In this document: piece after piece, positions 1-64,000 of the stretch
How positions within the stretch are numbered: position 1 is the first letter of the stretch
Layout of the letters: every line of letters starts with the position of its first letter
Assembly (NCBI GenBank): GCA_964518765.1
Contig: CAZFJC010000005.1
Span: 54,403 to 118,402 of the forward strand
Source: an uncultured bacterium
GTDB taxonomy: Bacteria; Edwardsbacteria; AC1; EtOH8
Length of the DNA stretch: 64,000 bases
Reading direction: 5' to 3'
The notes under the pieces: generated by a model
The model's database searches: none
The model's input: only the letters and a program-made list of their open reading frames with translations
Told to the model about the DNA's origin: nothing
Program-made: the position numbers and the translations under genes

Positions 1-944
1 CCGTCGGCTCGACGGTTCTCGTTCAGAATCCTTTGCCGCAGGTCGGTGCTCTGGATGTCCTCGATCATATAGCGGATGATCTTCTGGTGATCAGGGTACT
101 CGGCGCTCAGGGCCTCGACCGTCTCTTCGACAATGCGTTTGATGGCGTCCTGGCGGTGCTCCTTCTTGGGCAGGACGTTGGCCTGGCGAATGCGCTCCAG
201 CGTCAGCTCCTTAACCTTGCCCTCCAGGGCTCGGTCGATCTCCAGCGGCTTGATCTCACGCTTGGGCTTGCCGCACTCACGGACCAGCTCCTCCTGAACC
301 TCGATGATCCTCTTAATTTCGTTGTGGGCGAAATCGATGGCGTCGGCGATCTCGTCCTCGCTCACCTCCCTGGCTCCAGCTTCGATCATGGTGATCGATT
401 CCTTGGAGCCGCAGACCACTACGTCCAAGCGGCTGTTCTCCAGCTGCTGGAAGGTGGGATTGATCAAGAGCTTGCCGTCCACCTGGCCCACCCGAACGGC
501 GGCGATCGGCCCGTTAAACGGTATATCGGATATGGCCAGGGCCGTCGAGGCCCCCACCATGCCCAGGACGTCGGCGTCGTTCTCCTGATCGGCCGAGATG
601 ACATAGCAGACCACCTGGACCTCATTGCGGAAATCCTCGGGAAAGAGCGGCCTGAGGGGCCGGTCTATCATCCGGGCCGAGAGTATTTCCTTGTCCCGCG
701 GCCTTCCCTCTCGCTTGAAGAATCCGCCGGGTATGCGGCCGGCAGCGTAGGCCTGCTCCCGGTACTCCACCGTCAAGGGGAAGAAGTCGATCCCCTCCCT
801 CGGTTCGTCGGCCGCCACCGCCGTCACCAGCACCATGGTGTCTCCATAGCGCACCGTAACCGAGCCGTCGGCCTGCTTGGCCATGCGGCCGGTCTCGATG
901 GTCAGGGTCCGGCCACCCAGTTCCAGTTTCTTGATGATCGCCAT
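1..944 (-). CDS. pnp: polynucleotide phosphorylase (PNPase), 3'-partial: N-terminal ~314 aa in window, C-terminus lies beyond the window start
   Basis: Reverse translation of 1..944 gives MAIIKKLELGGRTLTIETGRMAKQADGSVTVRYGDTMVLVTAVAA..., the canonical PNPase N-terminus. AGGAGG RBS at 951-958 (complement). rpsO lies immediately upstream, the conserved rpsO-pnp arrangement. The + ORF 33..950 is an antisense artefact. Confidence 0.95.
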   Translation of the reverse strand, partial: MAIIKKLELGGRTLTIETGRMAKQADGSVTVRYGDTMVLVTAVAADEPREGIDFFPLTVEYREQAYAAGRIPGGFFKREGRPRDKEILSARMIDRPLRPLFPEDFRNEVQVVCYVISADQENDADVLGMVGASTALAISDIPFNGPIAAVRVGQVDGKLLINPTFQQLENSRLDVVVCGSKESITMIEAGAREVSEDEIADAIDFAHNEIKRIIEVQEELVRECGKPKREIKPLEIDRALEGKVKELTLERIRQANVLPKKEHRQDAIKRIVEETVEALSAEYPDHQKIIRYMIEDIQSTDLRQRILNENRRAD

Positions 945-1021
945 TGGTAAATAACCTCCTGCCCGGCCCCTAGCCGGGCCTTCCCGACGCCCCTGGTAAA
1001 AGGCGCGGGGAAAGATGAAGT

Positions 1022-1078
1022 GAGCGTCCGTACTCCCTCAAACCAACGGTCTTTACCAGCAAGGGAGCTCGGACGCTG
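1022..1078 (-). promoter_or_regulatory. long imperfect hairpin in the rpsO-pnp intergenic leader (7-bp + 5-bp stem around a ~25-nt loop)
   Basis: On the minus strand GCGTCCG..TCCCT / AGGGA..CGGACGC are complementary. Position is analogous to the RNase III-processed hairpin of the E. coli pnp leader. Confidence 0.35.
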
Positions 1079-1187
1079 TTTTTAAACGATCCACCGATGA
1101 ACACGAATCCACACCGCTGTCGCCGATATCAAACAAGCTTTCCTGGTATTAGGGTTAATCAGTGTTCATTGGTGGATGGGTTTTGCT

Positions 1188-1457
1188 CTATTTGCGTAGG
1201 TCAAGCTTCTCCACGATGGCCCGGTATCGGTCCAGATGGCGCTTGGCCAGGTAGTCCAGCAGCCGGCGGCGCCGGCCGACCATCATCAGAAGGCCGCGAC
1301 GGGAGGAATGGTCCTTCTTGTTGCTCTTCAGGTGCTCGGTGAGGTGGTTGATTCGCTCGGTGAGCATGGCGATCTGGACCTCGGGCGACCCGGTGTCGCC
1401 TTCATGCACCCGGTGCTTGCCGATCAGCTCCTGCTTCTTATCCTTTGCCAAAGGCAT
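1188..1457 (-). CDS. rpsO: 30S ribosomal protein S15
   Basis: [75 protein letters not shown]... (89 aa), starting at the internal Met of ORF 1188..1586. Confidence 0.95.
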
Positions 1458-1949
1458 GTCCTTCTCCAAGTTGCGTTTGAAATAACGCCTTACCCCGCGA
1501 AGCGGTGCAGGGCAGGTCTTAAAGTATAAATTATAACCGAATTCGGCCCCTATGTCAACTCGCCCCGCCTGTAAGTGTGATAGCATAATGATTATGTCAG
1601 GATCTAACTGCCGTGTTAAAATGTCAGGATATGAAAAAAGAACACATTACCCCTACCGGGACGGAGTTGAACAGGCTCGACACCGTCCCGCGTTCCCTTC
1701 ACGGGACGCTTACGGCGGCCCGGGCCCCCGACAACCGCTTCCCCTGCCATAATCGCCTCCTTCGATCGTCCCCCGCCTCCCAAACGGCAACATCAGGGCT
1801 GCCCACAAAGACCGGACCATCAAAACCCTCAAAACCCCGGACGGCATCAAGCCTCTGCCTATAATAACCCCTCCCCTTTCCCCGGTGACAAGCGCCCAGC
1901 CGTGGCCTCCCAAGCCTCAACCGCTGCATCCCGACATTTTTACTTCGTA

Positions 1950-1997
1950 GTTAATCCGACATATCGACGTTGCTTCGACGGGTGCCCCTTTTGGCAG
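1950..1997. repeat. AT-rich ACGT/GTCG-periodic element directly 3' of the ribF stop
   Basis: Minus strand reads GTCGAAGCAACGTCGATATGTCGG; same family as 10465-10508, 45039-45091 and 45455-45491. Confidence 0.4.
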
Positions 1998-2924
1998 TCA
2001 CAAGAGTAGCCGGGCGCGGCCGGCGTCCCTGGCCATGGCCCTCACCAGCTCCTGCTGGGAACTGAATCTCTTCTCCGGCCTCAGCCGCACTTTCAATCTC
2101 ACTTCGATATGGCTGGCCCGGGACGGTGGCGGGCCGGTAAGCGAATGGAACTCTATGGACAACATCCCCCGATTGGAAACGGTCGGCCTGGTGCCTATAT
2201 AGAGCAGGCCTTGATAATCCCTCCTGGCGATGATGGCAGAAGCCACATATACCCCGCTGGCCGGGATCAGCTGCTCTTTGTGTGTGAGCTCCAGGTTGAC
2301 GGTGGGAAAGCCTATTTTACCACCCAGGCCCTGCCCTCTGACCACCAATCCCTTCATGGCGTACGGCCTTCCCAGCATCCGGTTGGCCAGATCGATGTCG
2401 CCCCCGAGCAGCGCCATCTTGATCGCGGTGCTGCCGATCTTCAACCCGCCTTCCTTGAGTGGCCGGACCTCGGAGACCCGAAATCCGTATTTTCCGCCCA
2501 GCTTCCGAAGTAATGAAAGATTGCCCGAGCGTCCCCGCCCGAAACCGCAGTCGCTGCCGCAGACGACATGGGAGACCCGGAGCCTCTCCGCCAGGATCGT
2601 CCTCACGAAATCCTCCGGCCCCAGTTTCGCCACCTCCGGGGTGAACCTGATCACCACCAGGACATCCACCCCGGCCCGCTCCAGGATCAGCTCCTTATCC
2701 TTCAGGGAGATGAGGGCCCCCGGCCACCCGGGCTTGCCCAGCACCAGCTGGGGCGAAGGATCGAAGGTGATCACCGCACTGTCGTGGCCCCTCTTCTTGG
2801 CGATGGCTGTCAATGACCTGATGATGGCCATATGCCCCCGGTGCAGGCCGTCGAACACGCCCAGGGCGGCCACCGAGCCCGGCCTCTCCCGTCCGTATTT
2901 GCTGAGCCGCTTGACTATCAGCAT
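1998..2924 (-). CDS. ribF: bifunctional riboflavin kinase / FAD synthetase
   Basis: 308-aa product with the FAD-synthetase N-terminus (ALGVFDGLHRGH) and a riboflavin-kinase C-terminal domain. Confidence 0.9.
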   Translation of the reverse strand: MLIVKRLSKYGRERPGSVAALGVFDGLHRGHMAIIRSLTAIAKKRGHDSAVITFDPSPQLVLGKPGWPGALISLKDKELILERAGVDVLVVIRFTPEVAKLGPEDFVRTILAERLRVSHVVCGSDCGFGRGRSGNLSLLRKLGGKYGFRVSEVRPLKEGGLKIGSTAIKMALLGGDIDLANRMLGRPYAMKGLVVRGQGLGGKIGFPTVNLELTHKEQLIPASGVYVASAIIARRDYQGLLYIGTRPTVSNRGMLSIEFHSLTGPPPSRASHIEVRLKVRLRPEKRFSSQQELVRAMARDAGRARLLL

Positions 2925-2931
2925 CCGTCTT

Positions 2932-3801
2932 TCAGACCGCAGCCGCGAAGACGCATTCCGGACAGATCATGCCATTCCTCTCCCGTCCCACGGCCAGTAG
3001 TTTATCGTTGCACCTTAGGCGAAAGGCGTCTCCCTCGGCCAGCCCGCTGGACCTGGCGACCTGATTGCCGTGGCCTACTTTCACGGCCTCGGATTCGTCC
3101 AGTTCGACAGCCGGAAGGAACGACAGGGCCTTGTCCATCTCCATTCCTTTGGTTAGGACTGTTTTCTCATCCAGGGAGTCAAGCGGAACGGCCTGTTCTC
3201 GGGCGAAAGGCCCCACCGCCGTCCTAATCAACCGAGCCAGCGTCCCTCCGCTGCCCAAAGCCCGACCGATGTCTCGGGCCAGGGCGCGGATGTAGGTCCC
3301 CTTGGAGCACTTCACCCTGATGTCCAGCTCAGTTTCCTCCAATTTTAAGAGGTCTATGGCATGTATCCGCACCTTCCTGGGCGCGGGCTCGACCGGTTTT
3401 CCCTGACGGGCCAGCTTATAGAGCGGCACCCCGTCCTTCTTCAGCGCCGCGTATCGGGGCGGTACCTGGTCTATCTCCCCGACGAAGCCGAACAAAGTCT
3501 TTTCCACCGATCCTCTGTCAAGGGCAGGGACGGGCTTTTCCCCGATGACCGCGCCCTCCAGGTCGTCGGTCTCGGTCTCCACCCCCAGCCTGATGGTTGC
3601 CTGATATTCCTTGGAGAGACACTCCAGATAACGAGCCGCCCTGGTGGCCTGGCCTAGAAGCACCAACAGGACACCGGAGGCCGTTGGATCCAACGTGCCG
3701 GCGTGCCCAGCCCGCACGGCGCGGCAAAGCCGCCGGACCCTGGCCACAGCGGCGAAGGAGGTAGGCCCCGGCGGCTTGTCGATGTTGAGCACCAGGTCCA
3801 T
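2932..3801 (-). CDS. truB: tRNA pseudouridine(55) synthase
   Basis: MDLVLNIDKPPGPTSFAAVARVRRL...GHAGTLDPTASGVLLVLLGQATR, TruB catalytic motif plus C-terminal PUA-like region. Confidence 0.9.
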   Translation of the reverse strand: MDLVLNIDKPPGPTSFAAVARVRRLCRAVRAGHAGTLDPTASGVLLVLLGQATRAARYLECLSKEYQATIRLGVETETDDLEGAVIGEKPVPALDRGSVEKTLFGFVGEIDQVPPRYAALKKDGVPLYKLARQGKPVEPAPRKVRIHAIDLLKLEETELDIRVKCSKGTYIRALARDIGRALGSGGTLARLIRTAVGPFAREQAVPLDSLDEKTVLTKGMEMDKALSFLPAVELDESEAVKVGHGNQVARSSGLAEGDAFRLRCNDKLLAVGRERNGMICPECVFAAAV

Positions 3802-3819
3802 GGCCGGTTCAACTATCGG

Positions 3820-5691
3820 CTAACGACACAGGAAATCCTTGATCTGGTCGGCGATGCCTTCCTCGTCCAGCCGATACTTGGCCAGCAGTTCCGCCCTGGA
3901 GGCATGGGGAATGAAAGTATTGGGCAGGCCCAGTCTGAGTATGCGACAGGCGGCCCCGGCCTCCTGGGCCAGCTCATCTATGGCCGAGCCGAAGCCGCCG
4001 GCCAGCACGTTCTCCTCGACGGTCACCACCTTTCGATGTTTTTTGAAAATCGACAGGTAAAGCTCCACGTCCAGAGGACGGCAGAACCTGGCGTTGACCA
4101 CCTGCAGGAAGATGCCCTCTTCTCTGAGTCTGATTGCCGCCTGCCTGGCCAGGGTGGCCATGATGCCGATGCCGATCACTGCCCCATTGCGACCTTGCTC
4201 CAAAATCTCGGCCTTTCCTATCTCCAACCTGGCCGGCTCGGCCGGGACAGCGCCGAAGCCCGCCCCGCGGGGGTAGCGGATGGCCGATGGCTGGTCCAGC
4301 TGCAGGGCGGTGAATAGCATGGAGCGCAGCTCCTGCTCGTCGCGAGGGGACATGACCACCAGATTCGGCACCAATCGAAGGTAGGAAAGGTCGAAGGCCC
4401 CATGGTGGGTTGGCCCATCCTCTCCCACCACTCCGGCCCGATCCAAGGCCATCACCACCGGCAGCTTCTGCAGGGCGATGTCATGGATGATCTGGTCAAA
4501 GGCCCGCTGCATGAAGGTGGAGTAGATGGCCACCACCGGACGCATCCCGCCCCTGGCCAGGCCGGCGGCGAAGGTCAGGGCGTGCTGTTCGGCGATGCCT
4601 ACGTCGTAGAACCGCTCCGGGATCTTCTGGCGAAACAGGTCAAGCCCGGTGCCCTCGGGCATGGCCGCGGTCACGGCCACGATCCTCCGATCGTCCCGGG
4701 CCATCTCCACCAGCGCCTGCCCGAAGATCTGGGTGAAGGTGCAGACGCCTCCGCACTGCCGGGCGTCGCCGGTCTCCGGGTCGAAGGCCCCCACCCCGTG
4801 GAACTTCTCGGCATCGTGCTCCGCCGGCTGAAAGCCCTTCCCCTTGACCGTCAGCACATGAAGCAGGGTCGGCCCCGGCAGCTCGCGTATCCTCTGCAGC
4901 AGCTCGATCAAAGCCGGAAGATCATGGCCGTCGACCGGCCCCTCGTAATGGTAGCCCAGCTCCTCGAAGGTCAGCCCGGGTACGATCAGATTCTTGAATC
5001 CCTCCCGGATGCGGCGGAAGAGCAGACGGGTCGGTTGGCCCAGGTCGGTAGGGAGCTTGCCCAGGAGCTCCCAAACACCCTTCTCCAGGCCGGTGTAGGT
5101 CTGGGTGGTGGTGATCCTGGTCAGGTACTGCCCGAAGGCCCCCACCCTCTTGGAGATAGCCATGGAGTTGTCGTTCAGCACCACCAGCATGTTCTTCTTG
5201 AGCTGGCCGGCGTGGTTCAGGCCCTCGAAAGCCATGCCGCCGGTCAGCGAGCCGTCGCCGATGACCGCCACCACCTTGTGTCTTTCCCCTGAAAGGTCCC
5301 GGGCGCAAGCCATGCCCAGGGCGGCCGAGATGGAGGTGGAGGCATGGCCGGTGCCGAAAGCATCGTAGGGGCTCTCCTCGATCTTGGGAAAGCCGGAGAG
5401 CCCACCGGCTTGGCGGATGGTGTTGAAGCGGCGGCGGCGGCCGGTCAGCAGCTTGTGGGCGTAGGTCTGGTGGCCGACGTCCCAAATGATCTGGTCCCGG
5501 GGGGCGTCGAACACATAGTGCAGGGCGATGGTCAGCTCCACTGTTCCCAGGCTGGGCGCCAGGTGCCCCCCGTTGCGGGAGATGACGTCGATGATCTCGG
5601 AGCGGATCTCGGCCGCCAGCTGCGTCAGCTGCTGGACATCCAGCCGCTTGAGGTCATCCGGGTTTTCAATATTGTCCAGAAGGCTAGGCAT
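3820..5691 (-). CDS. dxs: 1-deoxy-D-xylulose-5-phosphate synthase
   Basis: 623 aa with thiamine-PP motif GDG...NDN and transketolase-like C-terminus. Conserved ispA-dxs context. Confidence 0.95.
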   Translation of the reverse strand: MPSLLDNIENPDDLKRLDVQQLTQLAAEIRSEIIDVISRNGGHLAPSLGTVELTIALHYVFDAPRDQIIWDVGHQTYAHKLLTGRRRRFNTIRQAGGLSGFPKIEESPYDAFGTGHASTSISAALGMACARDLSGERHKVVAVIGDGSLTGGMAFEGLNHAGQLKKNMLVVLNDNSMAISKRVGAFGQYLTRITTTQTYTGLEKGVWELLGKLPTDLGQPTRLLFRRIREGFKNLIVPGLTFEELGYHYEGPVDGHDLPALIELLQRIRELPGPTLLHVLTVKGKGFQPAEHDAEKFHGVGAFDPETGDARQCGGVCTFTQIFGQALVEMARDDRRIVAVTAAMPEGTGLDLFRQKIPERFYDVGIAEQHALTFAAGLARGGMRPVVAIYSTFMQRAFDQIIHDIALQKLPVVMALDRAGVVGEDGPTHHGAFDLSYLRLVPNLVVMSPRDEQELRSMLFTALQLDQPSAIRYPRGAGFGAVPAEPARLEIGKAEILEQGRNGAVIGIGIMATLARQAAIRLREEGIFLQVVNARFCRPLDVELYLSIFKKHRKVVTVEENVLAGGFGSAIDELAQEAGAACRILRLGLPNTFIPHASRAELLAKYRLDEEGIADQIKDFLCR

Positions 5692-6139
5692 AATGAAACA
5701 GCAACGCCCAGGCCAGTCCGATCAGGGCGCCGGCGAACACCTCGACGGGCGTGTGCCCCAAGAGCTCCTTGAGGGTCTCGCCTCCGGCCCTCTTCTTCAT
5801 AGCCCGGCTTTCTATTATCCGGTTGAGGATGATGGACTGCCGGCCCACCGCCCGCCGCACCCCGGCCGCGTCGTACATAACCACGAAGGCGATGTAGGCC
5901 GCCATTGTAAAGCCGATGCTTCCAAAGCCCTGTTGGAGACCGACCATGGCGGCCAGGGTGACCGAAGAGGCCGAATGGGAGCTGGGCATGCCACCGGCCT
6001 CCAGCACCCGGTGCCAGTTCAACCGCTTCTCCCAGATGATCGAGGCAAAGGCCTTCATGATCTGGGTCGACAGCCCGCTGGCCATCACCGCCCACAGCGT
6101 CCTGTTCCCCAGCAATTCATATAAGATGGCGGCATTCAT
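5684..6139 (-). CDS. divergent PAP2 / DUF212 (YuiD-like) membrane protein
   Basis: 151-aa hydrophobic protein with GMPSSHSA (PAP2-like) motif; overlaps the dxs start by 8 nt. Confidence 0.7.
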   Translation of the reverse strand: MNAAILYELLGNRTLWAVMASGLSTQIMKAFASIIWEKRLNWHRVLEAGGMPSSHSASSVTLAAMVGLQQGFGSIGFTMAAYIAFVVMYDAAGVRRAVGRQSIILNRIIESRAMKKRAGGETLKELLGHTPVEVFAGALIGLAWALLFHYA

Positions 6140-6170
6140 GATTTCCCCGGTCTTGCCCTAAGGCGTTCCT

Positions 6171-7322
6171 TTAGAATTCGCGGTTGATCATATAGTTGGC
6201 CCAGGAAAGCAGCAGCTTCTTGTAGTCGGAGAATGGTAGGGGCTCCAATGCCGCCAGGGCTTTGCGCACGTACTTCTGGGCCAGCTCGGCGGTGTAGGTC
6301 AGGCTGCCCGACTCCTCCAGTATCCTGGCGGCCCGTTTGACCTCGCCAGCGGTGGCCTTGGGGTTGCCCAGGGTGCGCAGCAACTGACGTCGGTCGGCGG
6401 CCCCGGCCTCGCCCAGGGCGTGGTGGACGATGACCGTCCTCTTCCCCTCGCGGATGTCCGAGCCCACCGGCTTTCCCAGCTTCCTCTCGTTGCCGATGAT
6501 GCCCAGGATGTCGTCCTGCAGCTGGAAGGCGATCCCGCAGCTGGAGGCGAAGGTGGACAGAGCCTCCACCGCCGGATGCCGAGCGTTTGGCTGGTCGATG
6601 CCGATCATGGCCCCGGCCCGGCCGGCGAACTGATAGAGGGCGCCGGTCTTCTTCCACAGCATGTCGATGATCTTGTCCTCGGTCAGCTGCTGGATGGGCA
6701 GCTTGGAGTAAAGTACGTCCAGGGCCTCGCCCTCTATCAGGGCGCACTGGACGTCCACCTCCAGGTCAAGTATCAGCTGCAGGGCCAGGATGGGGTTGAC
6801 GCCCTTCTCCCTCACCAGCTCGCAGAGCAGCGAGATGGTCCATCCCTGCTGCAGGTCGCCGGCCAGCACCGCCATCGACAGCCCGTAGTGGGCGGCCTCG
6901 GCCTCCTTAAGGCCTAGCTTCTTCATGGCCTGGCTCTTGATGTACTGGTGGACGGTAGGAATGCCCCGCCGCAGCTGGTCGCGGTCGATGATGTCGTCAT
7001 GGACCAGAGTCCAGGTGTGGTAGACCTCCACCGCCGCCGCCGCTGGAAGGGCCCGGTCCTCGCTGCCCCCGGCCGCCCCACAGCTGAAGAGGAGCACCGC
7101 CGGCCTCAGCGACTTGCCCCCGGCCCCCAGGTAGCTGTGGACCCCGCGGTAGATGTCATCCGGCTTGAACCGGTCCGGCCGGTCCTTGTCCTTGAGGTAC
7201 TGGTGCACCAGCATCTTTCGCTTGGCCACCTCCTCCAGCAGCAGGGCCAGCCCCTGGTCGGCCGTCCGGCTCGATTTTTGAACCGGCGTTTTGGCCTTGA
7301 CGGTCTTCCGCTTGGCGGTCAT
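6171..7322 (-). CDS. ispA: polyprenyl diphosphate synthase (FPP/GGPP synthase family) with Lys-rich N-terminal extension
   Basis: Has both DDIIDxxxxRRG and FQLQDDILG aspartate-rich motifs. ATGA overlap with the xseB stop. Conserved xseB-ispA-dxs order. Confidence 0.85.
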   Translation of the reverse strand: MTAKRKTVKAKTPVQKSSRTADQGLALLLEEVAKRKMLVHQYLKDKDRPDRFKPDDIYRGVHSYLGAGGKSLRPAVLLFSCGAAGGSEDRALPAAAAVEVYHTWTLVHDDIIDRDQLRRGIPTVHQYIKSQAMKKLGLKEAEAAHYGLSMAVLAGDLQQGWTISLLCELVREKGVNPILALQLILDLEVDVQCALIEGEALDVLYSKLPIQQLTEDKIIDMLWKKTGALYQFAGRAGAMIGIDQPNARHPAVEALSTFASSCGIAFQLQDDILGIIGNERKLGKPVGSDIREGKRTVIVHHALGEAGAADRRQLLRTLGNPKATAGEVKRAARILEESGSLTYTAELAQKYVRKALAALEPLPFSDYKKLLLSWANYMINREF

Positions 7323-7570
7323 CTCTGCATCTCCTCAATGTCCGTATCCTCGGTGCGGAATCCCCGGCCGTCCCGCACCAGCTTCTTTATCTTCTTCTGG
7401 GTTTCGTCCAGCACCCGTTGGCACCGGTCCATTAGCTCCGAGGCCTCCCGATGCAGGGCCAGGGCCTGCTCCAGCTCGGCCTCGCCCGATTCCAGCTGCT
7501 CCACGATCTTCTCGATCCTCTCCAGCGCCCGCTCGAACTTGAAGCCTGTTTCCCTCCTAGTTCTAGCCAT
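7319..7570 (-). CDS. xseB: exodeoxyribonuclease VII small subunit
   Basis: 83-aa helical protein, FERALERIEKIVEQLESGE... Confidence 0.9.
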   Translation of the reverse strand: MARTRRETGFKFERALERIEKIVEQLESGEAELEQALALHREASELMDRCQRVLDETQKKIKKLVRDGRGFRTEDTDIEEMQR

Positions 7571-8780
7571 GGACCTCCTCCACCTTCATTGACGCCTCGC
7601 CCTTCCAGAACCTGATCCGAGCCCTGTCTCCCTTCGCCAGCCTTCCAGCCTCCCTGACCGCTTTTCCCCTCCGGTCGAAGCAGATGCTGTAACCCCTCCC
7701 TAACACTGCCGCCGGGTCCAGGGCCGACAGCAGTGCTTCCATCCTTGAGGTTTTAAACACGGCCGCCTGGTAGCTGCCGAGGATACCGGCATTAGCCCTG
7801 GAGGCAAGCACATCCAGCGTTTGGCGCTTCTGGTCGATCATAGAAACCAACAGGTTCATCCCGTGGCTTCGTCGGAGCGAATCAAGTCGGGAACGGTATC
7901 CGTCTACCATGCCCTTCAGCGCCAGTTCCATCCTCTCACGGCTCCCGTCCAAGGAGCTCTGCACCTCCTCCCGGCTTGGTACCGCCATCTCGGCCGCGGC
8001 CGAGGGCGTCGGCGCCCGGAGGTCGGCGGCGAAGTCGGCCAGGGTGAAGTCCACCTCATGCCCCACCGCCGAAATGACAGGCAACCTGGAGCCGGCTATG
8101 GCCCGGACCGTCTCCTCCTCGTTGAAGGCCCAAAGGTCCTCCATCGATCCCCCGCCCCGGCCGACTATCAGCACGTCCACCCGTTCGAATTCGTTGAACT
8201 CAGCAATGGCCCGGGCTATCTCCGCGGCCGCCCCCGTCCCCTGGACCGGCACCGGATTGAGAATGAGCTCTATGCCCGGCCACCGCCGCCTGGCCACCTT
8301 GATGATGTCGCGGACAGCCGCCCCGGTGGGCGAGGTGACGATGCCGATGGCGCGCGGCAAGGCCGGGATCGGCCTTTTCCTGGCCTGGTCGAAAAGCCCC
8401 TCGGCCTCAAGCTTGCGCTTCAGGCGCTCCAGGGCCAGGGCCAGCTCCCCCTGCCCGGCCGGCTGCAGCTGTTGCACATTGAGCTGGTATTGGCCAGCCC
8501 GCTCGAAGACTGTTATATCGCCCTGAGCCAGCACCTGCATTCCGTCCTGGGGAAAGATGCGCAACGTCTGGGCCGCGCCCCGGAACATGACGCAGCGCAG
8601 CTGGCTGGCTGAGTCTTTGAGGGTAAAGTACAGGTGGCCCGAAGAGTGGGCGGTGAAATTGGAGACCTCGCCCCGCACCCACAGCCTGGGAAACCCGGAC
8701 TCCAGCGCCTGTTTGACCCGTGAGGTCAGCTGGGAGACGGTCAGTATGTTTCTGGTTTCTTCGGGCATGTGGCTGACCAC
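7563..8780 (-). CDS. xseA: exodeoxyribonuclease VII large subunit
   Basis: 405 aa with an OB-fold N-terminus (LWVRGEVSNF) and the ExoVII catalytic core. Overlaps xseB by 8 nt. Confidence 0.9.
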   Translation of the reverse strand: MVSHMPEETRNILTVSQLTSRVKQALESGFPRLWVRGEVSNFTAHSSGHLYFTLKDSASQLRCVMFRGAAQTLRIFPQDGMQVLAQGDITVFERAGQYQLNVQQLQPAGQGELALALERLKRKLEAEGLFDQARKRPIPALPRAIGIVTSPTGAAVRDIIKVARRRWPGIELILNPVPVQGTGAAAEIARAIAEFNEFERVDVLIVGRGGGSMEDLWAFNEEETVRAIAGSRLPVISAVGHEVDFTLADFAADLRAPTPSAAAEMAVPSREEVQSSLDGSRERMELALKGMVDGYRSRLDSLRRSHGMNLLVSMIDQKRQTLDVLASRANAGILGSYQAAVFKTSRMEALLSALDPAAVLGRGYSICFDRRGKAVREAGRLAKGDRARIRFWKGEASMKVEEVHG

Positions 8781-8783
8781 CCC

Positions 8784-9695
8784 TTAATCCCCTCCTTGCC
8801 AAGGAGGGGAAATAGAGGAGGTGGCCGCCTTGACGCAGTTGCGCAGCAGCATGGCCCGGGTCAGCGGCCCCACCCCGCCCGGCACCGGAGTTATATAAGA
8901 GGCGATTTTCTCGGCCGACTCGAAGTCAACGTCTCCCACCAGCCGGAAGCCGCTCTTGGCCGAGGGGTCCTCGATCCGATTGACCCCCACATCCACCACC
9001 ACGCAATTGTTGTTCAGCATGTCCCCGGTGATGATCCCCGGCGAGCCGGCGGCGGCGATGACGATGTCCGCCTGCTTGGTGTAATAGGCCAGCCCCCGGG
9101 TACGGGTGTGACAGACGGTGACCGTGGCGTCCCCCCGGTCCGACTTCTGGGTCAGCATGTTGGCCAGGGGCCGTCCTACGATGTTGGAGCGGCCCACGAT
9201 TACTATATATTTTCCCGGTATCTCGATCCCGGTCCTGACCAGTATCTCCACCACCCCGGCCGGGGTGCAGGGCAAAAAGCGGGGCCGGCCCTGGGTCAAA
9301 AGGCCCACGTTCTCAGGATGGAAGCAGTCAACGTCCTTGAGCGGCGATATCTTCCGGAAGGCTGCCTGCTCGTCCAGGCCCTTGGGCAGTGGCGACTGGA
9401 CAAGTATCCCGTGGATGGTTGTATCTTTGTTAAGCTTGTCGACCTGGGCAAGCAGTTCGTCCTGGGTGGTGGTCTCCGGCATCTCGATAACCGTGGACTT
9501 GATGCCGGTCTCCTGGCAGTCCTTGTGCTTGTTGCGCACGTAGACCTGTGAGGCCGGGTCCGAGCCCACGATGATGACGGCCAAGTGGGGCTCTTTCCCC
9601 TTTGCCCTTAATCCTTGGACCTCTTGGGCAACCTCCCCCTTGATCTCGATCGCTATTTTCTTGCCGTCAATTACTATTCCCATATCGGCTTTCAA
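8784..9695 (-). CDS. folD: bifunctional 5,10-methylene-THF dehydrogenase / cyclohydrolase
   Basis: Typical FolD sequence (HLAVIIVGSDPASQVYVRNK...GILVQSPLP...). Alternative start 12 nt downstream at MGIVIDG. Confidence 0.9.
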   Translation of the reverse strand: MKADMGIVIDGKKIAIEIKGEVAQEVQGLRAKGKEPHLAVIIVGSDPASQVYVRNKHKDCQETGIKSTVIEMPETTTQDELLAQVDKLNKDTTIHGILVQSPLPKGLDEQAAFRKISPLKDVDCFHPENVGLLTQGRPRFLPCTPAGVVEILVRTGIEIPGKYIVIVGRSNIVGRPLANMLTQKSDRGDATVTVCHTRTRGLAYYTKQADIVIAAAGSPGIITGDMLNNNCVVVDVGVNRIEDPSAKSGFRLVGDVDFESAEKIASYITPVPGGVGPLTRAMLLRNCVKAATSSISPPWQGGD

Positions 9696-10464
9696 GGGCC
9701 AAGCTCTCTATTTTTCGAGAAAAGCTGTTTCGATCATCGATCTCCACCACCACCGCATTCAGCCTGACCTCCCCCTCGGCCGTCTCGAACTTCTGCGGCA
9801 TCCCGGTCAAGAAGCGCCTGAGCACCGCCTCCTTCTGCATGCCGATCACCCCGTCGAAGCCTCCGGTCATGCCGACGTCGGTGATGTAGGCCGTGCCATT
9901 GGGGAGTATCCTCTCGTCGGCCGTCTGGACGTGGGTGTGGGTTCCGATGACCGCCGTGGCCCGTCCGTCGAGATGCCAGCCCAAGGCGACTTTTTCCGAC
10001 GTAGCCTCGGCGTGGATATCGACAACGATGATATCAGTTTCCTTCCTGATTTTTTCGACCATCTCGGTGGCCTTGCGGAAAGGGCAGTCCAACGCCTGCA
10101 TGAACACCCGGCCCTGCAAACAGAAGACCCCGACCCTGGCTCCATTTCTGGCTTTAAAGATGCCGGACCTGGCGCCCACCGCTCCCTCCGGGTAATTGGC
10201 CGGGCACAGTATCCTGGGCTCCTTGGCTATATACCACACGGAGTCCTTCTTGTCCCACAGGTGGTTTCCCCCCGTCAGGACGTCTATCCCCAGGCTGAGC
10301 AGTTCACGTCCCACGCTCTCGGTGATGCCGAACCCGGCCGCCGCGTTCTCTCCATTGGCGATGACGAAGTCGATCCCGTGCCTCTCGGCCAGCCCCGGCA
10401 GCAGCTGTTTGACCGCCTGTCTCCCCGGCCGCCCGATAATATCGCCGATGAATAATACTTTCAA
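9667..10464 (-). CDS. ymdB: TIGR00282-family metallophosphoesterase (YmdB-like 2',3'-cNMP phosphodiesterase)
   Basis: MKVLFIGDIIGRPGR...GENAAAGFGIT...GGNHLWD. Sits next to rny as in the B. subtilis rny-ymdB operon. Confidence 0.85.
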   Translation of the reverse strand: MKVLFIGDIIGRPGRQAVKQLLPGLAERHGIDFVIANGENAAAGFGITESVGRELLSLGIDVLTGGNHLWDKKDSVWYIAKEPRILCPANYPEGAVGARSGIFKARNGARVGVFCLQGRVFMQALDCPFRKATEMVEKIRKETDIIVVDIHAEATSEKVALGWHLDGRATAVIGTHTHVQTADERILPNGTAYITDVGMTGGFDGVIGMQKEAVLRRFLTGMPQKFETAEGEVRLNAVVVEIDDRNSFSRKIESLALESRYGNSN

Positions 10465-10508
10465 ACTGACGTTCGACGTACCACGTTCAACGTATTAACG
10501 CTAATACG
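10465..10508. repeat. AT-rich ACGT-periodic element filling the rny / ymdB intergenic gap
   Basis: Minus strand reads ACGTtgaACGTggtACGTcgaACGTcag: four ACGT units at 7-nt spacing, i.e. ACGTNNN repeated four times. Confidence 0.45.
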
Positions 10509-12071
10509 TTACTTGGCGTAACCGATCCCCCGCGTCTCCCGGATGACCGTCACCTTGATCTGCCCGGGGTACTGCAGGGAGCTTTCTATCTTCTGGGCGA
10601 TCTCGTTGGCCATATCCGTGGTCCGGGCGTCGTTGACCTCCTCCGGGGTGACGATGATGCGCACCTCGCGCCCGGCCTGGATGGCGTAGGCCTTGCTAAC
10701 CCCCTTGAAGGAGTAGGCCACCTCCTCCAGCTTCTCCAGCCGCTTGATATAGGCCTCCAGAGACTCGCGACGGGCGCCGGGCCTGGCCCCGGAGATGGCG
10801 TCGGCCGCGGCCACCAGCACCGAGATGGGCGAGATAGCCTCGATGTCCTCGTGATGGGCCCCGATGGCGTTGACCACCACCGCGTTCTCCCCGTATTTCT
10901 TGGCCAGGTCCATGCCGATCTGGCTGTGGGTGCCCTCGACGCTATGGTCCACTGCCTTGCCCAGGTCGTGCAGTAGGCCGGCCCGCTTGGCCAGGGCCTG
11001 GTCCAGCTCCAGCTCGCCGGCCATGGTGGCCGCCAGGAAGGCCACCTCCTTGGAGTGCTGTAGAACATTCTGCCCGTAGCTGGTACGGTACTTCAGCCTG
11101 CCCAGCAGCTGGATGACCTCGGGGTGCAGTCCGGGCACCCCCACCTCCAGGGCCACCGACTCTCCCGCCTCTTTGATGGAGCGGTCGACCTCGCCTTTGG
11201 CCTTTTCGATGACCTCCTCTATTCGGGCCGGTTGGATACGTCCGTCGGCTATCAGGCGCTCCATGGCCATCCGGGCCACCTCCCGCCGCACCGGGTCGAA
11301 GGCCGAGATGACGATGGCTTCGGGGGTGTCGTCTATCAGCACCTCCACCCCGGTGGCCGCCTCAAAGGCCCTGATGTTCCGGCCCTCGCGGCCGATGATC
11401 CTCCCCTTCATCTCGTCCGAGGCCAGCGGCACCACGCTGACGGTGGTCTCGGCGGTGTGCTCGCCGGCGTAGCGCTGGATGGCCTGGACGATTATCTGCT
11501 TGGCCTCGCGCTCGGCGTTCTCCCTGGCCTCGTCCCTGATGTTCTTGATGAGCTGGGCCGCCTCGTGCCTGGCCTGGACCTCCAAGTTCTGCATCAGGAT
11601 CCTCTTGGCCTCCTCCTGGGTGAGCCCGGCGATCTGCTCCAGCTTGGTGTTCTGCTCGTCTATCAGGGTGGTCAGCCGCTCGTCCTTGGCCCGCAGCACC
11701 CGCTCCTTGGCAGTGGCCTCGCGCTCCCGGTTCTCCACCTCCCGCTCCTTGCGGTTGACGATGTCCACCTTGTGGTCGATCTGCTTCTCCCTCTCGATCA
11801 GCCGCCCCTCCAGCTCCTTGAGCTCCGCCTTCTTGGCCTGGGTCTCCTTCTCGAAATTCGACTTTAGCCGGTACCACTCCTCTTTGGCCTGTACCTGGGC
11901 TGCCTTCTTGTAGGTGGCCGACTCTCGTTGGGCCTCGGCCACGATCTTCTCGGCCAGCTTCTCGGCCCCGGCCAGCCTGGCCTCGCCCATCTTCTGGTGC
12001 AGCAGATAGCCCAGAAAAAAACCCAGGGCCGCACCTAACACCGATATGATGATCCAGATCACCACTCCCAT
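10509..12071 (-). CDS. rny: ribonuclease Y
   Basis: 520 aa with an N-terminal TM helix, coiled-coil, KH domain and HD domain (LLHDLGKA). Confidence 0.95.
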
Positions 12072-12097
12072 ATTGCCTCCCTTCCGATGCTTATATG

Positions 12098-12286
12098 TAA
12101 AATTCCCCGCCTGTGCCGGGCAGGCGAACGTTTTGAACCCGTTAAAAAGTGGTGCCGCCTCGAACGCTTTAGGCTTCCCCGCGCCGGCGGGGCGTGCACA
12201 CCACGTCCGAAGGTTATGGCCCTTGATAACAGGTGTTGGCTCAAAAACTGTCCGCGAGCTTCGGGCACTGCAGGGAATGCTTGCTC
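12098..12286 (-). ncRNA. ssrS: candidate 6S RNA (SsrS), ~190 nt, between zapA and rny
   Basis: Promoter TTGAAA-N17-TATATT at complement(12293..12321) lies directly after the zapA stop. Transcript 5' segment (GCAUUCCCUGCAGUGCC) pairs with the 3' segment (GGCAC..GGGGAAU) to give a closing helix, followed by UUUU. Internal GAAGCCUAAAGCG and GGGUUCAA resemble the E. coli 6S 3' strand. Position downstream of zapA matches E. coli and many other bacteria. Confidence 0.45.
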
Positions 12287-12328
12287 AAGACAAATATACC
12301 ACCAGGCCGGACCGATTTCAAGGGGGAT

Positions 12329-12598
12329 CTAGTCGTCGACCAGCTTCAGCCTCTCCGCCAGGGCGGCCAGGGCCTTCTCCCGGTCCTCCCGCTCCCGGAA
12401 CAGCTCGTCGGCGATGTTGATGGCGGTCAGGATGGCCAGCTTGGAGACCGAGCCGGTGGACGACGCCTGGGCCAGCTGCTGCATCTTACCGTCCACGTAG
12501 GCGGCCACCCGGCGGATGTACTCGGCGTTGGCCTCGCCCTTGATGCGATACTCCGCACCGAAAATCTCGACCTTGGTTCCCGTTTTGGCCTGCGTCAT
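12329..12598 (-). CDS. zapA: cell division protein ZapA
   Basis: 89 aa starting at the internal Met (MTQAKTGTKVEIFGAEYRIKGEAN...), ZapA family. Confidence 0.8.
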   Translation of the reverse strand: MTQAKTGTKVEIFGAEYRIKGEANAEYIRRVAAYVDGKMQQLAQASSTGSVSKLAILTAINIADELFREREDREKALAALAERLKLVDD

Positions 12599-12644
12599 TT
12601 TACTATCGCTTCTTGAACAGTGCTTCCCCGCAGCGCCCGGCCGG

Positions 12645-12920
12645 CTACTCCTGGAATTTCTCCAGTTTGGCCACAATGTCCGCCAGGCGGCGTTTGGCCT
12701 CTTCCTGGGCCTGGCTCAGGCGCTGGTTCTCCTCGGCCAGGGACTTGTCCTGCTGGGAAGCCTTGGTCAGCTCCGCCAGCTGGTCCTGCAGCCGCTTGTT
12801 CTCCCGCCTGAGCTGCTGTATCTCTTTCTGTTGCTGCTCCTTCTCGGATCTCAGGGTGCCGATGACGGCCAAAGCCTTGTTGACCTTGTCCTCCAGCACC
12901 GCCAGTGGGTCGGTTGTCAT
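12645..12920 (-). CDS. zapB: ZapB-like coiled-coil cell division protein
   Basis: 91-aa all-helical coiled coil with Q/E/K/L-rich heptads, adjacent to zapA. Confidence 0.55.
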   Translation of the reverse strand: MTTDPLAVLEDKVNKALAVIGTLRSEKEQQQKEIQQLRRENKRLQDQLAELTKASQQDKSLAEENQRLSQAQEEAKRRLADIVAKLEKFQE

Positions 12921-12950
12921 ACTTGTGTCCGTTTATCTTTGTTGCTTTAT

Positions 12951-15008
12951 TTATCTGATCTCGGCGCCCAGCTTCTGCCTCAGTGCCTCGACTATTCTTT
13001 GGTGGGCCCGGGAGACATCCTGGTCGGAAAGCGCCCGGTCGTCCAGCCGGTAGCGCAGGGTCAGGGCCAGGCTTTTCCTGCCCTGGCCCGCCTGCTCTCC
13101 CCGGTAGAGATCGAAAAGCTCGGCGTCCTTCAGCTCCGGGCGGCCAGCCTCCAGCACCGCTTTGTGAATCGAACCAAAGCTGGTTGCTTCGTCCACCGCT
13201 AGGGCCAGATCGCGCCTTATGGCCGGAAATTTGGGGATGCTCCGGTACCGTTTGTCATCCGAAGCCAAGGCCACCAGCACCGGTCCCAGCTCCATCTCCA
13301 GACAGCAGGCCCGACCCTCGATCCCTAGAGCCCGGGCTATTTTGGGGTCAAGCTCGCCCAGGAAGCCAATCTTTTTGCCGTCCAGGATCAGAGCCGCCGC
13401 CCGGCCGGCATAAAGCCAGTCAGGATCTCCCTCTCCGGCTGGCGTCATCAGGTACTTCATGCCCAGAGAATCGAGGAGCAATTCGGCCGCTCCCTTTAGG
13501 TCGAAGAACTCGAAATCCCTTGGCTTGCCGTCCCAAAAAACTGGAGCGGCGGTGCCGATGGCCGCCCCGGCCAGCATCAGGCATTCCTCCGGGGCCTGGC
13601 CGCTATTGCCCAGATAAACCAGGCCGATCTCGAACAGCCTGACGTCTGAAGTCCCGTTGTTCCGGTTGAAGGCCAAAGCCTCCAACAGGCCGGGCAACAA
13701 GCTGGGCCTGAGCACCGACAGCTCCGAGGACATGGGGTTAGCCAGCTTGACGAGTTCCTTGCCGGAAGATAGCTTGAGGGCCAAATCCGGGTCAGACATC
13801 GGCAGGCCGTAGTGCTCCGAGAAACCCAGCCCGACCATGATCCGGGCGATGGCGCGGAGGTTGAGGTCCTTGGACCTGGACCTGGCCGGAACGGACCAGG
13901 CTGGCGCATGTTCGTCAGGCAGCTGGTCGTATCCATGGACTCGGGCTATCTCCTCAATGAGGTCCACCTCGCGCTCCAGGTCGCGACGGAAGCTGGGGAC
14001 GGCAACCGTAATCTTTCCGCCCGTACGTTCCGCCTTCAGCTCAAGAGCCTTCAGTATCTCCAGCATCCTTTCGACAGAGACGGAGATGCCCAAAAGCTTG
14101 TCGACCCTCTCCGGCCTGAGCTCCACCTGCCAGGATCCGGGGAATTGTTTCGCCGAGACATCTATCCGCCCTTTGGCCACCTGGCCCCCGGCCACCTCGG
14201 CGATCATCCTGGCCGCGCGGTCGGACGCCCTCTCCAGAGCCAAGGGGTCGGCCCCGCGCTCGAATCGGTAGGAGGCGTCGGACTTTAGGCCCAGAGCTCG
14301 GCTGCCCCGGCGGATGAGTTTGGGATCGAAATAGGCGCTTTCCAGGAGCACGTTCTTCGTCGAACCCGAGATCTCGGTATCAGCGCCGCCCATGATGCCG
14401 GCCAGGGCCACCGGGCGTTTGGAGTCGGCTATCACCAGGTGATCGCCTGTCAGCTTACGTTCCACACCGTCCAGGGTGGTCATGGCCTCCCCGGCCTTGG
14501 CCCTTCGGACCACGATGGTCTTGTCGGCCAGCCGGTCAAGGTCGAAGGCGTGAAGGGGATGCCCCATTTCGTATAAAACAAGATTGGTGACGTCGGCCAC
14601 GTTGTTGATGGGGCGCAGACCCACGCTCTCTATCTTCTCCTTTAGCCACTGGGGCGACTCGGCCACCCTGACCCCGGTCACCACCCTGGCCACATAACGG
14701 GGACACCCTTCCTTATCCTCTACGACAACCTTGGCCAAGGTGCCGACATCCGTCCCCGTTTCCTTAACTGTGCAGTCCGGCTGCTCGATCTCCCCGCCGC
14801 ACAAAGCCCTGATCTCCCGGGCGATGCCCAGCATGGACAGACAGTCGGGCCGGTTGGGCGTCACCTCCAACTCCAGCTGCCAGTCCTGGTCTCCGCGCTT
14901 TTCCACGGCCTCCACCTCCACCCCGGCGTAGGTCAGCCGGTCGGCCAGCTGGTGGACGTCCAGGTCGAAGGGTATCAGCTCACGGAGCCACTTGTAGGAG
15001 ATTTTCAT
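12951..15008 (-). CDS. pheT: phenylalanine--tRNA ligase beta subunit, short form lacking the N-terminal OB-fold tRNA-binding domain
   Basis: 685 aa. B3/4, B5, catalytic-like and FDX-ACB domains are recognisable. The sequence jumps from GVEVEAVE straight to the VTPNRPDCLS region. Confidence 0.95.
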   Translation of the reverse strand: MKISYKWLRELIPFDLDVHQLADRLTYAGVEVEAVEKRGDQDWQLELEVTPNRPDCLSMLGIAREIRALCGGEIEQPDCTVKETGTDVGTLAKVVVEDKEGCPRYVARVVTGVRVAESPQWLKEKIESVGLRPINNVADVTNLVLYEMGHPLHAFDLDRLADKTIVVRRAKAGEAMTTLDGVERKLTGDHLVIADSKRPVALAGIMGGADTEISGSTKNVLLESAYFDPKLIRRGSRALGLKSDASYRFERGADPLALERASDRAARMIAEVAGGQVAKGRIDVSAKQFPGSWQVELRPERVDKLLGISVSVERMLEILKALELKAERTGGKITVAVPSFRRDLEREVDLIEEIARVHGYDQLPDEHAPAWSVPARSRSKDLNLRAIARIMVGLGFSEHYGLPMSDPDLALKLSSGKELVKLANPMSSELSVLRPSLLPGLLEALAFNRNNGTSDVRLFEIGLVYLGNSGQAPEECLMLAGAAIGTAAPVFWDGKPRDFEFFDLKGAAELLLDSLGMKYLMTPAGEGDPDWLYAGRAAALILDGKKIGFLGELDPKIARALGIEGRACCLEMELGPVLVALASDDKRYRSIPKFPAIRRDLALAVDEATSFGSIHKAVLEAGRPELKDAELFDLYRGEQAGQGRKSLALTLRYRLDDRALSDQDVSRAHQRIVEALRQKLGAEIR

Positions 15009-15058
15009 CTGAATCCGAAGGAGATCAAATTAAAGGCTTATACTTTATAAAATGGCGA

Positions 15059-16096
15059 TCAGAACTGCTCCAAAAATCTCAAGTCCCCTTGGTAAAACAG
15101 CCTGATGTCGTCTATCCCGTAGCGCAGCATGGCCACCCGCTCCAGACCCATGCCCCAGGCGTAGCCGGTGTAGGCCTCGGGGTCGTAGCCCACATTGCGG
15201 AAGACGTTGGGGTCCACCATCCCGGCCCCGGAGATCTCCAGCCAGCCCGACTGCTTGCACACCCGGCAGCCGGCGCCTTTACAGAAGACGCAGGAGAAGT
15301 CGTACTCGACGCTGGGCTCGGTGAAGGGGAAGAAGTGGGGGCGGAACCTGATTTTGACATCCGGGCCCAGCAGCTGTCGGGCGAAGTAGGTCAAAGTGGC
15401 CTTGAGGTCGGCCAGCGAGACGTTGCGGTCGACGTACAGACCTTCGCACTGGTGGAACACCGGCATGTGGGAGGCGTCGATGGCGTCCCGGCGGTAGCAG
15501 CGGCCCGGAGCGATGATCCGCACCGGCGGCCTCTGGGACTCCATTACTCTGATCTGCACCGGAGAGGTGTGGGTGCGCATCAGAAGGTCGGGGGGCTTTT
15601 CGAGATAAAAGGTATCCTGCAGGTTCCACGAGGGGTGGTCGCGCGGCGTGTTCAGGGCCTCGAAGTTGTGCCACTCGGTCTCGCAGTCCGGCCCCTCGGC
15701 CACCGAGAATCCCAGACCGTGGAAGATCTCCACCACCTCGTCCATTAGCTGAGAAAGGGGATGTCGATGCCCAGCCCAGACCCTCCGCCCCGGCAGAGTG
15801 ACGTCTAGGGACTCGGCTTTCCGCTTGGCGGCGTCGGCCTGAGCCAGAAGCTCAGCCTGGCGGGCCTCCAACAGGGAAGACACCTCTTGCTTGGTCCGAT
15901 TGGCCGCGGCCCCGTAGGCCGCCCGGCGCTCGGATGGCAGGGAGGAGATCGCCTTCAACATCTCGGTCAGCTGGCCCTTGCGGCCCAGGTAGCGTACTCT
16001 CAGCTCCTCCAGTGCCTCAGGGGAACCGCAGGCGCCTATGGCCGACTTGGCTTCCGCGGCTACGCTAGCCAGCTTGTCTTCCATAAAACTTGTCAA
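15059..16096 (-). CDS. pheS: phenylalanine--tRNA ligase alpha subunit
   Basis: Class II aaRS motifs (FRPHFFPFTEPS, GAGMVDPNV, GWGMGLERVAMLRYG). Confidence 0.95.
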   Translation of the reverse strand: MTSFMEDKLASVAAEAKSAIGACGSPEALEELRVRYLGRKGQLTEMLKAISSLPSERRAAYGAAANRTKQEVSSLLEARQAELLAQADAAKRKAESLDVTLPGRRVWAGHRHPLSQLMDEVVEIFHGLGFSVAEGPDCETEWHNFEALNTPRDHPSWNLQDTFYLEKPPDLLMRTHTSPVQIRVMESQRPPVRIIAPGRCYRRDAIDASHMPVFHQCEGLYVDRNVSLADLKATLTYFARQLLGPDVKIRFRPHFFPFTEPSVEYDFSCVFCKGAGCRVCKQSGWLEISGAGMVDPNVFRNVGYDPEAYTGYAWGMGLERVAMLRYGIDDIRLFYQGDLRFLEQF

Positions 16097-16150
16097 ACCT
16101 ATTCGAACCCATCCAACGGTTGTCGTTGAACCGGTTTACTGCCTGGCAGA

Positions 16151-16498
16151 TCAGGCCTTCGCCGCCTCCACCACCTTGGCGAATACCTCGGGATCCCGGG
16201 CCGCCAGCTCGGAGAGCATTTTGCGGTCGATGGCGATGGAGTTTTTCTTTAGGCCGCTGATGAAGGCGTTGTAGCTGATGCCGTTCAACCGGCAGGCGGC
16301 GTTTATCCTGACGATCCACAGCCGACGGAAGTCGCGCTTCCGATTGCGGCGGTCGCGGTAGGCGAACTGTCCGGCCCTCATCACCGCCTCCTTGGCGATG
16401 CGGTAGAGCTTGCGGCGGCCGCCCCAGAAGCCCTTGGCCTTGCGGAAAATCTTCTTCTTGCGATGCCTGGTGGCTACCGCGCTGGTCACTCTGGACAT
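16151..16498 (-). CDS. rplT: 50S ribosomal protein L20
   Basis: [39 protein letters not shown]... Confidence 0.95.
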
Positions 16499-16531
16499 AC
16501 CTCTATCTTTCCTTTCCTTTGTTTATCGGTC

Positions 16532-16729
16532 CTAGCCGTTGGGCAGCAGACGCCTGATGTTGCCCAGGTTGGCGTTGTCCACGGTCGATCCGTGGCGCAG
16601 TTTTCTCTTGCGCTTCCGGTTCTTGCACGAGAGCAGGTGGCTCTTACCCGCCCGGTTCCTGCGGACCTTGCCGCTGCCTGTCAGCCTCAGCCTCTTGGCC
16701 GCCGATTTGCTGGTCTTTATCTTGGGCAT
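16532..16729 (-). CDS. rpmI: 50S ribosomal protein L35
   Basis: MPKIKTSKSAAKRLRLTGSGKVRRNRAGKSHLL... (65 aa); AGGAGG RBS upstream. Confidence 0.9.
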   Translation of the reverse strand: MPKIKTSKSAAKRLRLTGSGKVRRNRAGKSHLLSCKNRKRKRKLRHGSTVDNANLGNIRRLLPNG

Positions 16730-16849
16730 ATCTCCTCCTTTTGATTGGTACCTATCCTGTGGCCGCAGCTCCCCGGCCGCGGCGGCTGCCGGTCCTTTAT
16801 CCCACCGGGTTATTCCCGTTCGGGGCACACGGATGACGTCTAAAGCAGG

Positions 16850-17356
16850 CTATTTCGGAGAGATGAGCATGTGCATTATCCTCCCCTCCATCCGTGGGCT
16901 CTGCTCCACCGTGGCTATCTCAGTAACATCCTTGACGAATCTTTCCATCAGTTTCTGGCCCAGGTCGATGTGGTTCATCTGACGCCCCCGGAATCGCATG
17001 GAGATCTTCACCTTGTCCCGCTTGGATAGGAATTCCTTGACCAGGTTGAGTTTGAACTGGTAGTCGTGTTCGGCCATCTGGGGACCGAAGCGCATCTCCT
17101 TGACCTTGGTCTGGTGCTGCTTCTTGCGGGACTCCTTGAGCTTCTTCTCCTGGGCGTAGATAAACTTGCCGTAATCGATGATCTTGCACACCGGGGGCCT
17201 GGCCTCGGGAGCGATCTCCACCAGATCCAGACCGGCATCCTCAGCGGCACGCAGGGCCTGTTTGATGTCCATGATGCCCAGCTGGCTTCCGTCCGGGCCG
17301 ATGACCCGAACCTCTGGCACCCGAATGCGGTCGTTGATACGGTGCTCCTTGATAAT
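16850..17356 (-). CDS. infC: translation initiation factor IF-3, initiating at an in-frame AUU codon
   Basis: ORF track begins at GTG (VPEVRVIGPDG). Upstream in frame, with no intervening stop: AGGGAGG - 7 nt - ATT ATC AAG GAG CAC CGT ATC AAC GAC CGC ATT CGG, i.e. IIKEHRINDRIR, which aligns to E. coli IF3 (RINGEIRAQEVRL). AUU is the classic autoregulated IF3 start. Confidence 0.8.
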   Translation of the reverse strand: MIKEHRINDRIRVPEVRVIGPDGSQLGIMDIKQALRAAEDAGLDLVEIAPEARPPVCKIIDYGKFIYAQEKKLKESRKKQHQTKVKEMRFGPQMAEHDYQFKLNLVKEFLSKRDKVKISMRFRGRQMNHIDLGQKLMERFVKDVTEIATVEQSPRMEGRIMHMLISPK

Positions 17357-17609
17357 AGGTTTACCTCCCTTGCGGTTTGTGGTTGACCCGGATTTCGACA
17401 GCCGGATGCCGTGGTGCCGGGCCTGTTTTTTTTCGCCTGAGGGACCTTTTGATGAAAAAAGGAAAGGCCGGTGACCGGAAATACCCGACCACCCGCCTCA
17501 AGCTGGTTGACCTCGGCTGGCAAATAAATGCCGCGCTTACGGCAAGGGCCGCCGGGTGAGAAGCTTTCCCCGGTAAGGGGGCGGATGGCTTCTTCTTTTC
17601 TATTCTATT
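17357..17609 (-). promoter_or_regulatory. ~250-nt structured 5' leader of infC with an internal hairpin and U-run (attenuator-like; candidate L20-responsive leader)
   Basis: Minus strand has CCGGTCACCGG followed by CCUUUCCUUUUUUCAUC, then further GC hairpins before the RBS. Confidence 0.35.
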
Positions 17610-17616
17610 TGCCGGA

Positions 17617-17645
17617 ATTATACCAATTTCCGGCACGATTTTCAA
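17617..17645 (-). promoter_or_regulatory. sigma70-type promoter for the infC-rpmI-rplT operon (TTGAAA-N17-TATAAT)
   Basis: Minus strand reads cTTGAAAatcgtgccggaaattggTATAATtcc. Confidence 0.5.
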
Positions 17646-17649
17646 GTCT

Positions 17650-18954
17650 TCAGATGGATTCGCCGATCAGCTCTGGAATGCCCGGTTTCTCCCGGCTTAT
17701 GGAAATCGACCTGCCCAGCCTCTTTACCGCCGTCTCCCCCAGTGCCCTGTCGTTGGCCAGGACCGTTACCAATGTGTCACCCTCGGCCACCCAGTCCCCG
17801 ATTCGACAATGGAAAATGAATCCCACTGCCGGATCCACTGCGTCCTCCATCCTCAGCCGGCCGCAGCCCAAGCCCACCCCCGTTATACCTATCTCCCTGG
17901 CGTCCATGGAGTTGATGTATCCGCCCCGATCGGCTTTTAGTTCCAGCGCATGCCTGGCCTGGGCCAAAACCTTTTGGGGCTCGTCAGCGACCTTAGGATT
18001 CCCGCCCTGGGCCAAGACCATCTCCCGGAACTTCTCCAAGCCCTGCCCCGAGGAAATGGCCTGCCGTAGTATCCGTTCGCCTGAATCGAGGTCGGACGCC
18101 CGCTCGCCCATCACCAGCATCTCAGCCCCCAGCCGATAGGTGACGGCCATCAGGTCCTCGGGCCCCGAGCCCTTGAGACACTTGACGCACTCCTCGATCT
18201 CAAGGGCGTTGCCCACCTTTCTTCCCAGCGGCTGGTTCATGTCGGTGATCACCGCCCGCATCCTGCGTCCCAGCCCCCGGCCGATGGCCACCATGGTTTC
18301 GGCCAGTTTCTTCGAGTCTTCGAGGTTTTGCATGAAAGCCCCGGATCCGGTCTTGACATCAAGGACCAATCCGTCGGATCCCTCGGCCAGCTTCTTGGAC
18401 ATGATGCTGGCGGCTATCAGCGGGATGCAGTCCACCGTGGCGGTAACGTCTCGCAGGGCGTAGAGCTTTTTGTCGGCCGGGGCCATGTCTGCGGTCTGGC
18501 CCATCATGGCCAGGCCGGTGCGAGCCAGGATGCGGTGGAACTCGTCAAAGCTCAGGCCTGTCCTGAACCCAGGTATGGACTCCAGCTTGTCCAGCGTTCC
18601 GCCGGTGTGGCCCAGCCCCCGGCCCGAGACCATGGGCACCGGCACCCCGGCCGCGGCCACCAACGGCGCCAGGATGATGGACACCTTGTCCCCCACCCCG
18701 CCGGTGGAGTGCTTGTCCACTTTGATCCCGGGGATGTCGGAAAGGTCGAATACCCGGCCTGAGTTCATCATGGCCATGGCCAGGGCGGTGGTCTCGGCGA
18801 AGTCCATGCCCTTGAGAAAAATGGCCATCAGCAGGGCCGCCGCCTGGTAGTCGGGGATGCGGCCGGCGGTGTACTCGGCCACGAACCAGCCTATCTCCTC
18901 GGAGGATAGCTGTCCGCCTTCCCGCTTTTTGTAGATTATCTCGTAAGGGGTCAT
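17650..18954 (-). CDS. deoA: thymidine / pyrimidine-nucleoside phosphorylase
   Basis: Glycosyl-transferase family 3 motifs (DKHSTGGVGDK, SGRGLGHTGGTLDKLE). ATG with AGAGG RBS, 6 nt downstream of the GTG called by the track. Confidence 0.9.
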   Translation of the reverse strand: MTPYEIIYKKREGGQLSSEEIGWFVAEYTAGRIPDYQAAALLMAIFLKGMDFAETTALAMAMMNSGRVFDLSDIPGIKVDKHSTGGVGDKVSIILAPLVAAAGVPVPMVSGRGLGHTGGTLDKLESIPGFRTGLSFDEFHRILARTGLAMMGQTADMAPADKKLYALRDVTATVDCIPLIAASIMSKKLAEGSDGLVLDVKTGSGAFMQNLEDSKKLAETMVAIGRGLGRRMRAVITDMNQPLGRKVGNALEIEECVKCLKGSGPEDLMAVTYRLGAEMLVMGERASDLDSGERILRQAISSGQGLEKFREMVLAQGGNPKVADEPQKVLAQARHALELKADRGGYINSMDAREIGITGVGLGCGRLRMEDAVDPAVGFIFHCRIGDWVAEGDTLVTVLANDRALGETAVKRLGRSISISREKPGIPELIGESI

Positions 18955-19085
18955 AAACACCTCTAGAATCTATGTCATCCCGATAGCGGCTCCTTGCCAC
19001 ACAAGTTGAGGAATGACATTAACTACATCGTTTACCCTTCAACTTGCCAAGCATGGAGCCCTGCTCAGGGTGACCTGCGTATAGG

Positions 19086-20258
19086 TCACATCTCCCCGGC
19101 CCGGATCACCGAGCGTTTCCCGTACTTCTTCCTCAACCTGTCCACCGCCTGGTCCACCCGCCGCTCCCTGTCACGGCATATGGCTTCATCGTGGAACAGC
19201 TCAAGCTCCGGTTCCGCCGCGGTGAAGTTGGAAACAGAAATCCCCAGCAGCCTGACCTTCCTCCCGTCCTGGTAGTTCTCTCGGAACAAGCCCTCGGCCA
19301 GCTCCAGCAGCTCCCGGTAGGCGTCGGTCGGCTTGGGCAGGGTGTGGCGGAAGGTATGGGTCTCGAACGATTCGTAGCGCAGCTTCAGGGTGACGGTGCG
19401 GCCGGCCGTCGCCGCCGCCCGCAGCCCGGCCGCTACCCCATCGCAGAGATAGACCAAGGTTTTGTGGATCTGCTTAAGGTCCGAGGTATCCGTATCGAAG
19501 GTCGTCTCCCGGCTGATGGACTTGGTCTCGCCCCCTCCCCCTACCGGATCATCGTCTCTGCCTTTGGCCCTGGCCTGCAGGTATCGGCCCATCAGTCCGT
19601 ATTGGCGCTCCAGTCGCTCGGGCGGGATCCCGGCCAGCTCTCCGACGGTGGCAACGTGGAATATTTTCTTGAGCGACTCCTCGGTCTTGGGGCCGATGCC
19701 CCAAATGCAGCGGATGGGCAGGGGGGAGAGGAATTCAGCCGCCTGGCTTTCTTCGACCACCACCAGCCCGTCTGGTTTCTCCAAGTCAGAGGCCACCTTG
19801 GCCACCAGTTTGTTTGGGCCTATGCCCACCGAGGCCGTCAGCCCGGTCGCCTCCCTCACCGCCAGTTTGATCTTCATCCCCATATGGCGCGGATTTCCCA
19901 GCAGCCGGCCGCACCCGGTTATATCCAGGAAAGCCTCGTCCACAGAAATCTGTTCTACCAGAGGGGTAAAGCCGGACAGAACCTCCATCACCTGTTCCGA
20001 GACCTCCTGGTACCTGGACATCCTGCCGGGCAGGTACACCCCGTGGGGGCAAAGCCGATAGGCGACGGATATGGGCATGGCCGAGTGCACCCCGAACTTG
20101 CGGGCCTCGTAGGAGGCGGCTGATACCACCCCCCGCCCCCGGCCGCTTTTAGGGTCGGCTCCTACGATCACCGGTTTGCCCAAAAGCCCGGCATCGTCCA
20201 GCACCTCCACCGCGGTAAAGAAGCTATCCATGTCAACATGGGCTACCAGCCTGTCCAT
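19086..20258 (-). CDS. dinB: DNA polymerase IV (Y-family)
   Basis: VDMDSFFTAVEVLD...VSAASYEARKFGV...SVDEAFLDIT, Y-family polymerase motifs. Confidence 0.9.
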   Translation of the reverse strand: MDRLVAHVDMDSFFTAVEVLDDAGLLGKPVIVGADPKSGRGRGVVSAASYEARKFGVHSAMPISVAYRLCPHGVYLPGRMSRYQEVSEQVMEVLSGFTPLVEQISVDEAFLDITGCGRLLGNPRHMGMKIKLAVREATGLTASVGIGPNKLVAKVASDLEKPDGLVVVEESQAAEFLSPLPIRCIWGIGPKTEESLKKIFHVATVGELAGIPPERLERQYGLMGRYLQARAKGRDDDPVGGGGETKSISRETTFDTDTSDLKQIHKTLVYLCDGVAAGLRAAATAGRTVTLKLRYESFETHTFRHTLPKPTDAYRELLELAEGLFRENYQDGRKVRLLGISVSNFTAAEPELELFHDEAICRDRERRVDQAVDRLRKKYGKRSVIRAGEM

Positions 20259-20288
20259 AACCCCTCAACGATAAAACGACCCCCAGCG

Positions 20289-20984
20289 TCAGCGCCTTAT
20301 GGCCGTCTCGGTCTTGTCCGGAGGGATCTCCCTGTCCGGCTCGCCGTCGCCGTTGGAGTCCCAGGAAAGGGTGAAGTCGTCCATCTCGGCGCTGATGTCA
20401 AGCCCGCCCTCCTGCCCCGCTCCGGCCGAGAAATCGTAGCTTGCCGACCGTACCCTCCCCCTGTCCCATACCGTGACCGTCATCCTGAAAACTGCATACT
20501 CAGATGAGGTCACCTTCATGTCCAGCTCCTCGCCCCCCCGGTAGGTCGCCCGCGACGTCCCGGCGGCCGTTTGATAATCGAGGTTCGCTATCCTGCGGGT
20601 GACCGCCATACCAGAGGCGCTGCCGGTGCGCCGGATCTGCTCCCGCATCCTCTCCAGGCCAGCCCTCTCCTGCTCATGAAGCGATGGATTTCTCAAGGCC
20701 GCCTCCAGCACCGGCAGGTACTCCTCGGCCGTGGCCGGTCCGGTATGGCGCCCCTCCTCGTCGGTAAAGTGTAGCTCGGCCGGCCCGGACAGCTCGACTG
20801 AAAATCCAAACGGGGCCTGGTAGGGGGCAGGAGCCTTTTGGGCGGTATCGGCGGCCGGGGCCGGCCCGCTTTCCGAGGGAACCGCGCCCACAGGCTTCAG
20901 GGCCCGGAAGCCGTCGTCCCAGTTGGCCGGGACACAGCCGGCCGCGGCCAGTGCCGCCGCCAGGATGGCCATCGTCTTTTTCAT
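20289..20984 (-). CDS. hypothetical lipoprotein
   Basis: Signal peptide with lipobox (MKKTMAILAAALAAAGC); no recognisable domain. Confidence 0.55.
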   Translation of the reverse strand: MKKTMAILAAALAAAGCVPANWDDGFRALKPVGAVPSESGPAPAADTAQKAPAPYQAPFGFSVELSGPAELHFTDEEGRHTGPATAEEYLPVLEAALRNPSLHEQERAGLERMREQIRRTGSASGMAVTRRIANLDYQTAAGTSRATYRGGEELDMKVTSSEYAVFRMTVTVWDRGRVRSASYDFSAGAGQEGGLDISAEMDDFTLSWDSNGDGEPDREIPPDKTETAIRR

Positions 20985-21641
20985 CTAATGACCCTTCACA
21001 TATGGACAGTTTTTTCGAAGACAGCATCTAGGGCAAGCCGGCCTGCTGGAACGGCAAACCCTTCTTCCGTGCTCGATCAGGTTCAGATGAAAAGAATAGA
21101 CCAGGTCGTCCGGGACCAGCCGGCGGAACCTCTCCTGGAAATCCTCCCTTCCCTCCCCGGGCCTAACCCAACCGAGACGGCCGCATACCCGGTAGATGTG
21201 GGTGTCCACGGGAAAGAGCGGCATGCCGGCGCCGAACAGGAGAGTGCAGGCGGCGGTCTTGGGCCCGACACCGTCGATCTCCTTCAGTGCCCGGTAAGCC
21301 GCCTCAGGCTCCATTACCCTTAGGTGCTCTAGGGTCGGCCGACCCTGTTCCCTCCGGAGGCCGCGTACGATCTCCACGAGCCTCCTAGACTTGATGTTGG
21401 CCAACCCTCCCTGTCTGATGGCCTCGGCCACCTTAGGAACCTCAGCTTCGGCCAGTCTGGCCCAGCTAGGAAAAGCGCGCCTCAGGCTGGCGTAGGCCCT
21501 CAGGCTGTTGGCATCGCTGGTGTTCTGTGAAAGGATGGTCTCTATCAAGATGTCCAACAGCGGCCGTTTGGACCGTGGGGATGGCCGGCCGTAGCATTCC
21601 GCTAGGATTCTTTCGACTTTGGCAATGGACGGCGCCCTCAT
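20985..21641 (-). CDS. nth: endonuclease III (HhH-GPD, 4Fe-4S)
   Basis: HhH-GPD motif LKEIDGVGPKTAACTLLFG and a C-terminal CX6CX2CX5C cluster. Start at internal Met MRAPSIAK; ATGA overlap with the upstream gene's stop. Confidence 0.85.
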   Translation of the reverse strand: MRAPSIAKVERILAECYGRPSPRSKRPLLDILIETILSQNTSDANSLRAYASLRRAFPSWARLAEAEVPKVAEAIRQGGLANIKSRRLVEIVRGLRREQGRPTLEHLRVMEPEAAYRALKEIDGVGPKTAACTLLFGAGMPLFPVDTHIYRVCGRLGWVRPGEGREDFQERFRRLVPDDLVYSFHLNLIEHGRRVCRSSRPACPRCCLRKNCPYVKGH

Positions 21642-22663
21642 CTTCTGTCGCCCCGGTTTAGGATCTCCTCCAAGGCCTCGGAGGCAGTGGAGACCGGGAT
21701 GCCCCTCATGCATTTCGGGTCCCTGCAGTCGGTCCGGTTGCATACCAGGCAGGCCAGAGATTCGTCCCGCAACACCCGGTGGCCCTCACCCCACGGTCCC
21801 TGGGATCTGGGGCTGGTCGGACCGTAGAAGGAGACCACCGGCACGCCCAGGGCGGTGGCGATGTGCAGCGGCCCGGTGTCGTTCCCCACCACCGCGGCGC
21901 AGCCCGAAAGCAGAGCCGCCATCTGGCGCAACGTGGTCGTCGGCGCCATGGCCGCTTGGGGCCCTATCCCCCGGACTATCCTCTCCGCATCCTTCTTCTC
22001 GTACCTGTTTCCCCAGAAGACTAGGTATTTTCTCCCGGTCCGCCCGCCGCCCAGGCGGCCGAGCTCCGAAAAGTTCTCCGCCGGCCAGCGTTTGCAGGGC
22101 CAGCCGCCGGTGGGAAGGAACCCAACCACCGTCTCCCCTCGATCATAGCCTAGCTCCTGCCACACCCTGATTCGGTATCCCCTCTCCTCTGGGGTAAGGT
22201 TGTATACCAGCTCCCGGCCGGCCTCCGACAGCCCCAGCTCCCTAAGGATATAAAGATTGAACTCCACCTCGTGCCCGTAGTTGGCCTCCCTGGCCGAAAG
22301 CACCCGGTTGTAGAAGAGCCGCCGGTAGCCGAAGTCAAAGCCGATCCGGATGCCGGCTCCGCTAGCCAGCGACTGGATGGCGGTGCGCGGCGTGCCAACC
22401 AGGTCGATGCTTAGTCCGCAGCGCCTTGCCTTGATCTCGCCAAGGAAAGCAATCTGTCTCCGAAGGCCGCCGCCTTTGTAGACTAGGAGTTCGTCGATGT
22501 CCTGGTTGTTCTCCAGCACCGGAGCGCAGGATTCTCGGACCACATAGTGGATCTTGGCCTGGGGAAGGCCGCGGCGCAGGGCCTTAAGCAGAGGCGTGGT
22601 CCAAAGCACATCACCCACCCCGCTCATCCTGAGCACCAGGATACTCTCAGGGACGGGCGTCAT
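21638..22663 (-). CDS. GT9-family glycosyltransferase (LPS heptosyltransferase-like)
   Basis: Start at Met41 (MTPVPESILVLRMSGVGDVLWTTPLL). GT9 core with C-terminal GNDTGPLHIATALGVPVVSFYGPT motif. Confidence 0.8.
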   Translation of the reverse strand: MTPVPESILVLRMSGVGDVLWTTPLLKALRRGLPQAKIHYVVRESCAPVLENNQDIDELLVYKGGGLRRQIAFLGEIKARRCGLSIDLVGTPRTAIQSLASGAGIRIGFDFGYRRLFYNRVLSAREANYGHEVEFNLYILRELGLSEAGRELVYNLTPEERGYRIRVWQELGYDRGETVVGFLPTGGWPCKRWPAENFSELGRLGGGRTGRKYLVFWGNRYEKKDAERIVRGIGPQAAMAPTTTLRQMAALLSGCAAVVGNDTGPLHIATALGVPVVSFYGPTSPRSQGPWGEGHRVLRDESLACLVCNRTDCRDPKCMRGIPVSTASEALEEILNRGDRR

Positions 22664-23759
22664 CCAAGGCCTTCCGGTAGGTCGCCTCGTAGCCGGCCAG
22701 CATGCCGGCCTCGGAGAATTTCGTTTCGACAGTTTTCCTGGCCGCCCGGCCAAGCTTTTCCGCCAGGGCGGCATCCGAGACAAGCTTGAAGAGCTTCTCC
22801 CTCAGGTCCTGAGGGTCCCTTACCCTGGCCCTTAGGCCATTGACCCCGTCCTCGACGATATCCAGCACCCCGTCCTTGGCGTAGGCCACGCAGGGCAGTC
22901 CGGTGGCCATGGCCTCGCACAGTGCCAAGCCGAATGACTCGGCATGGGAGGGGAAGGCAAAAATGTCCATGGCCCGCAGGTACCTTTCCCTGTCCGGCCT
23001 GAAATCCAGGAAGACCAGCTTTGGCCCAAGCCGCGCTACCGCCTTCTCCTTTAGGCTGACGGCGTAGGCCTCCTCGCCTCGGCTGGCCCCGCCTATCATC
23101 AGGAAGCGCAGTTGCGGCGAGCCGAGCCCCGAGGCCGCTTCCAGGAAATCTTCGAAACCCTTGCCCGGCGACAGCCGGCCCATCATGCCGATCACCACCT
23201 CCCCTGGCTTAAACCCCAGCTCCCGGCGCATCTGATCCCTGGCGGCCGGCTGGGGCGAGAACTTGCTGGTGTCCGTACCCAGATAGACTAGGTCGATCCG
23301 GTCACGCTTAAGAGACGTGGTCTCCTCCAGATTGTCCCGTATGAACGAGGAGATGGCGGTGGCCCGGGTTACCTTCGAGTAGAGGAAGCGGTGCCATGGC
23401 CCGCGCTTGGCCACGGCCGATCCCAGCTGCTTGGTTAATATCAGCGGCCGTCGCCCGGACATCAGGTTGGCCGGCACCGCCCGGTGCAGGTCTTTCGAGT
23501 AGTGGACATGTAACACGTCGGGTTTGAATTCCACTAGAGCGCAGGTCAGCCGCTTCGTCCCAGCCAGGTCCCAGGGGCCAGATTCCCGAAAGCCGATCAA
23601 TTCGACTGATGACCTTTCCGCCTGGTCCCATAGAGGACAACCCTCGGTCGTAGCCAATTTTATGGAATGCCCTGCCGTCTGCTGCAGCTCGGCCAGCCGG
23701 GCCACGCTGATCTCCATGCCGCCCCAGGAGCGCGAGCTGCAGACGTGGAGTATCCTCAC
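22647..23759 (-). CDS. GT4-family glycosyltransferase
   Basis: GTG start (VRILHVCSS) overlapping the upstream stop as GTGA. GT4 motifs (EAMATGLPCVAY...GVNG). Confidence 0.8.
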   Translation of the reverse strand: MRILHVCSSRSWGGMEISVARLAELQQTAGHSIKLATTEGCPLWDQAERSSVELIGFRESGPWDLAGTKRLTCALVEFKPDVLHVHYSKDLHRAVPANLMSGRRPLILTKQLGSAVAKRGPWHRFLYSKVTRATAISSFIRDNLEETTSLKRDRIDLVYLGTDTSKFSPQPAARDQMRRELGFKPGEVVIGMMGRLSPGKGFEDFLEAASGLGSPQLRFLMIGGASRGEEAYAVSLKEKAVARLGPKLVFLDFRPDRERYLRAMDIFAFPSHAESFGLALCEAMATGLPCVAYAKDGVLDIVEDGVNGLRARVRDPQDLREKLFKLVSDAALAEKLGRAARKTVETKFSEAGMLAGYEATYRKALDDARP

Positions 23760-24517
23760 GGCGTTCGCCCCGCGTTCTCCCGGAGTTCCCTGAGCTTCAG
23801 GTACTTCATCAGCACGTAATAGCCCGATAAGATGCAAAGGAGAAGGCCCTGGGTGCCGTCCCTAAAGCCCTGCTTTACAACATACATCTTGAGAAAGGTG
23901 GCCAGAGGCGAAAATACCAGTCGGCTCCAGCGGCATGGTTTATTGCCCTTTGCCAGCTCTTTGGCTGCTATCGAAGTATAGGAGTTCATTCGATCAAGAT
24001 AGACATCTAACGAAGGGTAAGTATAATGGAGCAGGGGGTGGCGGAACCGGCCGGTGCGGCCTTCTATTTTCACGATGTCGTGCGGGTTCATCCCCCCGAA
24101 CCTTCCCCGGTCCTTCCTGAAAAGGCGGAGATGATGGTCAGGCCTCCATCCGCAGTGTTCCATCCACCGCCCCATGAAAAGCGAGCGCCTAGGCAGATAG
24201 TAACCATCAAGGCCATCGAAATCGCGTAAACGGGCGGCCCGTATCTCGGCTTTCAGCTCCGGGGTCACCTCCTCATCGGCATCAAGAGCCAAGATCCAGT
24301 CGCCGGTGGCACGCTCGATAGCCAGGTTCTTCTGCTGGATGTGGCCCGGCCAGGGATTTACGTGGACATGGGGGGTGAATTTAGCAGCCAATTCTACGGT
24401 ATTATCACTGCTTTGGGCATCAACCACTACGATCTCATCCACAAAATCCAATGCGGCCAGGCACCTGACGATGTTAGCCCCCTCGTTCTTGGTGATTATG
24501 GTGGCCGAGAGCTTCAT
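23756..24517 (-). CDS. GT2-family glycosyltransferase, paralogue 1 of 3
   Basis: MKLSATIITKNEGANI...VVVDAQSSDNT...LALDADE...; ~250 aa, WaaE/KdtX-like. Confidence 0.8.
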   Translation of the reverse strand: MKLSATIITKNEGANIVRCLAALDFVDEIVVVDAQSSDNTVELAAKFTPHVHVNPWPGHIQQKNLAIERATGDWILALDADEEVTPELKAEIRAARLRDFDGLDGYYLPRRSLFMGRWMEHCGWRPDHHLRLFRKDRGRFGGMNPHDIVKIEGRTGRFRHPLLHYTYPSLDVYLDRMNSYTSIAAKELAKGNKPCRWSRLVFSPLATFLKMYVVKQGFRDGTQGLLLCILSGYYVLMKYLKLRELRENAGRTP

Positions 24518-25338
24518 CCTTTGCCGCCCCTTCTCGTCAGATAATCCTCCCATCTGGCCGGCCGGTTCCTCTCCAACCACCTGCGGTGCCAGGCCTTGGA
24601 CAGCCTGAAGAACCAATAGGCGGCCATGGAGGCCGCGTTCATGAAGCCATGGGCCCCGTCGCGGAAGCCCTGTTTGACCACATAACATTTCCACCACATG
24701 CTCAGAGGTGACAGGGCCACGTGCCAGATGGAGGGATCGTATCCCTGGGGCAGCCGCTCCTCGACGTCCAGGTCGGAATAGCGGTTTATTTTTTCGAAGA
24801 ACTCGGCCGGGGTGGCGTAGCAGTCGTGCCACAAGGGCTCTTTGATTCGGAGGATGGCCGGCTCGCCCCCCTCCACCTCCATATAGGTGTGGGCGTGGCC
24901 CACCCACCGGCACCGGCTGCGCCTGGCCAGCCTGGGCTGGTAGCTGGGGTTATAGTTGCCGTAGTTGATCCGTTTCCCCCAGAAATGCTCGATGCGCCTG
25001 ATCCAACCGGCGTTGTAGGTGCGATATCTCTCCGGATCGGAACAGATCTCTCTCAACCTCGCTGCCAGCTCCGAGGTGATGTACTCGTCCTGGTCTAGTA
25101 TCAAGATCCACTCGCCCCGACACCTGGCCATACCGAACTCCCGCTGGGCCCGATACCCTGGCCAGGGATTGACGTGCACCTCCCCAGTGTATTTTTTTGC
25201 CAGGTCCAGCGAGCCGTCGGTGCTGCCGGAATCCACCACCACGATCTCATCCGCCCATTTCGCGGATTCCAGGCAAAAACCAAGCTTTTGGCCGCCGTTG
25301 AAGGTATTGAGCATCACCGAGAGCCTATCAACGGGCAC
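24514..25338 (-). CDS. GT2-family glycosyltransferase, paralogue 2 of 3
   Basis: VVVDSGSTDGS...LILDQDE motifs. GTG start with GGGAGG RBS; 4-nt overlap with the downstream gene. Confidence 0.8.
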   Translation of the reverse strand: MPVDRLSVMLNTFNGGQKLGFCLESAKWADEIVVVDSGSTDGSLDLAKKYTGEVHVNPWPGYRAQREFGMARCRGEWILILDQDEYITSELAARLREICSDPERYRTYNAGWIRRIEHFWGKRINYGNYNPSYQPRLARRSRCRWVGHAHTYMEVEGGEPAILRIKEPLWHDCYATPAEFFEKINRYSDLDVEERLPQGYDPSIWHVALSPLSMWWKCYVVKQGFRDGAHGFMNAASMAAYWFFRLSKAWHRRWLERNRPARWEDYLTRRGGKG

Positions 25339-26077
25339 GGCCGGCCTCCCAGAGCTTGGCGTCGGTTATGAACTTATACAGGGCCGTCAGATGGGCCAGG
25401 GCGTAGCCCCGCCAGCCCTCCCGCCAGCCCTGGTGATGGACATATACTTTCCAGAACTCGGACAGCAGATCGAAGACCATCTTGGCCGGTCCGGCCCGCC
25501 TGCCTGCAACCAGCTTCTGCCGGGCCTCGAGCGAGGAGTATCGGTTCAGTTTTTCCAGGTACCGGTATATGTCCGGAGCGGTGTGATGCTCGATGGTCCC
25601 CGGGGCCAGCCTGCTCGTCTTCCCGTCCACTTTGACCCCCTCGTGCACCTGGACCTCGGGGACGCTGGCCGACCCGCACCTGAAAAGCCGCAGCTGCCAG
25701 TCGCCCTCCCATCGGGCATGTTCCATGGGTCTGCCCAGGAAGTAGTTCCTGCGACGCAGGTAGAATCCGTCGATTTCGGGCGAAGGCGAGAACGAGGGCA
25801 ACGCCTCCTGCAGCCCCTTGTCCAGCGCCTCGTCGGCGTCCAGGAACATGGCCCACTCGGTCCTGGCCATGCCGATGGCCCGTCTTCGCTGGGCGGCGAA
25901 GCCGGGCCAGTCGGTGGCCACCACCTCGGCGCCCAGGCTTTTGGCTATCTCCGCCGTCCGGTCGCGGCTCCCGGAGTCCAGTACCAATACCCGATGCAAT
26001 CCCCTGGCGCTGGACACCGCCCTTCCGATATTAGCCTCCTCGTCCCTGGCTAATATCAATACGGTTATGAGCGCCAT
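25328..26077 (-). CDS. GT2-family glycosyltransferase, paralogue 3 of 3
   Basis: MALITVLILARDEEANI...LVLDSGSRDRT...LFLDADE. Confidence 0.8.
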   Translation of the reverse strand: MALITVLILARDEEANIGRAVSSARGLHRVLVLDSGSRDRTAEIAKSLGAEVVATDWPGFAAQRRRAIGMARTEWAMFLDADEALDKGLQEALPSFSPSPEIDGFYLRRRNYFLGRPMEHARWEGDWQLRLFRCGSASVPEVQVHEGVKVDGKTSRLAPGTIEHHTAPDIYRYLEKLNRYSSLEARQKLVAGRRAGPAKMVFDLLSEFWKVYVHHQGWREGWRGYALAHLTALYKFITDAKLWEAGRAR

Positions 26078-26640
26078 CGGCTCTCCAGCTCCCCCAAGAT
26101 CCAAGATACCGCTCCGCCAAGGTCCTGGGCGATGCATTCAGGACGAAGTACGCGTACCCAGGGTTCGTCGCCTTGGCTATGCCCGGTGAGCACCAGGGCC
26201 GTCCTGGCCCCTATATTCCTGCCGAACTCGATGTCGGACCAGTTATCGCCTACCACAAAGCTCTTTCTCAGGTCCAACCCGAACCGCTTTTTGGCCTCCA
26301 GGGCCATGCCAACCCCCGGCTTCCGGTAGATCGATCCCTCGTCGGGGTGATAGGGACAGTAGTAGACCGCGTCCAGCCGGGCGCCCTGGCGCCCGAGGCC
26401 CTGCCGCATCTTCTCGGTCATCCTGTTAAGGGTTCCCATGGTCAGGTAGCCGCGGGCCACGCCTGACTGATTGCTGGCCACGATAACCCTGACGCCGGCG
26501 CGGTTCAAGGCCCTGATGGCCCGGCCTACTCCCGGAAGCAGCCGGAATTCCCCGAGCCTGCGGACGTAGTCTCTCTCGAAGTTGATGGTGCCGTCGCGGT
26601 CAAGAAAAACAGCGATGTTTTTTCGGTTCTTTCTTTTCAC
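26065..26640 (-). CDS. gmhB: D-glycero-D-manno-heptose 1,7-bisphosphate phosphatase (HAD-IIIA)
   Basis: FLDRDGTIN...SNQSGVARG...YCPYHP...YRKPGVGM...VGDNWSD. Confidence 0.8.
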   Translation of the reverse strand: MKRKNRKNIAVFLDRDGTINFERDYVRRLGEFRLLPGVGRAIRALNRAGVRVIVASNQSGVARGYLTMGTLNRMTEKMRQGLGRQGARLDAVYYCPYHPDEGSIYRKPGVGMALEAKKRFGLDLRKSFVVGDNWSDIEFGRNIGARTALVLTGHSQGDEPWVRVLRPECIAQDLGGAVSWILGELESRWRS

Positions 26641-26644
26641 GACG

Positions 26645-27838
26645 TTATCGGCAGATCCTGCGGAAGAGACGGCCGGACTTGAGCAGCCTCTCCTCCTCCA
26701 AGCCTATCTCCTCTTTCTCGTCGGTTATCCTGCGGTCATCCACGTGGACCGCACCCTGTCTCACCAGCCGGCGGGCCTCGGAATTGGTCTTGGCAATGCC
26801 GGTATCAACCAGGGCCTTGATTATCCAAACCTGTGGCATTCCAAAGGAATGGCGGGCGATTTCGTCGGGCAGGCCCCTCCGGCTGAATACCCTGGCAAAC
26901 TCCTCTTCGGCCTGTCTGGCCTTCTCCGGTCCATGGTAAACTTCCACGATGGCCCGGGCCACCTCAGCCTTGAGATCCCTGGGATTTTCGGACTTGAGGC
27001 GCTTCTCCAGCCTTCCGAGTCTCTCATCGTCATAGAATGCGGCCAGCAGGGCGTAGTCGCGGATGGAGGAATCGGGGATGGACATGGTTTTGCCGAACAT
27101 CTCGCCGGGGCTGTCCTTGATGGCGATGTAGTTGCCCAGCGATTTGCTCATCTTCTGCAACCCGTCGGTCCCGGTGAGGATGGGCATGGTCAGGCAAACC
27201 TGCGGCTCCTGGCCCAGCTCCTGCATCAACTCCCGGCCAGCCAGGAAATTAAAGTACTGGTCCGAGCCGCCCATCTCCACGTCGGCCTCCAGGTGCACCG
27301 AGTCGTAGGCCACCATCACCGGGTAGAGGAATTCGTGGACGCCGATGGCCGTCTCGCCCCTGAATCGTTTGGAGAAGTCGTCGCGCTCCAGCATCCGGGC
27401 CACGGTAAAGGCCGAGGTCAGCTTCAGGATCTCGGCCATGGTGAGCCTGCCCAGCCAGTCGTTATTGTAGACCACTCGGGTTCGCTCCCGGTCCAGCAGC
27501 AGGTAGACCTGCTCCATGTATGTCCGGGCGTTCTCCTTCACCTGCTCGGCCGACAGGGGCTTTCGGGTCTCCGACTTGCCGGTGGGGTCGCCGATGCGGG
27601 CGGTGAAGTCGCCGATGACGAAGACCACCTGGTGGCCCAGGTCTTGGAACTCCCGTAGCTTGCGGAAGCAGACGGCGTGGCCCAGGTGCAGGTCGGGTGC
27701 CGAGGGATCGGCCCCGTACTTGATTTTGAGCGGCTTGTTCTCCTTTAGGGACCGCTCCAGTTTCAGCATTAAGAGCTCTTCGGGCACCAAGTTCACCGTG
27801 CCCCGCTTGATGATGTCGAATTGTTCCTTGGCGTTCAT
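26645..27838 (-). CDS. tyrS: tyrosine--tRNA ligase (type 2, Thermus-like)
   Basis: HLGH and KMSKS motifs (PDLHLGHAV..., KMSKSLGN) and a C-terminal S4-like domain. Start at MNAKEQFDII. Confidence 0.9.
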   Translation of the reverse strand: MNAKEQFDIIKRGTVNLVPEELLMLKLERSLKENKPLKIKYGADPSAPDLHLGHAVCFRKLREFQDLGHQVVFVIGDFTARIGDPTGKSETRKPLSAEQVKENARTYMEQVYLLLDRERTRVVYNNDWLGRLTMAEILKLTSAFTVARMLERDDFSKRFRGETAIGVHEFLYPVMVAYDSVHLEADVEMGGSDQYFNFLAGRELMQELGQEPQVCLTMPILTGTDGLQKMSKSLGNYIAIKDSPGEMFGKTMSIPDSSIRDYALLAAFYDDERLGRLEKRLKSENPRDLKAEVARAIVEVYHGPEKARQAEEEFARVFSRRGLPDEIARHSFGMPQVWIIKALVDTGIAKTNSEARRLVRQGAVHVDDRRITDEKEEIGLEEERLLKSGRLFRRICR

Positions 27839-28015
27839 GTCAGTTTTCAGACCGCTTCCCACTTTTGTTAGGAATCCAGGAATGCATGAATTACTTTGAA
27901 TTATTCAATTTGCCGAACAGCTCTTGGTGATAAGCATATTCGCATGATGGGAATTGAGATTGCCGGCGGTTTTATCTTCCTGCGTTCCTGGCTTCCTTAT
28001 AGAATAGAAACGAGA

Positions 28016-29374
28016 TCAATTGATTTTCTGCTCCACCGCCGGCCTGCCCTTCAGCGCCTGGCGCCGGCCTACGATCCTGGAGAAGTCGTTGAACAAGGTG
28101 TAGGCCACTAGCAGCAGCAGCAGGGTCACCCCCACCTGCTGGATAACGGCCTGTACCTTGCCCGGCAGTGGCCTTTTTCTCGCCCCCTCTAGCAACGAGA
28201 AGAAGATGACTCCGCCGTCCAGCACCGGCAACGGCAGTAGGTTGAGGACGAAAAGGCTGACCGACAGCACCGCCATCAGCTGCAGCAGGTCGGACAGCCC
28301 TTTCTTGGCCGACTGCCCGGCCATCTGGCCGATCATCACGAACCCCCCCAGCTGTTGCGAGGCCGCCTTGGGCCTGGTAACCAGCTGTCCCAAAAAAACG
28401 TAGGTCCGCACTGTGGCCGCCAGGGTGTTGGCCGTCCCTAAAAGGACCGCCTGGTGAAGAGGCCACCTTACCGTGTAGCTGCCGTAGGAAGGCGGTGAAA
28501 TGCCGATGACCCCCACCGTGCCCTGTCCCGGAAGCTGCTGGGGTATCGGCGTCACGTCTATATTAATGGTGTCGGCCCCGCGCTTTACCTTCAGCCTGAC
28601 CGTTCTCTCGGAGTTGGCGTAGATTATGGTCCGCATCTCGTCCCAGGTGGCCACCGGTTTGTCGTCGATGGCCAGGACCAGGTCGCCTTTCTGCATGCCA
28701 GCCTGGTAGGCCGGCGCTCCGACCACCAGCTCACCCAGCTCCGGCTCGATGGCCGGGCCCATGGATCCCAGGAGTTCCTCCCTGCCTGCGGTCGGCACCA
28801 TCACCCCCAGCTCGGCGCCGCCGCGCCGCAGGACCAGGGCCAGGCTGTCGCCTATCCCCTGGAGGCCTCTGGGCCAGGCCTCCTCAAGCTGATGCCAGGT
28901 GCTAACCGGTGTCCCGCCGAGGGAGACCACATAGTCGCCGGGAAGAATGCCGGCTTTTTCTGCTAAGCTTCCTTTTTTCACGGTCCCCACCAGCGTGGCA
29001 TAGTCGGGAAGCCGCACGCCGATGACGCCCACCAGTGACAGCAGCAGAAAGGCGGTGACCAGGTTGGCCCCGGGGCCGGCGAAGGCCATCAGCACCCGGC
29101 CCCACCAAGGTGCGGCCATGTAGTCGCCCGGCTTGGCAGCGTAGCCCACGTCGAAGGCTTCCTCCCCGGCCATCTTGACGTAACCGCCGAAGGGCACGGC
29201 CGAGATCTTGTACATGGTCTCACCGCGTCTGAAGCCCAGGATCTTCGGCCCGAAACCCAGAGAGAAGGTAAGCACCTTTATCCCGATCCTCCGGGCCGCC
29301 CAGAAATGGCCCAACTCGTGGACGAAGATGAGGATGCCCAGCACGAAGGCGGTGGATAAAACGGTAATGGCCAT
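28016..29374 (-). CDS. rseP: RIP site-2 metalloprotease RseP
   Basis: HELGH motif in TM1, PDZ domains, LDGG motif. Confidence 0.9.
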   Translation of the reverse strand: MAITVLSTAFVLGILIFVHELGHFWAARRIGIKVLTFSLGFGPKILGFRRGETMYKISAVPFGGYVKMAGEEAFDVGYAAKPGDYMAAPWWGRVLMAFAGPGANLVTAFLLLSLVGVIGVRLPDYATLVGTVKKGSLAEKAGILPGDYVVSLGGTPVSTWHQLEEAWPRGLQGIGDSLALVLRRGGAELGVMVPTAGREELLGSMGPAIEPELGELVVGAPAYQAGMQKGDLVLAIDDKPVATWDEMRTIIYANSERTVRLKVKRGADTINIDVTPIPQQLPGQGTVGVIGISPPSYGSYTVRWPLHQAVLLGTANTLAATVRTYVFLGQLVTRPKAASQQLGGFVMIGQMAGQSAKKGLSDLLQLMAVLSVSLFVLNLLPLPVLDGGVIFFSLLEGARKRPLPGKVQAVIQQVGVTLLLLLVAYTLFNDFSRIVGRRQALKGRPAVEQKIN

Positions 29375-29408
29375 TTGGCTTTTTCTTTATATTAATCCGA
29401 TTTTGGTA

Positions 29409-31283
29409 TCAACGAATCTCCATGAGAAACCCAATTTCCGTCTGCCTGGAGGATTCTAACTGGTATTGACGCTGCAGGTAGGCCAGCTTCAATTCGGCGC
29501 TCAGCAGTTCGGCATGGATGTAGCGTATCAGTATCGCGTCGCGCCTGCCGGCCCCAAACAGGGGATGAAAGGACCCGCTTCCCCTCAGCTCCGGTTCGTT
29601 TTGATAGATGGCAGCCTCGTAACTGTCGGTGCGGAACAGCGAGCTTTGGGCCCGCAGGTGGAAGGAATTGCCGCCCCTCCATCCAAAACCGGCCGAAAGC
29701 ATCTCTCCGTTTTCGATATCTCCCCGGGATGGCCGGTGCCGGCTAGCCGCGTAGTCGGTGGAGATAACGAATCCCCGGCCCGCCGTCCAGTCCATAGAAC
29801 CTCTGACCGTTTGCCGACGTTCCCTCGCCTCCCACCACCAGCCATCGGATTCCTCCAGGCGTTCCTTCTCACCGATCTTGAGACGAAAAGCGGCCTTCAA
29901 ATTTTTTATTATACCATTATCCATTTTAAAATCCAATAGAAAACCGCCGTGCCCGCCTTCTACGGCCGAGGAGGCGGACCAGGGTCGGAACCAATGGAAC
30001 AAGGCGGAGATCGTCGTAGCTGCCGGCAGCCAGGATTTGTGGAACAGGGCCGCCCCTTGTTCGTCGTCGCCGCCGTAAACCTGGTAGCTATTGAACCTCG
30101 GCGCCAGGTACCCTGGCTGGTAGGCATAGACCAGCAGGGCGGCCTCGGTGTTCGAAATCCTCGAACCGGCCACCGCGCTGAAGGCGCCCCTGCTTCCGTC
30201 GTTGGCGGCCGCCTCGAATGACAGGTGCCCGGCCCCGCCCCTTATGCCCCCGGAGACGCTTGCCCCGCCGCGGTAGTCAAGCGATTCGGCCGTCTGCGGA
30301 CGGTATGAGCAAACGTAGGCCAGGCTACCCAGCCAAAGGCTTCCATCCGTCTCCCAGTGCAGCGATATCGTCCCCAGCCTCTCCTCGGCGTTGTTTTTCC
30401 TGGACAGCTCCGTCTCGGTCCGGTGGTATCCGTCCCGGTAGAGATGGGCTAGCCGTCCGTTGCTGTCGACGCGGGAGTCCACCCGCCTTGACGAGGCCGA
30501 GGCCAAGAACCTCCAACCGCCCATCCTCAACCAGCCAGCTCCGCCGCGCAAAGCCGACCATTCGTTGGCCGAAGTGTTTATGGCCAGCCTTGTTTTCCCA
30601 GCCGGCCTGGGGAGGCAGCCGGGATAAAGAAAAGTTGGCGAGGAGCCTCCGAAGGCTAGGCCCAGGCCCGAAATTAGCTGGTAATCCCCGGCCACCGCCT
30701 CGAAACTGCCCCGGCGGCCCCGGTAGCCGGCGGCGGCAGACCAGTAATCCAGCCAGTTCCCCTCCCCCCTGTCCTTCTGGGTCTGCAGGCAGGCCGACCA
30801 GCCCTCCTGTCCGATCAAGCTCAGGCGCTGCCTGTTGCCCCAAGGCTCGGGCTCGGCCGTGTAATCAGCACTCCATGACCTCTGCCACCAAGTGGCCAGC
30901 GAAGGTTTTTCGCCTCGGCGCGTTTTTCCTTCTATATATATATAGGGTAGGATCGCCTCCATCGTGGCCTGATCGACCACCCCCTCGTCCGTCAGCCGGT
31001 AGGGGTCGGAGACCGGCCCGCCCCTAAGGCGGTTGTAGATACGCAGCGCCTGGGCCGGGCTCAGCCAGGGGATCAACATCATCTCCTCGGGGGTGGCCCG
31101 ATTGAGGTCGATGGGGTTGTCCAGCAGGTATTCCAGCAGCTCGGACAGCTCCTCGGAATCGGTCTCGGCCTCCATCTCCGGAGCCTCCTGGCCCCAGGCG
31201 GCCGATGCCAAAAGCAAAACCAGTATGGCCATGGCCGCCATCGTTGGATCGAGTGGGATTCTTATCATCGACTGGCTGGACAC
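29409..31283 (-). CDS. secreted hypothetical protein with an N-terminal ComEA-like helix-hairpin-helix motif and a large C-terminal domain of unknown function
   Basis: Signal peptide MAAMAILVLLLASAAWGQ, then IDLNRATPEEMMLIPWLSPAQALRIYNRLRGGP (ComEA/HhH_3-like), then ~480 aa rich in G/W/Y/R with no recognisable family. Confidence 0.6.
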   Translation of the reverse strand: MSSQSMIRIPLDPTMAAMAILVLLLASAAWGQEAPEMEAETDSEELSELLEYLLDNPIDLNRATPEEMMLIPWLSPAQALRIYNRLRGGPVSDPYRLTDEGVVDQATMEAILPYIYIEGKTRRGEKPSLATWWQRSWSADYTAEPEPWGNRQRLSLIGQEGWSACLQTQKDRGEGNWLDYWSAAAGYRGRRGSFEAVAGDYQLISGLGLAFGGSSPTFLYPGCLPRPAGKTRLAINTSANEWSALRGGAGWLRMGGWRFLASASSRRVDSRVDSNGRLAHLYRDGYHRTETELSRKNNAEERLGTISLHWETDGSLWLGSLAYVCSYRPQTAESLDYRGGASVSGGIRGGAGHLSFEAAANDGSRGAFSAVAGSRISNTEAALLVYAYQPGYLAPRFNSYQVYGGDDEQGAALFHKSWLPAATTISALFHWFRPWSASSAVEGGHGGFLLDFKMDNGIIKNLKAAFRLKIGEKERLEESDGWWWEARERRQTVRGSMDWTAGRGFVISTDYAASRHRPSRGDIENGEMLSAGFGWRGGNSFHLRAQSSLFRTDSYEAAIYQNEPELRGSGSFHPLFGAGRRDAILIRYIHAELLSAELKLAYLQRQYQLESSRQTEIGFLMEIR

Positions 31284-31325
31284 GAGGAAGATGCTTATCT
31301 CTTTATCGAGAACACGTTTGGACCG

Positions 31326-32219
31326 TTAGGATGCAGTCGCCGAAAGATAAACTCCGGCCAGAATGAGGACGCCCCCGGCGATCTCTCTCGTAGTGGGCGC
31401 CTGCCCCAGCAGCAGGAAGGCCAGGACCGTGGCCCCGATGGGCTCGGCCACGATCATCATGGCGATCCTGGAGGCCGGCAGGAATCTCAGCCCCCAGTTG
31501 AAGACGGTGTGGCCCAATATCTGGGGCCCCAGGGCCAGGGCCAGGAACAAACTCCAGGTGCGGCCGTTGAAGCCCCAGAGCCTTTCGCCCGCAGCCAGGC
31601 CGGCAGCTAGTAGAAGCAGGGCGGTGGCCGTGTAACAGACGGTGGCATATCCGACCACCCCCAGACCCTGTCTCATCCTTCTACCGGCCAGCAGGTAGAG
31701 CGAGGCCATCAAGGCCCCGCCCAGAGCCAATAGGTTTCCGGCCATCGCCCTTCCGCCGGCCTGGATGGCCCCGCCGCCTATCAGCAATCCCCCGGCTATC
31801 ACCAGCACTATGGCGGCCCCCAGCCTCCAGCTTACCCTCTCCCCCAGAAACAGCCAGCCCAGTATCCCCACGAAGAGCGGGTTCAAGGTCACCAGGACTA
31901 CCGAGCTGGCCACGGTGGTAAACTCCAGGGAGTAAAGCCACAGCCCAAAGTGCATGGCCAGGAAGAGGCCGGACAGCAGGGCGCCGGTGAGCTTTTTCCT
32001 GTCGAACGAACTCCATCCCCTATTCGCCATAAAGGCTGGCCACAGCATCAGGCTGGCCAGACCCAGGCGATAGAAGGCCACCGCCAGGGGCCCCGCCCGG
32101 CAGAGCTTGATGAGGACGGCGGCGCTGGAGATGGAGGCTATTCCCAATGCCATCATCGCCCAAAGGTAGGGGGGACTTTTTCCCAATGTTGGCTGACGAG
32201 CAGAGGAGATGGCCTCCAT
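31326..32219 (-). CDS. EamA-family (DMT superfamily) transporter
   Basis: Ten predicted TM helices in two EamA repeats. Confidence 0.8.
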   Translation of the reverse strand: MEAISSARQPTLGKSPPYLWAMMALGIASISSAAVLIKLCRAGPLAVAFYRLGLASLMLWPAFMANRGWSSFDRKKLTGALLSGLFLAMHFGLWLYSLEFTTVASSVVLVTLNPLFVGILGWLFLGERVSWRLGAAIVLVIAGGLLIGGGAIQAGGRAMAGNLLALGGALMASLYLLAGRRMRQGLGVVGYATVCYTATALLLLAAGLAAGERLWGFNGRTWSLFLALALGPQILGHTVFNWGLRFLPASRIAMMIVAEPIGATVLAFLLLGQAPTTREIAGGVLILAGVYLSATAS

Positions 32220-32244
32220 CTCCTCTGCTCCTGCTCCCTTTGAT

Positions 32245-33825
32245 TTACAGATCCTTTCGCCTCACCAGGGAATCCCGGAGCCATCTGGCATCGTCCTGGA
32301 CCGGGTGGTCCTGGTTATAATGAAGGCCTCGCGACTCCAGCCTGGCAGCGGCACACTCGATCACCAACCTGGCCACGGTGGAGATGTTCCTGAGCTCGGC
32401 CAGCTCCTCGGCCACCCGGTATCGCCAGTAGTAGTCCCGAATCTCCTCCTCGATCACCGCCAGCCTCTGCCCGGCCCTGAACAGCCGCTCATCGCTGCGG
32501 ACCACCCCTACGTAATCGGACATCAGCTGCCTGATGCTCTGGCGGTTGTGGCGGACCACCACCTTCTCCCGGCTGGGCACCGATCCCACGTAGTCCCATC
32601 CTGGCGCAGAGGCGGAAGGCCGATCTTCCTCCATGGCCGCCAGGGCCGCCCGGCGGGCGAAGACCAAGGCCTCAAGAAGCGAGTTGGAAGCCAGGCGGTT
32701 GGCGCCGTGCACCCCGTGGCACGCCGTTTCCCCGGCGGCATACAGCCCTTGGATATCGGTCCGACCGAAGAGGTCGGTCCTCACCCCGCCGCAGATGTAA
32801 TGGGCGGCCGGCACCACCGGTATCCGCAGTTTCTCAAGATCGATGCCGCGCTCCCGGCAGCCCTGGGTGATGTTGGGAAAACGCCTCTGGAAGCGCTCCA
32901 GTCCAATGGGTGAGATATCTAGTTCGACGCAGGGGTCCCCGGTGGACTTGAGCTCTGTGTCTATGGCCCGGGCCACCACGTCCCGTGGCGCCATCTCCCG
33001 CCGCTGGTCGTAGACGTCCATGAAGGCCTTGCCCCGGCGGGTGCGCAACACCGCCCCCTCGCCTCTCACTGCCTCGGATATCAGAAAGCAACGTTCGTTC
33101 TCGTCCGGCAGGCTCTGGTAGAGGGCGGTGGGGTGGAACTGGACGAACTCCATGTTGGCCACCGTGGCCCCGGCCCGGTAGGCCATGGCGATACCGTCTC
33201 CGGTAGCGATGGGAGGGTTGGTGGTATGCAGATAGGTCTGTCCCATGCCCCCGGCCGCCAGCAGGGTCCGGCCCGAATCCAGGGTCTCCATCTCCTGGGT
33301 ATTTGGGTCGAGCACGTAGGCTCCCAGGCAGCGGGTCCGGCCTCCGCTCCGGTCCACGATCAGGTCGACCGCCAGGTGGTGTTCCAGCATCCTGATATTG
33401 GAGCAGGCCCGGGCCCGCTCCACCAGCACCCGCTCGATCTCCCGCCCGGTGTAGTCTCGGGCGTGGACGATGCGGCGGTGCGAATGCCCGCCCTCGCGGC
33501 CAAGGTCGAAGCTGCCGTCCGGTGCCTGGCTGAACCCCACCCCCATCTTGAAAAGCTCGCGCACCAGGATCGGGCCCTCGGCCGCCATGGCCGCCACCGC
33601 CTCGGGGTTGGAAAGTCCGCAGCCGGCCCTGATGGTGTCCTCGATGTGGGAGCGGACGTCGTCGTCCGGCCCCATCACCGCCGCCACCCCGCCCTGGGCG
33701 AGGTTGGTGTTGGAGTCGCTGCCGGCCTTCTTGGTGACCAGGGCCACCGTCCCCCGCTCGGCCGCCTTCAGGGCGAACGACAGGCCGGCGATGCCGGAGC
33801 CGATGACCAGGAAGTCGCTTTTGAT
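32245..33825 (-). CDS. nadB: L-aspartate oxidase; N-terminus extended beyond the track ORF to an apparent AUC start
   Basis: FAD Rossmann fold DFLVIGSGIAGLSFAL lies upstream of the GTG called by the track. Between the cdsA stop (TAA) and that motif there is no in-frame ATG, GTG or TTG. GGAG sits 7 nt before ATC AAA AGC GAC TTC CTG GTC ATC GGC. Body has NadB motifs (RGEGA, HY.CGG). Confidence 0.8.
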   Translation of the reverse strand: MKSDFLVIGSGIAGLSFALKAAERGTVALVTKKAGSDSNTNLAQGGVAAVMGPDDDVRSHIEDTIRAGCGLSNPEAVAAMAAEGPILVRELFKMGVGFSQAPDGSFDLGREGGHSHRRIVHARDYTGREIERVLVERARACSNIRMLEHHLAVDLIVDRSGGRTRCLGAYVLDPNTQEMETLDSGRTLLAAGGMGQTYLHTTNPPIATGDGIAMAYRAGATVANMEFVQFHPTALYQSLPDENERCFLISEAVRGEGAVLRTRRGKAFMDVYDQRREMAPRDVVARAIDTELKSTGDPCVELDISPIGLERFQRRFPNITQGCRERGIDLEKLRIPVVPAAHYICGGVRTDLFGRTDIQGLYAAGETACHGVHGANRLASNSLLEALVFARRAALAAMEEDRPSASAPGWDYVGSVPSREKVVVRHNRQSIRQLMSDYVGVVRSDERLFRAGQRLAVIEEEIRDYYWRYRVAEELAELRNISTVARLVIECAAARLESRGLHYNQDHPVQDDARWLRDSLVRRKDL

Positions 33826-33842
33826 GTCGGATCTCCGAGCTT

Positions 33843-34727
33843 TTATAATACTATCTTAATATACCAATAAACTGCCGGGGCGGCGAACATCATACTGTCG
33901 AACCGGTCCAGCACCCCGCCGTGGCCCGGCAGCAGAGACCCCGAGTCCTTGACGCCAGCCGCACGCTTCAGCCTGGATTCCACCAGGTCCCCCAGAGTTC
34001 CGAAGGCGGTCACTATCACCGCCAGCGCCAGGGTGTGCCATGGACCCAGACCCAGGCGCCACCTGGCCTCAAGGCCGACGGCCGCGGCCGCGGTGGCCAG
34101 AAGCCCGCCGGCCAGGCCCTCCACCGTCTTGTTGGGGCTGATGTCTGGAGCTAGCTTGCGGCGACCGAACAGCAGGCCGGTGAAGTAGGCCCCGGTGTCC
34201 CCTATCCAGACCAGGGCCATGGTCCAAAACAGGAGCCAGAAGCCCCTCTCGTGGGATCCGGTTTGCAGCAGATGGGTCAGGAATCCCCGGGGCGGGGTTA
34301 ATTCCCGCAGCAACAATAGATGTCCCAGCATGGCTGGGATGTAGGCCAAGCCCAACAGGCAAAGGCCCGCCTCCTTGGCTGAATCCGTTCGCCCGTCATT
34401 GGCCAGAACCAGTGCGAGCAGGACCAGCACCCACAGCACCGCGGCTCCGATGGGCAAGCCGGGAGAGTTAAAATAGGTTAGAGCCAGCAGGACCCCGGAC
34501 GTTCCCCACAGCCAGACAGGCCTCCTTAAACCGCCGCCGAACAAGCTGGCGAATTCCTGGAAGCCTATGAGCGACAGGGCCAGCGCCAGGCCGAAAAGCC
34601 ACCAGCCGCCCAGCCAGGCGGCCCCGGCCATCAGCGGGATGCCCAACGCGGCCACCGCCAGCCGCACCCCGAGGGTGTCGAACCTGCCGCCTTGGCGCCC
34701 CGCCCCTCCGCTTCCACTGTCAGCCAT
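33843..34727 (-). CDS. cdsA: phosphatidate cytidylyltransferase
   Basis: CTP_transf_1 signature (SPNKTVEG...GDLVES.LKR...KDSG...PGHGGVLDRFDS). Confidence 0.85.
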   Translation of the reverse strand: MADSGSGGAGRQGGRFDTLGVRLAVAALGIPLMAGAAWLGGWWLFGLALALSLIGFQEFASLFGGGLRRPVWLWGTSGVLLALTYFNSPGLPIGAAVLWVLVLLALVLANDGRTDSAKEAGLCLLGLAYIPAMLGHLLLLRELTPPRGFLTHLLQTGSHERGFWLLFWTMALVWIGDTGAYFTGLLFGRRKLAPDISPNKTVEGLAGGLLATAAAAVGLEARWRLGLGPWHTLALAVIVTAFGTLGDLVESRLKRAAGVKDSGSLLPGHGGVLDRFDSMMFAAPAVYWYIKIVL

Positions 34728-34763
34728 TATTCTTCTGCTTAACTAGGTTGCTCATCAAGGGGA

Positions 34764-35513
34764 TCATATTTTTCCGAAGCGCCGCTCCCGGCCCCGGTAG
34801 TCGTCCAGCGCCTTGAGCAGCTCCTTGCGGTCGAAGTCTGGCCAGAGCGTCTTGGTGAAGTACAGCTCCGTGTAGGCGCCCTGCCAGATGAGAAAGTTCG
34901 ACAGGCGGTATTCCCCCGAGGTTCTGATGATTAGGTCAGGGTCCGGTATCTCAGGGTGATACAGACTGCGGGACACCGCCGCTTCGTCGATCTGTTCCGG
35001 CTTCAGCTTTCCAGCGGCCACCTCGGAGGCCAGGGACTTGAAGGCGTCCACCAGCTCCGCCCGGCCGCCGTAGGACAGGGCCAGGTTGAGCACCAGGCCG
35101 AGGTTGCCGGCCGTTCTATCCATGCCCTTCTGAAGCAGTTTCCGGGCGTTGGGCTCGATGTCGTCCAGCCGGCCGCTGACCACCACTTTGACCCCCTTGG
35201 CGTCCAGCTCGTCGATCTCCCTGACCACGCTCTCGCCCAGAAGGCGCATCAAGCCGCTGACCTCGGCCCTGGGCCGCATCCAGTTCTCCACCGAGAAGAC
35301 GTAGATGGTCAGGTATTTGATGCCCAGCTCGCCGCAGGCGGTGACGATCCTCTTGACCGCCCCCACCCCGGCTCGGTGACCAGCCAGACGGGGCAGCCCG
35401 CGCTTTCTGGCCCAGCGCCCGTTGCCGTCCATGATGATGGCTATGTGGACCGGCATGCTGGAACGGCCCTGGGGCCGGCGGCCTAGCTTTGTTCTCTCAG
35501 CTTTAAAGTCCAT
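34764..35513 (-). CDS. uppS: isoprenyl transferase (undecaprenyl-PP synthase)
   Basis: HIAIIMDGNGRWA...SVENW.RP motifs. Confidence 0.9.
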   Translation of the reverse strand: MDFKAERTKLGRRPQGRSSMPVHIAIIMDGNGRWARKRGLPRLAGHRAGVGAVKRIVTACGELGIKYLTIYVFSVENWMRPRAEVSGLMRLLGESVVREIDELDAKGVKVVVSGRLDDIEPNARKLLQKGMDRTAGNLGLVLNLALSYGGRAELVDAFKSLASEVAAGKLKPEQIDEAAVSRSLYHPEIPDPDLIIRTSGEYRLSNFLIWQGAYTELYFTKTLWPDFDRKELLKALDDYRGRERRFGKI

Positions 35514-35594
35514 AAGCGAAAAGCGCTACCCCTCGCCGGCCCTGTTCCTCCACCCGGCCGGTCGGAGCGCGCCCCTTCGGAATCGGTTCTGTCC

Positions 35595-35762
35595 TCAGCT
35601 CTCTTTGATGGCGTTGACCGGGCAGCTGTCCACGCAGGCGCCGCAGTCCACGCAGTCGTCGGTTATCTCGTACCGGTCCTCGCCCTCGATAATGGCCCCG
35701 TTGGGGCAGGAGTCAACGCAGCTGCCGCAGGAGACGCAATCCTCGGTGATGACGTATGGCAT
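35595..35762 (-). CDS. small 2x[4Fe-4S] ferredoxin (55 aa), not in the ORF track
   Basis: Minus-strand translation MPYVITEDCVSCGSCVDSCPNGAIIEGEDRYEITDDCVDCGACVDSCPVNAIKES carries two CxxCxxCxxxCP motifs; AGGAGG RBS 6 nt upstream. Confidence 0.75.
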   Translation of the reverse strand: MPYVITEDCVSCGSCVDSCPNGAIIEGEDRYEITDDCVDCGACVDSCPVNAIKES

Positions 35763-35771
35763 GAACCCCTC

Positions 35772-36329
35772 CTATACCTCCATGATCTCTTTTTCTTTCT
35801 TGGCCAGCACCTCGTCTATTCCCTTGATGGCCTTGTCGGTCAGCTCCTGGGTCCTCTCCAGCGCCTTCTTGGACTCGTCCTCGGAGATCTTCTTATCCTT
35901 TTCCAGCTTCTTTATTTCGTCGTTGGCCTCGCGCCTGATGTTGCGCACCGCCACCTTGTGGTCCTCGGCCATCTTCTTGACCACCTTGGAGAGCTCCCGC
36001 CGGCGCTCCTCGGTGAGGGTGGGGATGGGCAGTCGGATCACCCGGCCGTCGTTCATCGGGGTCAGCCCCAGCTCCGACTTGAGAATGGCCTTCTCGATCT
36101 CGGGCAGCATGTTCTTGTCCCAAGGCTGGATGACCAAGAGCCGCGGCTCGGGCACCGACACCCCAGCCACCTGGTTCATGGGCACCAGGGCCCCGTAGCT
36201 CTGCACTTTGATACCCTCCAGCAGGGCCGGGTTGGCCCGACCGGTGCGGATGCCGGCGAACTCGGCCTTCAGGGCCTCGGCCGCCTTGGCCATCTTCCGC
36301 TCCATCTCCTGGTACACCTGGTTCAGCAT
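35772..36329 (-). CDS. frr: ribosome recycling factor
   Basis: 185 aa, RRF family. Confidence 0.95.
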   Translation of the reverse strand: MLNQVYQEMERKMAKAAEALKAEFAGIRTGRANPALLEGIKVQSYGALVPMNQVAGVSVPEPRLLVIQPWDKNMLPEIEKAILKSELGLTPMNDGRVIRLPIPTLTEERRRELSKVVKKMAEDHKVAVRNIRREANDEIKKLEKDKKISEDESKKALERTQELTDKAIKGIDEVLAKKEKEIMEV

Positions 36330-36333
36330 CTGG

Positions 36334-37056
36334 CTACTCCTTGACGATAGTGCCCAAGGGCTCGCCCAGCACGATCCTCTTGAGCGTGCCCGGGGCGGTG
36401 AGGTCGAATACGATGATCGGCATCCGGTTCTCCATGCACAGCGAGACGGCGGTGGCGTCCATCACCCCCAGTTTCTGGGCCAGCACTTGCCCGTAGCCCA
36501 GCTCCGAGTACCTCTTGGCCGATTTGTTGACCACCGGGTCCGAGTCGTAGATGCCATCCACCTTGGTGCCCTTCAGCAGGGCCTCGGCCCCGATCTCCAC
36601 CGCCCTCAGGGCGGCGGCGGTGTCGGTTGAGAAGTAGGGGTTGCCGGTGCCGGCGGCCATGATCACCACCCGCCCCTTATCCAGGTGGCGCAGGGCCCGG
36701 CGCCTGATGTAGGGTTCGGCGAACCTGGGCATATCGGCGGCGCTCATCACCCGGGTCTGGCAATTATGCGACTCCAGCACGCTCTGCAGGGCCAGGGAAT
36801 TGATGACCGTCCCCAGCATCCCCATCTGGTCGGCGGCCACCCTGGCGATCCCCCCGTCCCCGACCTTGGCCCCGCGTATCAGGTTGCCCCCTCCCACCAC
36901 GATGCCAATGGAAAGGCCCAGCCCCTGTATCGAAAGCACTTCGTCTGCCACCGCCCTCATGGCGGAAACATCGATCCCCCGGCCGTCCGGGCCTCCCAGG
37001 GCCTCGCCCGACAGCTTGAGGAGCACGCGCTTGAATTTAGGGGCTGGGTCTGCCAT
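36334..37056 (-). CDS. pyrH: UMP kinase
   Basis: KRVLLKLSGEAL...VVGGGN; start at internal Met MADPAPKFKRVL. Confidence 0.95.
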   Translation of the reverse strand: MADPAPKFKRVLLKLSGEALGGPDGRGIDVSAMRAVADEVLSIQGLGLSIGIVVGGGNLIRGAKVGDGGIARVAADQMGMLGTVINSLALQSVLESHNCQTRVMSAADMPRFAEPYIRRRALRHLDKGRVVIMAAGTGNPYFSTDTAAALRAVEIGAEALLKGTKVDGIYDSDPVVNKSAKRYSELGYGQVLAQKLGVMDATAVSLCMENRMPIIVFDLTAPGTLKRIVLGEPLGTIVKE

Positions 37057-37109
37057 AGCTTCTCTAGCGTGAAGCTGGGCCTTTCGGCCCGGCAAAAATC
37101 GGCCGGTCT

Positions 37110-37940
37110 CTATTCTCCCAAACGGTAACGGACGAATTCGATCCGGCCCAGTTTTCCCTTATAGATCTCCCTGGCGGCCGCCTCCACCGTCTTGGCCGGG
37201 TCCTTGATGTAGGCCTGGTCCATCAGGCAGACCTCGGAGTAGAACTTCTTCATCTTGCCGGCCACGATGTTCTCCACCACTTTTTCCGGCTTGCCCGAGC
37301 CGCGCACCTGCTCCCGGTAGATATCCTTCTCCTTCTCCACCGCCTCGGCCGGGACCTGGTCTCGGCTGACATACAGCGGCGAGGCCGCCGCTACCTGCAT
37401 GGCCAGCTCCTTGGCCAGGGCACGCAGCTCCATCCCGTCGTCGCCCTCGACCCTGATAAGGACCCCCATCTTTCCGCCCAGATGGATGTAGCTTTCGATG
37501 ATCCCCTGACTGGCCGAGAGCCTGGCCCCCCGCCGGAACTTTATATTCTCGCCCAGCTTGGCGATGGCCTCCTTAATCTCGGTTTGCTTGCCCTCTGGCA
37601 GCTTGTCGGCCGCGATATCTCCTTCGGCCTGCTGCAGCGCCCAGCTGGCCAGCGAGGCGGCCAGAGCCTTGAACTGGTCGGTCTTGGCCACGAAGTCGGT
37701 CTCGCAGTTAACCTCGATGATAGCTCCGCTTTTCCTGTCGGGAGAGATGGCGGACTCGACCGCTCCGTCGCCGGTGGCCCTTCCCGCCTTCTTCTCGGCC
37801 GTGGCCACGCCTTTCTTTCTTAAGTATTCCACCGCGGCTTCGAGGCTGCCTCCGCTGGCGGCCAGGGCCTCCTTGCAGGCCATCATCCCGGCCCCGGTCT
37901 TATCCCTAAGTGCTTTTATATCCTCTACGGTGAATGACAT
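37110..37940 (-). CDS. tsf: elongation factor Ts
   Basis: UBA-like N-terminus (LRDKTGAGMMACKEAL) and EF-Ts dimerisation domain. Confidence 0.95.
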   Translation of the reverse strand: MSFTVEDIKALRDKTGAGMMACKEALAASGGSLEAAVEYLRKKGVATAEKKAGRATGDGAVESAISPDRKSGAIIEVNCETDFVAKTDQFKALAASLASWALQQAEGDIAADKLPEGKQTEIKEAIAKLGENIKFRRGARLSASQGIIESYIHLGGKMGVLIRVEGDDGMELRALAKELAMQVAAASPLYVSRDQVPAEAVEKEKDIYREQVRGSGKPEKVVENIVAGKMKKFYSEVCLMDQAYIKDPAKTVEAAAREIYKGKLGRIEFVRYRLGE

Positions 37941-38046
37941 TTTTTATTTTCTCCTATCCCGGAAAGTCAACGTTGAACTGGAAACCGCTGGCGCGGCGCA
38001 ATCCTTAGATTCCTGGATTCCTAAGCGGTCTGCCGGCGGCGATCGG

Positions 38047-39006
38047 TTATTCCTGGGGTGCCTCTTTGGCCGGAGGCCTGGAATCCGGCTTGGCGGTCTC
38101 CGGCGCCGCTGGCCTGGGCGGCCTAGACCCTGTGGTCCGCGGCCCTCTGGGTGAAGACGGCCGCTCTCCGCTGCGCCTGGGTCCCCGGTCGCCCTGGCCC
38201 CTTCTGGGCTCTCCACGTCCTCCAGCCGAACGCGGCTTATGGTCGGTAAGATGGCGTACCGTGCGGCCCGGGGTGCCCTCACCACCCGCCTGCTGGGCCT
38301 GCTGGGCGGCCTCCTGCTCCTTCTGGTACTTGGCCCGCCCCTCGAGCACTGCCTCGGTCACCAGGTAGGTGATCAGCTTTATGGAGCGCAGGGCGTCGTC
38401 GTTGGCCGGGATGGGGAAGTTGATCGGATCGGGATCGATGTTGGTATCCACCATAGCCACCACCGGGATATCCAGCTTCCGGGCCTCGTCGATAGCCAGC
38501 TTCTCCTTCTTGCAATCCACCACGAAGATCATGGCCGGCAGCCGGTACATGTTTTTCACCCCGCGCAGCACCTTGTCCATTCTGAGCCGTTCGTGCTCCA
38601 GCCGCAGGGCCTCCTTCTTGGTGTATCCTTGGTAGCCGCCCTCGGCCATCTTCTCCAAGTCTTTGAGGCGTCGCACGCTCTTCTGAATGGTGGCGAAGTT
38701 GGTCAGCATCCCGCCCAGCCAGCGCTCGTTGACGTGGTGCATGCCGCAGCGGTCGGCCTCCTCTTTTATCAGGTCGGCGGCCTGGCGCTTGGTGCCGACG
38801 AAGAGGAATTCCCCGCCTTCCTCGGCGGTGCGGCGCACCTGGGCCAGCGCTGTGTCCAGGCACTTCATGGTTTTGTGCAGGTCGATGATGTGGATGCCCT
38901 CGCGCTCGTCGAAGATGTACTTCTTCATCTTCGGATTCCAGCGCGGCGCCTGGTGGCCAAAGTGGACCCCGGCCTCCAGCAGATCCTTGATGGTGTAGGT
39001 TACCAA
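38047..39006 (-). CDS. rpsB: 30S ribosomal protein S2 with a ~90-aa Pro/Arg/Gly-rich C-terminal extension
   Basis: Conserved S2 core ([10 protein letters not shown]...) followed by [10 protein letters not shown]...[53 protein letters not shown]. Confidence 0.95.
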
Positions 39007-39253
39007 GTGACCGAACCTCCTAAGTTAAGCTGGTTTTCCCCGGCCTGCCAGAAGCTTCCTGGGCCGAGGCCTCCGCCCCCCAGCCGCCGGGATCCCTTCT
39101 CCGGGGACACCGCCGTCGGCATTTTGACAGGGCGTGTGGAATATGGTTGGTTTATTTTCCCTGATCCTTATTGCCCAAAACTCGCCGGCTGCCTAGATTT
39201 GCGGGATTTGGCATCGGGATCTTTGGTCTTCGGCCTTTAGCCAAAGATGGATT

Positions 39254-39646
39254 TTAACGCTTGGAGAACTGGAACCGCTTGCGGGCCTTTTTCTGGCCGT
39301 ACTTCTTTCGCTCCTTCTCCCTGGGATCGCGGGTCAGCAAGCCGGCCGACTTCAGCGGCGGCCTAACCCCTTCCTGGGCCAACAGCAGCGCCCGGGAGAT
39401 GCCCAGCTTGAGCGCCCCGGCCTGGCCGGCGATGCCCCCGCCGTCAACCTTGGCCCAGACGTCGTACTTGCCCAGCCCGCCCACCAGCTCCAGGGGCTGC
39501 TTGACCAGCATCACCAGGGTCGGCCGGCAGAAGTAATCCTCGCAGGTCCGGTTGTTGACGGTGAATTTGCCATCGCCCGGGCTCAGGCGCACCTGGGCTA
39601 CCGATGATTTCCGCTTGCCCGTGGCCTTGAAAACCTCTTGGGTCAT
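39254..39646 (-). CDS. rpsI: 30S ribosomal protein S9
   Basis: 130 aa ending ...KKYGQKKARKRFQFSKR. Confidence 0.95.
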   Translation of the reverse strand: MTQEVFKATGKRKSSVAQVRLSPGDGKFTVNNRTCEDYFCRPTLVMLVKQPLELVGGLGKYDVWAKVDGGGIAGQAGALKLGISRALLLAQEGVRPPLKSAGLLTRDPREKERKKYGQKKARKRFQFSKR

Positions 39647-39694
39647 TCCTTCTCCTCGTATCCTTGAGAGTGGTTGAATTGCTGACGGCCCGAC

Positions 39695-40123
39695 CTATAT
39701 CTCCAGGACCTTGGGCCCCTGGGCGGCGTGGGGGTGCTCCGGCCCAGCGTAGACATGCATCTTGCGGATCATCAGACGCCCCAGGTTGGTCTTGGGCAGC
39801 ATCCCCTTGACCGTCATCCGCAAAGCCTGGGACGGCCGCGAGGCCAGCAGCTTGCCGTAGTCGATGGTCCTCAAGCCGCTCTGGTGTCCGCTGTGGCGAT
39901 AGACCCTCTTGGACTCGGCCTTGCGTCCGGTGAGCTTAATCTCCCTGGCGTTCACTATAACCACATGGTCCCCGCAGTCGACGTGCGGGGTGTACTGCGG
40001 CTTGCCCTTTCCCTGCAGCAGCCAGGCCACTCTGGTGGCCAGACGGCCCAGCGGCTTGCCCTTGGCGTCCACCAGGTGCCAGCGATGTTTGATGTCGCCC
40101 TTCTTGGCAACGTAGCTCCTCAT
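39695..40123 (-). CDS. rplM: 50S ribosomal protein L13
   Basis: 142 aa, L13 family (YTPHVDCGDHVVIVNA). Confidence 0.95.
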   Translation of the reverse strand: MRSYVAKKGDIKHRWHLVDAKGKPLGRLATRVAWLLQGKGKPQYTPHVDCGDHVVIVNAREIKLTGRKAESKRVYRHSGHQSGLRTIDYGKLLASRPSQALRMTVKGMLPKTNLGRLMIRKMHVYAGPEHPHAAQGPKVLEI

Positions 40124-40142
40124 CTTCCCTCCGAAATGCGAC

Positions 40143-40170
40143 TAAAAAGCCCTCAAACCTCTTGAGGGCT
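40143..40170 (-). terminator. intrinsic terminator downstream of mnmA
   Basis: On the minus strand AGCCCTCAA-gaggt-TTGAGGGCT followed by TTTTT. Confidence 0.55.
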
Positions 40171-40220
40171 TGTTGAAAACCCAGAAGTGACGTAAGTATA
40201 ACCCAAAAAATAATTTCCTG

Positions 40221-41318
40221 TCAAGAGGCTGGGAGATTTTTCTGCTGGGTCCCGATGACCCCTCCCCCCAGCACCAGGTCGCCTTGGTAGAACACGGCCG
40301 ACTGGCCCGGTGTCACCGCCCTTTGGGGCGTGTCGAAGCTGACCTCGGCCCTATTTATAGATAGCGCTATGACCGTAGCCGGGGCGGCGGTGTGGCGGTG
40401 GCGTATCCTGACCCGACAGCGGACGGGCCTCATCGGCTTGGACAGGATCCAGTTGACCCCGCCGACCAGACATCCGGCCGCCCTCAGCTTATGGTCATCG
40501 CCGACCACTATCCGGTTGCGCTTGGTGTCGATCCCCAGAACGTATAGCGGATAGCCCGCCGCGATCCCCAATCCCTCCCGCTGGCCTATGGTGTAGTTGG
40601 CGATGCCCCGGTGCCGGCCCAGTACTTTACCTTCTTCATCCACTATGTCGCCCGATTCCAATGGGAAATGACCCTTGAGGAACTCGACGTACGATCCTTT
40701 GACGAAGCATATCTCCTGGCTCTCCGGGCGGCCGGCCGCCGTCAGCCCATACGCTTTAGCCTTATCCCTAACGCGGTCCTTCGTCATGCTGCCCAGGGGG
40801 AAGATGACATGGCCGAGCTGGCGTTCGCCCAGCGGCCAAAGGAAATACGACTGGTCTTTGCCCTTATCCGCCCCCATGGCCAAAGCTGGACGACCTTTTC
40901 TGCTTACTATCTTGGCATAGTGTCCGGTGGCTAGCCCGGTACATCCCAACGTCAGGGCCTTGTCCAACAGGGCGCCGAACTTGACGTGCCGGTTGCACTC
41001 CACGCAGGGATTGGGCGTCCGGCCCTTTTGATACTCGGAGACGAAGTAGTCGACGACCTTCTCCTGGAAAACCCGGCGGCAATCTACCACATAATGTTGG
41101 ATGCCCAGCCTGTCGGCCGCCTGCCGGGCCGAATCCACCGGGTCCAGCTGGCAGCGGCTCCGGTCGCAGCCCGCCCCGGATTGGTCGAAAAGCCGCATGG
41201 TCAGACCGATCACCCGGAAGCCCTTCTCCACCAGCAGGGCCGCCGCCAGGCTGCTGTCCACCCCGCCGCTCATGGCCACAGCGACGGTATGAATATTTCT
41301 TCTTGTTCCGATGGTCAT
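40221..41318 (-). CDS. mnmA: tRNA 2-thiouridine(34) synthase
   Basis: PP-loop AMSGGVDSS, catalytic Cys, MnmA C-terminal domains. Confidence 0.9.
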   Translation of the reverse strand: MTIGTRRNIHTVAVAMSGGVDSSLAAALLVEKGFRVIGLTMRLFDQSGAGCDRSRCQLDPVDSARQAADRLGIQHYVVDCRRVFQEKVVDYFVSEYQKGRTPNPCVECNRHVKFGALLDKALTLGCTGLATGHYAKIVSRKGRPALAMGADKGKDQSYFLWPLGERQLGHVIFPLGSMTKDRVRDKAKAYGLTAAGRPESQEICFVKGSYVEFLKGHFPLESGDIVDEEGKVLGRHRGIANYTIGQREGLGIAAGYPLYVLGIDTKRNRIVVGDDHKLRAAGCLVGGVNWILSKPMRPVRCRVRIRHRHTAAPATVIALSINRAEVSFDTPQRAVTPGQSAVFYQGDLVLGGGVIGTQQKNLPAS

Positions 41319-41455
41319 GACGACTTCTGGCGATATGGGTCAGGTCCGGCGATATAAAATCAGCCGGATCTCAATACGGCCGCACTTGGAGTAGAGCCGG
41401 AAGCCGTTTCCTATCGAGAAGGCGGCCACTCGGCCACCGGAGGTTTCCCCGGCCG

Positions 41456-41878
41456 CTACTCCAGCGGCACCTCATAGACGAAAATATCCTCGAGCTTCCG
41501 GTGGTCATTGAAGCACAGATGCAGTTTGCGGCCAGCCATGATCCGGTCGCGACGGTAGCGGTTGAAGTACACCAGGTGCAGGCCACCCGATCCGTCACCG
41601 AAGACGCCCGCCAGCCGCCAGCCCTCGCCTGCCTCCCGCGCCGAAAACTGGCAGGCCGAGGCCAGCGAGTCCAACACCACCGGCCTTCTGGCGAGAAGGC
41701 GCTCCACCTCGGCCGCCAGCAGGCTGTCGCCGCCACTGGGCTCAAGGTAATTGAGGGCAACCCTGGGCCGTTGGCATTTGACCTCGCCCCGAAATTGGCT
41801 CAGGAGGTCGAACCCTTTCTCCCTTCGGCAGCCGGCCAGCATCAGGCAGGCCAGAAATATCGGCCAGGTCCGTCTCAC
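41456..41878 (-). CDS. hypothetical small lipoprotein
   Basis: GTG start overlapping the HIT stop as GTGA. Signal peptide with lipobox (RRTWPIFLACLMLAGC). Confidence 0.45.
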   Translation of the reverse strand: MRRTWPIFLACLMLAGCRREKGFDLLSQFRGEVKCQRPRVALNYLEPSGGDSLLAAEVERLLARRPVVLDSLASACQFSAREAGEGWRLAGVFGDGSGGLHLVYFNRYRRDRIMAGRKLHLCFNDHRKLEDIFVYEVPLE

Positions 41879-42366
41879 TTTACCCCCAGCTCTTTCCTGA
41901 GCCTCCGGTAGGTCCGCCCCAGCCCCTCGGAGATGACCTTGGTCCCGGCCAGCACCGGCATGAAGTTGGTGTCCCCGTTCCACCGCGGCACCAGATGGAG
42001 ATGTATATGGTCGACGATGCCGGCCCCGGCGGTCCTCCCCAGGTTGAAGCCCAGGTTGAAGCCGTCCGGCCGCATGGTGGCGGCAATGGCCCGCTGGCAT
42101 TTTCTGGCCAAGTCCATCATTTCGAGCAATTCCGAGTCTCTTAGCTTCTCGAGTTCTCCTACATGCCTATAGGGAGCGACCATCAGGTGCCCGTTGTTGT
42201 AGGGGAAGAGGTTCATGATGACGAAGGTCTCCTTCCCCCGAAGCACGATTAGGTTCTTCGCATCCTGCTTCTGCCTGGGCTTGAGGCAGAAGATGCAGCC
42301 CTTTTCCTTCTCCTGCGATTCGCCCGTTATGTAGGCCATGCGCCAAGGCGCCCAGAGACGTTTCAT
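41875..42366 (-). CDS. HIT-family hydrolase
   Basis: Histidine-triad motif HIHLHLVPR; start at MKRLWAPWRM. Confidence 0.85.
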   Translation of the reverse strand: MKRLWAPWRMAYITGESQEKEKGCIFCLKPRQKQDAKNLIVLRGKETFVIMNLFPYNNGHLMVAPYRHVGELEKLRDSELLEMMDLARKCQRAIAATMRPDGFNLGFNLGRTAGAGIVDHIHLHLVPRWNGDTNFMPVLAGTKVISEGLGRTYRRLRKELGVK

Positions 42367-42388
42367 TCGTTCTTCCAATACAGGTTTT

Positions 42389-43633
42389 TCAGAACAGCTC
42401 CATCTGCTCCTTCTTGCCGGCCGTAGGTTTCTTCGCCTTGGGCTCGAAGAGCTCGATCCTCCCGTACTCCCCGTCGTAGCCCGGCTCCACATGCACCTGT
42501 CCCCGGCGCACCGCGGCTATCCCCTGGGCCACCTTCTCCTCGGCCACCTCCAGGATCTCGGACTCGTTGGCGTCCATCAGCACCGTGAACTCGTTGCCGA
42601 ATCGGGCCACCAGTTGTCGGTATTCGTAGTTGACGGACTGGGTTCCCACCCCCACCCCCAGAGCGGCGGCGATGATCTCCTCCAACGGCACCAGGCTGAC
42701 GTAGTCGATGGCGTTCTCCGGCCGCTCCCCGGCCCTCCGGTCGGCCAGATCCTCCACCCGGTGCAGCACCCCCGGGGAAAGCTTCCTACCGCACTGGGGG
42801 CACTTGTTGCCGTGCTGGATGGCCTCCTTCGGGGTCAGCCTTTTTCCGCAGGCCCGGTGTCCGTCGTAGTGGTACTTTCCCTCCTCGGGGAAGAACTCGA
42901 TGGTGGCCCTGAGCCTTCTGGGGTCCTTATCCTTCAGGGCTTCCCGGATCTCGGAATAGTCCAACTTGCAGTCGAAGATGACGGCCTCTCTCCCCAATTT
43001 TGACGGGCTGTGGGCATCTGAGCAGGAGATAAGGGAGTAGCGGTCCAGGGCGGAGAGCCGCCAGTTCATGGGCGGGTCGGACGAGAGGCCGGTCTCCAGG
43101 GCGAAGATCCGGTCGGTGTACTCCTCGTAGCAGTCCTCTATTTTGTCAAAGCCGGAGCTGGATCCGAAGACCGAGAAGTGGGGGGTCCAGACGTGGGCCG
43201 GTATCAGCATGCATTCCTCGGAGACGCCGAAGACGATCTCGGCCAGGCGCGAGGCGTAGATGGGCAGTATCGGCCGGCCGTCGATGGAGAGGTCCCCGAA
43301 TTTCTTAAGCCGGGCCGAGACCTCGGCCGCCGCCTCCAGGGACGGGGCGGCGATGACGTGATGCACCTTACGGCTGCGGCCGTTTTTGGTGAAGATGGTG
43401 TTGACCTCGGCCGTGGGCATGAAGTGCACCCCCTTGTAGCGGTAGAGTCCACGGCCGTTGGGCTCCAGCTTGAAGCGCAGCTCCTTGAACCACTGGGGGT
43501 GGGTGAAGTCCCCGGTGCCCAAAAGCTCCAGGCCCTTGATCCTGGCCCACTCGGTAATATGCTCCAGGTCCATCTCCGGGCTGGTGGCCCTGGAGTATTT
43601 GGAGTGGATGTGGAGGTCGGCGATGAAGCGCAT
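42389..43633 (-). CDS. PHP-domain protein of the TIGR00375 / endonuclease Q-like family
   Basis: N-terminal PHP motif (ADLHIHSKYSRATS), central region and a C-terminal CPQCGRK zinc-finger-like motif; 414 aa. Confidence 0.65.
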   Translation of the reverse strand: MRFIADLHIHSKYSRATSPEMDLEHITEWARIKGLELLGTGDFTHPQWFKELRFKLEPNGRGLYRYKGVHFMPTAEVNTIFTKNGRSRKVHHVIAAPSLEAAAEVSARLKKFGDLSIDGRPILPIYASRLAEIVFGVSEECMLIPAHVWTPHFSVFGSSSGFDKIEDCYEEYTDRIFALETGLSSDPPMNWRLSALDRYSLISCSDAHSPSKLGREAVIFDCKLDYSEIREALKDKDPRRLRATIEFFPEEGKYHYDGHRACGKRLTPKEAIQHGNKCPQCGRKLSPGVLHRVEDLADRRAGERPENAIDYVSLVPLEEIIAAALGVGVGTQSVNYEYRQLVARFGNEFTVLMDANESEILEVAEEKVAQGIAAVRRGQVHVEPGYDGEYGRIELFEPKAKKPTAGKKEQMELF

Positions 43634-43634
43634 C

Positions 43635-44387
43635 TCAGGCCTTGGCGATTATCATGGCTCTATCGGTTTCTGTGTCGGGTGGCTCAACGGTCCCATGTTT
43701 GAATATCCGGATTTCCCCGAACCCGGCATCGTTAAGATATGCTTCGATTTCAGTCATCTCGTACCCCCGCTCCACGTGGACCTCGCGCAGCTTCCGGTAG
43801 CCGCCGTTGCCGTCGGGGCTGAATACCGTCAGCTCCATCCGGGCGGTGCGGTCGCAGGGGCGGTAGGAGCTGCGCCAGATGGAGTGGACCTCGCCGTCCT
43901 GGCGGACCTTAGTGCCGTTGCCCCAGTTTTTCGACAGGGCGTGGATGGTGTTCATGTCGAACAGAAACATCCCTCCGGGCTGGAGAGTCTTCCTGACGCA
44001 GGCGAAGCAATCCAGCAGCTCCTTTTCTCTGGCCAGATAGTTGACGCTGTCGAACAGGCAGATGGCCGCGTCGACCGGTTCATCCAATTCGAACCGCCTC
44101 ATGTCCCCCAGCCGCCAGTCGATCTTGGCCCTTTTCGCCTCGGCCTTGGCCCGGGCGAACGCCAGCATCTCGTCCGATATGTCAAGGCCGGTCAGGCTGA
44201 ACCCGGTCTCAGCCAGGAGCAGGGCGGCCGTGCCGGTGCCGCAGGCCAGGTCCAGCACCCGGGCTGGGGGAACGATCCTATGTTTGGATAGTATGGACTC
44301 AACGTAGGCGGCCCAGGCCGGGTAGTCCACCTCCCCCATCAGGGTGTCGTAGACGGGGGCGATCTGGGAGTAGGGAGTTGGCTCCAT
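43635..44387 (-). CDS. class I SAM-dependent methyltransferase
   Basis: VLDLACGTGTAALLL (motif I), small-molecule MTase fold; adjacent to the PHP gene with 1-nt spacing. Confidence 0.8.
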   Translation of the reverse strand: MEPTPYSQIAPVYDTLMGEVDYPAWAAYVESILSKHRIVPPARVLDLACGTGTAALLLAETGFSLTGLDISDEMLAFARAKAEAKRAKIDWRLGDMRRFELDEPVDAAICLFDSVNYLAREKELLDCFACVRKTLQPGGMFLFDMNTIHALSKNWGNGTKVRQDGEVHSIWRSSYRPCDRTARMELTVFSPDGNGGYRKLREVHVERGYEMTEIEAYLNDAGFGEIRIFKHGTVEPPDTETDRAMIIAKA

Positions 44388-44465
44388 AGCGGAACGCCTT
44401 CTAGAGGCCCAATCCTAATCCCTTCCCCGCTGGGGAAGGGGAGAGAGGGGTTTGGTCCCCAGTCT

Positions 44466-45038
44466 TTAGCATCCCCGGCCCAGCTCGAAGGCCTTCCTGT
44501 TCATCTCCACCGTCTTGGGCGGAACCCGCCTGGTGATAACCTCAAGCCACTTGTCGGTCGGAAGCTCCAGCCTTTTGGAGAGCGCCCCCAAAAGCACCAT
44601 GTTGATGGTCTTGGGACTGCCCGCCTGCTCCGATAGCCTCAGACCGTCGCAGAGCACCGTGCCCGGGACCTGGGATTTGATGCGGTCGATGATGTCTTGC
44701 GGGTACTCGGCCTTGCCGGTGGCCACCGTCATCGGCATCACCTGCTGTCGGTTGATTATTACGGCGCCGTCCCTCTTCAGGAAGTCCAGGTAGCGGGCGG
44801 TCTCCATCTCCTCGAAGGAGAGGACGACGTCGGCCTCGCCCTGGCGGATCAGCGGCGAATGGACCCTGTCCCCGTAACGCACGTGGCTGACCACGCTGCC
44901 GCCCCGCTGGGCCATGCCGTGGACTTCTGATTTCTTGGCGTCGAATCCGCAGGCCATGGCCGTCTCGGCGATGATGTCCCCGGCCAAGAGCACCCCCTGA
45001 CCCCCGACGCCGCAGATGACTATGTTTACGGTTTTCAC
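44466..45038 (-). CDS. iorB: indolepyruvate:ferredoxin oxidoreductase beta subunit
   Basis: GTG start (VKTVNIVICGVGGQGVL) with AGGAG RBS 7 nt upstream. Confidence 0.85.
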   Translation of the reverse strand: MKTVNIVICGVGGQGVLLAGDIIAETAMACGFDAKKSEVHGMAQRGGSVVSHVRYGDRVHSPLIRQGEADVVLSFEEMETARYLDFLKRDGAVIINRQQVMPMTVATGKAEYPQDIIDRIKSQVPGTVLCDGLRLSEQAGSPKTINMVLLGALSKRLELPTDKWLEVITRRVPPKTVEMNRKAFELGRGC

Positions 45039-45091
45039 TTGTCGGCTCCTTGTTCGTGGCAACATATTAACGTTGGACGTTTGACGTAACG
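45039..45091. repeat. ACGT-periodic AT-rich element 3' of the 4HB gene; direct repeat of 45455..45491
   Basis: Plus strand ATTAACGTTGGACGTTTGACGTAACGCTATGACCGTTTTC versus the upstream copy ATTCAACGTTACTACGCCTAACGTTACTACGTTCACCGTTTC. Confidence 0.5.
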
Positions 45092-45454
45092 CTATGACCG
45101 TTTTCTCAAGCTTTGTTGCAGCCCCTTCAGCATCACGCTGATCTCGATCGCTTCCTGTTGATTGCACCGGTATTCTTCGGATCCCAGGAAACCGATTTCT
45201 TTCGCTATATCTAATCCTGCCATTACCTCGAAAGTTGAACGCTGAGCGATGTCTAGGAACCTTATAAACTCCTTGGTCGATCTGCTTCCCGCTCCCTCCG
45301 CGATATTCAAAACGATGGAGTAGGCCGCCCGGCGCAACTGTGAGGTTAATCCCAGAACTTCGCTTTTCGGAAACTTGGCAGTCAATTCATAAATAGTCTT
45401 CGTATAAGCGACCGCCTTCTGATAAACTCGAAGGTCCCTGAACTTGTTCATCAC
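45092..45454 (-). CDS. four-helix-bundle protein (TIGR02436, 23S rRNA intervening-sequence protein family)
   Basis: 120 aa (KFRDLRVYQKAVAYTKTIYELTAKFPKSEVLGLTSQLRRAAYSIVLNIAEG...). Inserted between iorA and iorB. Confidence 0.8.
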   Translation of the reverse strand: MMNKFRDLRVYQKAVAYTKTIYELTAKFPKSEVLGLTSQLRRAAYSIVLNIAEGAGSRSTKEFIRFLDIAQRSTFEVMAGLDIAKEIGFLGSEEYRCNQQEAIEISVMLKGLQQSLRKRS

Positions 45455-45491
45455 TCTACATTCAACGTTACTACGCCTAACGTTACTACGT
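45455..45491. repeat. ACGT-periodic AT-rich element 5' of the 4HB gene, overlapping the iorA stop region
   Basis: See 45039..45091. Shared 3' block ACCGTTT(T)C coincides with the C-terminal codons of iorA (...KR*) and of the 4HB gene (...KRS*). Confidence 0.5.
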
Positions 45492-47246
45492 TCACCGTTT
45501 CATCGCCTTCTTGGGGCACAGCGACGCACACACCTCGCACCCGGTGCAGAAGATGGGGTCGATGTGCGATTTCTTCCTCTTGGCGTCGAAGGAGATGGCC
45601 GGGCAGCCCAGCTTGAGGCACAGCCTGCAGCCCACGCATTCATCTTCGTCAACGTGCAGGGGCGGCTTGAACTTCTTGTCTATCAGGATGCAGGGCGACT
45701 TGGCGATGACCACCGAGACACCGTCGTGGCTCGCCGCCGCCTTGAGCGCCGCCTCGGTAGCCTTGAGGTCAAGCGGGTCCACGGTTTTGACGTCCTTCAC
45801 CCCGCACGCCCGGCAGATCTCCTCCAGCGACAGCACCGGAGCCGGTTGGCCCTGGAGTGTTTTCCCCGAGCCCGGGTTCTCCTGGTGGCCGGTCATGGCC
45901 GTGATCCGGTTGTCCAGTATCACCACCGTGCCCCGGGCGTTGTTGTAGACCATGTCGATCAGGCCCGTTATCCCGGAGTGGAAGAAGGTAGAGTCGCCGA
46001 TGACGGCCACTGTCTTTTGGGCCATCTCCGGGCCTAGGGCCTTCTCCAGGCCCATGGCCGCGGTCACCGAGCCGCCCATGCAGATGACGGTGTCCATGGC
46101 CTCCAGCGGCTCCATCATCCCTAAAGTGTAGCAGCCGATGTCGCCGGTGGCCGTCAGCTTCAGCTTGTTGATGGCGTAGAACACTCCGCGGTGCGGACAG
46201 CCGGGACAGAGCACCGGCGGCCGGCCCGGCAGCTCCATGTTCTTATAGGTCGGCTCCGCCTGTAGGCCGAAGGCCCGGGCCACCGCCGTCGGGTCCAGCT
46301 CGCCGACGATAGGCACCCTGTCCTTCCCGGAGATCGGCCTGTCGAACTGGCACTTGCCCTTGACGGAATAGCCCTGGGCCTTTATCTGCTCCTCCAGGAA
46401 CGGGTCGTTCTCCTCGATGACATAGACCTCGTCCACCGACGAGATGAAGTTGGCAATCAGCTTGCCGGGCGGCGGGTAGGTAAGTGCTAGTTTTAAATAG
46501 GAGGCATCCGGGAAGACTTCTTTGGCGTACTGGTAGGAGATACCGCTGGTGATGATGCCCAGCTTGGTGCTCCCCCTTTCAATCTTGTTCCCCTGAAAAG
46601 TCTCGCCGTACTCGGCCAGCTTCTTCAGCCTCTCCTCAACCTTGACGTGCAGCTTCCTGGCATGGGCCGGAATGGTTATCCTTTTTTTGATATCCTTGAC
46701 GTATCCCATCGGCTTGTGCTCCCTCCTCTCACCCGGCTCCACCGCCCCCTTGGAGTGGGAGATGCGGGTGGTCAGCCTTAGCAGCACCGGGGTGTCGAAC
46801 TTCTCGGAGATCTCGAAGGCCAGCCTGGCGTACTCCAGGCACTCCTGGGAGTCCGAAGGCTCCAGGCAGGGTATCTTGGCCATCTTGGCGTAGTAGCGGT
46901 TGTCCTGTTCGTTCTGAGAGGAGTGCATGCCCGGGTCGTCGGCCGACACCACCACCAGCCCCCCGGTGGCCCCGATGTAGCCCATGGAGAACAGGGGGTC
47001 GGCGGCCACGTTCAGGCCCACGTGCTTCATGCAGGTCAGGGCCCGGGCTCCGCCGAAGCTGGCCCCGGCCGCCACCTCCAGGCCCACCTTCTCGTTGGTT
47101 GCCAGCTCGGCGTAGACCTCCTGGTACTTGGCCAGGTTCTCCAGTATCTCGGTGGAGGGCGTCCCCGGATAGGCCGAGACCACGTTGACCCCGGCCTCCC
47201 AGGCCCCCCGGGCCACCGCCTCGTTTCCGGAAAGGAGTACTTTCAT
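45492..47246 (-). CDS. iorA: indolepyruvate:ferredoxin oxidoreductase alpha subunit
   Basis: 584 aa with a TPP-binding domain and a C-terminal 2x[4Fe-4S] region (CVGCRLCLKLGCP, CTGCEVCASLCP). Confidence 0.9.
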   Translation of the reverse strand: MKVLLSGNEAVARGAWEAGVNVVSAYPGTPSTEILENLAKYQEVYAELATNEKVGLEVAAGASFGGARALTCMKHVGLNVAADPLFSMGYIGATGGLVVVSADDPGMHSSQNEQDNRYYAKMAKIPCLEPSDSQECLEYARLAFEISEKFDTPVLLRLTTRISHSKGAVEPGERREHKPMGYVKDIKKRITIPAHARKLHVKVEERLKKLAEYGETFQGNKIERGSTKLGIITSGISYQYAKEVFPDASYLKLALTYPPPGKLIANFISSVDEVYVIEENDPFLEEQIKAQGYSVKGKCQFDRPISGKDRVPIVGELDPTAVARAFGLQAEPTYKNMELPGRPPVLCPGCPHRGVFYAINKLKLTATGDIGCYTLGMMEPLEAMDTVICMGGSVTAAMGLEKALGPEMAQKTVAVIGDSTFFHSGITGLIDMVYNNARGTVVILDNRITAMTGHQENPGSGKTLQGQPAPVLSLEEICRACGVKDVKTVDPLDLKATEAALKAAASHDGVSVVIAKSPCILIDKKFKPPLHVDEDECVGCRLCLKLGCPAISFDAKRKKSHIDPIFCTGCEVCASLCPKKAMKR

Positions 47247-47389
47247 GCGTTCTCCATTTAATATTCGCCCGATTTCTTGCCTGTCTCTCTTTGACTTTTA
47301 TTATAACCCATGCCTGGGCCGAAGTCAAAGCAGAAAATGAAAAGCCCGGACGGCTGACGTCCGGGCTGGGCTGCTTTCGCCTGTTTCTG

Positions 47390-47438
47390 ACCACCCCTCG
47401 CTCCCCTCCTTAGAAAAGGAGGGGATTAAGGGGTGGTT
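47390..47438. repeat. REP-like palindromic element, copy 1
   Basis: ACCACCCCT-cgc-TCCCCTCCTT-agaa-AAGGAGGGGA-ttaa-GGGGTGGT. Confidence 0.55.
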
Positions 47439-47473
47439 GGTTATATGCTCTTCGAAGTTCTCGGCCGTCCCCC

Positions 47474-47510
47474 GTTCCACTCCTTGATTAAGGAGGGGAT
47501 AAAAGGGGAG
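47474..47510. repeat. REP-like palindromic element, partial copy 2
   Basis: CCACTCCTTgattAAGGAGGGGAtaaaAGGGGAG. Confidence 0.45.
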
Positions 47511-47511
47511 G

Positions 47512-48741
47512 TCAGTGTCCCGCCCCCTCGTCCGGCTTGGTGATCTCCAGCGCCTTGGCGATCACCTTGACTGCCCAGTCCACGTCCCGCTTGGATATCA
47601 CCAGCGGCGGGGCGAAGCGGATGGTCTGCTCGTGGGTGTCCTTGGCCAGTATCCCGGACTTCATCATGGCCAGGCAGTAGGGCCGGGCCCGCCCCGCCTC
47701 CAGCTTCAGCTCCATGCCGGTCAGCAGGCCCATGCCCCGGACCTCCTTGATCTTGTCGGTCTTGATCTTCAGCAACTGCTTGCGGAAGTAGTCGCCCAGC
47801 GACCTGGCCCGCTGGTCCAGCTTCTCGCGCCTGAGCACGTCCAGGGCGGCCATGCCGATGGCGCAGGCCAACGGATTGCCCCCGAAGGTGCTGCCGTGCT
47901 GCCCGGGCCCGATGACGTCCATCACCTCCCAGCAGGAGAGCACCGCCGAAACCGGGTAAAGCCCGCCGCCCAGCGCCTTGCCGACGATCAGGACGTCCGG
48001 CTTGGCCCCCTCGTGCTGCCAGCAGAACGGTTTTCCGGTGCGGCAGAATCCGGTCTGCACCTCGTCCAGCATGAAGAGGACGTTGTTGCGGTCGCAGATC
48101 TCCTTGCATCTGGTCAGGTACCCCTTGGAGGGCACCTTGACCCCGGCCTCGCCCTGGATGGGCTCCACCATGAAGCCGGCGGTGTTCTGGTTGATGGCCT
48201 TCTCCAAGGCCTCGGGGTCGTTGTAGGGTATGATCTTGAAGCCGGGCATGGCCGGCCCGTAGCCGCCGTAGGCGTCGGGATCGGTGGAGAAGCTGACGAT
48301 GGTGCTGGTGCGGCCGTGGAAGTTCTCGGAGCAGACGATGATCTCGGCCTTGTCCTTGTCGATGCCCTTCTTCTCGTAGCCCCACTTGCGGCAGAGCTTG
48401 ATGGCCGTCTCCACCGCCTCGGCCCCGGTGTTCATGGGCAGGGCCACCTCCATCTGGGCGTACTGGCACAGCTTCTGGAGGAAGACCCCCAGCTTGTCGT
48501 TATGGAAGGCCCGGCTGGTCAGGGTCAGCTTGTCCGACTGCTGCTTCATGGCCCGGATGATGGCCGGGTGGCGGTGACCCTGGTTGACGGCCGAGTAAGC
48601 CGACAGCATATCCAGGTACTTCTTCCCTTCCACATCCCACACCCAGATCCCCTGTGCCTTGGCGATGACCACCGGCAGCGGATGATAGTTGTGGGCCCCG
48701 TATTTCTCGGTAAGGTTGATCAGGTCCTTGCTTTTGGCCAT
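47512..48741 (-). CDS. rocD: ornithine aminotransferase (class III PLP aminotransferase)
   Basis: 409 aa, AT-III fold with PLP lysine region. Confidence 0.8.
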   Translation of the reverse strand: MAKSKDLINLTEKYGAHNYHPLPVVIAKAQGIWVWDVEGKKYLDMLSAYSAVNQGHRHPAIIRAMKQQSDKLTLTSRAFHNDKLGVFLQKLCQYAQMEVALPMNTGAEAVETAIKLCRKWGYEKKGIDKDKAEIIVCSENFHGRTSTIVSFSTDPDAYGGYGPAMPGFKIIPYNDPEALEKAINQNTAGFMVEPIQGEAGVKVPSKGYLTRCKEICDRNNVLFMLDEVQTGFCRTGKPFCWQHEGAKPDVLIVGKALGGGLYPVSAVLSCWEVMDVIGPGQHGSTFGGNPLACAIGMAALDVLRREKLDQRARSLGDYFRKQLLKIKTDKIKEVRGMGLLTGMELKLEAGRARPYCLAMMKSGILAKDTHEQTIRFAPPLVISKRDVDWAVKVIAKALEITKPDEGAGH

Positions 48742-48901
48742 TTGCTTTTCTCCTTTTCGGTTCGGGCCTGAATATCACTGAAAAGACGATGGTATCACCC
48801 TGAGCCCGGCATCGTGGCTGTCAGGTTGAAGGGTGGCGCTGTCATCCTTCAATTGGTCAGACAGAATGCTTTCCCAGGATGACATCGAGCTCATCTGTTT
48901 C

Positions 48902-49804
48902 CTACCTCTTTCCCCCGAAGAGGTCCTTCCTGATGCCCAGGTAGTTGGCGATGTTGGCCCTTTTGTCGATCACCGGGGCTATCCTCCCGATCCTGGAGGT
49001 TAAGACAGTGGTCACCCCCGGCCCGTGCCCGGCCAGGACGCAATCCGAATGAACCACCACCCCGATGGACACCGAGCCCTTGCGGAAGCAGCGGCCGTAG
49101 CAGTTGTCGGTGTTCTCCAGGGCGACGATGTCGCCGAAGCGCACCTTGTCGATGCCCAGCCTCCTCAGCGTCTCCTTGTCGGCGGTGGTGATGTCGTAGT
49201 CGCCGCTGGCCACCGAGGCCGATCCCAGACCCGAGCCCATCAGCTCGGCCGGTATGGAGCAGACCACCGGGACCTCCAGCATCCTCCGAGAGTTGACCCG
49301 CGCGCCCAGTTTGTGAAGCAGTCTGGGATCTATATTGAAGACCCGTATCTCCGGCAGGTCCAGCAGGGCCAGGCCCAGGCCGTAAGACTTTATCTGGATC
49401 TTATCTCCGATGACCAGCTGCTCCAGCACCTTCCAGTCGAAGTCCACCAGCACGTGCTCGATGCCGCCGTGCTTGCCGGTGACCCATCCCTTGGCGCCCT
49501 TGGCGGCGCCGCTGACCAGGGTGGCCTCGTTGCCGATGCAGGCCAGGGTGTTCAGGCCGGCGTTCTCCGGGCTGGATGGCTCCTTGCTCTCCCGATTGCT
49601 TATAGAGACTCCGGGCTCCATGTGGTCGGCGGCCCAGCCGAAGGCCGGATCGCCCACCCGGATGTTGAAGGTGATGCCCCCGGTTCCGGGCAGGATCATG
49701 GCCTGGCCCTCATGGCTCACCCGGTAGGGCGAGCGGAACTTGGGCGAGGTGATCTCTCCGATCACCGACTGCATCACCAGCTGTTTCTCGTTGGTCTTTA
49801 ACAT
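48902..49804 (-). CDS. DUF4438-family protein of unknown function
   Basis: 300 aa, no assigned function. Confidence 0.55.
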   Translation of the reverse strand: MLKTNEKQLVMQSVIGEITSPKFRSPYRVSHEGQAMILPGTGGITFNIRVGDPAFGWAADHMEPGVSISNRESKEPSSPENAGLNTLACIGNEATLVSGAAKGAKGWVTGKHGGIEHVLVDFDWKVLEQLVIGDKIQIKSYGLGLALLDLPEIRVFNIDPRLLHKLGARVNSRRMLEVPVVCSIPAELMGSGLGSASVASGDYDITTADKETLRRLGIDKVRFGDIVALENTDNCYGRCFRKGSVSIGVVVHSDCVLAGHGPGVTTVLTSRIGRIAPVIDKRANIANYLGIRKDLFGGKR

Positions 49805-49816
49805 CTCAGCATCTTT

Positions 49817-50380
49817 CTAAATCGTGTGTCTGCCTTTCCAGCCCCAGACCGCCAGGGCCGCTATCCCGGCCTTGGCTATATCGCCAGTGAGGAAGGGGAG
49901 CGCCCCCATCTGCAGGGCGCGGCTTACGTCGAGATGGAGAAGGGCGGCTAGCCAGGCAGAGCCCGCGGAAAGTATCAACACGGACCCGAGAGCCATGGCG
50001 CCTATCGTCGTTCCGATCCCCCGCCTTGCCTCGAGCATCCCGCCGATGCTGTAAGCGGCGGCCACGAAGCCCAGGAGATAACCCCCGGTCGGCCCTAGCA
50101 GATGTCCGATGCCGCCGGCCGCGCCCTGGAACACCGGCAGGCCGGCCGCTCCGACAGCCAAATATAGGGCCTGCGAGGCCGCCGCCCTGCGCCCCAGGAA
50201 GCCGGCCGACAGCAGGACGGCCAGCGTCTGCAGGGTCAGCGGCACCGGGGTGAACGGCAGCGGCACCCGGACGAAGGCCGCCAGGGCGGTCATCAGGGCG
50301 AAGGCGGATATGCCCAGGGCGTCGGCCAGCGCCTTCGGGGCCTCGACCGGCCGGGCCAGGGCTAGCTGGATGTTTTTCAT
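49817..50380 (-). CDS. bioY: BioY-family biotin transporter component
   Basis: Start at Met28 (MKNIQLALARPVEAP...); six TM helices. The first 27 codons of the track ORF are the translated palindrome. Confidence 0.8.
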   Translation of the reverse strand: MKNIQLALARPVEAPKALADALGISAFALMTALAAFVRVPLPFTPVPLTLQTLAVLLSAGFLGRRAAASQALYLAVGAAGLPVFQGAAGGIGHLLGPTGGYLLGFVAAAYSIGGMLEARRGIGTTIGAMALGSVLILSAGSAWLAALLHLDVSRALQMGALPFLTGDIAKAGIAALAVWGWKGRHTI

Positions 50381-50418
50381 AGAGGTGTCTGTAAAAATCA
50401 TAACTCTTAGGAATGGAT

Positions 50419-50474
50419 CCCGACCACCCCTCGTTTCCCTCCTTGATGAAGGAGGGGACAAAGGGGTGGTCGGG
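50419..50474. repeat. REP-like palindromic element, copy 3
   Basis: CCCGACCACCCCT-cgtt-TCCCTCCTT-gatg-AAGGAGGGGA-caa-AGGGGTGGTCGGG; near-perfect 55-bp palindrome. Confidence 0.55.
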
Positions 50475-50477
50475 TGA

Positions 50478-51848
50478 TTACGGTCCGAACTCCAGGTCCG
50501 GCCCCTTGAAGTGGCGGTGCTCCACCACCGTCAGCACGTGGTCCAGAATCTCCAGGCCGGCCTTGGCCTCCTCGCGGCTTAGGACCAGCGGCGGGCAGAT
50601 CCTCAGGGTGTTGGTGCCGCAGCCCAGCATCAAAAGTCCCCGCTTGAAGGCCTCCTGGATGACCGCCTCCATGGCCTCGTGGGCCTTCTCCCGGGTCCTT
50701 TTATCCTTGACTATCTCCACCCCGATCATCAGACCCTTGCCACGAACGTCACCCATGGAGCAGTGTTTCTTCTGCATCCGCCGCAGCTCGGCCGTCATGT
50801 ACTCGCCCACCAGCTGGGCGTTTCGCATCAGACCCTTGTCGATGAGGTCCATGGTGGCCAAAGCGGCGGCGCAGCACACCGGGTTCCCGCTGAAGGTGTT
50901 GCCGTGGGATCCCGGCTTCCAGTCCATTATCTTCGAGGGGGCGATGATGGCCCCCATGGGTAGGCCCGAGGCGATGCCCTTGGCCGCGGTGATGATGTCC
51001 GGCCTCACCCCGAAGTGCTCGATAGCGAACCATTTGCCGGTGCGGCCCATGCCCGACTGGATCTCATCGGCAATCATCAGGATACCGTGCCGGTCGCACA
51101 GCTGGCGCAGGGCCTTGACCGCCTCGGCCGGAGGCACTACGTAGCCGCCCTCTCCCTGGATGGGTTCTAATAGCAGTCCGGCCACCTCCTCCGGGGGGAC
51201 GATGGTCTTGAGGACCACATCCTCGATGTACTTGACGCACTCCAGCGAGCAGCCGGGATAAGACTTGTTGAAGACGCAATGGTAGCAGTTGGGATAGGGC
51301 ACGTGGGTGACGCCCGGCATGGTGGGAAAGAAGCCCTTCTTCTGGGTGGGCTTGGAGCCGGTGCAGGAGACGGCCCCCATGGTCCGGCCGTGGAAGGCCC
51401 CGATGAAGGCCAGGAACTGCGGCCGCTTAGTGTGGTAGCGGGCCAGCTTCAGCGCCCCCTCGATGGCCTCGGCCCCGGAGTTGCAGAAGAAGACCTTGCT
51501 GTCGCGGCCGGTGGGCGACACTTGCCGGAGCCTCTCGGCCAGCTCCACCTCGGGCAGGTAGTAGAAGTCGGTGCCCGAGTAGTGGATGAGTTTTCCCGCC
51601 TGGTCGGCGATGGCCTTGACCACCTTGGGATGACAGTGGCCGGTGGAGTTGACGGCGATGCCGGCGCAGAAGTCCAGCAGCTGGTTGCCGTCGACGTCGG
51701 TCAGCCACACCCCCTGGCCGCGGTCGATGACCGCCGGGTAGGCTCGGGTGTACGACGGGGAGAGCGACTTCCGATCCCGGCCGACGATAGCCCTGGCCTT
51801 GGGACCGGGGAAGTTCTTGCTTATCTGGGGGCGCTTTCTTATCGGCAT
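50478..51848 (-). CDS. class III aminotransferase (4-aminobutyrate / omega-amino acid aminotransferase-like)
   Basis: 456 aa, AT-III family (LIADEIQSGMGRTGKWFA). Confidence 0.85.
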   Translation of the reverse strand: MPIRKRPQISKNFPGPKARAIVGRDRKSLSPSYTRAYPAVIDRGQGVWLTDVDGNQLLDFCAGIAVNSTGHCHPKVVKAIADQAGKLIHYSGTDFYYLPEVELAERLRQVSPTGRDSKVFFCNSGAEAIEGALKLARYHTKRPQFLAFIGAFHGRTMGAVSCTGSKPTQKKGFFPTMPGVTHVPYPNCYHCVFNKSYPGCSLECVKYIEDVVLKTIVPPEEVAGLLLEPIQGEGGYVVPPAEAVKALRQLCDRHGILMIADEIQSGMGRTGKWFAIEHFGVRPDIITAAKGIASGLPMGAIIAPSKIMDWKPGSHGNTFSGNPVCCAAALATMDLIDKGLMRNAQLVGEYMTAELRRMQKKHCSMGDVRGKGLMIGVEIVKDKRTREKAHEAMEAVIQEAFKRGLLMLGCGTNTLRICPPLVLSREEAKAGLEILDHVLTVVEHRHFKGPDLEFGP

Positions 51849-51851
51849 AGT

Positions 51852-53093
51852 CTACTTCTTGGGATAGGAGATCGTTTCCAGAATGTTTATCCTCCTCTTC
51901 TTGAGCTCCTTCATGAAAACCGGGTAGAGCTCGCTGTCGACGGCGTCCTCCGGAGCCACGATCCCCTTCTGGGATATCTGCCCCCTGGCCACCATCCGGG
52001 CGGCGATGGCCACCGGAAAACCGGTGACCCGCATCATCGAGGAGATATTGTTCTTCTTGTCGGCCGCGTCCCACATGTGGTACTCGATCTTTATCCTGCG
52101 GCCCTTCCTCTTCCCGACCACCGTGTTGTACATGACGCAGACATCGGTCTCGCCCGGGCCGGCCACCAGCCTGGGGGTGATGCGGGACAGCAGGAACTCG
52201 CGGGGCGATATCTTAATCCCCTTGAAGTCCACCGGCTCCAGGTCCAGCATACCGCACTCCTTGAGGGTGAGCACCCCGGGCCAATGCCCTGGCCAGCGCA
52301 CCGTCTTCTCGGCGAATTCCTTCAGCTGGGGCCGGGTGTAGATGAAGCTGGGCATGCCCGGGGTGACGGCGCACTGCAGCTCCTCGTTCTTGCCCAGCTT
52401 GTTGAACACGAATGTCTCCAGATCGGTGGCCGCGTCGACTTCCACCACCTTGCCATTCTTCACCACCTTCAGCTTGATCATGTACTCGCGCAACACGTGA
52501 TCGAAGGCCCAGGTGATCATGTAGCGCAAAGGGTGGTTGGCGCTGTCCTTCTTGGAGGGCACCCCGCCCACCCGGGCGATGGCCACCTCGGCCCGGTCCA
52601 TCTTGCGGATGGCCTCGCCCACCGTGACGTTGCTCAGGCCCGGAGCAAAGCCCATCCCGTCCAGGAAGGTGACCTTGTTTTTTATGGCCGTCTCGTGCAG
52701 CCAGTCGCCGTACTGGTCCAGGGTCATCCCCTGGGGCAGCTCCAGTCCCTCCACCTCGTAGGCATCCGGCCGGCGATGGTACTCCTCCAGCATGTCCACG
52801 ATGTTCAGGCCGGCCTCGACCGCGTAGTGGGCGATCTTGTAACTGCGGCGTCGGTCGGGCAGGGCCAGCACTCCGACGTCGTACTGCTTCATCAGCGACT
52901 TGACGGCCGCCTCGTCAGCCACGTCGGCGGTGTGGATGGCGACACGGTCGCTGCCCAACCAGTTCTTGACCTTCTGCAGCGACTCGGCGTTGCGGCCCAC
53001 CAGGCCGATCTGCTTGACCTCGTCGTCCTTGGCCAGGTCCCAGGCCACGGCCGAGCCGATCTTGCCCGAGCCCCCGAAAACCAGCACCTTCAT
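51852..53093 (-). CDS. saccharopine dehydrogenase-family NAD(P)-binding oxidoreductase
   Basis: Rossmann MKVLVFGGSGKIG at the N-terminus; start at the third Met, with AAGGAG RBS 6 nt upstream. Confidence 0.8.
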   Translation of the reverse strand: MKVLVFGGSGKIGSAVAWDLAKDDEVKQIGLVGRNAESLQKVKNWLGSDRVAIHTADVADEAAVKSLMKQYDVGVLALPDRRRSYKIAHYAVEAGLNIVDMLEEYHRRPDAYEVEGLELPQGMTLDQYGDWLHETAIKNKVTFLDGMGFAPGLSNVTVGEAIRKMDRAEVAIARVGGVPSKKDSANHPLRYMITWAFDHVLREYMIKLKVVKNGKVVEVDAATDLETFVFNKLGKNEELQCAVTPGMPSFIYTRPQLKEFAEKTVRWPGHWPGVLTLKECGMLDLEPVDFKGIKISPREFLLSRITPRLVAGPGETDVCVMYNTVVGKRKGRRIKIEYHMWDAADKKNNISSMMRVTGFPVAIAARMVARGQISQKGIVAPEDAVDSELYPVFMKELKKRRINILETISYPKK

Positions 53094-53255
53094 GGCCATC
53101 TCCTTGATTAAAAACATATAAACATATAATTTTACCAGATTTTTACCGAACTGTCAATGATTTGGATCAAACGCCTTCAGTTCCGGGCCATGACATCTAA
53201 TCCTTTGCTATGCTTGATGTTGTCTAGATTTCTTACTACCCTCTGACAATGGTCA

Positions 53256-53285
53256 TTGACAATAGGGCGATTATTAGTATATAAT
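53256..53285 (+). promoter_or_regulatory. near-consensus sigma70 promoter (TTGACA-N18-TATAAT) upstream of the truncated tRNA copy
   Basis: ggtcaTTGACAatagggcgattattagTATAATtaat, in an AT-rich region also flanked by tgacaatgg / tcattgaca inverted repeats. Confidence 0.45.
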
Positions 53286-53307
53286 TAATATTCTTGGGGT
53301 TTTTCTC

Positions 53308-53360
53308 TGGGGGATCGTCCAACGGCAGGACACGTGGCTCTGGACCACGGTATCGGGGTT
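53308..53360 (+). pseudogene. truncated or disrupted duplicate of tRNA-Gln
   Basis: 53 nt identical to 53500..53552 (acceptor 5' strand through T-stem 5' strand), followed by ~76 nt of unrelated GC-hairpin sequence and a degenerate T-arm/acceptor remnant (CGGGGAATCCCTGTCCatgCCCCA). Confidence 0.55.
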
Positions 53361-53499
53361 CTCAGCCTGACGCCCGGCAAGGGGTCGGGCGGCGGCTGAC
53401 CCGCCGCTTATCATGCCTTATATCATTGCTCAGGCGGGGAATCCCTGTCCATGCCCCATCTCGTTTTTGTTAATCGTCGGAAAACTTGTAAAAAATAAC

Positions 53500-53574
<75 letters not shown>

Positions 53575-53580
53575 AAAATA

Positions 53581-53616
53581 GAAGAGGCGACCCATTGGGT
53601 CGCCTCTTCTTTATTT
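53581..53616 (+). terminator. intrinsic terminator of tRNA-Gln
   Basis: GAAGAGGCGACCC-attg-GGTCGCCTCTTC followed by TTTATTT. Confidence 0.7.
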
Positions 53617-53639
53617 ACCGGATGCCTTTATTCCCTCCG

Positions 53640-54053
53640 TTACCCGTGCTCCTGGATCGCCGGTCGGCCGACGGGGCACCGCTTTTCCCTGGGAATGGTC
53701 CGCAGCATCAAAAGGTGCAGGCTCACCCCGAGGCCGATCGCGCCCAGCAGCAGTTCCACCCAGGGGCTGTCCATGACCAGCACGGACGCCCCCAGCGAGG
53801 CCCACAGCAGCGCCAGCGAGGAGATTTTTGTGGAAAGCGGCACCGCCCGTTGCTCCAGGTAGTTCCTCAGGTGAGCCCCGCAGATACGGTTGTCCAGGAG
53901 CCAGCGGTGCAGCCGTTCCGAACTGCGGGCGAAGCAGAACAGGGCCAGCAGCAAGAAGGGCGTGGCCGGGAGGAGCGGTAGGAAAATCCCCGCCGCTCCC
54001 AGGCCGGCCGCCGCCAGGCCGGCCACGACCAGCAACCGGCGTTTCACCGCCAC
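53640..54053 (-). CDS. DUF454 / YbaN-family inner membrane protein
   Basis: GTG start (VAVKRRLLVVAGLAAAGLGAAGIFLPLLPATPF); two TM hairpins. Confidence 0.65.
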   Translation of the reverse strand: MAVKRRLLVVAGLAAAGLGAAGIFLPLLPATPFLLLALFCFARSSERLHRWLLDNRICGAHLRNYLEQRAVPLSTKISSLALLWASLGASVLVMDSPWVELLLGAIGLGVSLHLLMLRTIPREKRCPVGRPAIQEHG

Positions 54054-54069
54054 CGCCCCCTGGCTGACC

Positions 54070-55503
54070 TCACTTCCAGCCCAGCGCCTGGCGCACCCCC
54101 TGGGCGTAGGCCGGGTCGGCCTTCCGGAAGTTCTCCAACTGGCGCTCGATGATCTCCCTGGGCACGCCCTGCATCGACCCGGCGATGGCCGCATGCAGCC
54201 GGTCGCGCTCGGCCTGCGGCATCAGGCGGTAGAGGTTGCCCGCCTGGGTGTAATCATCGTTGCCCTTCCGGTGGTCGTAGCGGTCGGCGTCGCCGCTGAT
54301 CCGCAGCGGCGGCTCCTTGAACCGCGGATCCTCGGCCGGCCCGCCGAAGCTGTTGGGCTCGTAATTGACCGCGCCGCCACCGTTGCCGTCGAACCGCATC
54401 CCGCCGTCCTTGTAGTAGTTGTTCACCTCGCAACGGGGTTTGTTCACCGGCAGGCTCTGATAGTTGACCCCCAGCCGGTAGCGCTGGGCGTCCGCATAGG
54501 AGGTCATCCGCAGCTGCAGCATCTTGTCCGGGCTGTGGCCGATGCCGGGGGGCACGTCCTTGGGGCAGAAGGCCGCCTGCTCCACCTCGGCGAAATAGTT
54601 CTCCGGGTTGCGGTTCAATTCGACAATGCCGACGTCGATCAGCGGGTAATCCTTGTGCGGCCAGACCTTGGTGACGTCGAAGGGGTGGTAGGGCACCTTC
54701 TCGGCGTCCAGCTCGGGCATGATCTGGACCTGCATTTTCCACTTGGGGAAGTCACCCTTGGCGATGGACTCGAACAGGTCCCGCTGGTGGCTCTCGCGGT
54801 CCGCGGCGATGACCTTGGCCGCCTCGTCGTCGGTCAGGCACTGTATGCCCTGCATGGTCCGGAAGTGGAACTTGACCCAAAACCGCTCACCCTTGTCGTT
54901 GAACAGGCTGAAGGTGTGGCAGCCGAACCCGTGCATGTGGCGGTAGCTTTTGGGGATGCCGCGGTCCGAGAACAGGATGGTCACCTGGTGCACCGACTCC
55001 GGCGACAGCGACCAGAAGTCCCAGGCGGCGGTGGCGCTGCGCAGGTTGGTCTTGGGGTCGCGTTTCTGGGTGTGGATGAAATCCGGGAACTTGTAGGGGT
55101 CGCGGATGAAGAACACCGGGGTGTTGTTGCCCACAATGTCCCAGTTGCCTTCCGAGGTATAGAACTTCATGGCGAAACCGCGCACGTCGCGCTCGGCGTC
55201 GGCCGCGCCCCGCTCCCCGGCCACGGTGGAGAACCGGAAGAAGCACTCGGTCTTGGTCCCGGGCTTGAACACCGCTGCCTTGGTGTACTTGGTGATATCG
55301 CCGTCGATGGTCAGGATGCCGTAGGCGCCCGAGCCCTTGGCGTGCACCACCCGCTCCGGGATGCGCTCCCGGTTGAAGTGGGCGTGCTTCTCGAACAGTT
55401 GCCAGTCCTGCGCCAGCAGCGGGCCCCTGGGGCCGGCCGTCAGGGAGTTCTGGTTGTCGGCTACCGGGATTCCGGCGTCGGTGGTCAGTTTCTTTTTCAC
55501 CAT
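54070..55503 (-). CDS. katA: monofunctional haem catalase
   Basis: Start MVKKKLTT with AAGGAGG RBS. Catalase motifs ([27 protein letters not shown]). Confidence 0.95.
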
Positions 55504-55517
55504 TCTCCTCCTTTCGT

Positions 55518-55988
55518 TCATTCTTTGACCTGGGTGGTGAGGAAGGTGGGGAGCGTCATCTGGCCTATCTGGTCGCGCAGCTCCTCGATCTCGTCCAGGT
55601 GGCGGTCCTCGTCGCCCAGGATCCTCACCAGCATCTCCCGGGTAGCGTGGTCCCTGACCTCGCCGGCCAGGGCGATGGCGTCGTTGTAGGCCTTGATGGC
55701 GCCGGCCTCGGCCGCCAGGTCGTTCTCCAGCTGGGCGGGCACGGCGTCCCCGATGGATATCTTGTTCAGACTTGACACCGTCGGTCTGCCCTCCAGGAAC
55801 AGGATGCGGCCGATCAGCGCCTCGGCGTGCTTCATCTCGGCGATGGCCCGCTTCTCGAAGTGCTGGTGCAGCTTGCCGTAGCCCCAGCTCTCGCACATCT
55901 CGGCGTGGACGATGTACTGGTTGATGGCCGTCAGCTCGTCGGCCAGCAGCGAGTTGAGGGCCTCGATGAGTTTGGGGTTCCCCTTCAT
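55518..55988 (-). CDS. bfr: bacterioferritin
   Basis: 156 aa, ferritin-like di-iron motifs (EL.AINQY..HA, E..HAE). Confidence 0.9.
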
Positions 55989-56007
55989 GCCGTCCTCCTC
56001 AGGATGG

Positions 56008-56733
56008 TTACTTTTTTCCCTTTTTCAGGGCCTCCTCCACCTTCTCCTTGGGCAGCTTCTTGGTGCAGAAGAACCAGTCGTAGCACTTGATGTCCTGGTC
56101 CTTGCCGTCCATCCGCTCCTTGGCCGTTCCGCATGACCCGGCCGGCGGAACGATGACGTCGTCCCCCGGCTGCCAGTCGGCCGGCATGGCCACCGAATAG
56201 GCGTCGGCCGCCTGCAGGGCCACCAACACCCGGTAGAGCTCGGCGAAGTTGCGCCCCAGGCTCAACGGGTAGTAGATGATGGTCCGGATGATCCCCTTGG
56301 GGTCGATGAAGAATACCGCCCGCACCGCCTTGGTCTGGCTCTCGCCGGGCTGGATCATCCCGTATTTTCTGGCCACCTCCATGGTGATGTCCTCGATCAG
56401 GGGGAACTTGACCTCGACGTTCTTCATCCCCTTGTACTCGATCTTCTCCTTGATGGTCCTCAGCCAGGCGATGTGGCTGTACAGCCCGTCCACCGACAGC
56501 CCCACCAGCTTGCAGTTGGCCTCGGCGAACTTCTGCTCCATGGAGGCGAAGGTCATGAACTCCGAGGTGCAGACCGGGGTGAAGTCGGCCGGGTGGGAGA
56601 ACAGGATCACCCAGCTGCCGGCGTACTGGTCCGGGAAGTTGATCTCGCCCTGGGTGGTCACCGCCTTAAAGCTGGGGGCCTTGTCCCCGATGCGGGGCAT
56701 GGTCACGGTTTGGTTCTGGGTCGGCTGTTCCAT
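56008..56733 (-). CDS. peroxiredoxin (Prx6 / 1-Cys-type)
   Basis: FSHPADFTPVCTSE peroxidatic Cys motif; AAGGAG RBS 7 nt upstream. Confidence 0.9.
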   Translation of the reverse strand: MEQPTQNQTVTMPRIGDKAPSFKAVTTQGEINFPDQYAGSWVILFSHPADFTPVCTSEFMTFASMEQKFAEANCKLVGLSVDGLYSHIAWLRTIKEKIEYKGMKNVEVKFPLIEDITMEVARKYGMIQPGESQTKAVRAVFFIDPKGIIRTIIYYPLSLGRNFAELYRVLVALQAADAYSVAMPADWQPGDDVIVPPAGSCGTAKERMDGKDQDIKCYDWFFCTKKLPKEKVEEALKKGKK

Positions 56734-57188
56734 GGTCGGTCTCCTTTTTTATTGGTTGGTTTATTTACTACCTCTTTTGTCGTGGCAGCTGCCTTGGTGC
56801 AGTTGACGCAGATCCCGTAGAACTCGATGGTGTGGCCCTTGATGTCATGTTTCGTCCGCCGTCGGGCCTCGGCTGTTATGTCGTCCATGAGCGGCAGTTT
56901 CAGGTCGCTGACCGCCCCGCACCTCTCGCAGATAAAATGGCTATGAGGCGAGATGATGGCGTCGAAATGCTCCAGGCCGTCCCGCAGCCTTTTCCTGGCC
57001 AGCCTGCCCTCCTCGGCCAGTATCGACAGGTTTCGGTAGACATTACCTAAACTGGCGCCAGGCGATTCCCAGCGCATTCGGTCGTGGACTTGGATGGCGG
57101 TGGGATGGTCGTTGTGGGCGGCAACTATCCGGTATATACGTTCGCGCTGGGCGCTCCGCCGCCTGGCAAGTCTTTTATTAGTATTCAT
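56703..57188 (-). CDS. perR: Fur-family regulator, PerR-like
   Basis: DNA-binding helix (RERIYRIVAAHNDHPTAIQVHDRM), HFIC..CG and CVNC metal sites. ~30-aa basic C-terminal tail overlaps the prx start by 31 nt. Confidence 0.8.
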   Translation of the reverse strand: MNTNKRLARRRSAQRERIYRIVAAHNDHPTAIQVHDRMRWESPGASLGNVYRNLSILAEEGRLARKRLRDGLEHFDAIISPHSHFICERCGAVSDLKLPLMDDITAEARRRTKHDIKGHTIEFYGICVNCTKAAATTKEVVNKPTNKKGDRPWNSRPRTKP

Positions 57189-57198
57189 TCTTATTATT

Positions 57199-57227
57199 AA
57201 TATACTACCGAACTGGCCGAAAGTCAA
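57199..57227 (-). promoter_or_regulatory. putative perR promoter (TTGACT-N17-TATATT) with an AT palindrome over the -10; near-leaderless
   Basis: Minus strand TTGACTttcggccagttcggtagTATATTAATAATAAgaATG; TATTAaTAATA palindrome. Predicted TSS within a few nt of the ATG, no SD. Confidence 0.35.
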
Positions 57228-57307
57228 TACCCCGGAGCCATTATTTATTGTTCTGAAGGACCGCCAGGCGTGGACGCCAGCCCGGCTCGGTCCATCTTGA
57301 AACCAAT

Positions 57308-57336
57308 AGAGGGGCAGCCCTTTGGGCTGCCCCTCT
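57308..57336 (-). terminator. GC-rich perfect hairpin downstream of the GGDEF gene (terminator-like)
   Basis: AGAGGGGCAGCCC-tttg-GGCTGCCCCTCT. Confidence 0.4.
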
Positions 57337-57354
57337 ATTTTCGGCCCTCGTCAG

Positions 57355-58854
57355 TCAATCGCTGGTGCTGTAAACCCGGTTCCGGCCGTATCTCTTGGCC
57401 TTGTACATGGCCACGTCGGCCCGTTTGAGCAGGGACTCGATGCTGTTGTCGTCCTCGTTCAGGGCCGACACCCCGATGGAGACGGTGAACGGCACCCGCT
57501 CCCCCCCGGCCAGCTCGATGTAGGTCTCGGACAGCTTATCCCTCAACCTCTCGGCCACCGTCCGGGCCTGCTCCAGGTTGGTCTCCGGTAGGACGATGGC
57601 GAACTCCTCCCCCCCGATACGGCCGAAGACGTCGATGTTCCTGATCATCCCCTGGCTGGTCAGGCACAGGGACTTCAGCACCTCATCCCCGGCCCCATGC
57701 CCGCACTTGTCGTTGATCTTCTTGAAGTGGTCGATGTCGAGCATCAGCAGGGCTAGGGGCTTCTCCGAGCGTCGGGCGCGCATCAGCTCGCGCTCTGCCA
57801 TCTCGAAGAAGTGGCGGCGGTTGCTGATGCCGGTGAGGACATCTGTCTTGGCCTGATGCTCCAGCTCGATGGCCTGGACCTCCAAAAGGTTCTTGGCCTT
57901 GAGGAGCCTGCCGGCCAGCAGGGCTGTGCCCATCAGAAGCAGAATGATGACGGCCATGCCGATTATATGATAGCGCAGCTGGGAGCGCCACTGCCCCAGG
58001 TCCTCCCTCAACAATGAGGAGATCACGATGGTGTAGGGCAGGTCCTCGGCCCGGTGGAAGGCGCTGATGCGGCGTTGTCCATCCCAGGGGGAGAGGGTGA
58101 TGCTCTCGTATTGGCTCTGGCCGGTGGGCAGAAAGGCGTCCAGCTCCGGGTAGTTGGCCCTTTGACCGGCCGCCTTGGGGATCTGGGGCAGGTGAAGCAG
58201 TAGACGGCCCGAGCCGTCGACCACAGCCACCGCCCCGCTTTTGGCGAAGCCGGCCTCCCCGAAAAGGGCCGCCATCTGCTTGGCGTAAAGCCCGGCGTAG
58301 ATCACCCCCTGGAGCCCGGGGCGCCCCCTGACCCTGATGGCCCTCGAGAAGGCGAACCAGACGTCCTTGGTGTTCAGCTCCTGAAAGGCCCCGGAACAGT
58401 GGATCTCTTCCTGGGGATGAGCCGCCAGGTGGGCGAAATACTCCCGATAGGAACGGTCCGCCCCGATGCTGCCCTTGACCGGCCCTTCCCGGTCCACCCC
58501 GGCCACGAAGATCCCCCGGGCGTTCATGATGCCGAAGCCGAATATCCAAGGATGGGTGACTATTTTTCTTTCCAGGATGTCGTTAAGGCGGCGGGCCGCC
58601 TGCCTTCTGGGTCCGTTCCTCAGCGCCGGCATCAACCCACAGACATCATCGTGGACGTCGCGCATGATATAGTCTATCTCCCGCAGGGCGCCCGACAGCC
58701 GCTCGGCCGATATCTTAGCGATGTTGGCGTTGCGTTGCTTGGCCACCTCCACCGCCTCCCGGAAGGAGCGGGTCAGTAGATATGCCTCGGCGGCTACCAG
58801 CATCAAGGCGGCTAGCGTCGCTAGCAAGATGAAGTAATTTCTTTTTACGGACAT
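57355..58854 (-). CDS. sensor diguanylate cyclase (periplasmic Cache-like domain, TM, GGDEF)
   Basis: N-terminal TM, ~270-aa periplasmic region, second TM, C-terminal GGDEF (RIGGEEFAIVL). Confidence 0.85.
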   Translation of the reverse strand: MSVKRNYFILLATLAALMLVAAEAYLLTRSFREAVEVAKQRNANIAKISAERLSGALREIDYIMRDVHDDVCGLMPALRNGPRRQAARRLNDILERKIVTHPWIFGFGIMNARGIFVAGVDREGPVKGSIGADRSYREYFAHLAAHPQEEIHCSGAFQELNTKDVWFAFSRAIRVRGRPGLQGVIYAGLYAKQMAALFGEAGFAKSGAVAVVDGSGRLLLHLPQIPKAAGQRANYPELDAFLPTGQSQYESITLSPWDGQRRISAFHRAEDLPYTIVISSLLREDLGQWRSQLRYHIIGMAVIILLLMGTALLAGRLLKAKNLLEVQAIELEHQAKTDVLTGISNRRHFFEMAERELMRARRSEKPLALLMLDIDHFKKINDKCGHGAGDEVLKSLCLTSQGMIRNIDVFGRIGGEEFAIVLPETNLEQARTVAERLRDKLSETYIELAGGERVPFTVSIGVSALNEDDNSIESLLKRADVAMYKAKRYGRNRVYSTSD

Positions 58855-59119
58855 CCTCTAGTTTAGGAAAAACCCCTCAATATTTATCTTATCGTTATTA
58901 TTTCCCTTATTTATGGTTAATGCTATCACTTACTTGCCAATTTGTCAATATATTTTATTGCTGTTTTGTAACTTATTATTTTACAAGTTAGTTTTTGCAT
59001 TTTTTACAACATGAAAGAGGCGCCCGCATTGGGGCCGCCCCTAACATACTATGGATCTTGCTCGTTCCTGAACAGAAATGTTTTTATTGTCTTATACGGC
59101 GATCGCCTAAGCGACTTAT

Positions 59120-59947
59120 CTAATTAGACTCGACAACCTCCCCAACCCTGCCCTCGATTACTTTACCGCCGAGCTTGCTTTGCAGATAACCGACCGCTCT
59201 CTTGCCCGTGCAATGGCACGCCACTACCAGGTCGGGCGACATTGCCTCTAACGCTGCGGCTGTCAGCTCCAACCTCCTCTCCGTTGCCCCGCCCAAGTGA
59301 AACCCCCCGATGATGGCGCTTATTCTCTTCCGGCCATTGGTTTTTATAATATGGCCTAGCGTGTTCACCAAACCGGCATGGGCGCATCCGGTGATGACTA
59401 CCAATCCCTTCGCGGTTTCTATCCACAGGCCCAGGTCGTCTTCCAGTCTGTCAGATATCCCGCCGTCTTGGTCCTGGAAGAACGGACCTCCGATGTCCTC
59501 GTAGTCGTTGATTCTAGGAATTGGTCCTGTTAGTCCTATCCCTGGGGCGATCATCGTTGGTTCTACGATATAGCCGAGCCGATCAGGAGGCTGGCCCTGG
59601 AGCATATCCCGCGCGTCCGCGGGCATTCCGATATATCGGGCAGAGCCTTGGCGAACGCTGTACTTCGCCTTTAGGGCCGAAGGGTGGAGATAGACTTTCG
59701 CCCGGCTGGCCAGGGAGATTACAGCCGCCAGCCCGCCGGTATGGTCGTAATGGCCGTGGCTCAGGACTACGGCGTCGGTGCCGGAAAGGTCCACCCCGAG
59801 TTTCCGAGCGTTAGCCAGCAGCGCCCCGCCCTGTCCGGTATCGAACAGGATTCGTATCCCCGCGGCCTCGATCCACAGCGCCAGCCCGTGCTCGGCCGAA
59901 AGCCCCGGGCCGTCCCGGTCGTCCACCAACACCGTTATCTCGGCCAT
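59120..59947 (-). CDS. MBL-fold metallo-hydrolase
   Basis: HGHYDHTGG motif; start at MAEITVLVDD. Confidence 0.8.
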   Translation of the reverse strand: MAEITVLVDDRDGPGLSAEHGLALWIEAAGIRILFDTGQGGALLANARKLGVDLSGTDAVVLSHGHYDHTGGLAAVISLASRAKVYLHPSALKAKYSVRQGSARYIGMPADARDMLQGQPPDRLGYIVEPTMIAPGIGLTGPIPRINDYEDIGGPFFQDQDGGISDRLEDDLGLWIETAKGLVVITGCAHAGLVNTLGHIIKTNGRKRISAIIGGFHLGGATERRLELTAAALEAMSPDLVVACHCTGKRAVGYLQSKLGGKVIEGRVGEVVESN

Positions 59948-59975
59948 TCCGATAGGATACACCAGCTGGCGGAGA

Positions 59976-60314
59976 TCAGTGGTCGCAGGCGTTGTCGCCG
60001 GTTTGCAGGGAGCCGGCCAGGTAGTCGCTGACTATCCTTTCCGGCGTCTCGACCGGGGCGCCCACCACCACCTTGATGCCCTGCTCGGCGAACAGGGATT
60101 GGGCTCTCTGCCCCATGCCCCCGGCGATGATGACGCCGGCGCCCTTGCTAGCCAAAAAACGCGGCAGCAGGCCGGGCTCGTGCGGCGGGGATTCTATCTC
60201 CTCCTGCCTGATGATCTTTTTTTGGACCTCGTCGACCTCCACCAGGGCGAATCTCTCGCAGTGCCCGAAATGAAGCGAAAGCTTTTTCCCGGCCATGGGA
60301 ATGGCGATCTTCAT
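59976..60314 (-). CDS. NifX / NifB C-terminal-like FeMo-cofactor-binding-fold protein (COG1433)
   Basis: 112 aa (MKIAIPMAGKKLSLHFGHCERFALVEVD...GVIIAGGMGQRAQSLF...). Confidence 0.75.
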   Translation of the reverse strand: MKIAIPMAGKKLSLHFGHCERFALVEVDEVQKKIIRQEEIESPPHEPGLLPRFLASKGAGVIIAGGMGQRAQSLFAEQGIKVVVGAPVETPERIVSDYLAGSLQTGDNACDH

Positions 60315-60336
60315 CCTAGCCTCCTATGCTGTTTTT

Positions 60337-61230
60337 CTATTGGCTCTTACCCCTCGATGACAGCACCGCCCTGACCATGCCGACCATGGCTTGTGAGGTA
60401 GGGCTGTCGGGATTATGTTTAAGATAAATCCATCCGCTGTCCCCGGACTCGGCCAGGGCCGGGTCTATGGGTATGGACCCCAGGAAGGGCACGCCCATGC
60501 CGTCGGAGATCAGCTTGCCTCCGCCGGATCTCAAAATAGGGGTGACCCGGCCGCAGTGGGGACAGGCGAAGCCGCTCATGTTCTCCACCACCCCCAGCAC
60601 CGGCACCTCCAGCAACCGGCAGAAGGTGATCGACTTTCGCACGTCCACCGCCGCCACCCGCTGGGGGGTGGTGACGATCACCGCCCCGTCGGGTTTGACC
60701 AGCTGGCAGACCGAGAGCGGCTCGTCTCCGGTGCCCGGCGGCGAGTCTATTACCAGATAATCGAGATCACCCCAGTCCACGTCCTTGAGGAACTGCTTGA
60801 TCATCCCGTACTTCATGGGGCCCCGCCAGACCACGGCGTGATCCTGGCTCTCCAGAAAGAAGCCTATGGACATGACCTTGAGGCCGTCCACCTCCACCGG
60901 GATCATCCCCCCCTCCGGCCCCGAGATCTTGGATCCCTCCAGCCCCAGCATGGTGGGCAGGCTGGGGCCGTGGATGTCGATGTCCAGCAGGCCCACCCGT
61001 TTGCCCCCGGCCGCCAGGCCCGCCGCCAGGTTGACGGCCACCGTGCTCTTGCCCACCCCGCCCTTGCCGGAGAGGACCACTATCTTGCTGCCGATACGGC
61101 ACATTCTAGAAGCCAGCTTCTGCCGGTCTAGGAAATCCTCTTGGCTCTCTTGAGGCTGGCGTGTTTTGGCCTGGCAGTCGGTCTTGCCGCAGGCTTGACA
61201 GTTGCTCGTCTTCCCTTTTTCTTCTGACAT
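60337..61230 (-). CDS. Mrp / NBP35 / ApbC-family Fe-S cluster carrier ATPase with Cys-rich N-terminus
   Basis: Walker A GKGGVGKST; N-terminal NCQACGKTDCQ; C-terminal CPHCG. Confidence 0.9.
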   Translation of the reverse strand: MSEEKGKTSNCQACGKTDCQAKTRQPQESQEDFLDRQKLASRMCRIGSKIVVLSGKGGVGKSTVAVNLAAGLAAGGKRVGLLDIDIHGPSLPTMLGLEGSKISGPEGGMIPVEVDGLKVMSIGFFLESQDHAVVWRGPMKYGMIKQFLKDVDWGDLDYLVIDSPPGTGDEPLSVCQLVKPDGAVIVTTPQRVAAVDVRKSITFCRLLEVPVLGVVENMSGFACPHCGRVTPILRSGGGKLISDGMGVPFLGSIPIDPALAESGDSGWIYLKHNPDSPTSQAMVGMVRAVLSSRGKSQ

Positions 61231-61253
61231 TCCGCCTTTTCTTCTTTTCTCTT

Positions 61254-62123
61254 TTACTGATTTATCGCTTTCCAGACTTCCCTGATATCATCAGCCGAAG
61301 GCGCCTCGGTCTCCACCACGGCCTTGGCATCCATCTGGGCCCTGGTGATCGCCGGATCATAGCGTATCCGGCCGGCTATTTTGGCCCCGCCCTCCCTGGC
61401 CCTCACCTCGATCCTGTCGGCCATCTCCTGGTTAAGATCCCACTTGTTGACGCAGACCGCGGCCGGCACCCCGAAATGCCTGGCCAGCGAAAGGACCCTG
61501 GCCAGGTCGTGCTCGCCAGACACCGTGGGCTCGGTGACCACCAAGGCCTGGGAGGAGCCGGTGAGAGAGGCGATGACCGGACAGCCGATGCCCGGAGGCC
61601 CGTCGGTGATCATCATGGTTCTACCCGACTGCATCGCCAGCATCTTGGCCTGGGCTCGGACTATAGAGACCAATTTGCCTGAATTCTCCGCCGCCGCCTC
61701 CAGCCTGGCGTGGACCATGGGGCCGCACCGGGTGTCGGAGATCATCCACTCCCCACAGTCCCTCTCCGGGAAGTCTACGGCTCCGGCCGGGCAGAGCCTG
61801 ACGCAGACGCCGCAGCCCTCGCAGGCCTCGGGCGAGATAGAGTAACGGCCCGCGCTTTCCGAGACAGCCAGGAATCGGCAATGCTTTAGGCACAGTCCGC
61901 AGCCGATGCAACGTCCGCTTTCGATGACCGCCAGGTTACCGCTCAGGAACCTCTGTCTCTCCCTGACCTGGGGGGTTAGTATCAGGTGCAGGTCGGCCGC
62001 GTCCACGTCGCAGTCGGCCACCACGGCCTTTCCCGCCAGGATCGCCAACGATGCCGCCAGGCTGGTCTTGCCGGTTCCGCCCTTGCCGCTGATGATGGTT
62101 ATCTCTCGAATATCCTTCGGCAT
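61254..62123 (-). CDS. MinD/ParA-superfamily P-loop ATPase with an inserted 2x[4Fe-4S] ferredoxin domain (COG1149-like)
   Basis: Walker A SGKGGTGKTS plus CIGCGLCLKHC and CEGCGVCVRLCP. Confidence 0.8.
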   Translation of the reverse strand: MPKDIREITIISGKGGTGKTSLAASLAILAGKAVVADCDVDAADLHLILTPQVRERQRFLSGNLAVIESGRCIGCGLCLKHCRFLAVSESAGRYSISPEACEGCGVCVRLCPAGAVDFPERDCGEWMISDTRCGPMVHARLEAAAENSGKLVSIVRAQAKMLAMQSGRTMMITDGPPGIGCPVIASLTGSSQALVVTEPTVSGEHDLARVLSLARHFGVPAAVCVNKWDLNQEMADRIEVRAREGGAKIAGRIRYDPAITRAQMDAKAVVETEAPSADDIREVWKAINQ

Positions 62124-63077
62124 CTATCCTTTTTTCCCATCCTGGCCGATGGGTTGATAATAGCATCGGCCGTCGCGTTCGCTCTTTTGGATCGAACCTC
62201 TCTTTACCATGGATTCCAGCTCCTTGAGAGCAGAGAGGCGATGCTTGCCCAGGCCCTGGGCCACATCTTCCGAGGTGCAGGGTCGTCGGCGAAGCAGGGC
62301 CATGATCTCTTCCCGGTAATCTCCTTCGTCGGATGATGATTCAGGGCTTAAAACTCCTGCCGATAGCGAGATGATGTCCGCCGGCATCGAAAAGAAGCCT
62401 GAAAGCTTCAGCAGCCGTTCGTATGCCAAAGGCCGGACCCCAGGCTCGGCCGGCGGCCTGACCGCGGTGTTCAGCTGCACTCGATCTGGCCTCATCCTGC
62501 CGGCTATCTCCGCTATCTTTTTTACTTGCTCCACGCCGTCGTTCCAACCGTCCAGAAGCATCACCTCCAGCCAGATCCGCCCCTTGTATCCCTCTCTGAA
62601 GGAGATCAGCCCCTCCACCATGCGCTCGAATTCGATCCCGCCGTACGGCCGGTTTATCCTCTGAAACATCTGTTTATCCCCGGCATCCAGCGAAGGGATT
62701 ACCAGGTCGGCCCCTAAAAGCGATTCCGCTACCCGGCGATCCCAGAGCAGCGAACCGTTGGTGATGACGGCCACCGGGATGCGGGTTTTTTCCTTGATGT
62801 CTCCGATCAGGCGCCCCACGCCCGAGTTCAGGGTAGGCTCGCCCGAGCCGGCCAGGCTGATGTAATCCGGTTTGTCGCCCTCGGCCAGCTTGCGGCCCAG
62901 CTCCTCCAGCACCTCGTCGACCGGCACGTACTCTTTGAGCATGATCGTTTTGTCGGTCGTCCGTCCCAGCTGGCAGTAGACGCAGTCGTAGGTGCACGTC
63001 TTGTACGGCACCAAGTCGATCCCCAACGACCGACCCAGCCGCCGCGAGGGCACCGGGCCGTAGAGGTACTGGCTCAT
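62124..63077 (-). CDS. radical SAM protein
   Basis: CTYDCVYC (CX3CX2C) after a GPVPSRRLGRSLGI N-terminus; abuts the downstream gene with no gap. Confidence 0.8.
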   Translation of the reverse strand: MSQYLYGPVPSRRLGRSLGIDLVPYKTCTYDCVYCQLGRTTDKTIMLKEYVPVDEVLEELGRKLAEGDKPDYISLAGSGEPTLNSGVGRLIGDIKEKTRIPVAVITNGSLLWDRRVAESLLGADLVIPSLDAGDKQMFQRINRPYGGIEFERMVEGLISFREGYKGRIWLEVMLLDGWNDGVEQVKKIAEIAGRMRPDRVQLNTAVRPPAEPGVRPLAYERLLKLSGFFSMPADIISLSAGVLSPESSSDEGDYREEIMALLRRRPCTSEDVAQGLGKHRLSALKELESMVKRGSIQKSERDGRCYYQPIGQDGKKG

Positions 63078-63095
63078 ATCGATCGGAAGCCTCCG

Positions 63096-63965
63096 TTATC
63101 TGCCATCCTGCGGCGTTTTCTCGTCTCCCGGCCGGCCCTTCCTGCGTTCCATTATCCTGGCCACCGCCTCCCGCACTGATTCCTCCCGAAAGCCCGGCAA
63201 TCTATTCCTAATTTCCTTGATCCTGGTGTCCGGCGGAACGTCGGACGCCTTGACGCCCAGTTCACGGTAGATCTCTCCGATATCGATGCTGAATGTTTTC
63301 CCCACATCGCGAAGGGTCATGAAACCCCTGATACTTTGAGGATCCAGGGAGCCGTCCCTGGTCACCACCGCCTCCAGTGTCGGCTCCAGGGTCCTCCACA
63401 TACCGGTGGCCATGGCCAGGCCGATGATGCCCAGGAACAGTGCCAGACCGGCCGACCCTACCACCAACGGGCGGAGGCTCCTTCCCATGATCCTTGTCTT
63501 GAGCGTCTCCTTCCCGGTGGGGCAGACTGCGACGCATTCCAGGCAGCTGATGCACTCGGCGCTGTGCACGGCGTCCAGGTCGGCCACCGGGATGTCCACC
63601 GGGCAGGCTTTGGTGCACCGGTTGCACTTGATGCAGGTGTCCCTGTCTCTGGTAATCCTGAACAGGCTCAGCTTTTCGACCAAACCCAGGAACGCGCCCA
63701 GGGGACAGAGGTATTTGCAGAACACTCGGTCGTAGAAAAACGACAGGGCCATGGAGGCGGCTAGAACGACAAGCCCTATCAGGAACTCGTCGGCCAGTTC
63801 ACCCCAGCCGGCCGGGATGTGGGCGTAGGCGGCGAAGGGATCATAGGGCGCTATCACCAGGTCGCCCAGCCTCCAGGTGAAGAACAGGATCGCGGCCAGT
63901 GCCAGATATTTGAGGCCACGCAGCGGCCGGTCGATCCTCGGCGGCACGGACGGCCTTCTCTTCAT
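63096..63965 (-). CDS. NapH / MauN-like membrane polyferredoxin; possibly 5'-partial, open to the window edge
   Basis: TM helices, CKYLCP motif, two CxxCxxCxxxCP ferredoxin motifs. No in-frame stop between 63965 and 64000. Confidence 0.6.
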   Translation of the reverse strand: MKRRPSVPPRIDRPLRGLKYLALAAILFFTWRLGDLVIAPYDPFAAYAHIPAGWGELADEFLIGLVVLAASMALSFFYDRVFCKYLCPLGAFLGLVEKLSLFRITRDRDTCIKCNRCTKACPVDIPVADLDAVHSAECISCLECVAVCPTGKETLKTRIMGRSLRPLVVGSAGLALFLGIIGLAMATGMWRTLEPTLEAVVTRDGSLDPQSIRGFMTLRDVGKTFSIDIGEIYRELGVKASDVPPDTRIKEIRNRLPGFREESVREAVARIMERRKGRPGDEKTPQDGR

Positions 63966-64000
63966 CAGCCTTCGCCCCAGCCTGCCGGGCAGCTCCTGCA

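What the first reader, a model, noticed from the sequence alone, without database searches (positions are those of the whole stretch)
10465..10508. Family of AT-rich intergenic elements built from ACGT units at a 7-nt period, always directly 3' of minus-strand stop codons
The rny/ymdB gap is filled by ACGTtgaACGTggtACGTcgaACGTcag, that is (ACGTNNN) four times. Related arrays occur 3' of ribF (1950..1997), on both sides of the 4HB gene (45039..45091 and 45455..45491), as the perfect 10-bp palindrome TCAACGTTGA at roughly 37971..37985 between tsf and rpsB, and as AACGTT inside the 12072..12328 region. AACGTT and ACGT arrays should be rare in a ~62% GC genome. The periodic spacing suggests a protein-binding array or a miniature repeat element rather than an intrinsic terminator, since none has a U-run.
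Basis: seen in the sequence. Interest (0 to 1): 0.5.

Follow-up and report, generated by a model that had tools for sequence, protein, structure and literature searches.

The report
Inverted seven-base repeats around IVS-type gene
The ACGT-every-seven-bases arrays are real: they are the paired, mutually complementary arms of a small cassette like the intervening sequences of 23S rRNA, present once around a four-helix-bundle gene and once as a gene-less hairpin, a known kind of element found here inside ordinary operons.

Summary
The core observation holds. The rny/ymdB gap (10465..10508) carries (ACGTNNN)x4, with no such match in 100 shuffles. Only two other places in the window are alike: the two flanks of the 120-aa four-helix-bundle gene (PF05635/TIGR02436) that sits between iorA and iorB. 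The other three cited sites are not members. One of them is 6S RNA.

The two flanks of that gene are reverse complements of each other (18 of 19 bp in a close relative), and predicted RNA folds close the ORF with this stem. The rny/ymdB array is a hairpin of the same sequence family with no ORF. Relatives keep arrays at both sites, differing by 7-, 14- or 15-nt indels.

In 74 diverse metagenomic PF05635 loci, about half have complementary flanks, and their periodicity peaks at 7 nt. This matches the 23S rRNA intervening sequence of Coxiella (S23p ORF, terminal inverted repeats, tandem heptamers, RNase III excision) and the inverted heptamer pairs of Xanthomonas.

My best reading is an IVS-like element outside rRNA whose arms form a double-stranded RNA stem in the operon transcript. 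RNase III cleavage is inferred, not shown, and no RNA-specific signature was found. I rate it a new variant of a known kind, of moderate interest.

The parts
10465..10508 (-). ORF-less ACGT heptad array that fills the rny/ymdB gap. Gene-sense sequence: CGTATTAGCGTTAATACGTTGAACGTGGTACGTCGAACGTCAGT.
   Evidence: (ACGTNNN)x4 at 10469..10493, 0 of 100 shuffles. Relatives keep an array at this site, 51 nt in L081 and 65 nt in L083.
10488..10511 (-). Predicted hairpin UAACGUAUUA-GCGU-UAAUACGUUG (10 pairs including one terminal G-U, 4-nt loop). Its base contains the rny stop codon (10509..10511).
   Evidence: MFE and centroid; z = -1.9 for the 66-nt context. Equivalent hairpins of about 15 bp follow the rny stop in L081 and L083. 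L086 has a GTAT/ATAC heptad hairpin at the same place.
45465..45492 (-). 5' arm of the cassette: AACGTAGTAACGTTAGGCGTAGTAACGT. It starts in the iorA stop codon and is built from 8+7-nt units (15-nt super-period).
   Evidence: TRF period 15, 2.9 copies; aligns with the reverse complement of the 3' arm.
45092..45451 (-). Four-helix-bundle protein gene (PF05635 23S_rRNA_IVP, TIGR02436), 119 aa from the ATG at 45451. The ORF listing begins one codon earlier, at GTG 45454.
   Evidence: TIGR02436, 109.6 bits; PF05635, 118.7 bits; dN/dS 0.06 against L514; PDB 2GSC XCC0516, E 5.6e-18.
45061..45087 (-). 3' arm of the cassette: ACGTCAAACGTCCAACGTTAATATGTT. It is complementary to the 5' arm and is followed by the iorB Shine-Dalgarno AAGGAG and the GTG start at 45038.
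   Evidence: The whole-cassette fold pairs it with the 5' arm in both the MFE and the centroid structure.
45039..45091 (-). Whole gap between the four-helix-bundle gene and iorB, which contains the 3' arm.
   Evidence: iorB = 44466..45038, PF01558.

Best explanation
The ACGT arrays are the inverted arms, built from 7-8-nt repeats, of an element with the architecture of a 23S rRNA intervening sequence (IVS) that lies outside rRNA. One copy brackets a conserved four-helix-bundle (S23p/PF05635) gene embedded co-directionally between iorA and iorB. The rny/ymdB copy is the same kind of stem closed by a tetraloop, with no ORF.

Shown: the arms are complementary; they belong to one sequence family; they are kept at both sites in relatives; they change by gain and loss of 7-, 14- or 15-nt units; the same architecture recurs around PF05635 genes in many unrelated bacteria.

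Inferred: in the polycistronic transcript the arms pair into a double-stranded stem. That stem sets the cassette (or the rny/ymdB junction) apart and is probably a substrate for RNase III, as in true IVSs. The effect would be to uncouple or tune the stability and translation of the flanking cistrons. The ACGT core is a lineage-specific version of an older GTAGTAA/TTACTAC unit. Being self-complementary, it lets the same unit serve on both arms.
For: (1) Complementary arms. In L514 the pair ACGTAGTAACGTTAGACGT / ACGTCCAACGTTACTACGT is 18 of 19 bp. The window, L519, L521 and L602 give similar results.
(2) RNA folds of the whole 460-nt cassette close the ORF with the arm-arm stem, in both the MFE and the centroid structure, for the window and for L514 (L514 z = -2.8).
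(3) The ORF-less rny/ymdB arrays share strings of up to 15 nt with cassette 5' arms (ACGTAGTAACGTTA with the window's arm) and of 12 nt with cassette 3' arms (ACGTCCAACGTT, CGTTAATACGTT). The L083 copy reads GTAGTA-ACGC-TACTAC, which is the cassette's core stem closed by a tetraloop.
(4) Orthologs of the 4HB gene sit at iorA|iorB down to 66% identity, always with arrays on both sides and a conserved core stem GTAGTAACG/CGTTACTAC.
(5) Over their best-conserved stretches the arms differ less between the window and L514 than synonymous sites do (pS 0.40): about 3 of 24 nt in the 5' arm and 0 of 22 nt in the 3' arm, counted by eye on the alignments.
(6) Generality. In 74 diverse PF05635 loci, the 5' flank against the reverse complement of the 3' flank beats the 95th percentile of mismatched-locus pairs in 38 loci and the 99th in 17. 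Flank autocorrelation peaks at lags 7 and 14. Heptad periodicity is stronger there than in other intergenic DNA of the same loci.
(7) These genes are co-directional with both neighbours in 41 of 56 loci, with gaps of about 50 nt.
(8) Precedent. The Coxiella 23S IVS has an S23p ORF, a 28-bp terminal inverted repeat, tandem GACAGAT heptamers whose number varies between strains, and RNase III cleavage at the first repeat (PMC4990558).
Against: Mismatches in the arms of 35 loci show no excess of G.U over A.C (57 against 65), so nothing marks the constraint as acting on sense-strand RNA rather than on DNA. The six orthologous cassettes show no compensatory pair. The window's own stem is AU-rich and imperfect, and fold z-scores are modest (-1.1 to -2.3). 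Shuffles of ACGT-rich sequence fold well in any case. No RNase III data exist for this organism. The stable position over deep divergence argues against recent mobility. Only one ORF-less copy was seen in 64 kb, so the 'family' in this genome is small as sampled.
Confidence: 0.55

Rival explanations
1. The arrays are neutral heptameric simple-sequence repeats. They arise and turn over by polymerase slippage in short operon-internal gaps. The inverted arrangement is a by-product (hairpin-templated repair or duplication) and has no function in RNA.
For: Indels of 7, 14 or 15 nt separate close relatives. Heptamer arrays of other sequences fill other gaps in related genomes, for example (AAATCAA)x4 from stop to start in L605 4688..4742. 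Several distant phyla have heptad arrays just after rny. The literature reports an over-representation of heptameric SSRs and a slippage hypothesis (PMC4692102). There is no G.U bias.
Against: Both arms stay complementary in cassettes whose heptamer sequences are entirely different. The best-conserved arm stretches diverge less than synonymous sites. An array is retained at the same two sites across 66-96% protein identity.
Confidence: 0.2
2. The heptads are binding sites for a protein that contacts one unit per subunit. The binder could be the pentameric four-helix-bundle protein itself (regulating itself plus extra sites such as rny/ymdB) or a cold-shock-type single-strand binder.
For: There is a tight physical association between PF05635 genes and heptad arrays. 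The period is conserved while the unit sequence changes between cassettes. The protein is under strong purifying selection (dN/dS 0.06). Its PDB relative 2GSC is deposited with 5 chains, and the Coxiella paper describes the Xanthomonas S23p as a homopentameric toroid. The family includes the DGR protein Avd (weak match to NF033474). CSP binding to heptamer repeats has been proposed for TAACTGA arrays (PMC4679880).
Against: No binding data exist. A 7-nt period does not match the helical repeat of duplex DNA. This model does not by itself explain the arm complementarity.
Confidence: 0.15
3. The arms are DNA-level terminal inverted repeats of a non-autonomous mobile element (MITE- or REP-like) moved by a transposase encoded elsewhere. 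The 4HB gene is cargo and the rny/ymdB copy is an empty element.
For: The anatomy is inverted-repeat bracketing of a small gene plus a cargo-less copy. The units contain a GTAG motif reminiscent of REP 5' ends (from my own knowledge, not tested). At the dinB/deoA site, L081 has a PF13366 gene bracketed by octamer arrays where the window has a different hairpin. Many close 4HB homologs lie on short contigs, as repeats often do. The absence of G.U bias is compatible with DNA-level constraint.
Against: The cassette is at the same site in every relative down to 66% identity. No target-site duplication is evident. No transposase or RAYT was seen in the window. No empty iorA|iorB site was found.
Confidence: 0.1
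4. The hairpin shortens the effective distance between the upstream stop codon and a downstream start that lacks a Shine-Dalgarno sequence. This would permit termination-reinitiation coupling for ymdB (TTG start) and for the 4HB ORF.
For: ymdB and the 4HB ORF have no recognisable SD in the window, L081 or L086, whereas most genes in the window do. The rny stop codon lies in the base of the hairpin.
Against: This is purely structural inference. iorB, downstream of the 3' arm, has its own strong SD (AAGGAG). It does not explain why the arms are heptad arrays.
Confidence: 0.07
5. The arrays are intrinsic (Rho-independent) terminators that mark operon ends.
For: A hairpin lies directly after a stop codon.
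Against: There is no U-run and the stem is AU-rich. The consensus scan finds no terminator-like site in the gap. The next gene starts 0-20 nt after the array on the same strand.
Confidence: 0.03

Closest known systems
23S rRNA intervening sequences that carry an S23p ORF (Coxiella burnetii, Leptospira and others; PMC4990558)
   Same: A PF05635/four-helix-bundle ORF enclosed by terminal inverted repeats that form a stem. The arm upstream of the ORF contains tandem heptamers whose number varies between strains. The ORF has a poor SD. ORF-less IVSs also exist.
   Different: This element is not in rRNA. It lies between two protein-coding genes of an operon, and the ORF-less copy lies between rny and ymdB. 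The ORF is under strong purifying selection (dN/dS 0.06), whereas the Coxiella ORF is decaying. The heptad unit has an ACGT / GTAGTAA core instead of GACAGAT. RNase III excision is untested.
Inverted pairs of GGGAATC heptamer arrays in Xanthomonas (Rehm et al. 2015, PMC4692102)
   Same: Intergenic heptameric tandem repeats that often occur as convergent (inverted) pairs able to form stem-loops. Position is conserved between related species while length and sequence vary. Function is unknown.
   Different: The unit is G-rich and forms quadruplexes, with about 180-190 arrays per genome. That paper notes no link to four-helix-bundle genes. Here the units are AT-rich with a self-complementary ACGT core, and only three arrays were seen in 64 kb.
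Heptamer direct repeats of cyanobacteria, Beggiatoaceae and Bacteroidetes (STRR; TAACTGA repeats, MacGregor 2015, PMC4679880)
   Same: Period-7 arrays in short intergenic gaps, often ending just before a start codon. A post-transcriptional role has been suggested.
   Different: Those are mostly direct, not inverted, arrays of one fixed heptamer, present in hundreds of copies.
REP/BIME elements and MITEs
   Same: Short imperfect palindromes in gaps between co-directional genes, with a possible role in mRNA stability. MITE-like anatomy (inverted ends, no transposase).
   Different: No high-copy consensus has been shown, no RAYT or transposase seen, and no target-site duplication. The arms are internally periodic at 7-8 nt, which REPs are not.

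Membership tests
23S rRNA intervening sequence (IVS) with S23p ORF | Inserted in helix 25 or 45 of a 23S rRNA gene | tested here: not met
   The element lies between iorA and iorB (or between rny and ymdB). Rfam finds only 6S RNA and one tRNA in the window. None of the first 40 metagenomic PF05635 loci scanned lies in rRNA.
23S rRNA intervening sequence (IVS) with S23p ORF | Terminal inverted repeats that pair into a stem enclosing the element | tested here: met
   (18 of 19 bp in L514). (MFE and centroid structures close the ORF with this stem).
23S rRNA intervening sequence (IVS) with S23p ORF | ORF of the S23p / PF05635 / TIGR02436 family inside the loop | tested here: met
   for 45092..45451. 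Not met for the rny/ymdB copy, which has no ORF; ORF-less IVSs are known.
23S rRNA intervening sequence (IVS) with S23p ORF | Excision from the precursor RNA by RNase III | not testable with these tools
   Needs RNA end mapping or an in-vitro cleavage assay.
Heptameric intergenic tandem repeats / inverted heptamer pairs | Head-to-tail units of 7 nt | tested here: met
   ACGT occurs at an exact 7-nt phase four times in the rny/ymdB gap. Units alternate 8 and 7 nt in the 4HB flanks (TRF period 15). The NNN positions vary, so the arrays are degenerate.
Heptameric intergenic tandem repeats / inverted heptamer pairs | Unit-number variation between close relatives at a conserved site | tested here: met
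   The gap is 44, 51 and 65 nt in the window, L081 and L083, with indels of 7, 14 and 15 nt.
Heptameric intergenic tandem repeats / inverted heptamer pairs | Many copies dispersed over the genome | not testable with these tools
   Only 64 kb of this genome is available (3 arrays), plus about 20-kb pieces of relatives.
REP elements | High-copy conserved imperfect palindrome with an associated RAYT transposase | not tested
   No RAYT gene was noticed while reading the window, but its proteins were not searched for one and no genome-wide census was possible.
MITE | Terminal inverted repeats flanked by a target-site duplication, with polymorphic insertion sites | tested here: inconclusive
   Inverted repeats are present. 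No duplication is evident at the arm ends. Every relative examined has the sites occupied.
Intrinsic terminator | GC-rich stem followed by a U-run | tested here: not met
   One search finds no site in 10465..10508. The stem is AU-rich and has no T-run.

The most novel reading that the evidence does not exclude
Genes of the PF05635 four-helix-bundle family, together with their inverted heptamer-repeat arms, form a widespread class of IVS-like cassettes that live inside ordinary operons and tRNA clusters, not only in 23S rRNA. Many of the unexplained intergenic heptamer arrays of bacteria (STRR, GGGAATC pairs, TAACTGA and similar) would then be ORF-less relics of such cassettes or extra target sites of them, possibly read by the pentameric protein, one heptad per subunit.
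Probability: 0.2. Interest if true: 0.75.

Novelty: new variant of a known kind. Interest (0 to 1): 0.5.

Why it matters
Two old puzzles touch here. One is why heptameric repeats are over-represented in bacterial intergenic DNA. The other is what the S23p/IVS elements are and how they persist.

This window shows an IVS-type cassette, with its heptad arms and a selected ORF, embedded in an mRNA operon of a candidate phylum, next to an ORF-less copy of the same stem. The survey of 74 loci suggests the architecture is general for the family.

If the arms are processed as double-stranded RNA, these cassettes would be built-in RNase III sites that reshape operon transcripts. If the protein binds the heptads, the family gains a first functional handle. 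Both ideas can be tested with simple assays.

Tried and rejected
(1) Are ACGT heptads special in public viral contigs? No. (ACGTNNN)x4 gave 65 stretches in a complete scan. The viral hits are generic tandem heptamers or octamers.

(2) The genome-contig scan with Rny returned only relatives of 51-59% identity. Close relatives came from the protein database instead.

(3) Exact look-ups of the window's Rny and 4HB proteins found nothing: the source genome is not on record.

(4) The test for G.U over A.C bias in arm mismatches showed no bias.

(5) RNAalifold on six orthologous arm pairs gave a conserved 9-bp core and zero compensatory pairs, so it is uninformative.

(6) A test for lineage-specific matching between ORF-less arrays and cassette arms (concerted evolution) showed no clean one-to-one pattern.

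(7) Tandem Repeats Finder sees only the 45456..45499 array (period 15). The rny/ymdB array is too degenerate for it.

(8) Rfam has no family for the arrays.

(9) The terminator reading is rejected.

(10) A first intergenic/coding ACGT comparison, using all ORFs of 90 aa or more as 'coding', failed because spurious GC-rich ORFs covered the gaps. It was redone with a curated gene map.

Full report
**Context.** The window comes from a relative of Candidatus Edwardsbacteria. The best Rny matches (84-96% identity) carry that name, the GC content is 62%, and nearly all genes are on the minus strand. Promoters look sigma-70-like, and most genes have GGAGG-type Shine-Dalgarno sequences.

**Checking the observation.** The rny/ymdB gap is 10465..10508. 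rny is 10509..12071 and ymdB is 9667..10464 with a TTG start; Pfam confirms both. On the gene-sense strand the gap reads TAA-CGTATTAGCGTTAATACGTTGAACGTGGTACGTCGAACGTCAGT-TTG.
- The exact pattern (ACGTNNN)x4 occurs once in the window, at 10469..10493, and in none of 100 dinucleotide-preserving shuffles, even with one mismatch allowed.
- A cluster scan finds only two other places with three or more closely spaced ACGT: 45070..45087 and 45465..45491, the two flanks of a small gene.
- Each of the three arrays has far more ACGT than shuffles of its own bases (P<1e-3).
- Together they hold 11 ACGT in 132 nt, against 1.74 per kb in other intergenic DNA and 2.19 per kb in coding DNA. There is therefore no general intergenic enrichment; the signal is these three arrays.

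**Sites that do not belong.**
- 12072..12328 is the 6S RNA gene (RF00013, 86.5 bits).
- 37971..37985 is one 10-bp palindrome.
- 1950..1997 has a single ACGT and is the arm of a different inverted repeat.

**Anatomy of the cassette.** The small gene (45092..45451) encodes a 119-aa four-helix-bundle protein of PF05635 (23S_rRNA_IVP) and TIGR02436. Its nearest solved relative is the Xanthomonas protein XCC0516, PDB 2GSC. The gene sits co-directionally between iorA (45492..47246) and iorB (44466..45038).
- The 5' flank starts in the iorA stop codon: TGA-ACGTAGTAACGTTAGGCGTAGTAACGTTGAATGTAGAGTG-ATG.
- The 3' flank reads TAG-CGTTACGTCAAACGTCCAACGTTAATATGTTGCC, followed by AAGGAG and the iorB start.
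- The two flanks are reverse complements of each other. The close relative L514 shows this best: ACGTAGTAACGTTAGACGT against ACGTCCAACGTTACTACGT, 18 of 19 bp.
- Folding the whole 460-nt cassette as RNA closes the ORF with this arm-arm stem in both the MFE and the centroid structure, for the window and for L514.

**The rny/ymdB array is the same thing without an ORF.**
- It forms a 10-bp hairpin whose base includes the rny stop codon (10488..10511).
- Relatives with 95-96% Rny identity have hairpins of about 15 bp at the same place.
- These arrays share strings of 12-15 nt with the cassette arms: ACGTAGTAACGTTA, ACGTCCAACGTT and CGTTAATACGTT.
- In L083 the array reads GTAGTA-ACGC-TACTAC, which is the cassette's core stem closed by a tetraloop.
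- A relative with 84% Rny identity (L086) has, in the same gap, a hairpin built from GTATNNN units on one arm and NNNATAC units on the other. The architecture is kept while the unit changes.

**Evolution.**
- Orthologs of the 4HB gene occupy the iorA|iorB site in every relative found, down to 66% protein identity, always with arrays on both sides.
- The protein is under strong purifying selection (dN/dS 0.06, window against L514).
- Over their best-conserved stretches the arms differ less than synonymous sites do, roughly 0-12% against pS 0.40. I counted this by eye on the alignments.
- Differences between relatives are largely indels of 7, 14 or 15 nt, that is, gain and loss of units.
- In more distant orthologs the 5' arm is made of (A/G)GTAGTA-type units and the 3' arm of TACTAC-type units. 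The conserved core is GTAGTAACG/CGTTACTAC. ACGT is therefore a derived, lineage-specific form of the unit.

**Generality.** A metagenome scan with the window's protein returned 80 loci with homologs of 35-70% identity. For the 74 loci with full flanks (including the window and three relatives):
- Alignment of the 90-nt 5' flank with the reverse complement of the 90-nt 3' flank was significant against shuffles (p<=0.01) in about half.
- It exceeded the 95th percentile of mismatched-locus pairs in 38 loci and the 99th in 17.
- The arms are tandem heptamers of many different sequences, such as TATGGCT, AAGTATG, GGAGACG, ATGGTTC and AGAATCA.
- Mean autocorrelation of the flanks peaks at lag 7 (0.37 and 0.34 against about 0.27) and again at lag 14.
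- Lag-7 periodicity of 0.45 or more occurs in 38% of 4HB flanks, 8% of other intergenic stretches in the same loci (only 24 stretches; Mann-Whitney p = 0.02) and 1% of coding windows.
- In the 70 metagenomic loci, both neighbours were identifiable in 56, and the genes are co-directional with both in 41 of those, with median gaps of about 50 nt.
- None of the first 40 scanned lies in rRNA; one lies between two tRNA genes.

**Comparison with what is known.**
- The Coxiella burnetii 23S IVS has an S23p ORF, a 28-bp terminal inverted repeat, tandem GACAGAT heptamers upstream of the ORF in strain-variable number, and RNase III cleavage at the first repeat (PMC4990558).
- Xanthomonas has about 70 convergent (inverted) pairs of GGGAATC heptamer arrays, conserved in position but variable in length, of unknown function (PMC4692102).
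- TAACTGA and STRR heptamer arrays are known in Beggiatoaceae, cyanobacteria and Bacteroidetes (PMC4679880).
- In four full-text searches I found no paper that links PF05635 genes outside rRNA to inverted heptamer arms. That is an absence in the searched library, not proof of novelty.

**Mechanism.** I commit to an IVS-like element outside rRNA whose arms pair in the operon transcript. The resulting stem probably serves as an RNase III site or structural insulator between cistrons.
- Shown: the anatomy, the conservation and the generality.
- Inferred: the RNA-level role.
- Against it: arm mismatches show no excess of G.U over A.C (57 against 65); orthologs show no compensatory changes; fold z-scores are modest. 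DNA-level constraint, protein binding to heptads, or slippage-driven neutral arrays therefore remain live rivals.
- The terminator reading is rejected.

**Dead end.** ACGT-heptad arrays in viral contigs looked exciting at first, with 65 stretches and several multi-copy contigs. Control tetramers and a control period were at least as frequent. That line says nothing specific about ACGT.

**Verdict.** The element is a new variant of a known kind. The more interesting lead is the family-wide link between four-helix-bundle genes and inverted heptamer arrays.

Noticed in passing
window 12100..12279 (-): 6S RNA gene (RF00013, 86.5 bits) between zapA and rny, with a predicted promoter TTGAAA-17-TATATT at 12321..12293. 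It explains the conserved 258-nt 'gap' upstream of rny, which is also present in L081.
   Followed up: yes
window 8776..8822, 47390..47437, 47476..47499, 50419..50474: A second, unrelated family of hairpin repeats: ACCACCCCT..CCCCTCCTT | AAGGAGGGG..AGGGGTGGT palindromes (22-26-nt arms, 78-86% complementary, 1-4-nt loops). They look REP-like and occur 3-4 times in 64 kb.
   Followed up: no
window 1590..1985 (-): A G-rich insert of about 300 nt between ribF and the rpsO promoter. It is bracketed by roughly 35-nt inverted arms that each contain two ATGTCGGRAT-type repeats, and it folds with a terminal stem (z = -2.2). It has no convincing ORF and no Rfam match. It is absent from L081, where the gap is 127 nt.
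   Followed up: partly
window 18974..19074; L081 2308..2935: The window and L083 have a long imperfect hairpin between dinB and deoA (GTCACCCTGAGCAGGGCTCC...GGAGCCGCTATCGGGATGAC). At the same site L081 has a 127-aa PF13366 (PDDEXK_3) gene bracketed by 26-nt inverted arms made of 8-nt repeats (CTCACAAAGGCACAGAGGCACCAAGG / CCTTTGTGCCTTCGTGTCTTTGTGAG). This is a second small-gene cassette with the same architecture.
   Followed up: partly
window 10462..10464 and 45449..45454: ymdB starts with TTG and has no Shine-Dalgarno sequence, in the window and in its relatives. The 4HB ORF most likely starts at the ATG at 45451, not the GTG at 45454, and also lacks a clear SD.
   Followed up: partly
L605 4688..4742 and 2582..2625; L521 3975..4010: Other operon-internal gaps in related genomes are filled by heptad arrays of different sequence, for example TAA-(AATCAAA)x3-ATG running from stop codon to start codon. 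Heptad arrays seem to be a general gap-filler in this lineage.
   Followed up: no
L006, L016, L028, L047 (just after the rny stop): Several distant phyla also have heptad arrays immediately downstream of rny, for example TCAAACGTCAAACGTGAGAC in a Melioribacteraceae MAG and (AGATTTN)x4 in L047. The best lag is 7 in 11 of 79 loci.
   Followed up: partly
L557 1339..2010; L572: A PF05635 gene with heptad arms sits between two tRNA genes in L557. The L572 downstream flank is near-identical, which suggests the same context, but L572 was not scanned for tRNAs. Cassettes may also ride in stable-RNA operons outside rRNA.
   Followed up: no
L109/L131/L141, L102/L116, L132/L152 (viral contigs): Some IMG/VR contigs carry 3-5 copies of ACGT-containing heptamer arrays, often right after a GC-rich hairpin (for example gggcggtttaccgccc-cgttct-ACGTTCCACGTTCTACGTTCTACGT, three times in L116). 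These look like repeated intergenic modules of unknown role.
   Followed up: no
L605 1917..1954: In the TA06-like ortholog the 4HB ORF reads through into the 3' ACGT array (ACGTCAAACGTCCAAC), which adds a C-terminal tail (...TITSNVQH). So the ACGT-type 3' arm is old.
   Followed up: no

Follow-up and report, generated by a model that had tools for sequence, protein, structure and literature searches.

The zapA-rny gap and the RNA it encodes

What is encoded in the 257-nt gap (12072-12328) between zapA and rny? The gap lies in a 64-kb stretch of DNA, the window, in which all genes of this locus are read from the minus strand. Upstream are pheS (15059-16096, assigned by eye from the ORF translation), pheT (12951-15008), zapB (12645-12920) and zapA (12329-12598; Pfam ZapA, E 2.2e-20), whose TAG stop codon at 12331..12329 borders the gap. 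Downstream follow rny, encoding RNase Y (10509-12071; Pfam RNase_Y_N, KH and HD), a gene for a ymdB-like phosphoesterase (9667-10464) and folD (8784-9695), a folate gene two genes downstream of rny. Apart from pheS, these genes were assigned by Pfam. The window's RNase Y shows 96% identity to a protein found in uncultured metagenome bins and 84-85% identity to proteins that carry the name Candidatus Edwardsbacteria at NCBI. We conclude, with a probability of about 95%, that the host is an uncultured Candidatus Edwardsbacteria-like bacterium and that the zapA-rny gap holds its ssrS (6S RNA) gene.

A sequence-only reading had proposed a candidate 6S RNA between zapA and rny, to be checked by an Infernal search with the Rfam model RF00013 (6S/SsrS). 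The whole window was scanned against Rfam 15 at gathering thresholds, and this revealed two matches, one tRNA and RF00013. The RF00013 match at 12279..12100 on the minus strand reached 86.5 bits against a gathering score of 46.4, and with an E value of 1.1e-15 it is not a product of chance. It covers model positions 1-187 of 187 without truncation. Hence, the search was positive and the proposed 6S RNA was confirmed; on the basis of this full-length match we place ssrS at 12100..12279 on the minus strand. Only one 6S copy was seen in the window. R1, a covariance model built from distant relatives and the window (see below), scored the RNA at 154 bits over 12286..12094. Judging from the sequence, the primary transcript likely extends from about 12286 to about 12097 and would be ~185-190 nt long.

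The 6S gene follows zapA immediately and is read from the same strand. The same holds for ssrS of E. coli K-12 (b2911; RF00013), a member of the same Rfam family, which is annotated there in the order zapA, ssrS, fau/ygfA. The zapA-ssrS arrangement has been described (PMC9788540), in line with its earlier designation as a conserved arrangement. In length the two RNAs are similar, with 183 nt in E. coli and 180-190 nt here. Blocks common to both are UGAGCC, GGUG(U/A)GCA, GAAGCCU(U)AAA and GGGUUCAA. The stretches GAAGCCUAAA and GGGUUCAA had been noticed as resembling the 3' strand of E. coli 6S RNA; indeed, these blocks are present, and GAAGCCUAAAGCG and GGGUUCAA of the window align with GAAGCCUUAAAA and GGGUUCAA of the annotated K-12 ssrS. 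With blastn, no similarity to the RNA was seen in any of the complete E. coli genomes, so that homology rests on the covariance model together with this direct alignment. Taken as a kind, the gene is already known: an ordinary, canonical 6S gene in its canonical place after zapA.

The RNA is preceded by a putative promoter; its sequence had been described directly after the zapA stop and was found there. The -35 hexamer TTGAAA (12321..12316) and the -10 hexamer TATATT (12298..12293) are separated by 17 nt, and the site as a whole (12321..12293, minus strand) begins 7 nt past the stop codon. It matches the consensus at 10 of 12 positions and is TG-extended, with the TG preceding the -10 hexamer. 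On both strands of 11900-12700 it is the only sigma-70-like site, where 0.3 are expected from shuffled sequences. From the usual spacing to the -10 hexamer, transcription would start at about 12286/12285.

Predicted fold and product RNA

The predicted minimum-free-energy fold of the RNA has -80.1 kcal/mol (z = -3.2 against shuffles). In it, 12278..12270 pair with 12110..12102 to form a 9-bp helix, which a 1-nt interruption separates from a 5-bp helix, in agreement with the interrupted 9-bp and 5-bp closing helix of the sequence-only reading. The canonical layout emerged when the sequence was threaded onto the consensus structure of Rfam. Here, the 5' arm of the closing stem (12262..12278) pairs with the 3' arm (12118..12102) in 9+4+2 bp; predicted fold, Rfam threading and covariation all point to this stem, with covariation in helices 1 and 2. 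An internal loop separates the closing stem from a 4+6-bp helix by the bubble, whose 5' strand GUUUUUGAGCC (12238..12248) pairs with 12139..12130. The central bubble follows, with a 15-nt 5' strand AACACCUGUUAUCAA (12223..12237), unpaired in the Rfam consensus, and an 11-nt 3' strand CACUUUUUAAC (12140..12150). The internal (apical) stem and the apical loop occupy 12151..12222, and the stem base covaries (helix 3, both-side changes in 5/5 pairs). The threaded structure presents the rod of closing stem, central bubble and internal stem with apical loop.

The minimum-free-energy fold keeps the rod and partly closes the bubble, with ACCUGUUA paired to UAACGGGU; it exceeds the Rfam-threaded structure in stability by 27 kcal/mol. 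In free 6S RNAs the minimum-energy fold commonly closes the bubble. Since the bubble is seen only in the threaded structure, we regard the open bubble as based on homology and not on energy. RNAalifold also drew a small hairpin in the 3' bubble strand. In the window only 3/4 of its pairs form, around a 3-nt loop, and we do not claim this hairpin here.

To place the putative product RNA, we aligned the window with E. coli, where we take U44 to be the position at which the product RNA starts. By this alignment the C at 12235 would template the first nucleotide, and most of the product would be templated by the strand at 12238..12248. The 5' bubble strand and the predicted product differ from those of E. 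coli, in that the window product would start with G and the E. coli product starts with A. The predicted product 5'-GUUGGCUCAAAAAC resembles 5'-GUUCGGUCAAAACU, presumably the product RNA of B. subtilis 6S-1 RNA (bsrA). The latter shares family and architecture with the window RNA. Unlike in the window, the B. subtilis 6S genes adjoin neither zapA nor rny, and B. subtilis has two 6S paralogues versus the one copy seen here.

The E. coli and B. subtilis 6S RNAs suggest, by homology, the following mode of action. The sigma-70-type promoter right after zapA would drive an RNA of ~185-190 nt, which would fold into a rod consisting of the long, interrupted closing stem, the mostly open central bubble and the internal stem-loop. 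This rod would mimic an open promoter, with a -35-like region located in its internal arm and a -10-like one in its 3' bubble strand, and would occupy the active-site cleft of the housekeeping sigma holoenzyme. In stationary phase or when nutrients are limiting, 6S RNA would accumulate and damp transcription. Once NTPs return, the polymerase would copy the 5' bubble strand into the short product RNA, and the hybrid of product and 6S RNA would unwind the adjacent helix, refold the RNA and release the polymerase. Open-promoter mimicry, binding of the primary-sigma holoenzyme and release by product RNA have been described for 6S RNAs (PMC8876501, PMC10578484). By analogy, polymerase binding, product-RNA synthesis and growth-phase behavior would be expected of the 6S RNA analysed here.

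Conservation, covariation and gene order

Eight close loci were fetched, with RNase Y proteins 67-96% identical to that of the window; those with a name are Candidatus Edwardsbacteria. All eight have zapA upstream of rny, seven show the order pheT-zapB/zapA-gap-rny, and an RF00013 match (70.6-103 bits) lies in every one of the eight zapA-rny gaps. In the intergenic alignment the RNA core is nearly invariant, and both flanks diverge in sequence and length. The putative template at the bubble edge, UUUUUGAGCCAAC, is invariant in seven Edwardsbacteria-like sequences. The putative promoter is likewise retained: relatives keep the -35 hexamer as TTGAAA, TTGCAA or TTGATT, followed by N17 and the -10 hexamer. 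GTATATT is conserved in the window, L081, L083, L084 and L086, the -10 region of L088 reads GTATAGT, and in L087 a separate site, TTGATT-N17-TATATT, precedes the 6S gene.

Open reading frames overlap the 6S region on the plus strand (12087..12332, 81 aa) and on the minus strand (12059..12268, 69 aa), as would be expected by chance at about 60% G+C. Could the region be a short protein-coding ORF, and the Rfam match accidental? Over the equivalent region of L083 a gene caller has indeed set an ORF of 88 aa without a Pfam match. Close relatives differ by single-nucleotide indels inside the conserved RNA core, which argues against a coding sequence, and the helices carry compensatory base changes. 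Together with the E value of the RF00013 match, these data rule out a chance match or a coding region, and we give this explanation practically no credence. The public L083 call (2238-2504) overlaps both the 6S RNA, in its 3' part, and the spacer before rny, and is probably a spurious ORF over a non-coding RNA. Gene callers can thus annotate spurious ORFs across 6S RNA.

To look beyond close relatives, 80 distant loci were recovered via RNase Y, one genome per species, the best being 58% identical. Among the first 20 of these, nine have an RF00013 match upstream of rny on the same strand. R1 was built from these nine sequences and the window; as a positive control, it recovers the experimentally established E. 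coli ssrS at 37.5 bits. With R1, a 6S RNA upstream of rny on the same strand was found in about 18 of the 80 distant loci, which belong to Desulfobacterota-type bacteria, Nitrospirota, WOR-3, Ratteibacteria and unclassified bins. Counting all eight Edwardsbacteria-like loci as well, the same-strand adjacency of ssrS and rny recurs across several phyla. We found no description of this adjacency in the literature searched, a set outside which the main 6S surveys (Barrick 2005; Wehner 2014) lie. The recurrence of a tight ssrS-rny coupling across phyla is modestly new.

The covariation test covered only the closing stem, the internal stem at its base and the small 3' hairpin. In a 24-sequence alignment, 88.4% of cells are paired compared with 72.1% after shuffling, and none of 500 shuffles reached the observed value; controls with slid partners gave 39-53%. 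Changes on both sides were observed in 24 of 29 pairs, and in 15 of 29 when a plain MAFFT alignment, not fitted to any model, was used.

Several rny loci have a zapA-rny gap in which no 6S RNA was detected. In L001, the closest species representative (rny 58%), the 315-nt gap (2686-3000) gave no 6S RNA either by Rfam (E up to 1) or by R1. The same holds for L005, L006, L009, L017, L018, L020, L021 and L037, which like L001 show zapA, a gap of 250-450 nt and rny, and in which neither Rfam nor R1 detected 6S RNA. Ignavibacteria, Bacteroidota and Gemmatimonadota are among these loci. Consequently, the zapA-6S-rny arrangement is not universal, or the 6S RNAs of these loci are too divergent to detect. 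Either 6S RNA is encoded elsewhere in such genomes, or a divergent 6S-like RNA (Ignavibacteria, Bacteroidota, Gemmatimonadota, Fibrobacterota) escapes the models.

The sequence-only reading had offered a long structured rny leader as its alternative. The RNA would then be only the structured 5' leader, a cis-regulatory element, of the rny mRNA. Its position is compatible with this, as it abuts the rny ribosome binding site and no terminator was detected. A full-length RF00013 match stands against it, and so does gene order in the relatives. The distance from 6S RNA to rny is 28 nt in the window and 10-30 nt in L012, L013, L016 and L027, and it increases to more than 1.5 kb in L014 and L040, where the RNA lies far upstream of rny. 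Other genes come between the RNA and rny in L010 (5-formyltetrahydrofolate cyclo-ligase, 2269-2856), L007 (RarA, 948-2399, and the cyclo-ligase, 2396-3004) and L089 (RarA/MgsA, 1042-2337). In each of these the RNA still resides by zapA. Furthermore, the same RNA family follows zapA in E. coli, which has no rny there. Because genes intervene between the RNA and rny, the RNA is not merely an rny leader; the alternative is contradicted by these data and, as a complete explanation, very improbable. In part the 6S and leader readings may both hold, since read-through from the 6S promoter could also transcribe rny.

The cyclo-ligase gene (ygfA/fau) is also found just upstream of rny in L023, L025 and L028, and the ancestral order was likely zapA-ssrS-ygfA-rny-ymdB(-folD). 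No homologue of ygfA/fau was detectable in the whole 64-kb window, and ygfA is lost from this site in the lineage of the window. While the gene downstream of ssrS is ygfA/fau in E. coli, it is rny here.

The RarA/MgsA-type AAA ATPase gene lies directly downstream of the 6S RNA in L007 and L089. The 6S RNAs of Lactobacillales are flanked by rarA as well (PMC8414754), whereas the window 6S gene has no adjacent rarA. The linkage between 6S RNA and rarA may be much older than Lactobacillales. Gene content also varies after ymdB. At the position of the window's folD, L084 carries a BglII-like endonuclease and an MT-A70 methylase (5074-6368), and L087 an N6/N4 methylase and a HinfI-like endonuclease (4918-6563). 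The junction is conserved, and the position after ymdB forms a small variable island in it.

For the 6S RNA as such, the result is of little consequence except for correct annotation. With it, a 6S RNA is recorded for an Edwardsbacteria-like candidate phylum that has no cultured members, and the zapA-ssrS linkage extends to this phylum.

The 3' end of ssrS and the expression of rny

The RNA ends in GGGGAAUUUU, with a U run (12102..12099) at the 3' end of the closing stem. The rny ribosome binding site GGGAGG follows at 12081..12076 and the ATG at 12071, so the UUUU end just before the ribosome binding site that had been reported from the sequence is present. Only 28 nt, including this ribosome binding site, lie between the end of the 6S match and the rny ATG. 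The U tail was too short to be taken for an intrinsic terminator in our scan, and a simple consensus scan found no terminator-like site after the 6S gene, neither in 11900-12700 of the window nor in L081. An independent rny promoter after the 6S gene was likewise found neither in 11900-12700 nor in L081. The weak -10-like sequence TATAAG (12095..12090) has no acceptable -35 hexamer and was rejected as an rny promoter.

Relatives with 84-85% rny identity have a spacer of 100-230 nt and a U run of five or more. In L083 and L084, two of these relatives, the scan rates a homologous local hairpin with its 5-U tail as terminator-like. The 6S-rny spacers of L083, L084 and L087 yielded no plus-strand promoter. 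The longer spacers and U tails, together with the terminator-like hairpins, lead us to assume that termination after 6S RNA is likely the ancestral state. In the window, the 3' strand of the closing stem (12108-12126, minus strand) can also pair with itself, CGCCUG and CAGGCG enclosing a 7-nt loop, followed by GGGAAUUUU. This local hairpin may be an alternative fold that terminates during transcription and that was weakened in the lineage of the window. Terminator and spacer have apparently been lost in this lineage, a hint that a regulator of transcription and the main decay nuclease may be expressed together.

Do ssrS and rny then form one transcription unit? In this case the 6S promoter, or read-through from pheST-zapBA, would drive rny, and 6S RNA would be cut from the 5' part of the transcript. 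With no terminator or second promoter detected between the two genes, read-through with processing is plausible. The 28-nt distance with the ribosome binding site inside it, the U tail of just 4 nt and the 6S promoter as the single sigma-70-like site detected in 11900-12700 all favor such a unit. The same tight spacing is kept in the 94-96% relatives L081 and L086, gaps of 10-30 nt recur in the distant loci named above, and even the longer spacers of L083, L084 and L087 are without a detected plus-strand promoter. On the other hand, our promoter and terminator scans are simple consensus matches that can miss real sites, the TATAAG sequence is present, and the 84-85% relatives have the long spacers, U tails and terminator-like hairpins described above. 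Weighing these points, we rate a common transcription unit at a little below even odds.

E. coli offers a precedent. Its ssrS has a sigma-70-type promoter, like the one predicted for the window, and a downstream gene close enough for co-transcription to be plausible. In this organism ssrS and ygfA are co-transcribed, and 6S RNA is processed from ssrS-ygfA transcripts. Transferred to the window, 6S RNA would be fused to rny in this lineage, with both made as one transcript from which 6S RNA is released by processing, possibly by RNase Y itself. This more specific proposal is tentative, and we consider it rather unlikely. RNase Y is a major endonuclease in B. subtilis, where a specific role of it in 6S turnover could not be shown (PMC10578484). 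If the proposal is true, one transcript would give rise to both the main mRNA-decay endonuclease and a global brake on RNA polymerase, and the ssrS-rny link would couple RNA synthesis and RNA decay.

A further observation concerns tRNA genes elsewhere in the window. At 53307-53573 on the plus strand, ARAGORN predicts a pair of tRNA-Gln(CUG) genes separated by 122 nt. Of these, the second (53500-53573) is intact and scores 56.8 bits with the Rfam tRNA model, the first just 17.3 bits. The first copy shares an exact 54-nt 5' part (53308-53361) with the second, up to GGGGUUC of the T-loop. This is followed by an unrelated, hairpin-rich insert of about 78 nt (53362-53439) that is unique in the window. 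After the insert, T-loop and T-stem resume (GAATCCCTGTCC, 53440-53451), followed by a degenerate acceptor strand. The first copy looks like a duplicate interrupted in the T-loop, that is, a pseudogene, a small insertion or an integration scar.

What the first reader, a model, noticed from the sequence alone, without database searches (positions are those of the whole stretch)
47390..50474. REP-like ~55-bp palindromic element present three times, each just 3' of a class-III aminotransferase paralogue
Copies at 47390-47438 and 50419-50474, plus a partial copy at 47474-47510, share the nested palindrome ACCACCCCT..TCCCTCCTT..AAGGAGGGGA..AGGGGTGGT, with arms of 9+9 bp. Two copies follow the rocD-like gene and one follows the gabT-like gene, in each case between the stop codon and the next gene's start region (iorA, bioY). 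The inner arm contains a perfect AAGGAGG Shine-Dalgarno-like sequence that would be sequestered in the stem. Candidate roles are a REP-type mRNA-stabilising or terminator element, a translational regulator, or a small mobile palindrome. The 27 N-terminal codons of the bioY ORF in the track are just this element translated.
Basis: seen in the sequence. Interest (0 to 1): 0.5.

Follow-up and report, generated by a model that had tools for sequence, protein, structure and literature searches.

The report
Mobile nested palindrome linked to DUF559
The repeated ~52-bp hairpin next to the two aminotransferase genes is not their regulator but a solo copy of a selfish, insertion-prone palindrome found with almost the same sequence in many bacterial phyla, where it typically flanks a small DUF559 nuclease gene.

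Summary
The window has five copies: A 47388-47439, B 47462-47513 (full length but decayed), C 50421-50472, D 8774-8824 (folD/xseA junction) and a variant copy E 44405-44456. A, C and D fold at -35 to -45 kcal/mol (z -4.8 to -7.6).

The link to aminotransferases is coincidental. A syntenic relative (RocD 95% identical) lacks A, B and C as clean 52-71 nt indels, and outgroups also lack A and B.

The same element, ACCWCCCCT-n4-CCCCTCCTT-loop-AAGGAGGGG-n4-AGGGGWGGT, occurs in at least 120 genome stretches from about 20 phyla. There it repeatedly flanks small DUF559 (Vsr-like PD-(D/E)xK) nuclease genes. In a protein-anchored sample, 63 of 80 DUF559 genes carry the hairpin within 250 nt, in the layout [hairpin-G arm]-DUF559-[C arm-hairpin].

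I read the window copies as solo, non-autonomous members of a REP/MITE-like family with a candidate nuclease partner. No DUF559 gene lies in the window.

D looks co-opted. It encodes FolD's last 12 codons and stop, and places a Shine-Dalgarno-like arm 8 nt before the xseA ATG. It is 58/59 identical in a relative whose flanking third-codon positions are only 66-69% identical.

No Rfam family matches and no paper was found.

The parts
47388..47439 (-). Copy A: intact nested palindrome ACCACCCCT-TAAT-CCCCTCCTT-TTCT-AAGGAGGGG-AGCG-AGGGGTGGT, in the rocD 3' UTR, 16 nt after copy B and upstream of the terminator.
   Evidence: Covariance model 63.1 bits on the - strand and 60.2 on the + strand. RNA folding -40.2 kcal/mol, z -6.65. 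Absent from the orthologous site in L121.
47462..47513 (-). Copy B: full-length but decayed copy (ACCTCCCCT..CCCCTCCTT AATC AAGGAGTGG..GGGGGACGG). Its first bases overlap the rocD stop codon TGA.
   Evidence: Covariance model 33.8 bits on the - strand and 34.9 on the + strand; B was not used to build the model. RNA folding -23.4 kcal/mol, z -2.4. It is a 52-nt gap in the alignment with L121.
50421..50472 (-). Copy C: intact copy between the stop codon of the acetylornithine-aminotransferase-family gene (TAA 50478-50480) and the true bioY start (ATG 50380). The outer stem extends to 12-14 bp (50419-50474).
   Evidence: (I25). Covariance model 57.2 bits. RNA folding -44.5 kcal/mol, z -7.6. It is a 71-nt gap against L121, where the two genes are 27 nt apart.
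8774..8824 (-). Copy D: folD/xseA junction. It has a degenerate left arm, a 10-bp inner stem with a 3-nt loop and an intact right arm. It encodes FolD's last 12 codons plus the stop TAA (8784-8822). The arm GGGGTGGT ends 8 nt before the xseA ATG (8768).
   Evidence: (I6, I7). Covariance model 64.4 bits on the - strand and 64.9 on the + strand. RNA folding -35.5 kcal/mol, z -4.8. The FolD profile ends about 10 residues before the ORF end. The tail is shared by relatives at 85-89% identity. The element is 58/59 identical in L206, against 69% and 66% identity at third codon positions of the flanking genes.
44405..44456 (-). Copy E: variant ('type 2') nested palindrome, ..AAACCCCTCT CT CCCCTTCCCC AGC GGGGAAGGG ATT AGGATTGGG.., between the iorB stop (44466-44468) and the next gene start (44387). 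The outer arms are decayed.
   Evidence: Perfect 9-bp pyrimidine/purine hairpin. Sequence read. Covariance model 18.6 bits, E 0.018; E was not used to build the model. The orthologous site in L121 carries an intact type-2 palindrome. L208 has the same type at its folD/xseA junction.
47343..47367 (-). Context, not part of the element: canonical intrinsic terminator (10-bp stem followed by TTTTCATTTT) downstream of copy A. The iorA promoter-like site (47328-47300) follows it.
   Evidence: Both features are conserved in L121, which lacks the elements.

Best explanation
The five copies are solo, non-autonomous members of an interspersed family of nested palindromes that is found in many phyla. The consensus is (A/G)ACCWCCCCT-n4-CCCCTCCTT-loop(3-5)-AAGGAGGGG-n4-AGGGGWGGT(Y).

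Shown here:
- The copies enter or leave genomes as precise 50-70 bp units. They sit in short intergenic spaces at or just after stop codons.
- They have no preferred strand.
- Their sequence is nearly the same in about 20 phyla.
- The gene-bearing form of the family is a ~0.45-kb unit: [hairpin - G-rich arm] - DUF559 (a small Vsr-like PD-(D/E)xK nuclease) - [C-rich arm - hairpin].

Inferred, not shown:
- The DUF559 nuclease is the partner that spreads or maintains the palindromes. This would resemble RAYT genes flanked by their REPs, or a free-standing homing nuclease with its target.
- The solos in this window are copies mobilised in trans, or scars of such units.
- The G-rich arm and inner arm look like Shine-Dalgarno sequences because they serve as a portable ribosome-binding site for the nuclease gene in any host.

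Once inserted, a copy is transcribed with its neighbours and folds into a very stable hairpin. Most copies are probably neutral passengers (A, B, C).

D has been co-opted. It supplies FolD's C-terminal tail and stop codon. It probably couples xseA translation to folD translation by masking the arm GGGGUGGU, 8 nt before the xseA ATG, until a ribosome reads through the hairpin.
For: Family membership and spread:
I estimate about 13 chance matches for the whole collection. The unspecified flank ACCW is present, with A at position -1 in 98% of copies.
- An alignment of 38 copies from many phyla places the window copies inside the family.

Gain and loss:
- L121 (RocD 95% identical, syntenic) has no type-1 copy in 13 kb. 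A, B and C are clean gaps of about 70, 52 and 71 nt, and the flanks, terminator and promoter align.
- The outgroups L123, L124 and L125 also lack A and B.

DUF559 link:
- Eight of 9 DUF559 genes in the 835 kb of pattern-derived loci lie within 250 nt of a hairpin. Several are flanked on both sides.
- In 80 loci fetched by DUF559 protein similarity alone, 63 have the hairpin within 250 nt: 45 upstream, 42 downstream, 24 on both sides.
- The arrangement is polar. Upstream copies mostly carry the G arm (27 of 51). Downstream copies mostly carry the C arm only (22 of 42).
- Variant stems (CCCTCCTT, CTCCCCTT, CCCCCCTT) keep their complementarity.
- In about half of the cases the G arm lies 4-15 nt before the DUF559 start codon.
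- The DUF559 profile matches PDB 3HRL (E 8.5e-32) and the Vsr-like homing endonuclease I-Bth0305I, 3R3P (E 1.5e-5).
- A published survey lists DUF559 among gene families enriched as predicted inversion targets, which fits flanking inverted repeats (PMC9881135).

D co-opted:
- The tail TSSISPPWQGGD* is shared by relatives.
- The element is 58/59 identical, against 84.9% and 80.4% nucleotide identity in the flanking genes and 69% and 66% at third codon positions.
Against: - No DUF559 gene lies in the 64-kb window or in the relatives' contigs. I could not retrieve the rest of the source genome, so a partner in this organism is not shown.
- A nuclease alone cannot explain insertion, and no mobilisation mechanism is demonstrated.
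- No general target-site duplication is visible. Only the C site is compatible with a TA or TAA duplication.
- Hairpin type and DUF559 clade co-vary only weakly: 49.2% identity within types against 47.1% between, with 8 of 2000 permutations reaching the observed difference. Fifteen loci carry mixed types.
- The direction of the association is open. DUF559 genes may simply prefer to insert next to such hairpins.
- The 80 DUF559 loci are the closest relatives of proteins that were already hairpin-associated. The 79% figure applies to that subfamily only.
- The insertion containing A carries about 22 nt of extra sequence, so it is not a clean element-only insertion.
Confidence: 0.68

Rival explanations
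1. The element exists mainly because of its RNA function, as REP elements are thought to work: a stable 3'-UTR or intercistronic hairpin that blocks 3' exonucleases or ends transcripts. On this view its spread is secondary.
For: The hairpins are very stable, -35 to -45 kcal/mol. All five window copies lie at or just after stop codons of co-directional genes. Many copies elsewhere begin 0-10 nt after a stop codon. D is under purifying selection.
Against: None of the copies has a T tract, and the terminator scan flags only the separate hairpin at 47367-47343. A close relative does without A, B and C while keeping that terminator. A structural role needs pairing, not a fixed stem sequence, so it does not explain near-identical stems across phyla. 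Copies with one outer arm show no strand bias relative to neighbouring gene ends (35 against 38). B and E are decaying.
Confidence: 0.25
2. The element is a translational device. Two Shine-Dalgarno-like motifs (AAGGAGG and GGGGWGGT) are masked by two mimics of the 16S rRNA 3' end. The device arose or is maintained in each phylum because the anti-Shine-Dalgarno sequence is universal. It couples or represses translation of the downstream gene.
For: The right half is complementary to the 16S 3' tail, read from the sequence with general knowledge of the anti-Shine-Dalgarno sequence. In D the arm is 8 nt before the xseA ATG, the folD stop lies in the internal loop, and the whole element is conserved. 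The G arm lies 4-15 nt before many DUF559 start codons.
Against: - In C the motifs are 34-60 nt or more from the bioY ATG.
- A and B are followed by a terminator, not by a gene.
- Variant families use AAGGGGGG or GGGGAAGGG stems, which resemble Shine-Dalgarno sequences less well.
- Elements occur in either orientation and in Bacteroidota, which by general knowledge rarely use Shine-Dalgarno sequences.
- The presence/absence pattern and the DUF559 association point to common descent rather than convergence.
Confidence: 0.2
3. The solo copies are not mobile themselves. They are scars left when a DUF559 unit, flanked by two copies of the palindrome in direct order, is deleted by recombination between those copies. 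This is analogous to solo LTRs.
For: DUF559 genes are bracketed by two copies in the same order. Twelve upstream copies are complete L-hairpin-R elements. Solos greatly outnumber gene-bearing units: about 138 hairpins against 9 DUF559 genes in L001-L120.
Against: Most downstream copies lack the distal arm. Recombination between the two hairpins would therefore leave a bare hairpin or a three-quarter copy more often than the complete L-hairpin-R form seen in A and C. It requires five independent DUF559 insertions and precise losses within 64 kb, with no DUF559 remnant anywhere.
Confidence: 0.2
4. The copies are remnants of a local duplication of the aminotransferase gene 3' ends, or a gene-specific cis-regulator of the two aminotransferase paralogues.
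For: Three copies lie 3' of two paralogous class-III aminotransferase genes.
Against: The relative L121 has both paralogues and none of the three copies. Copies D and E and more than 100 loci in other phyla sit next to unrelated genes. No Rfam family matches.
Confidence: 0.02

Closest known systems
REP / REPIN elements with their RAYT (REP-associated tyrosine transposase) genes
   Same: Short GC-rich imperfect palindromes dispersed in extragenic space, often just after stop codons. Solos far outnumber the partner protein gene. The partner gene is itself bracketed by copies of the repeat. Some copies may act on mRNA.
   Different: - The partner is a DUF559 PD-(D/E)xK (Vsr-like) nuclease, not an IS200/IS605-type HUH Y1 transposase.
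- No GTAG or CGTC tag is present at the foot of the hairpin.
- The structure is a two-tier nested palindrome.
- The sequence is nearly the same across phyla, whereas REP sequences are lineage-specific (general knowledge; PMC3733652 and PMC3116915 appeared in the search list but I did not read them in detail).
Bacterial MITEs (for example Correia/NEMIS, RUP, ERIC)
   Same: Small non-coding units with inverted-repeat ends. They show presence/absence polymorphism between close relatives, insert in intergenic regions, and can donate stop codons, ribosome-binding sites or coding tails to neighbouring genes.
   Different: - At about 52 bp the whole element is essentially one hairpin.
- There is no consistent target-site duplication.
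- No DDE-transposase insertion sequence with matching ends was seen. The only recurrent partner gene is a nuclease.
Vsr-like homing endonuclease I-Bth0305I (PDB 3R3P) and the DUF559 structure 3HRL
   Same: The flanked gene belongs to the same PD-(D/E)xK Vsr-like fold. This fold is known to act as a selfish homing nuclease (PMC3239194, listed).
   Different: I-Bth0305I is encoded in a group I intron inside a phage recA gene. The DUF559 genes here are free-standing, about 110-130 aa, and bracketed by palindromes. No cleavage activity or target is known for them.
Integron attC sites and gene cassettes
   Same: An imperfect palindrome of 50-60 bp directly after the stop codon of a small promoter-less ORF, with ORF + palindrome units in one orientation.
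   Different: No RYYYAAC / GTTRRRY core sites are present. No integrase or cassette array is seen. Here the stem sequence is conserved, whereas attC sites conserve structure only.
Translational coupling through an intercistronic hairpin that masks the downstream ribosome-binding site
   Same: This applies to copy D only. The upstream stop codon and the downstream Shine-Dalgarno-like motif lie inside one stable hairpin, 22 nt before the downstream start codon.
   Different: Here the hairpin is a co-opted repeat element rather than a locus-specific structure. Coupling has not been tested.

Membership tests
REP/REPIN-RAYT | Short imperfect palindrome, multi-copy, in extragenic space | tested here: met
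   Five copies in 64 kb, all intergenic or overlapping a gene's last codons. Up to 5 hairpins per 8 kb in other genomes. The copy number in the source genome could not be measured.
REP/REPIN-RAYT | Conserved GTAG or CGTC tetranucleotide at one end of the palindrome | tested here: not met
   The consensus ends are (A/G)ACCWCCCCT and AGGGGWGGT(Y). No GTAG or CGTC is present.
REP/REPIN-RAYT | Cognate RAYT (IS200/IS605-like Y1 HUH transposase) gene flanked by the repeats | tested here: not met
   The gene recurrently flanked by the repeats is DUF559, PF04480. I did not search specifically for RAYT genes elsewhere in these genomes.
MITE | Terminal inverted repeats on a short non-coding unit with presence/absence polymorphism | tested here: met
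   Nested inverted repeat. Empty sites for A, B and C in L121.
MITE | Target-site duplication of fixed length or sequence | tested here: inconclusive
   The C site is compatible with a TA or TAA duplication. B looks like an insertion between the T and the AG of the stop codon TAG, with no duplication. The flank logo of 144 copies shows no conserved target beyond position -2.
MITE | Autonomous insertion sequence with the same ends that encodes a transposase | tested here: not met
   The only gene-bearing form encodes a 110-130 aa PD-(D/E)xK nuclease. No transposase domain was seen next to the copies I inspected.
Intrinsic (Rho-independent) terminator | GC-rich hairpin followed directly by a T/U run | tested here: not met
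   The scan of 47000-51000 flags 47367-47343 but none of A, B or C. The bases after each copy contain no T run.
Integron attC | R''/R' core sites (RYYYAAC ... GTTRRRY) and an associated integron integrase or cassette array | tested here: not met
   The flanks do not fit the core consensus. No integrase was seen in the window ORFs I inspected. I did not run a dedicated integrase search.
Any Rfam RNA family | Covariance-model score at or above the family's gathering threshold | tested here: not met
   Only 6S RNA and one tRNA pass threshold in the window. The best sub-threshold matches on the element are generic miRNA-hairpin models.
Palindrome family associated with DUF559 (defined here) | Sequence and structure match to the cross-phylum consensus ACCWCCCCT-n-CCCCTCCTT-loop-AAGGAGGGG-n-AGGGGWGGT | tested here: met
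   Covariance model R1, - strand: A 63.1, C 57.2 and D 64.4 bits (these three were in the seed alignment); B 33.8 and E 18.6 bits (not in the seed).
Palindrome family associated with DUF559 (defined here) | A DUF559 gene of the associated subfamily present in the same genome | not testable with these tools
   None in the 64-kb window. The source contig (125 kb, NCBI) and the rest of the genome could not be fetched.

The most novel reading that the evidence does not exclude
The palindrome plus the DUF559 gene make up a previously undescribed class of selfish element. In this reading a Vsr-like PD-(D/E)xK nuclease, rather than an HUH or DDE transposase, recognises a two-tier hairpin or cruciform and drives its own spread and that of solo palindromes. 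The route would be homing-like or microhomology-mediated repair. The element carries a universal Shine-Dalgarno / anti-Shine-Dalgarno module, which would let it be expressed in almost any bacterial phylum and would explain its near-identical sequence across about 20 phyla.
Probability: 0.3. Interest if true: 0.85.

Novelty: new variant of a known kind. Interest (0 to 1): 0.62.

Why it matters
For annotation:
- These hairpins create false N-terminal extensions (bioY here).
- They create real C-terminal tails (FolD here).
- They account for the 'PLLKGEG'-type peptides at the ends of many predicted proteins.

For biology:
- A repeat whose sequence barely changes across about 20 phyla is unusual. 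REP and MITE sequences are normally lineage-specific.
- The tight, polar association with a small nuclease of unknown function gives DUF559 (PF04480) a testable role for the first time: partner or parasite of a hairpin repeat.
- If the nuclease does mobilise or home into the palindrome, this would be a REP/RAYT-like system built on a different enzyme.
- Copy D is a clean example of such an element being co-opted into a gene's coding end and into the expression signals of the next gene.

Tried and rejected
- **Gene-specific regulator or local duplication:** rejected by the empty sites in L121 and by copies at unrelated genes.
- **Known RNA family:** none in Rfam.
- **Terminator:** no T run after any copy.
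- **Strand bias of one-armed copies relative to gene 3' ends:** none, 35 against 38. This rests on crude ORF calls of at least 150 aa. My first greedy gene map was too noisy to use.
- **General TA target duplication:** not supported by the flank logo.
- **attC:** the core sites are absent.
- **Mismatch idea:** a Vsr-like enzyme might recognise an A/A or T/T mismatch at the W position of the outer stem. I found 17 mismatched against 8 paired full copies, which is not significant, and the window copies are paired.
- **Co-diversification of hairpin type and DUF559 clade:** only a weak signal.
- **Phage vehicle:** only 21 stretches in 2.9 million viral contigs.
- **Larger element with a transposase between two copies:** the 1.2-kb interval in L084 holds an ordinary NAD-dependent epimerase-like ORF.
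- **Literature:** searches on the sequence motifs, DUF559, COG2852/PF04480 and 'Vsr-like' plus 'palindromic' found no description of this association.
- **Source genome:** the exact-protein look-ups failed and the cluster look-up gave no names. The nearest named relatives are candidate division TA06 / Edwardsbacteria MAGs, at about 80% RocD identity.

Technical slips:
- Wrong frame for xseA.
- Wrong frame for bioY, corrected.
- The 8-sequence DUF559 alignment was too divergent for the locus search and was replaced by 3 sequences.
- L042 and L043 are chance hits in tRNA genes with a GCA anticodon loop.

Full report
**1. The observation**

The sequence at 47390-47438 and 50419-50474 is a two-tier palindrome as described. 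It reads ACCACCCCT / CCCCTCCTT - loop - AAGGAGGGG / AGGGGTGGT. It is far beyond chance. The core pattern with up to 3 mismatches gives 3 matches against 0.11 expected. The strict inner hairpin gives 3 against 0.00.

All neighbouring genes are on the minus strand:
- rocD, 47512-48741
- an acetylornithine-aminotransferase-family gene, 50478-51848
- iorA, 45492-47246
- bioY, true start ATG 50380, 187 aa

It begins at the rocD stop codon.

- D, at the folD/xseA junction (8774-8824).
- E, a variant copy after iorB (44405-44456).

Nothing else in the 64 kb matches.

RNA folding energies are A -40.2 kcal/mol (z -6.7), C -44.5 (z -7.6), D -35.5 (z -4.8) and B -23.4 (z -2.4). DNA parameters give the same structures.

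A canonical intrinsic terminator (47367-47343) and a near-consensus promoter (47328-47300) lie downstream of A. They are separate features.

**2. It is not a feature of the aminotransferase genes**

RocD homologues place the organism near uncultured candidate division TA06 / Edwardsbacteria lineages. The best named hit is 80% identical, and an unnamed metagenome protein is 95% identical.

The contig encoding the 95% relative (L121) is syntenic: aminotransferase - bioY - DUF4438 - rocD ... iorA. It has no type-1 copy in 13 kb. In pairwise alignments the flanks, the terminator and the promoter line up, and A, B and C fall out as clean gaps of about 70, 52 and 71 nt. In L121 the aminotransferase and bioY genes are 27 nt apart.

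More distant relatives (L123, L124, L125; 79-80% identity) also lack anything at the rocD 3' end. The simplest reading is therefore gain in the window's lineage.

At the C site the flanks (CCG TA A|...|CC TA AGAG, against the empty site CCT TA AGAA) would allow a TA or TAA duplication. B looks like an insertion between the T and the AG of the ancestral stop codon TAG, with the element restoring a TGA stop.

No Rfam family matches.

**3. The same element is found across the bacterial tree**

I scanned one genome per species with a pattern that fixes only CCCCT, the inner stem and the two gaps. I estimate about 13 chance matches for the whole collection.

The hits come from Nitrospinota, Nitrospirota, anammox Planctomycetota, Ignavibacteria, Bacteroidota and Balneolaceae. 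They also come from Patescibacteria, Acidobacteriota, Chloroflexota, Zixibacteria and several proteobacterial classes. Cultured isolates and closed chromosomes are included.

Bases that the pattern left free are conserved. The arm reads (A/G)ACCWCCCCT, with A at position -1 in 98% of 144 copies. The opposite arm AGGGGWGGT is present in the full copies. An alignment of 38 copies gives the consensus ACCnCCCCTTTATCCCCTCCTT-nnn-AAGGAGGGGATAAAGGGGnGGT, and the window copies sit inside it.

Other properties of the family:
- The element stays GC-rich even in AT-rich genomes.
- Many copies have only one outer arm.
- Several 8-kb blocks hold 3-5 hairpins.
- A crude test found no strand bias of one-armed copies relative to nearby gene ends (35 against 38).
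- No conserved target sequence is visible beyond the arm.
- The element is rare in viral contigs (21 stretches).

**4. The recurrent partner is a small DUF559 nuclease gene**

While looking for a larger element bounded by two copies, I found that in L100 (Balneolaceae) two paralogous 129-aa ORFs are each bracketed by the palindrome. These ORFs are DUF559, PF04480 (E 1.5e-24).

A tblastn search found 9 such genes in the 835 kb of pattern-derived loci. Eight lie within 250 nt of a hairpin, and several are flanked on both sides. Hairpin neighbourhoods cover only about 10% of that sequence.

The reverse test started from the protein. Eighty metagenome loci were fetched by DUF559 similarity alone. 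In 63 of them (79%) CCCTCCTT-loop-AAGGAGGG, with at most one mismatch per arm, lies within 250 nt of the ORF: 45 upstream, 42 downstream and 24 on both sides.

The arrangement is polar:
- Upstream copies mostly carry the G-rich arm next to the gene (27 of 51).
- Downstream copies mostly carry the C-rich arm only (22 of 42), often overlapping the stop codon.
- The unit is therefore [(L)-hairpin-R]-DUF559-[L-hairpin].

A sequence-blind scan for perfect hairpins found one in 60 of 77 upstream regions and 46 of 73 downstream regions. The stem variants CCCTCCTT, CTCCCCTT and C/TCCCCCTT all have their exact complements, always with the pyrimidine arm first.

In about half of the cases the G-rich arm ends 4-15 nt before the DUF559 start codon, the distance expected for a ribosome-binding site.

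The DUF559 profile matches PDB 3HRL (E 8.5e-32) and the Vsr-like homing endonuclease I-Bth0305I (3R3P, E 1.5e-5).

Hairpin type tracks DUF559 relatedness only weakly.

A published survey lists 'DUF559 domain-containing protein' among gene families enriched as predicted inversion targets. This fits flanking inverted repeats (PMC9881135). I found no paper that describes the palindrome or its link to DUF559.

No DUF559 gene is present in the window or in the relatives' contigs. The rest of the source genome could not be retrieved.

**5. Copy D is old and constrained**

The FolD profile ends about 10 residues before the ORF end. The last 12 codons and the stop codon (TSSISPPWQGGD*) are the element translated.

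The same tail occurs in FolD proteins at 85-89% identity. It is degenerate in two others and absent from the rest.

In L206 (FolD 89% identical) the element is 58/59 identical. The folD core is 84.9% identical at the nucleotide level (third positions 69%), and xseA is 80.4% identical (third positions 66%). At the third-position rate about 18 differences would be expected, so D is under purifying selection. Its odd features (degenerate left arm, 3-nt loop) are kept, which argues against homogenisation by other copies.

The folD stop lies in the internal loop. The arm GGGGTGGT ends 8 nt before the xseA ATG (8768). The most economical reading is translational coupling: the arm is masked until a ribosome finishing folD opens the hairpin. 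This is an inference.

A relative without the tail (L208) has a type-2 palindrome at the same junction. The type-2 copy E is matched by an intact type-2 palindrome at the orthologous site in L121. This lineage therefore carries two subfamilies, with copies of different ages.

**6. Interpretation**

Shown:
- A dispersed nested palindrome conserved across phyla.
- Recent gain of A, B and C.
- A tight, polar association of the family with DUF559 genes.
- Selective constraint on D.

Inferred:
- DUF559 is the partner that spreads or maintains the palindromes, in the manner of RAYT genes and their REPs or of a homing nuclease and its target.
- The Shine-Dalgarno-like purine arms are a portable ribosome-binding site, with the pyrimidine arms as its mask. 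This would explain why the stems keep the same sequence in hosts that share only the 16S 3' end.

Rival readings are scored separately:
- An RNA-stability element.
- A convergent translational device.
- Scars of excised DUF559 units.
- A local duplication.

The first three are not mutually exclusive with the main reading. The last is contradicted.

**7. Comparison with known systems and verdict**

The element behaves like a REP/REPIN or a MITE. It fails defining features of both:
- No GTAG or CGTC tag and no RAYT gene.
- No transposase-bearing parent element and no consistent target duplication.

It is not a terminator, not an attC site and not an Rfam family.

I file it as a new variant of a known kind: an interspersed palindromic repeat with a different candidate partner enzyme and an unusually wide, sequence-conserved distribution.

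The local finding is modest in itself. The family behind it, and the handle it gives on DUF559, are worth following up.

Noticed in passing
window 45092-45454 (-): A 120-aa gene of the 23S rRNA-intervening-sequence protein family (PF05635, four-helix bundle; E 1.6e-34) is wedged between iorA and iorB. The relative L121 has it at the same place (9796-10155), preceded by a run of ACGTAGTAACG-like repeats. It is possibly another small selfish insert in this operon.
   Followed up: partly
L121 7304-7976: The relative carries a nucleotidyltransferase/HepT toxin-antitoxin pair between rocD and iorA. This is the same intergenic region where the window has copies A and B, so the spot appears to tolerate repeated insertions.
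   Followed up: no
window 12100-12279 (-) and 53500-53570 (+): 6S RNA (86.5 bits) and one tRNA (56.8 bits) are the only Rfam matches above threshold in the window.
   Followed up: no
window 32198-32230, 53580-53610, 57305-57339: Three long perfect hairpins (stems of 15, 14 and 16 bp, 3-nt loops) unrelated in sequence to the element. The second lies directly after the tRNA gene. They are probably terminators.
   Followed up: no
L100 3530-5770: In a Balneolaceae MAG two DUF559 units (89% identical over the first 84 residues) occupy both intergenic spaces around a thiolase gene, downstream of a fadB-like gene. The second DUF559 appears frameshifted (two tblastn segments). There are five hairpins in 8 kb.
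   Followed up: partly
L129, L142, L148, L157, L158 and L163 (DUF559 flanks): A sister variant of the palindrome uses TCCCCCCTT-loop-AAGGGGGGA with arms ACCCCCCTG / CAGGGGGGT. The layout around DUF559 is the same.
   Followed up: partly
L215 and L216 (IMGVR_UViG_3300044996_000692): One 23.6-kb 'viral' contig holds six copies of the element, against 21 matching stretches in the whole viral collection. It may be a misclassified host fragment or a heavily invaded prophage.
   Followed up: no
L022, L034, L075 and L093 (Nitrospinota JAOUPX01): In this genome an AGGGG motif lies upstream of the C-rich arm (AGGGG-n11-AACCTCCCCT) rather than downstream of the hairpin. That gives two adjacent hairpins instead of a nested one.
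   Followed up: no
window 15631, 32501 and 54681: The 9-mer ACCACCCCT also occurs three times inside coding sequence with no adjacent hairpin (8 occurrences in all, against 0.59 expected). These are not element copies according to the profile or covariance-model searches.
   Followed up: yes
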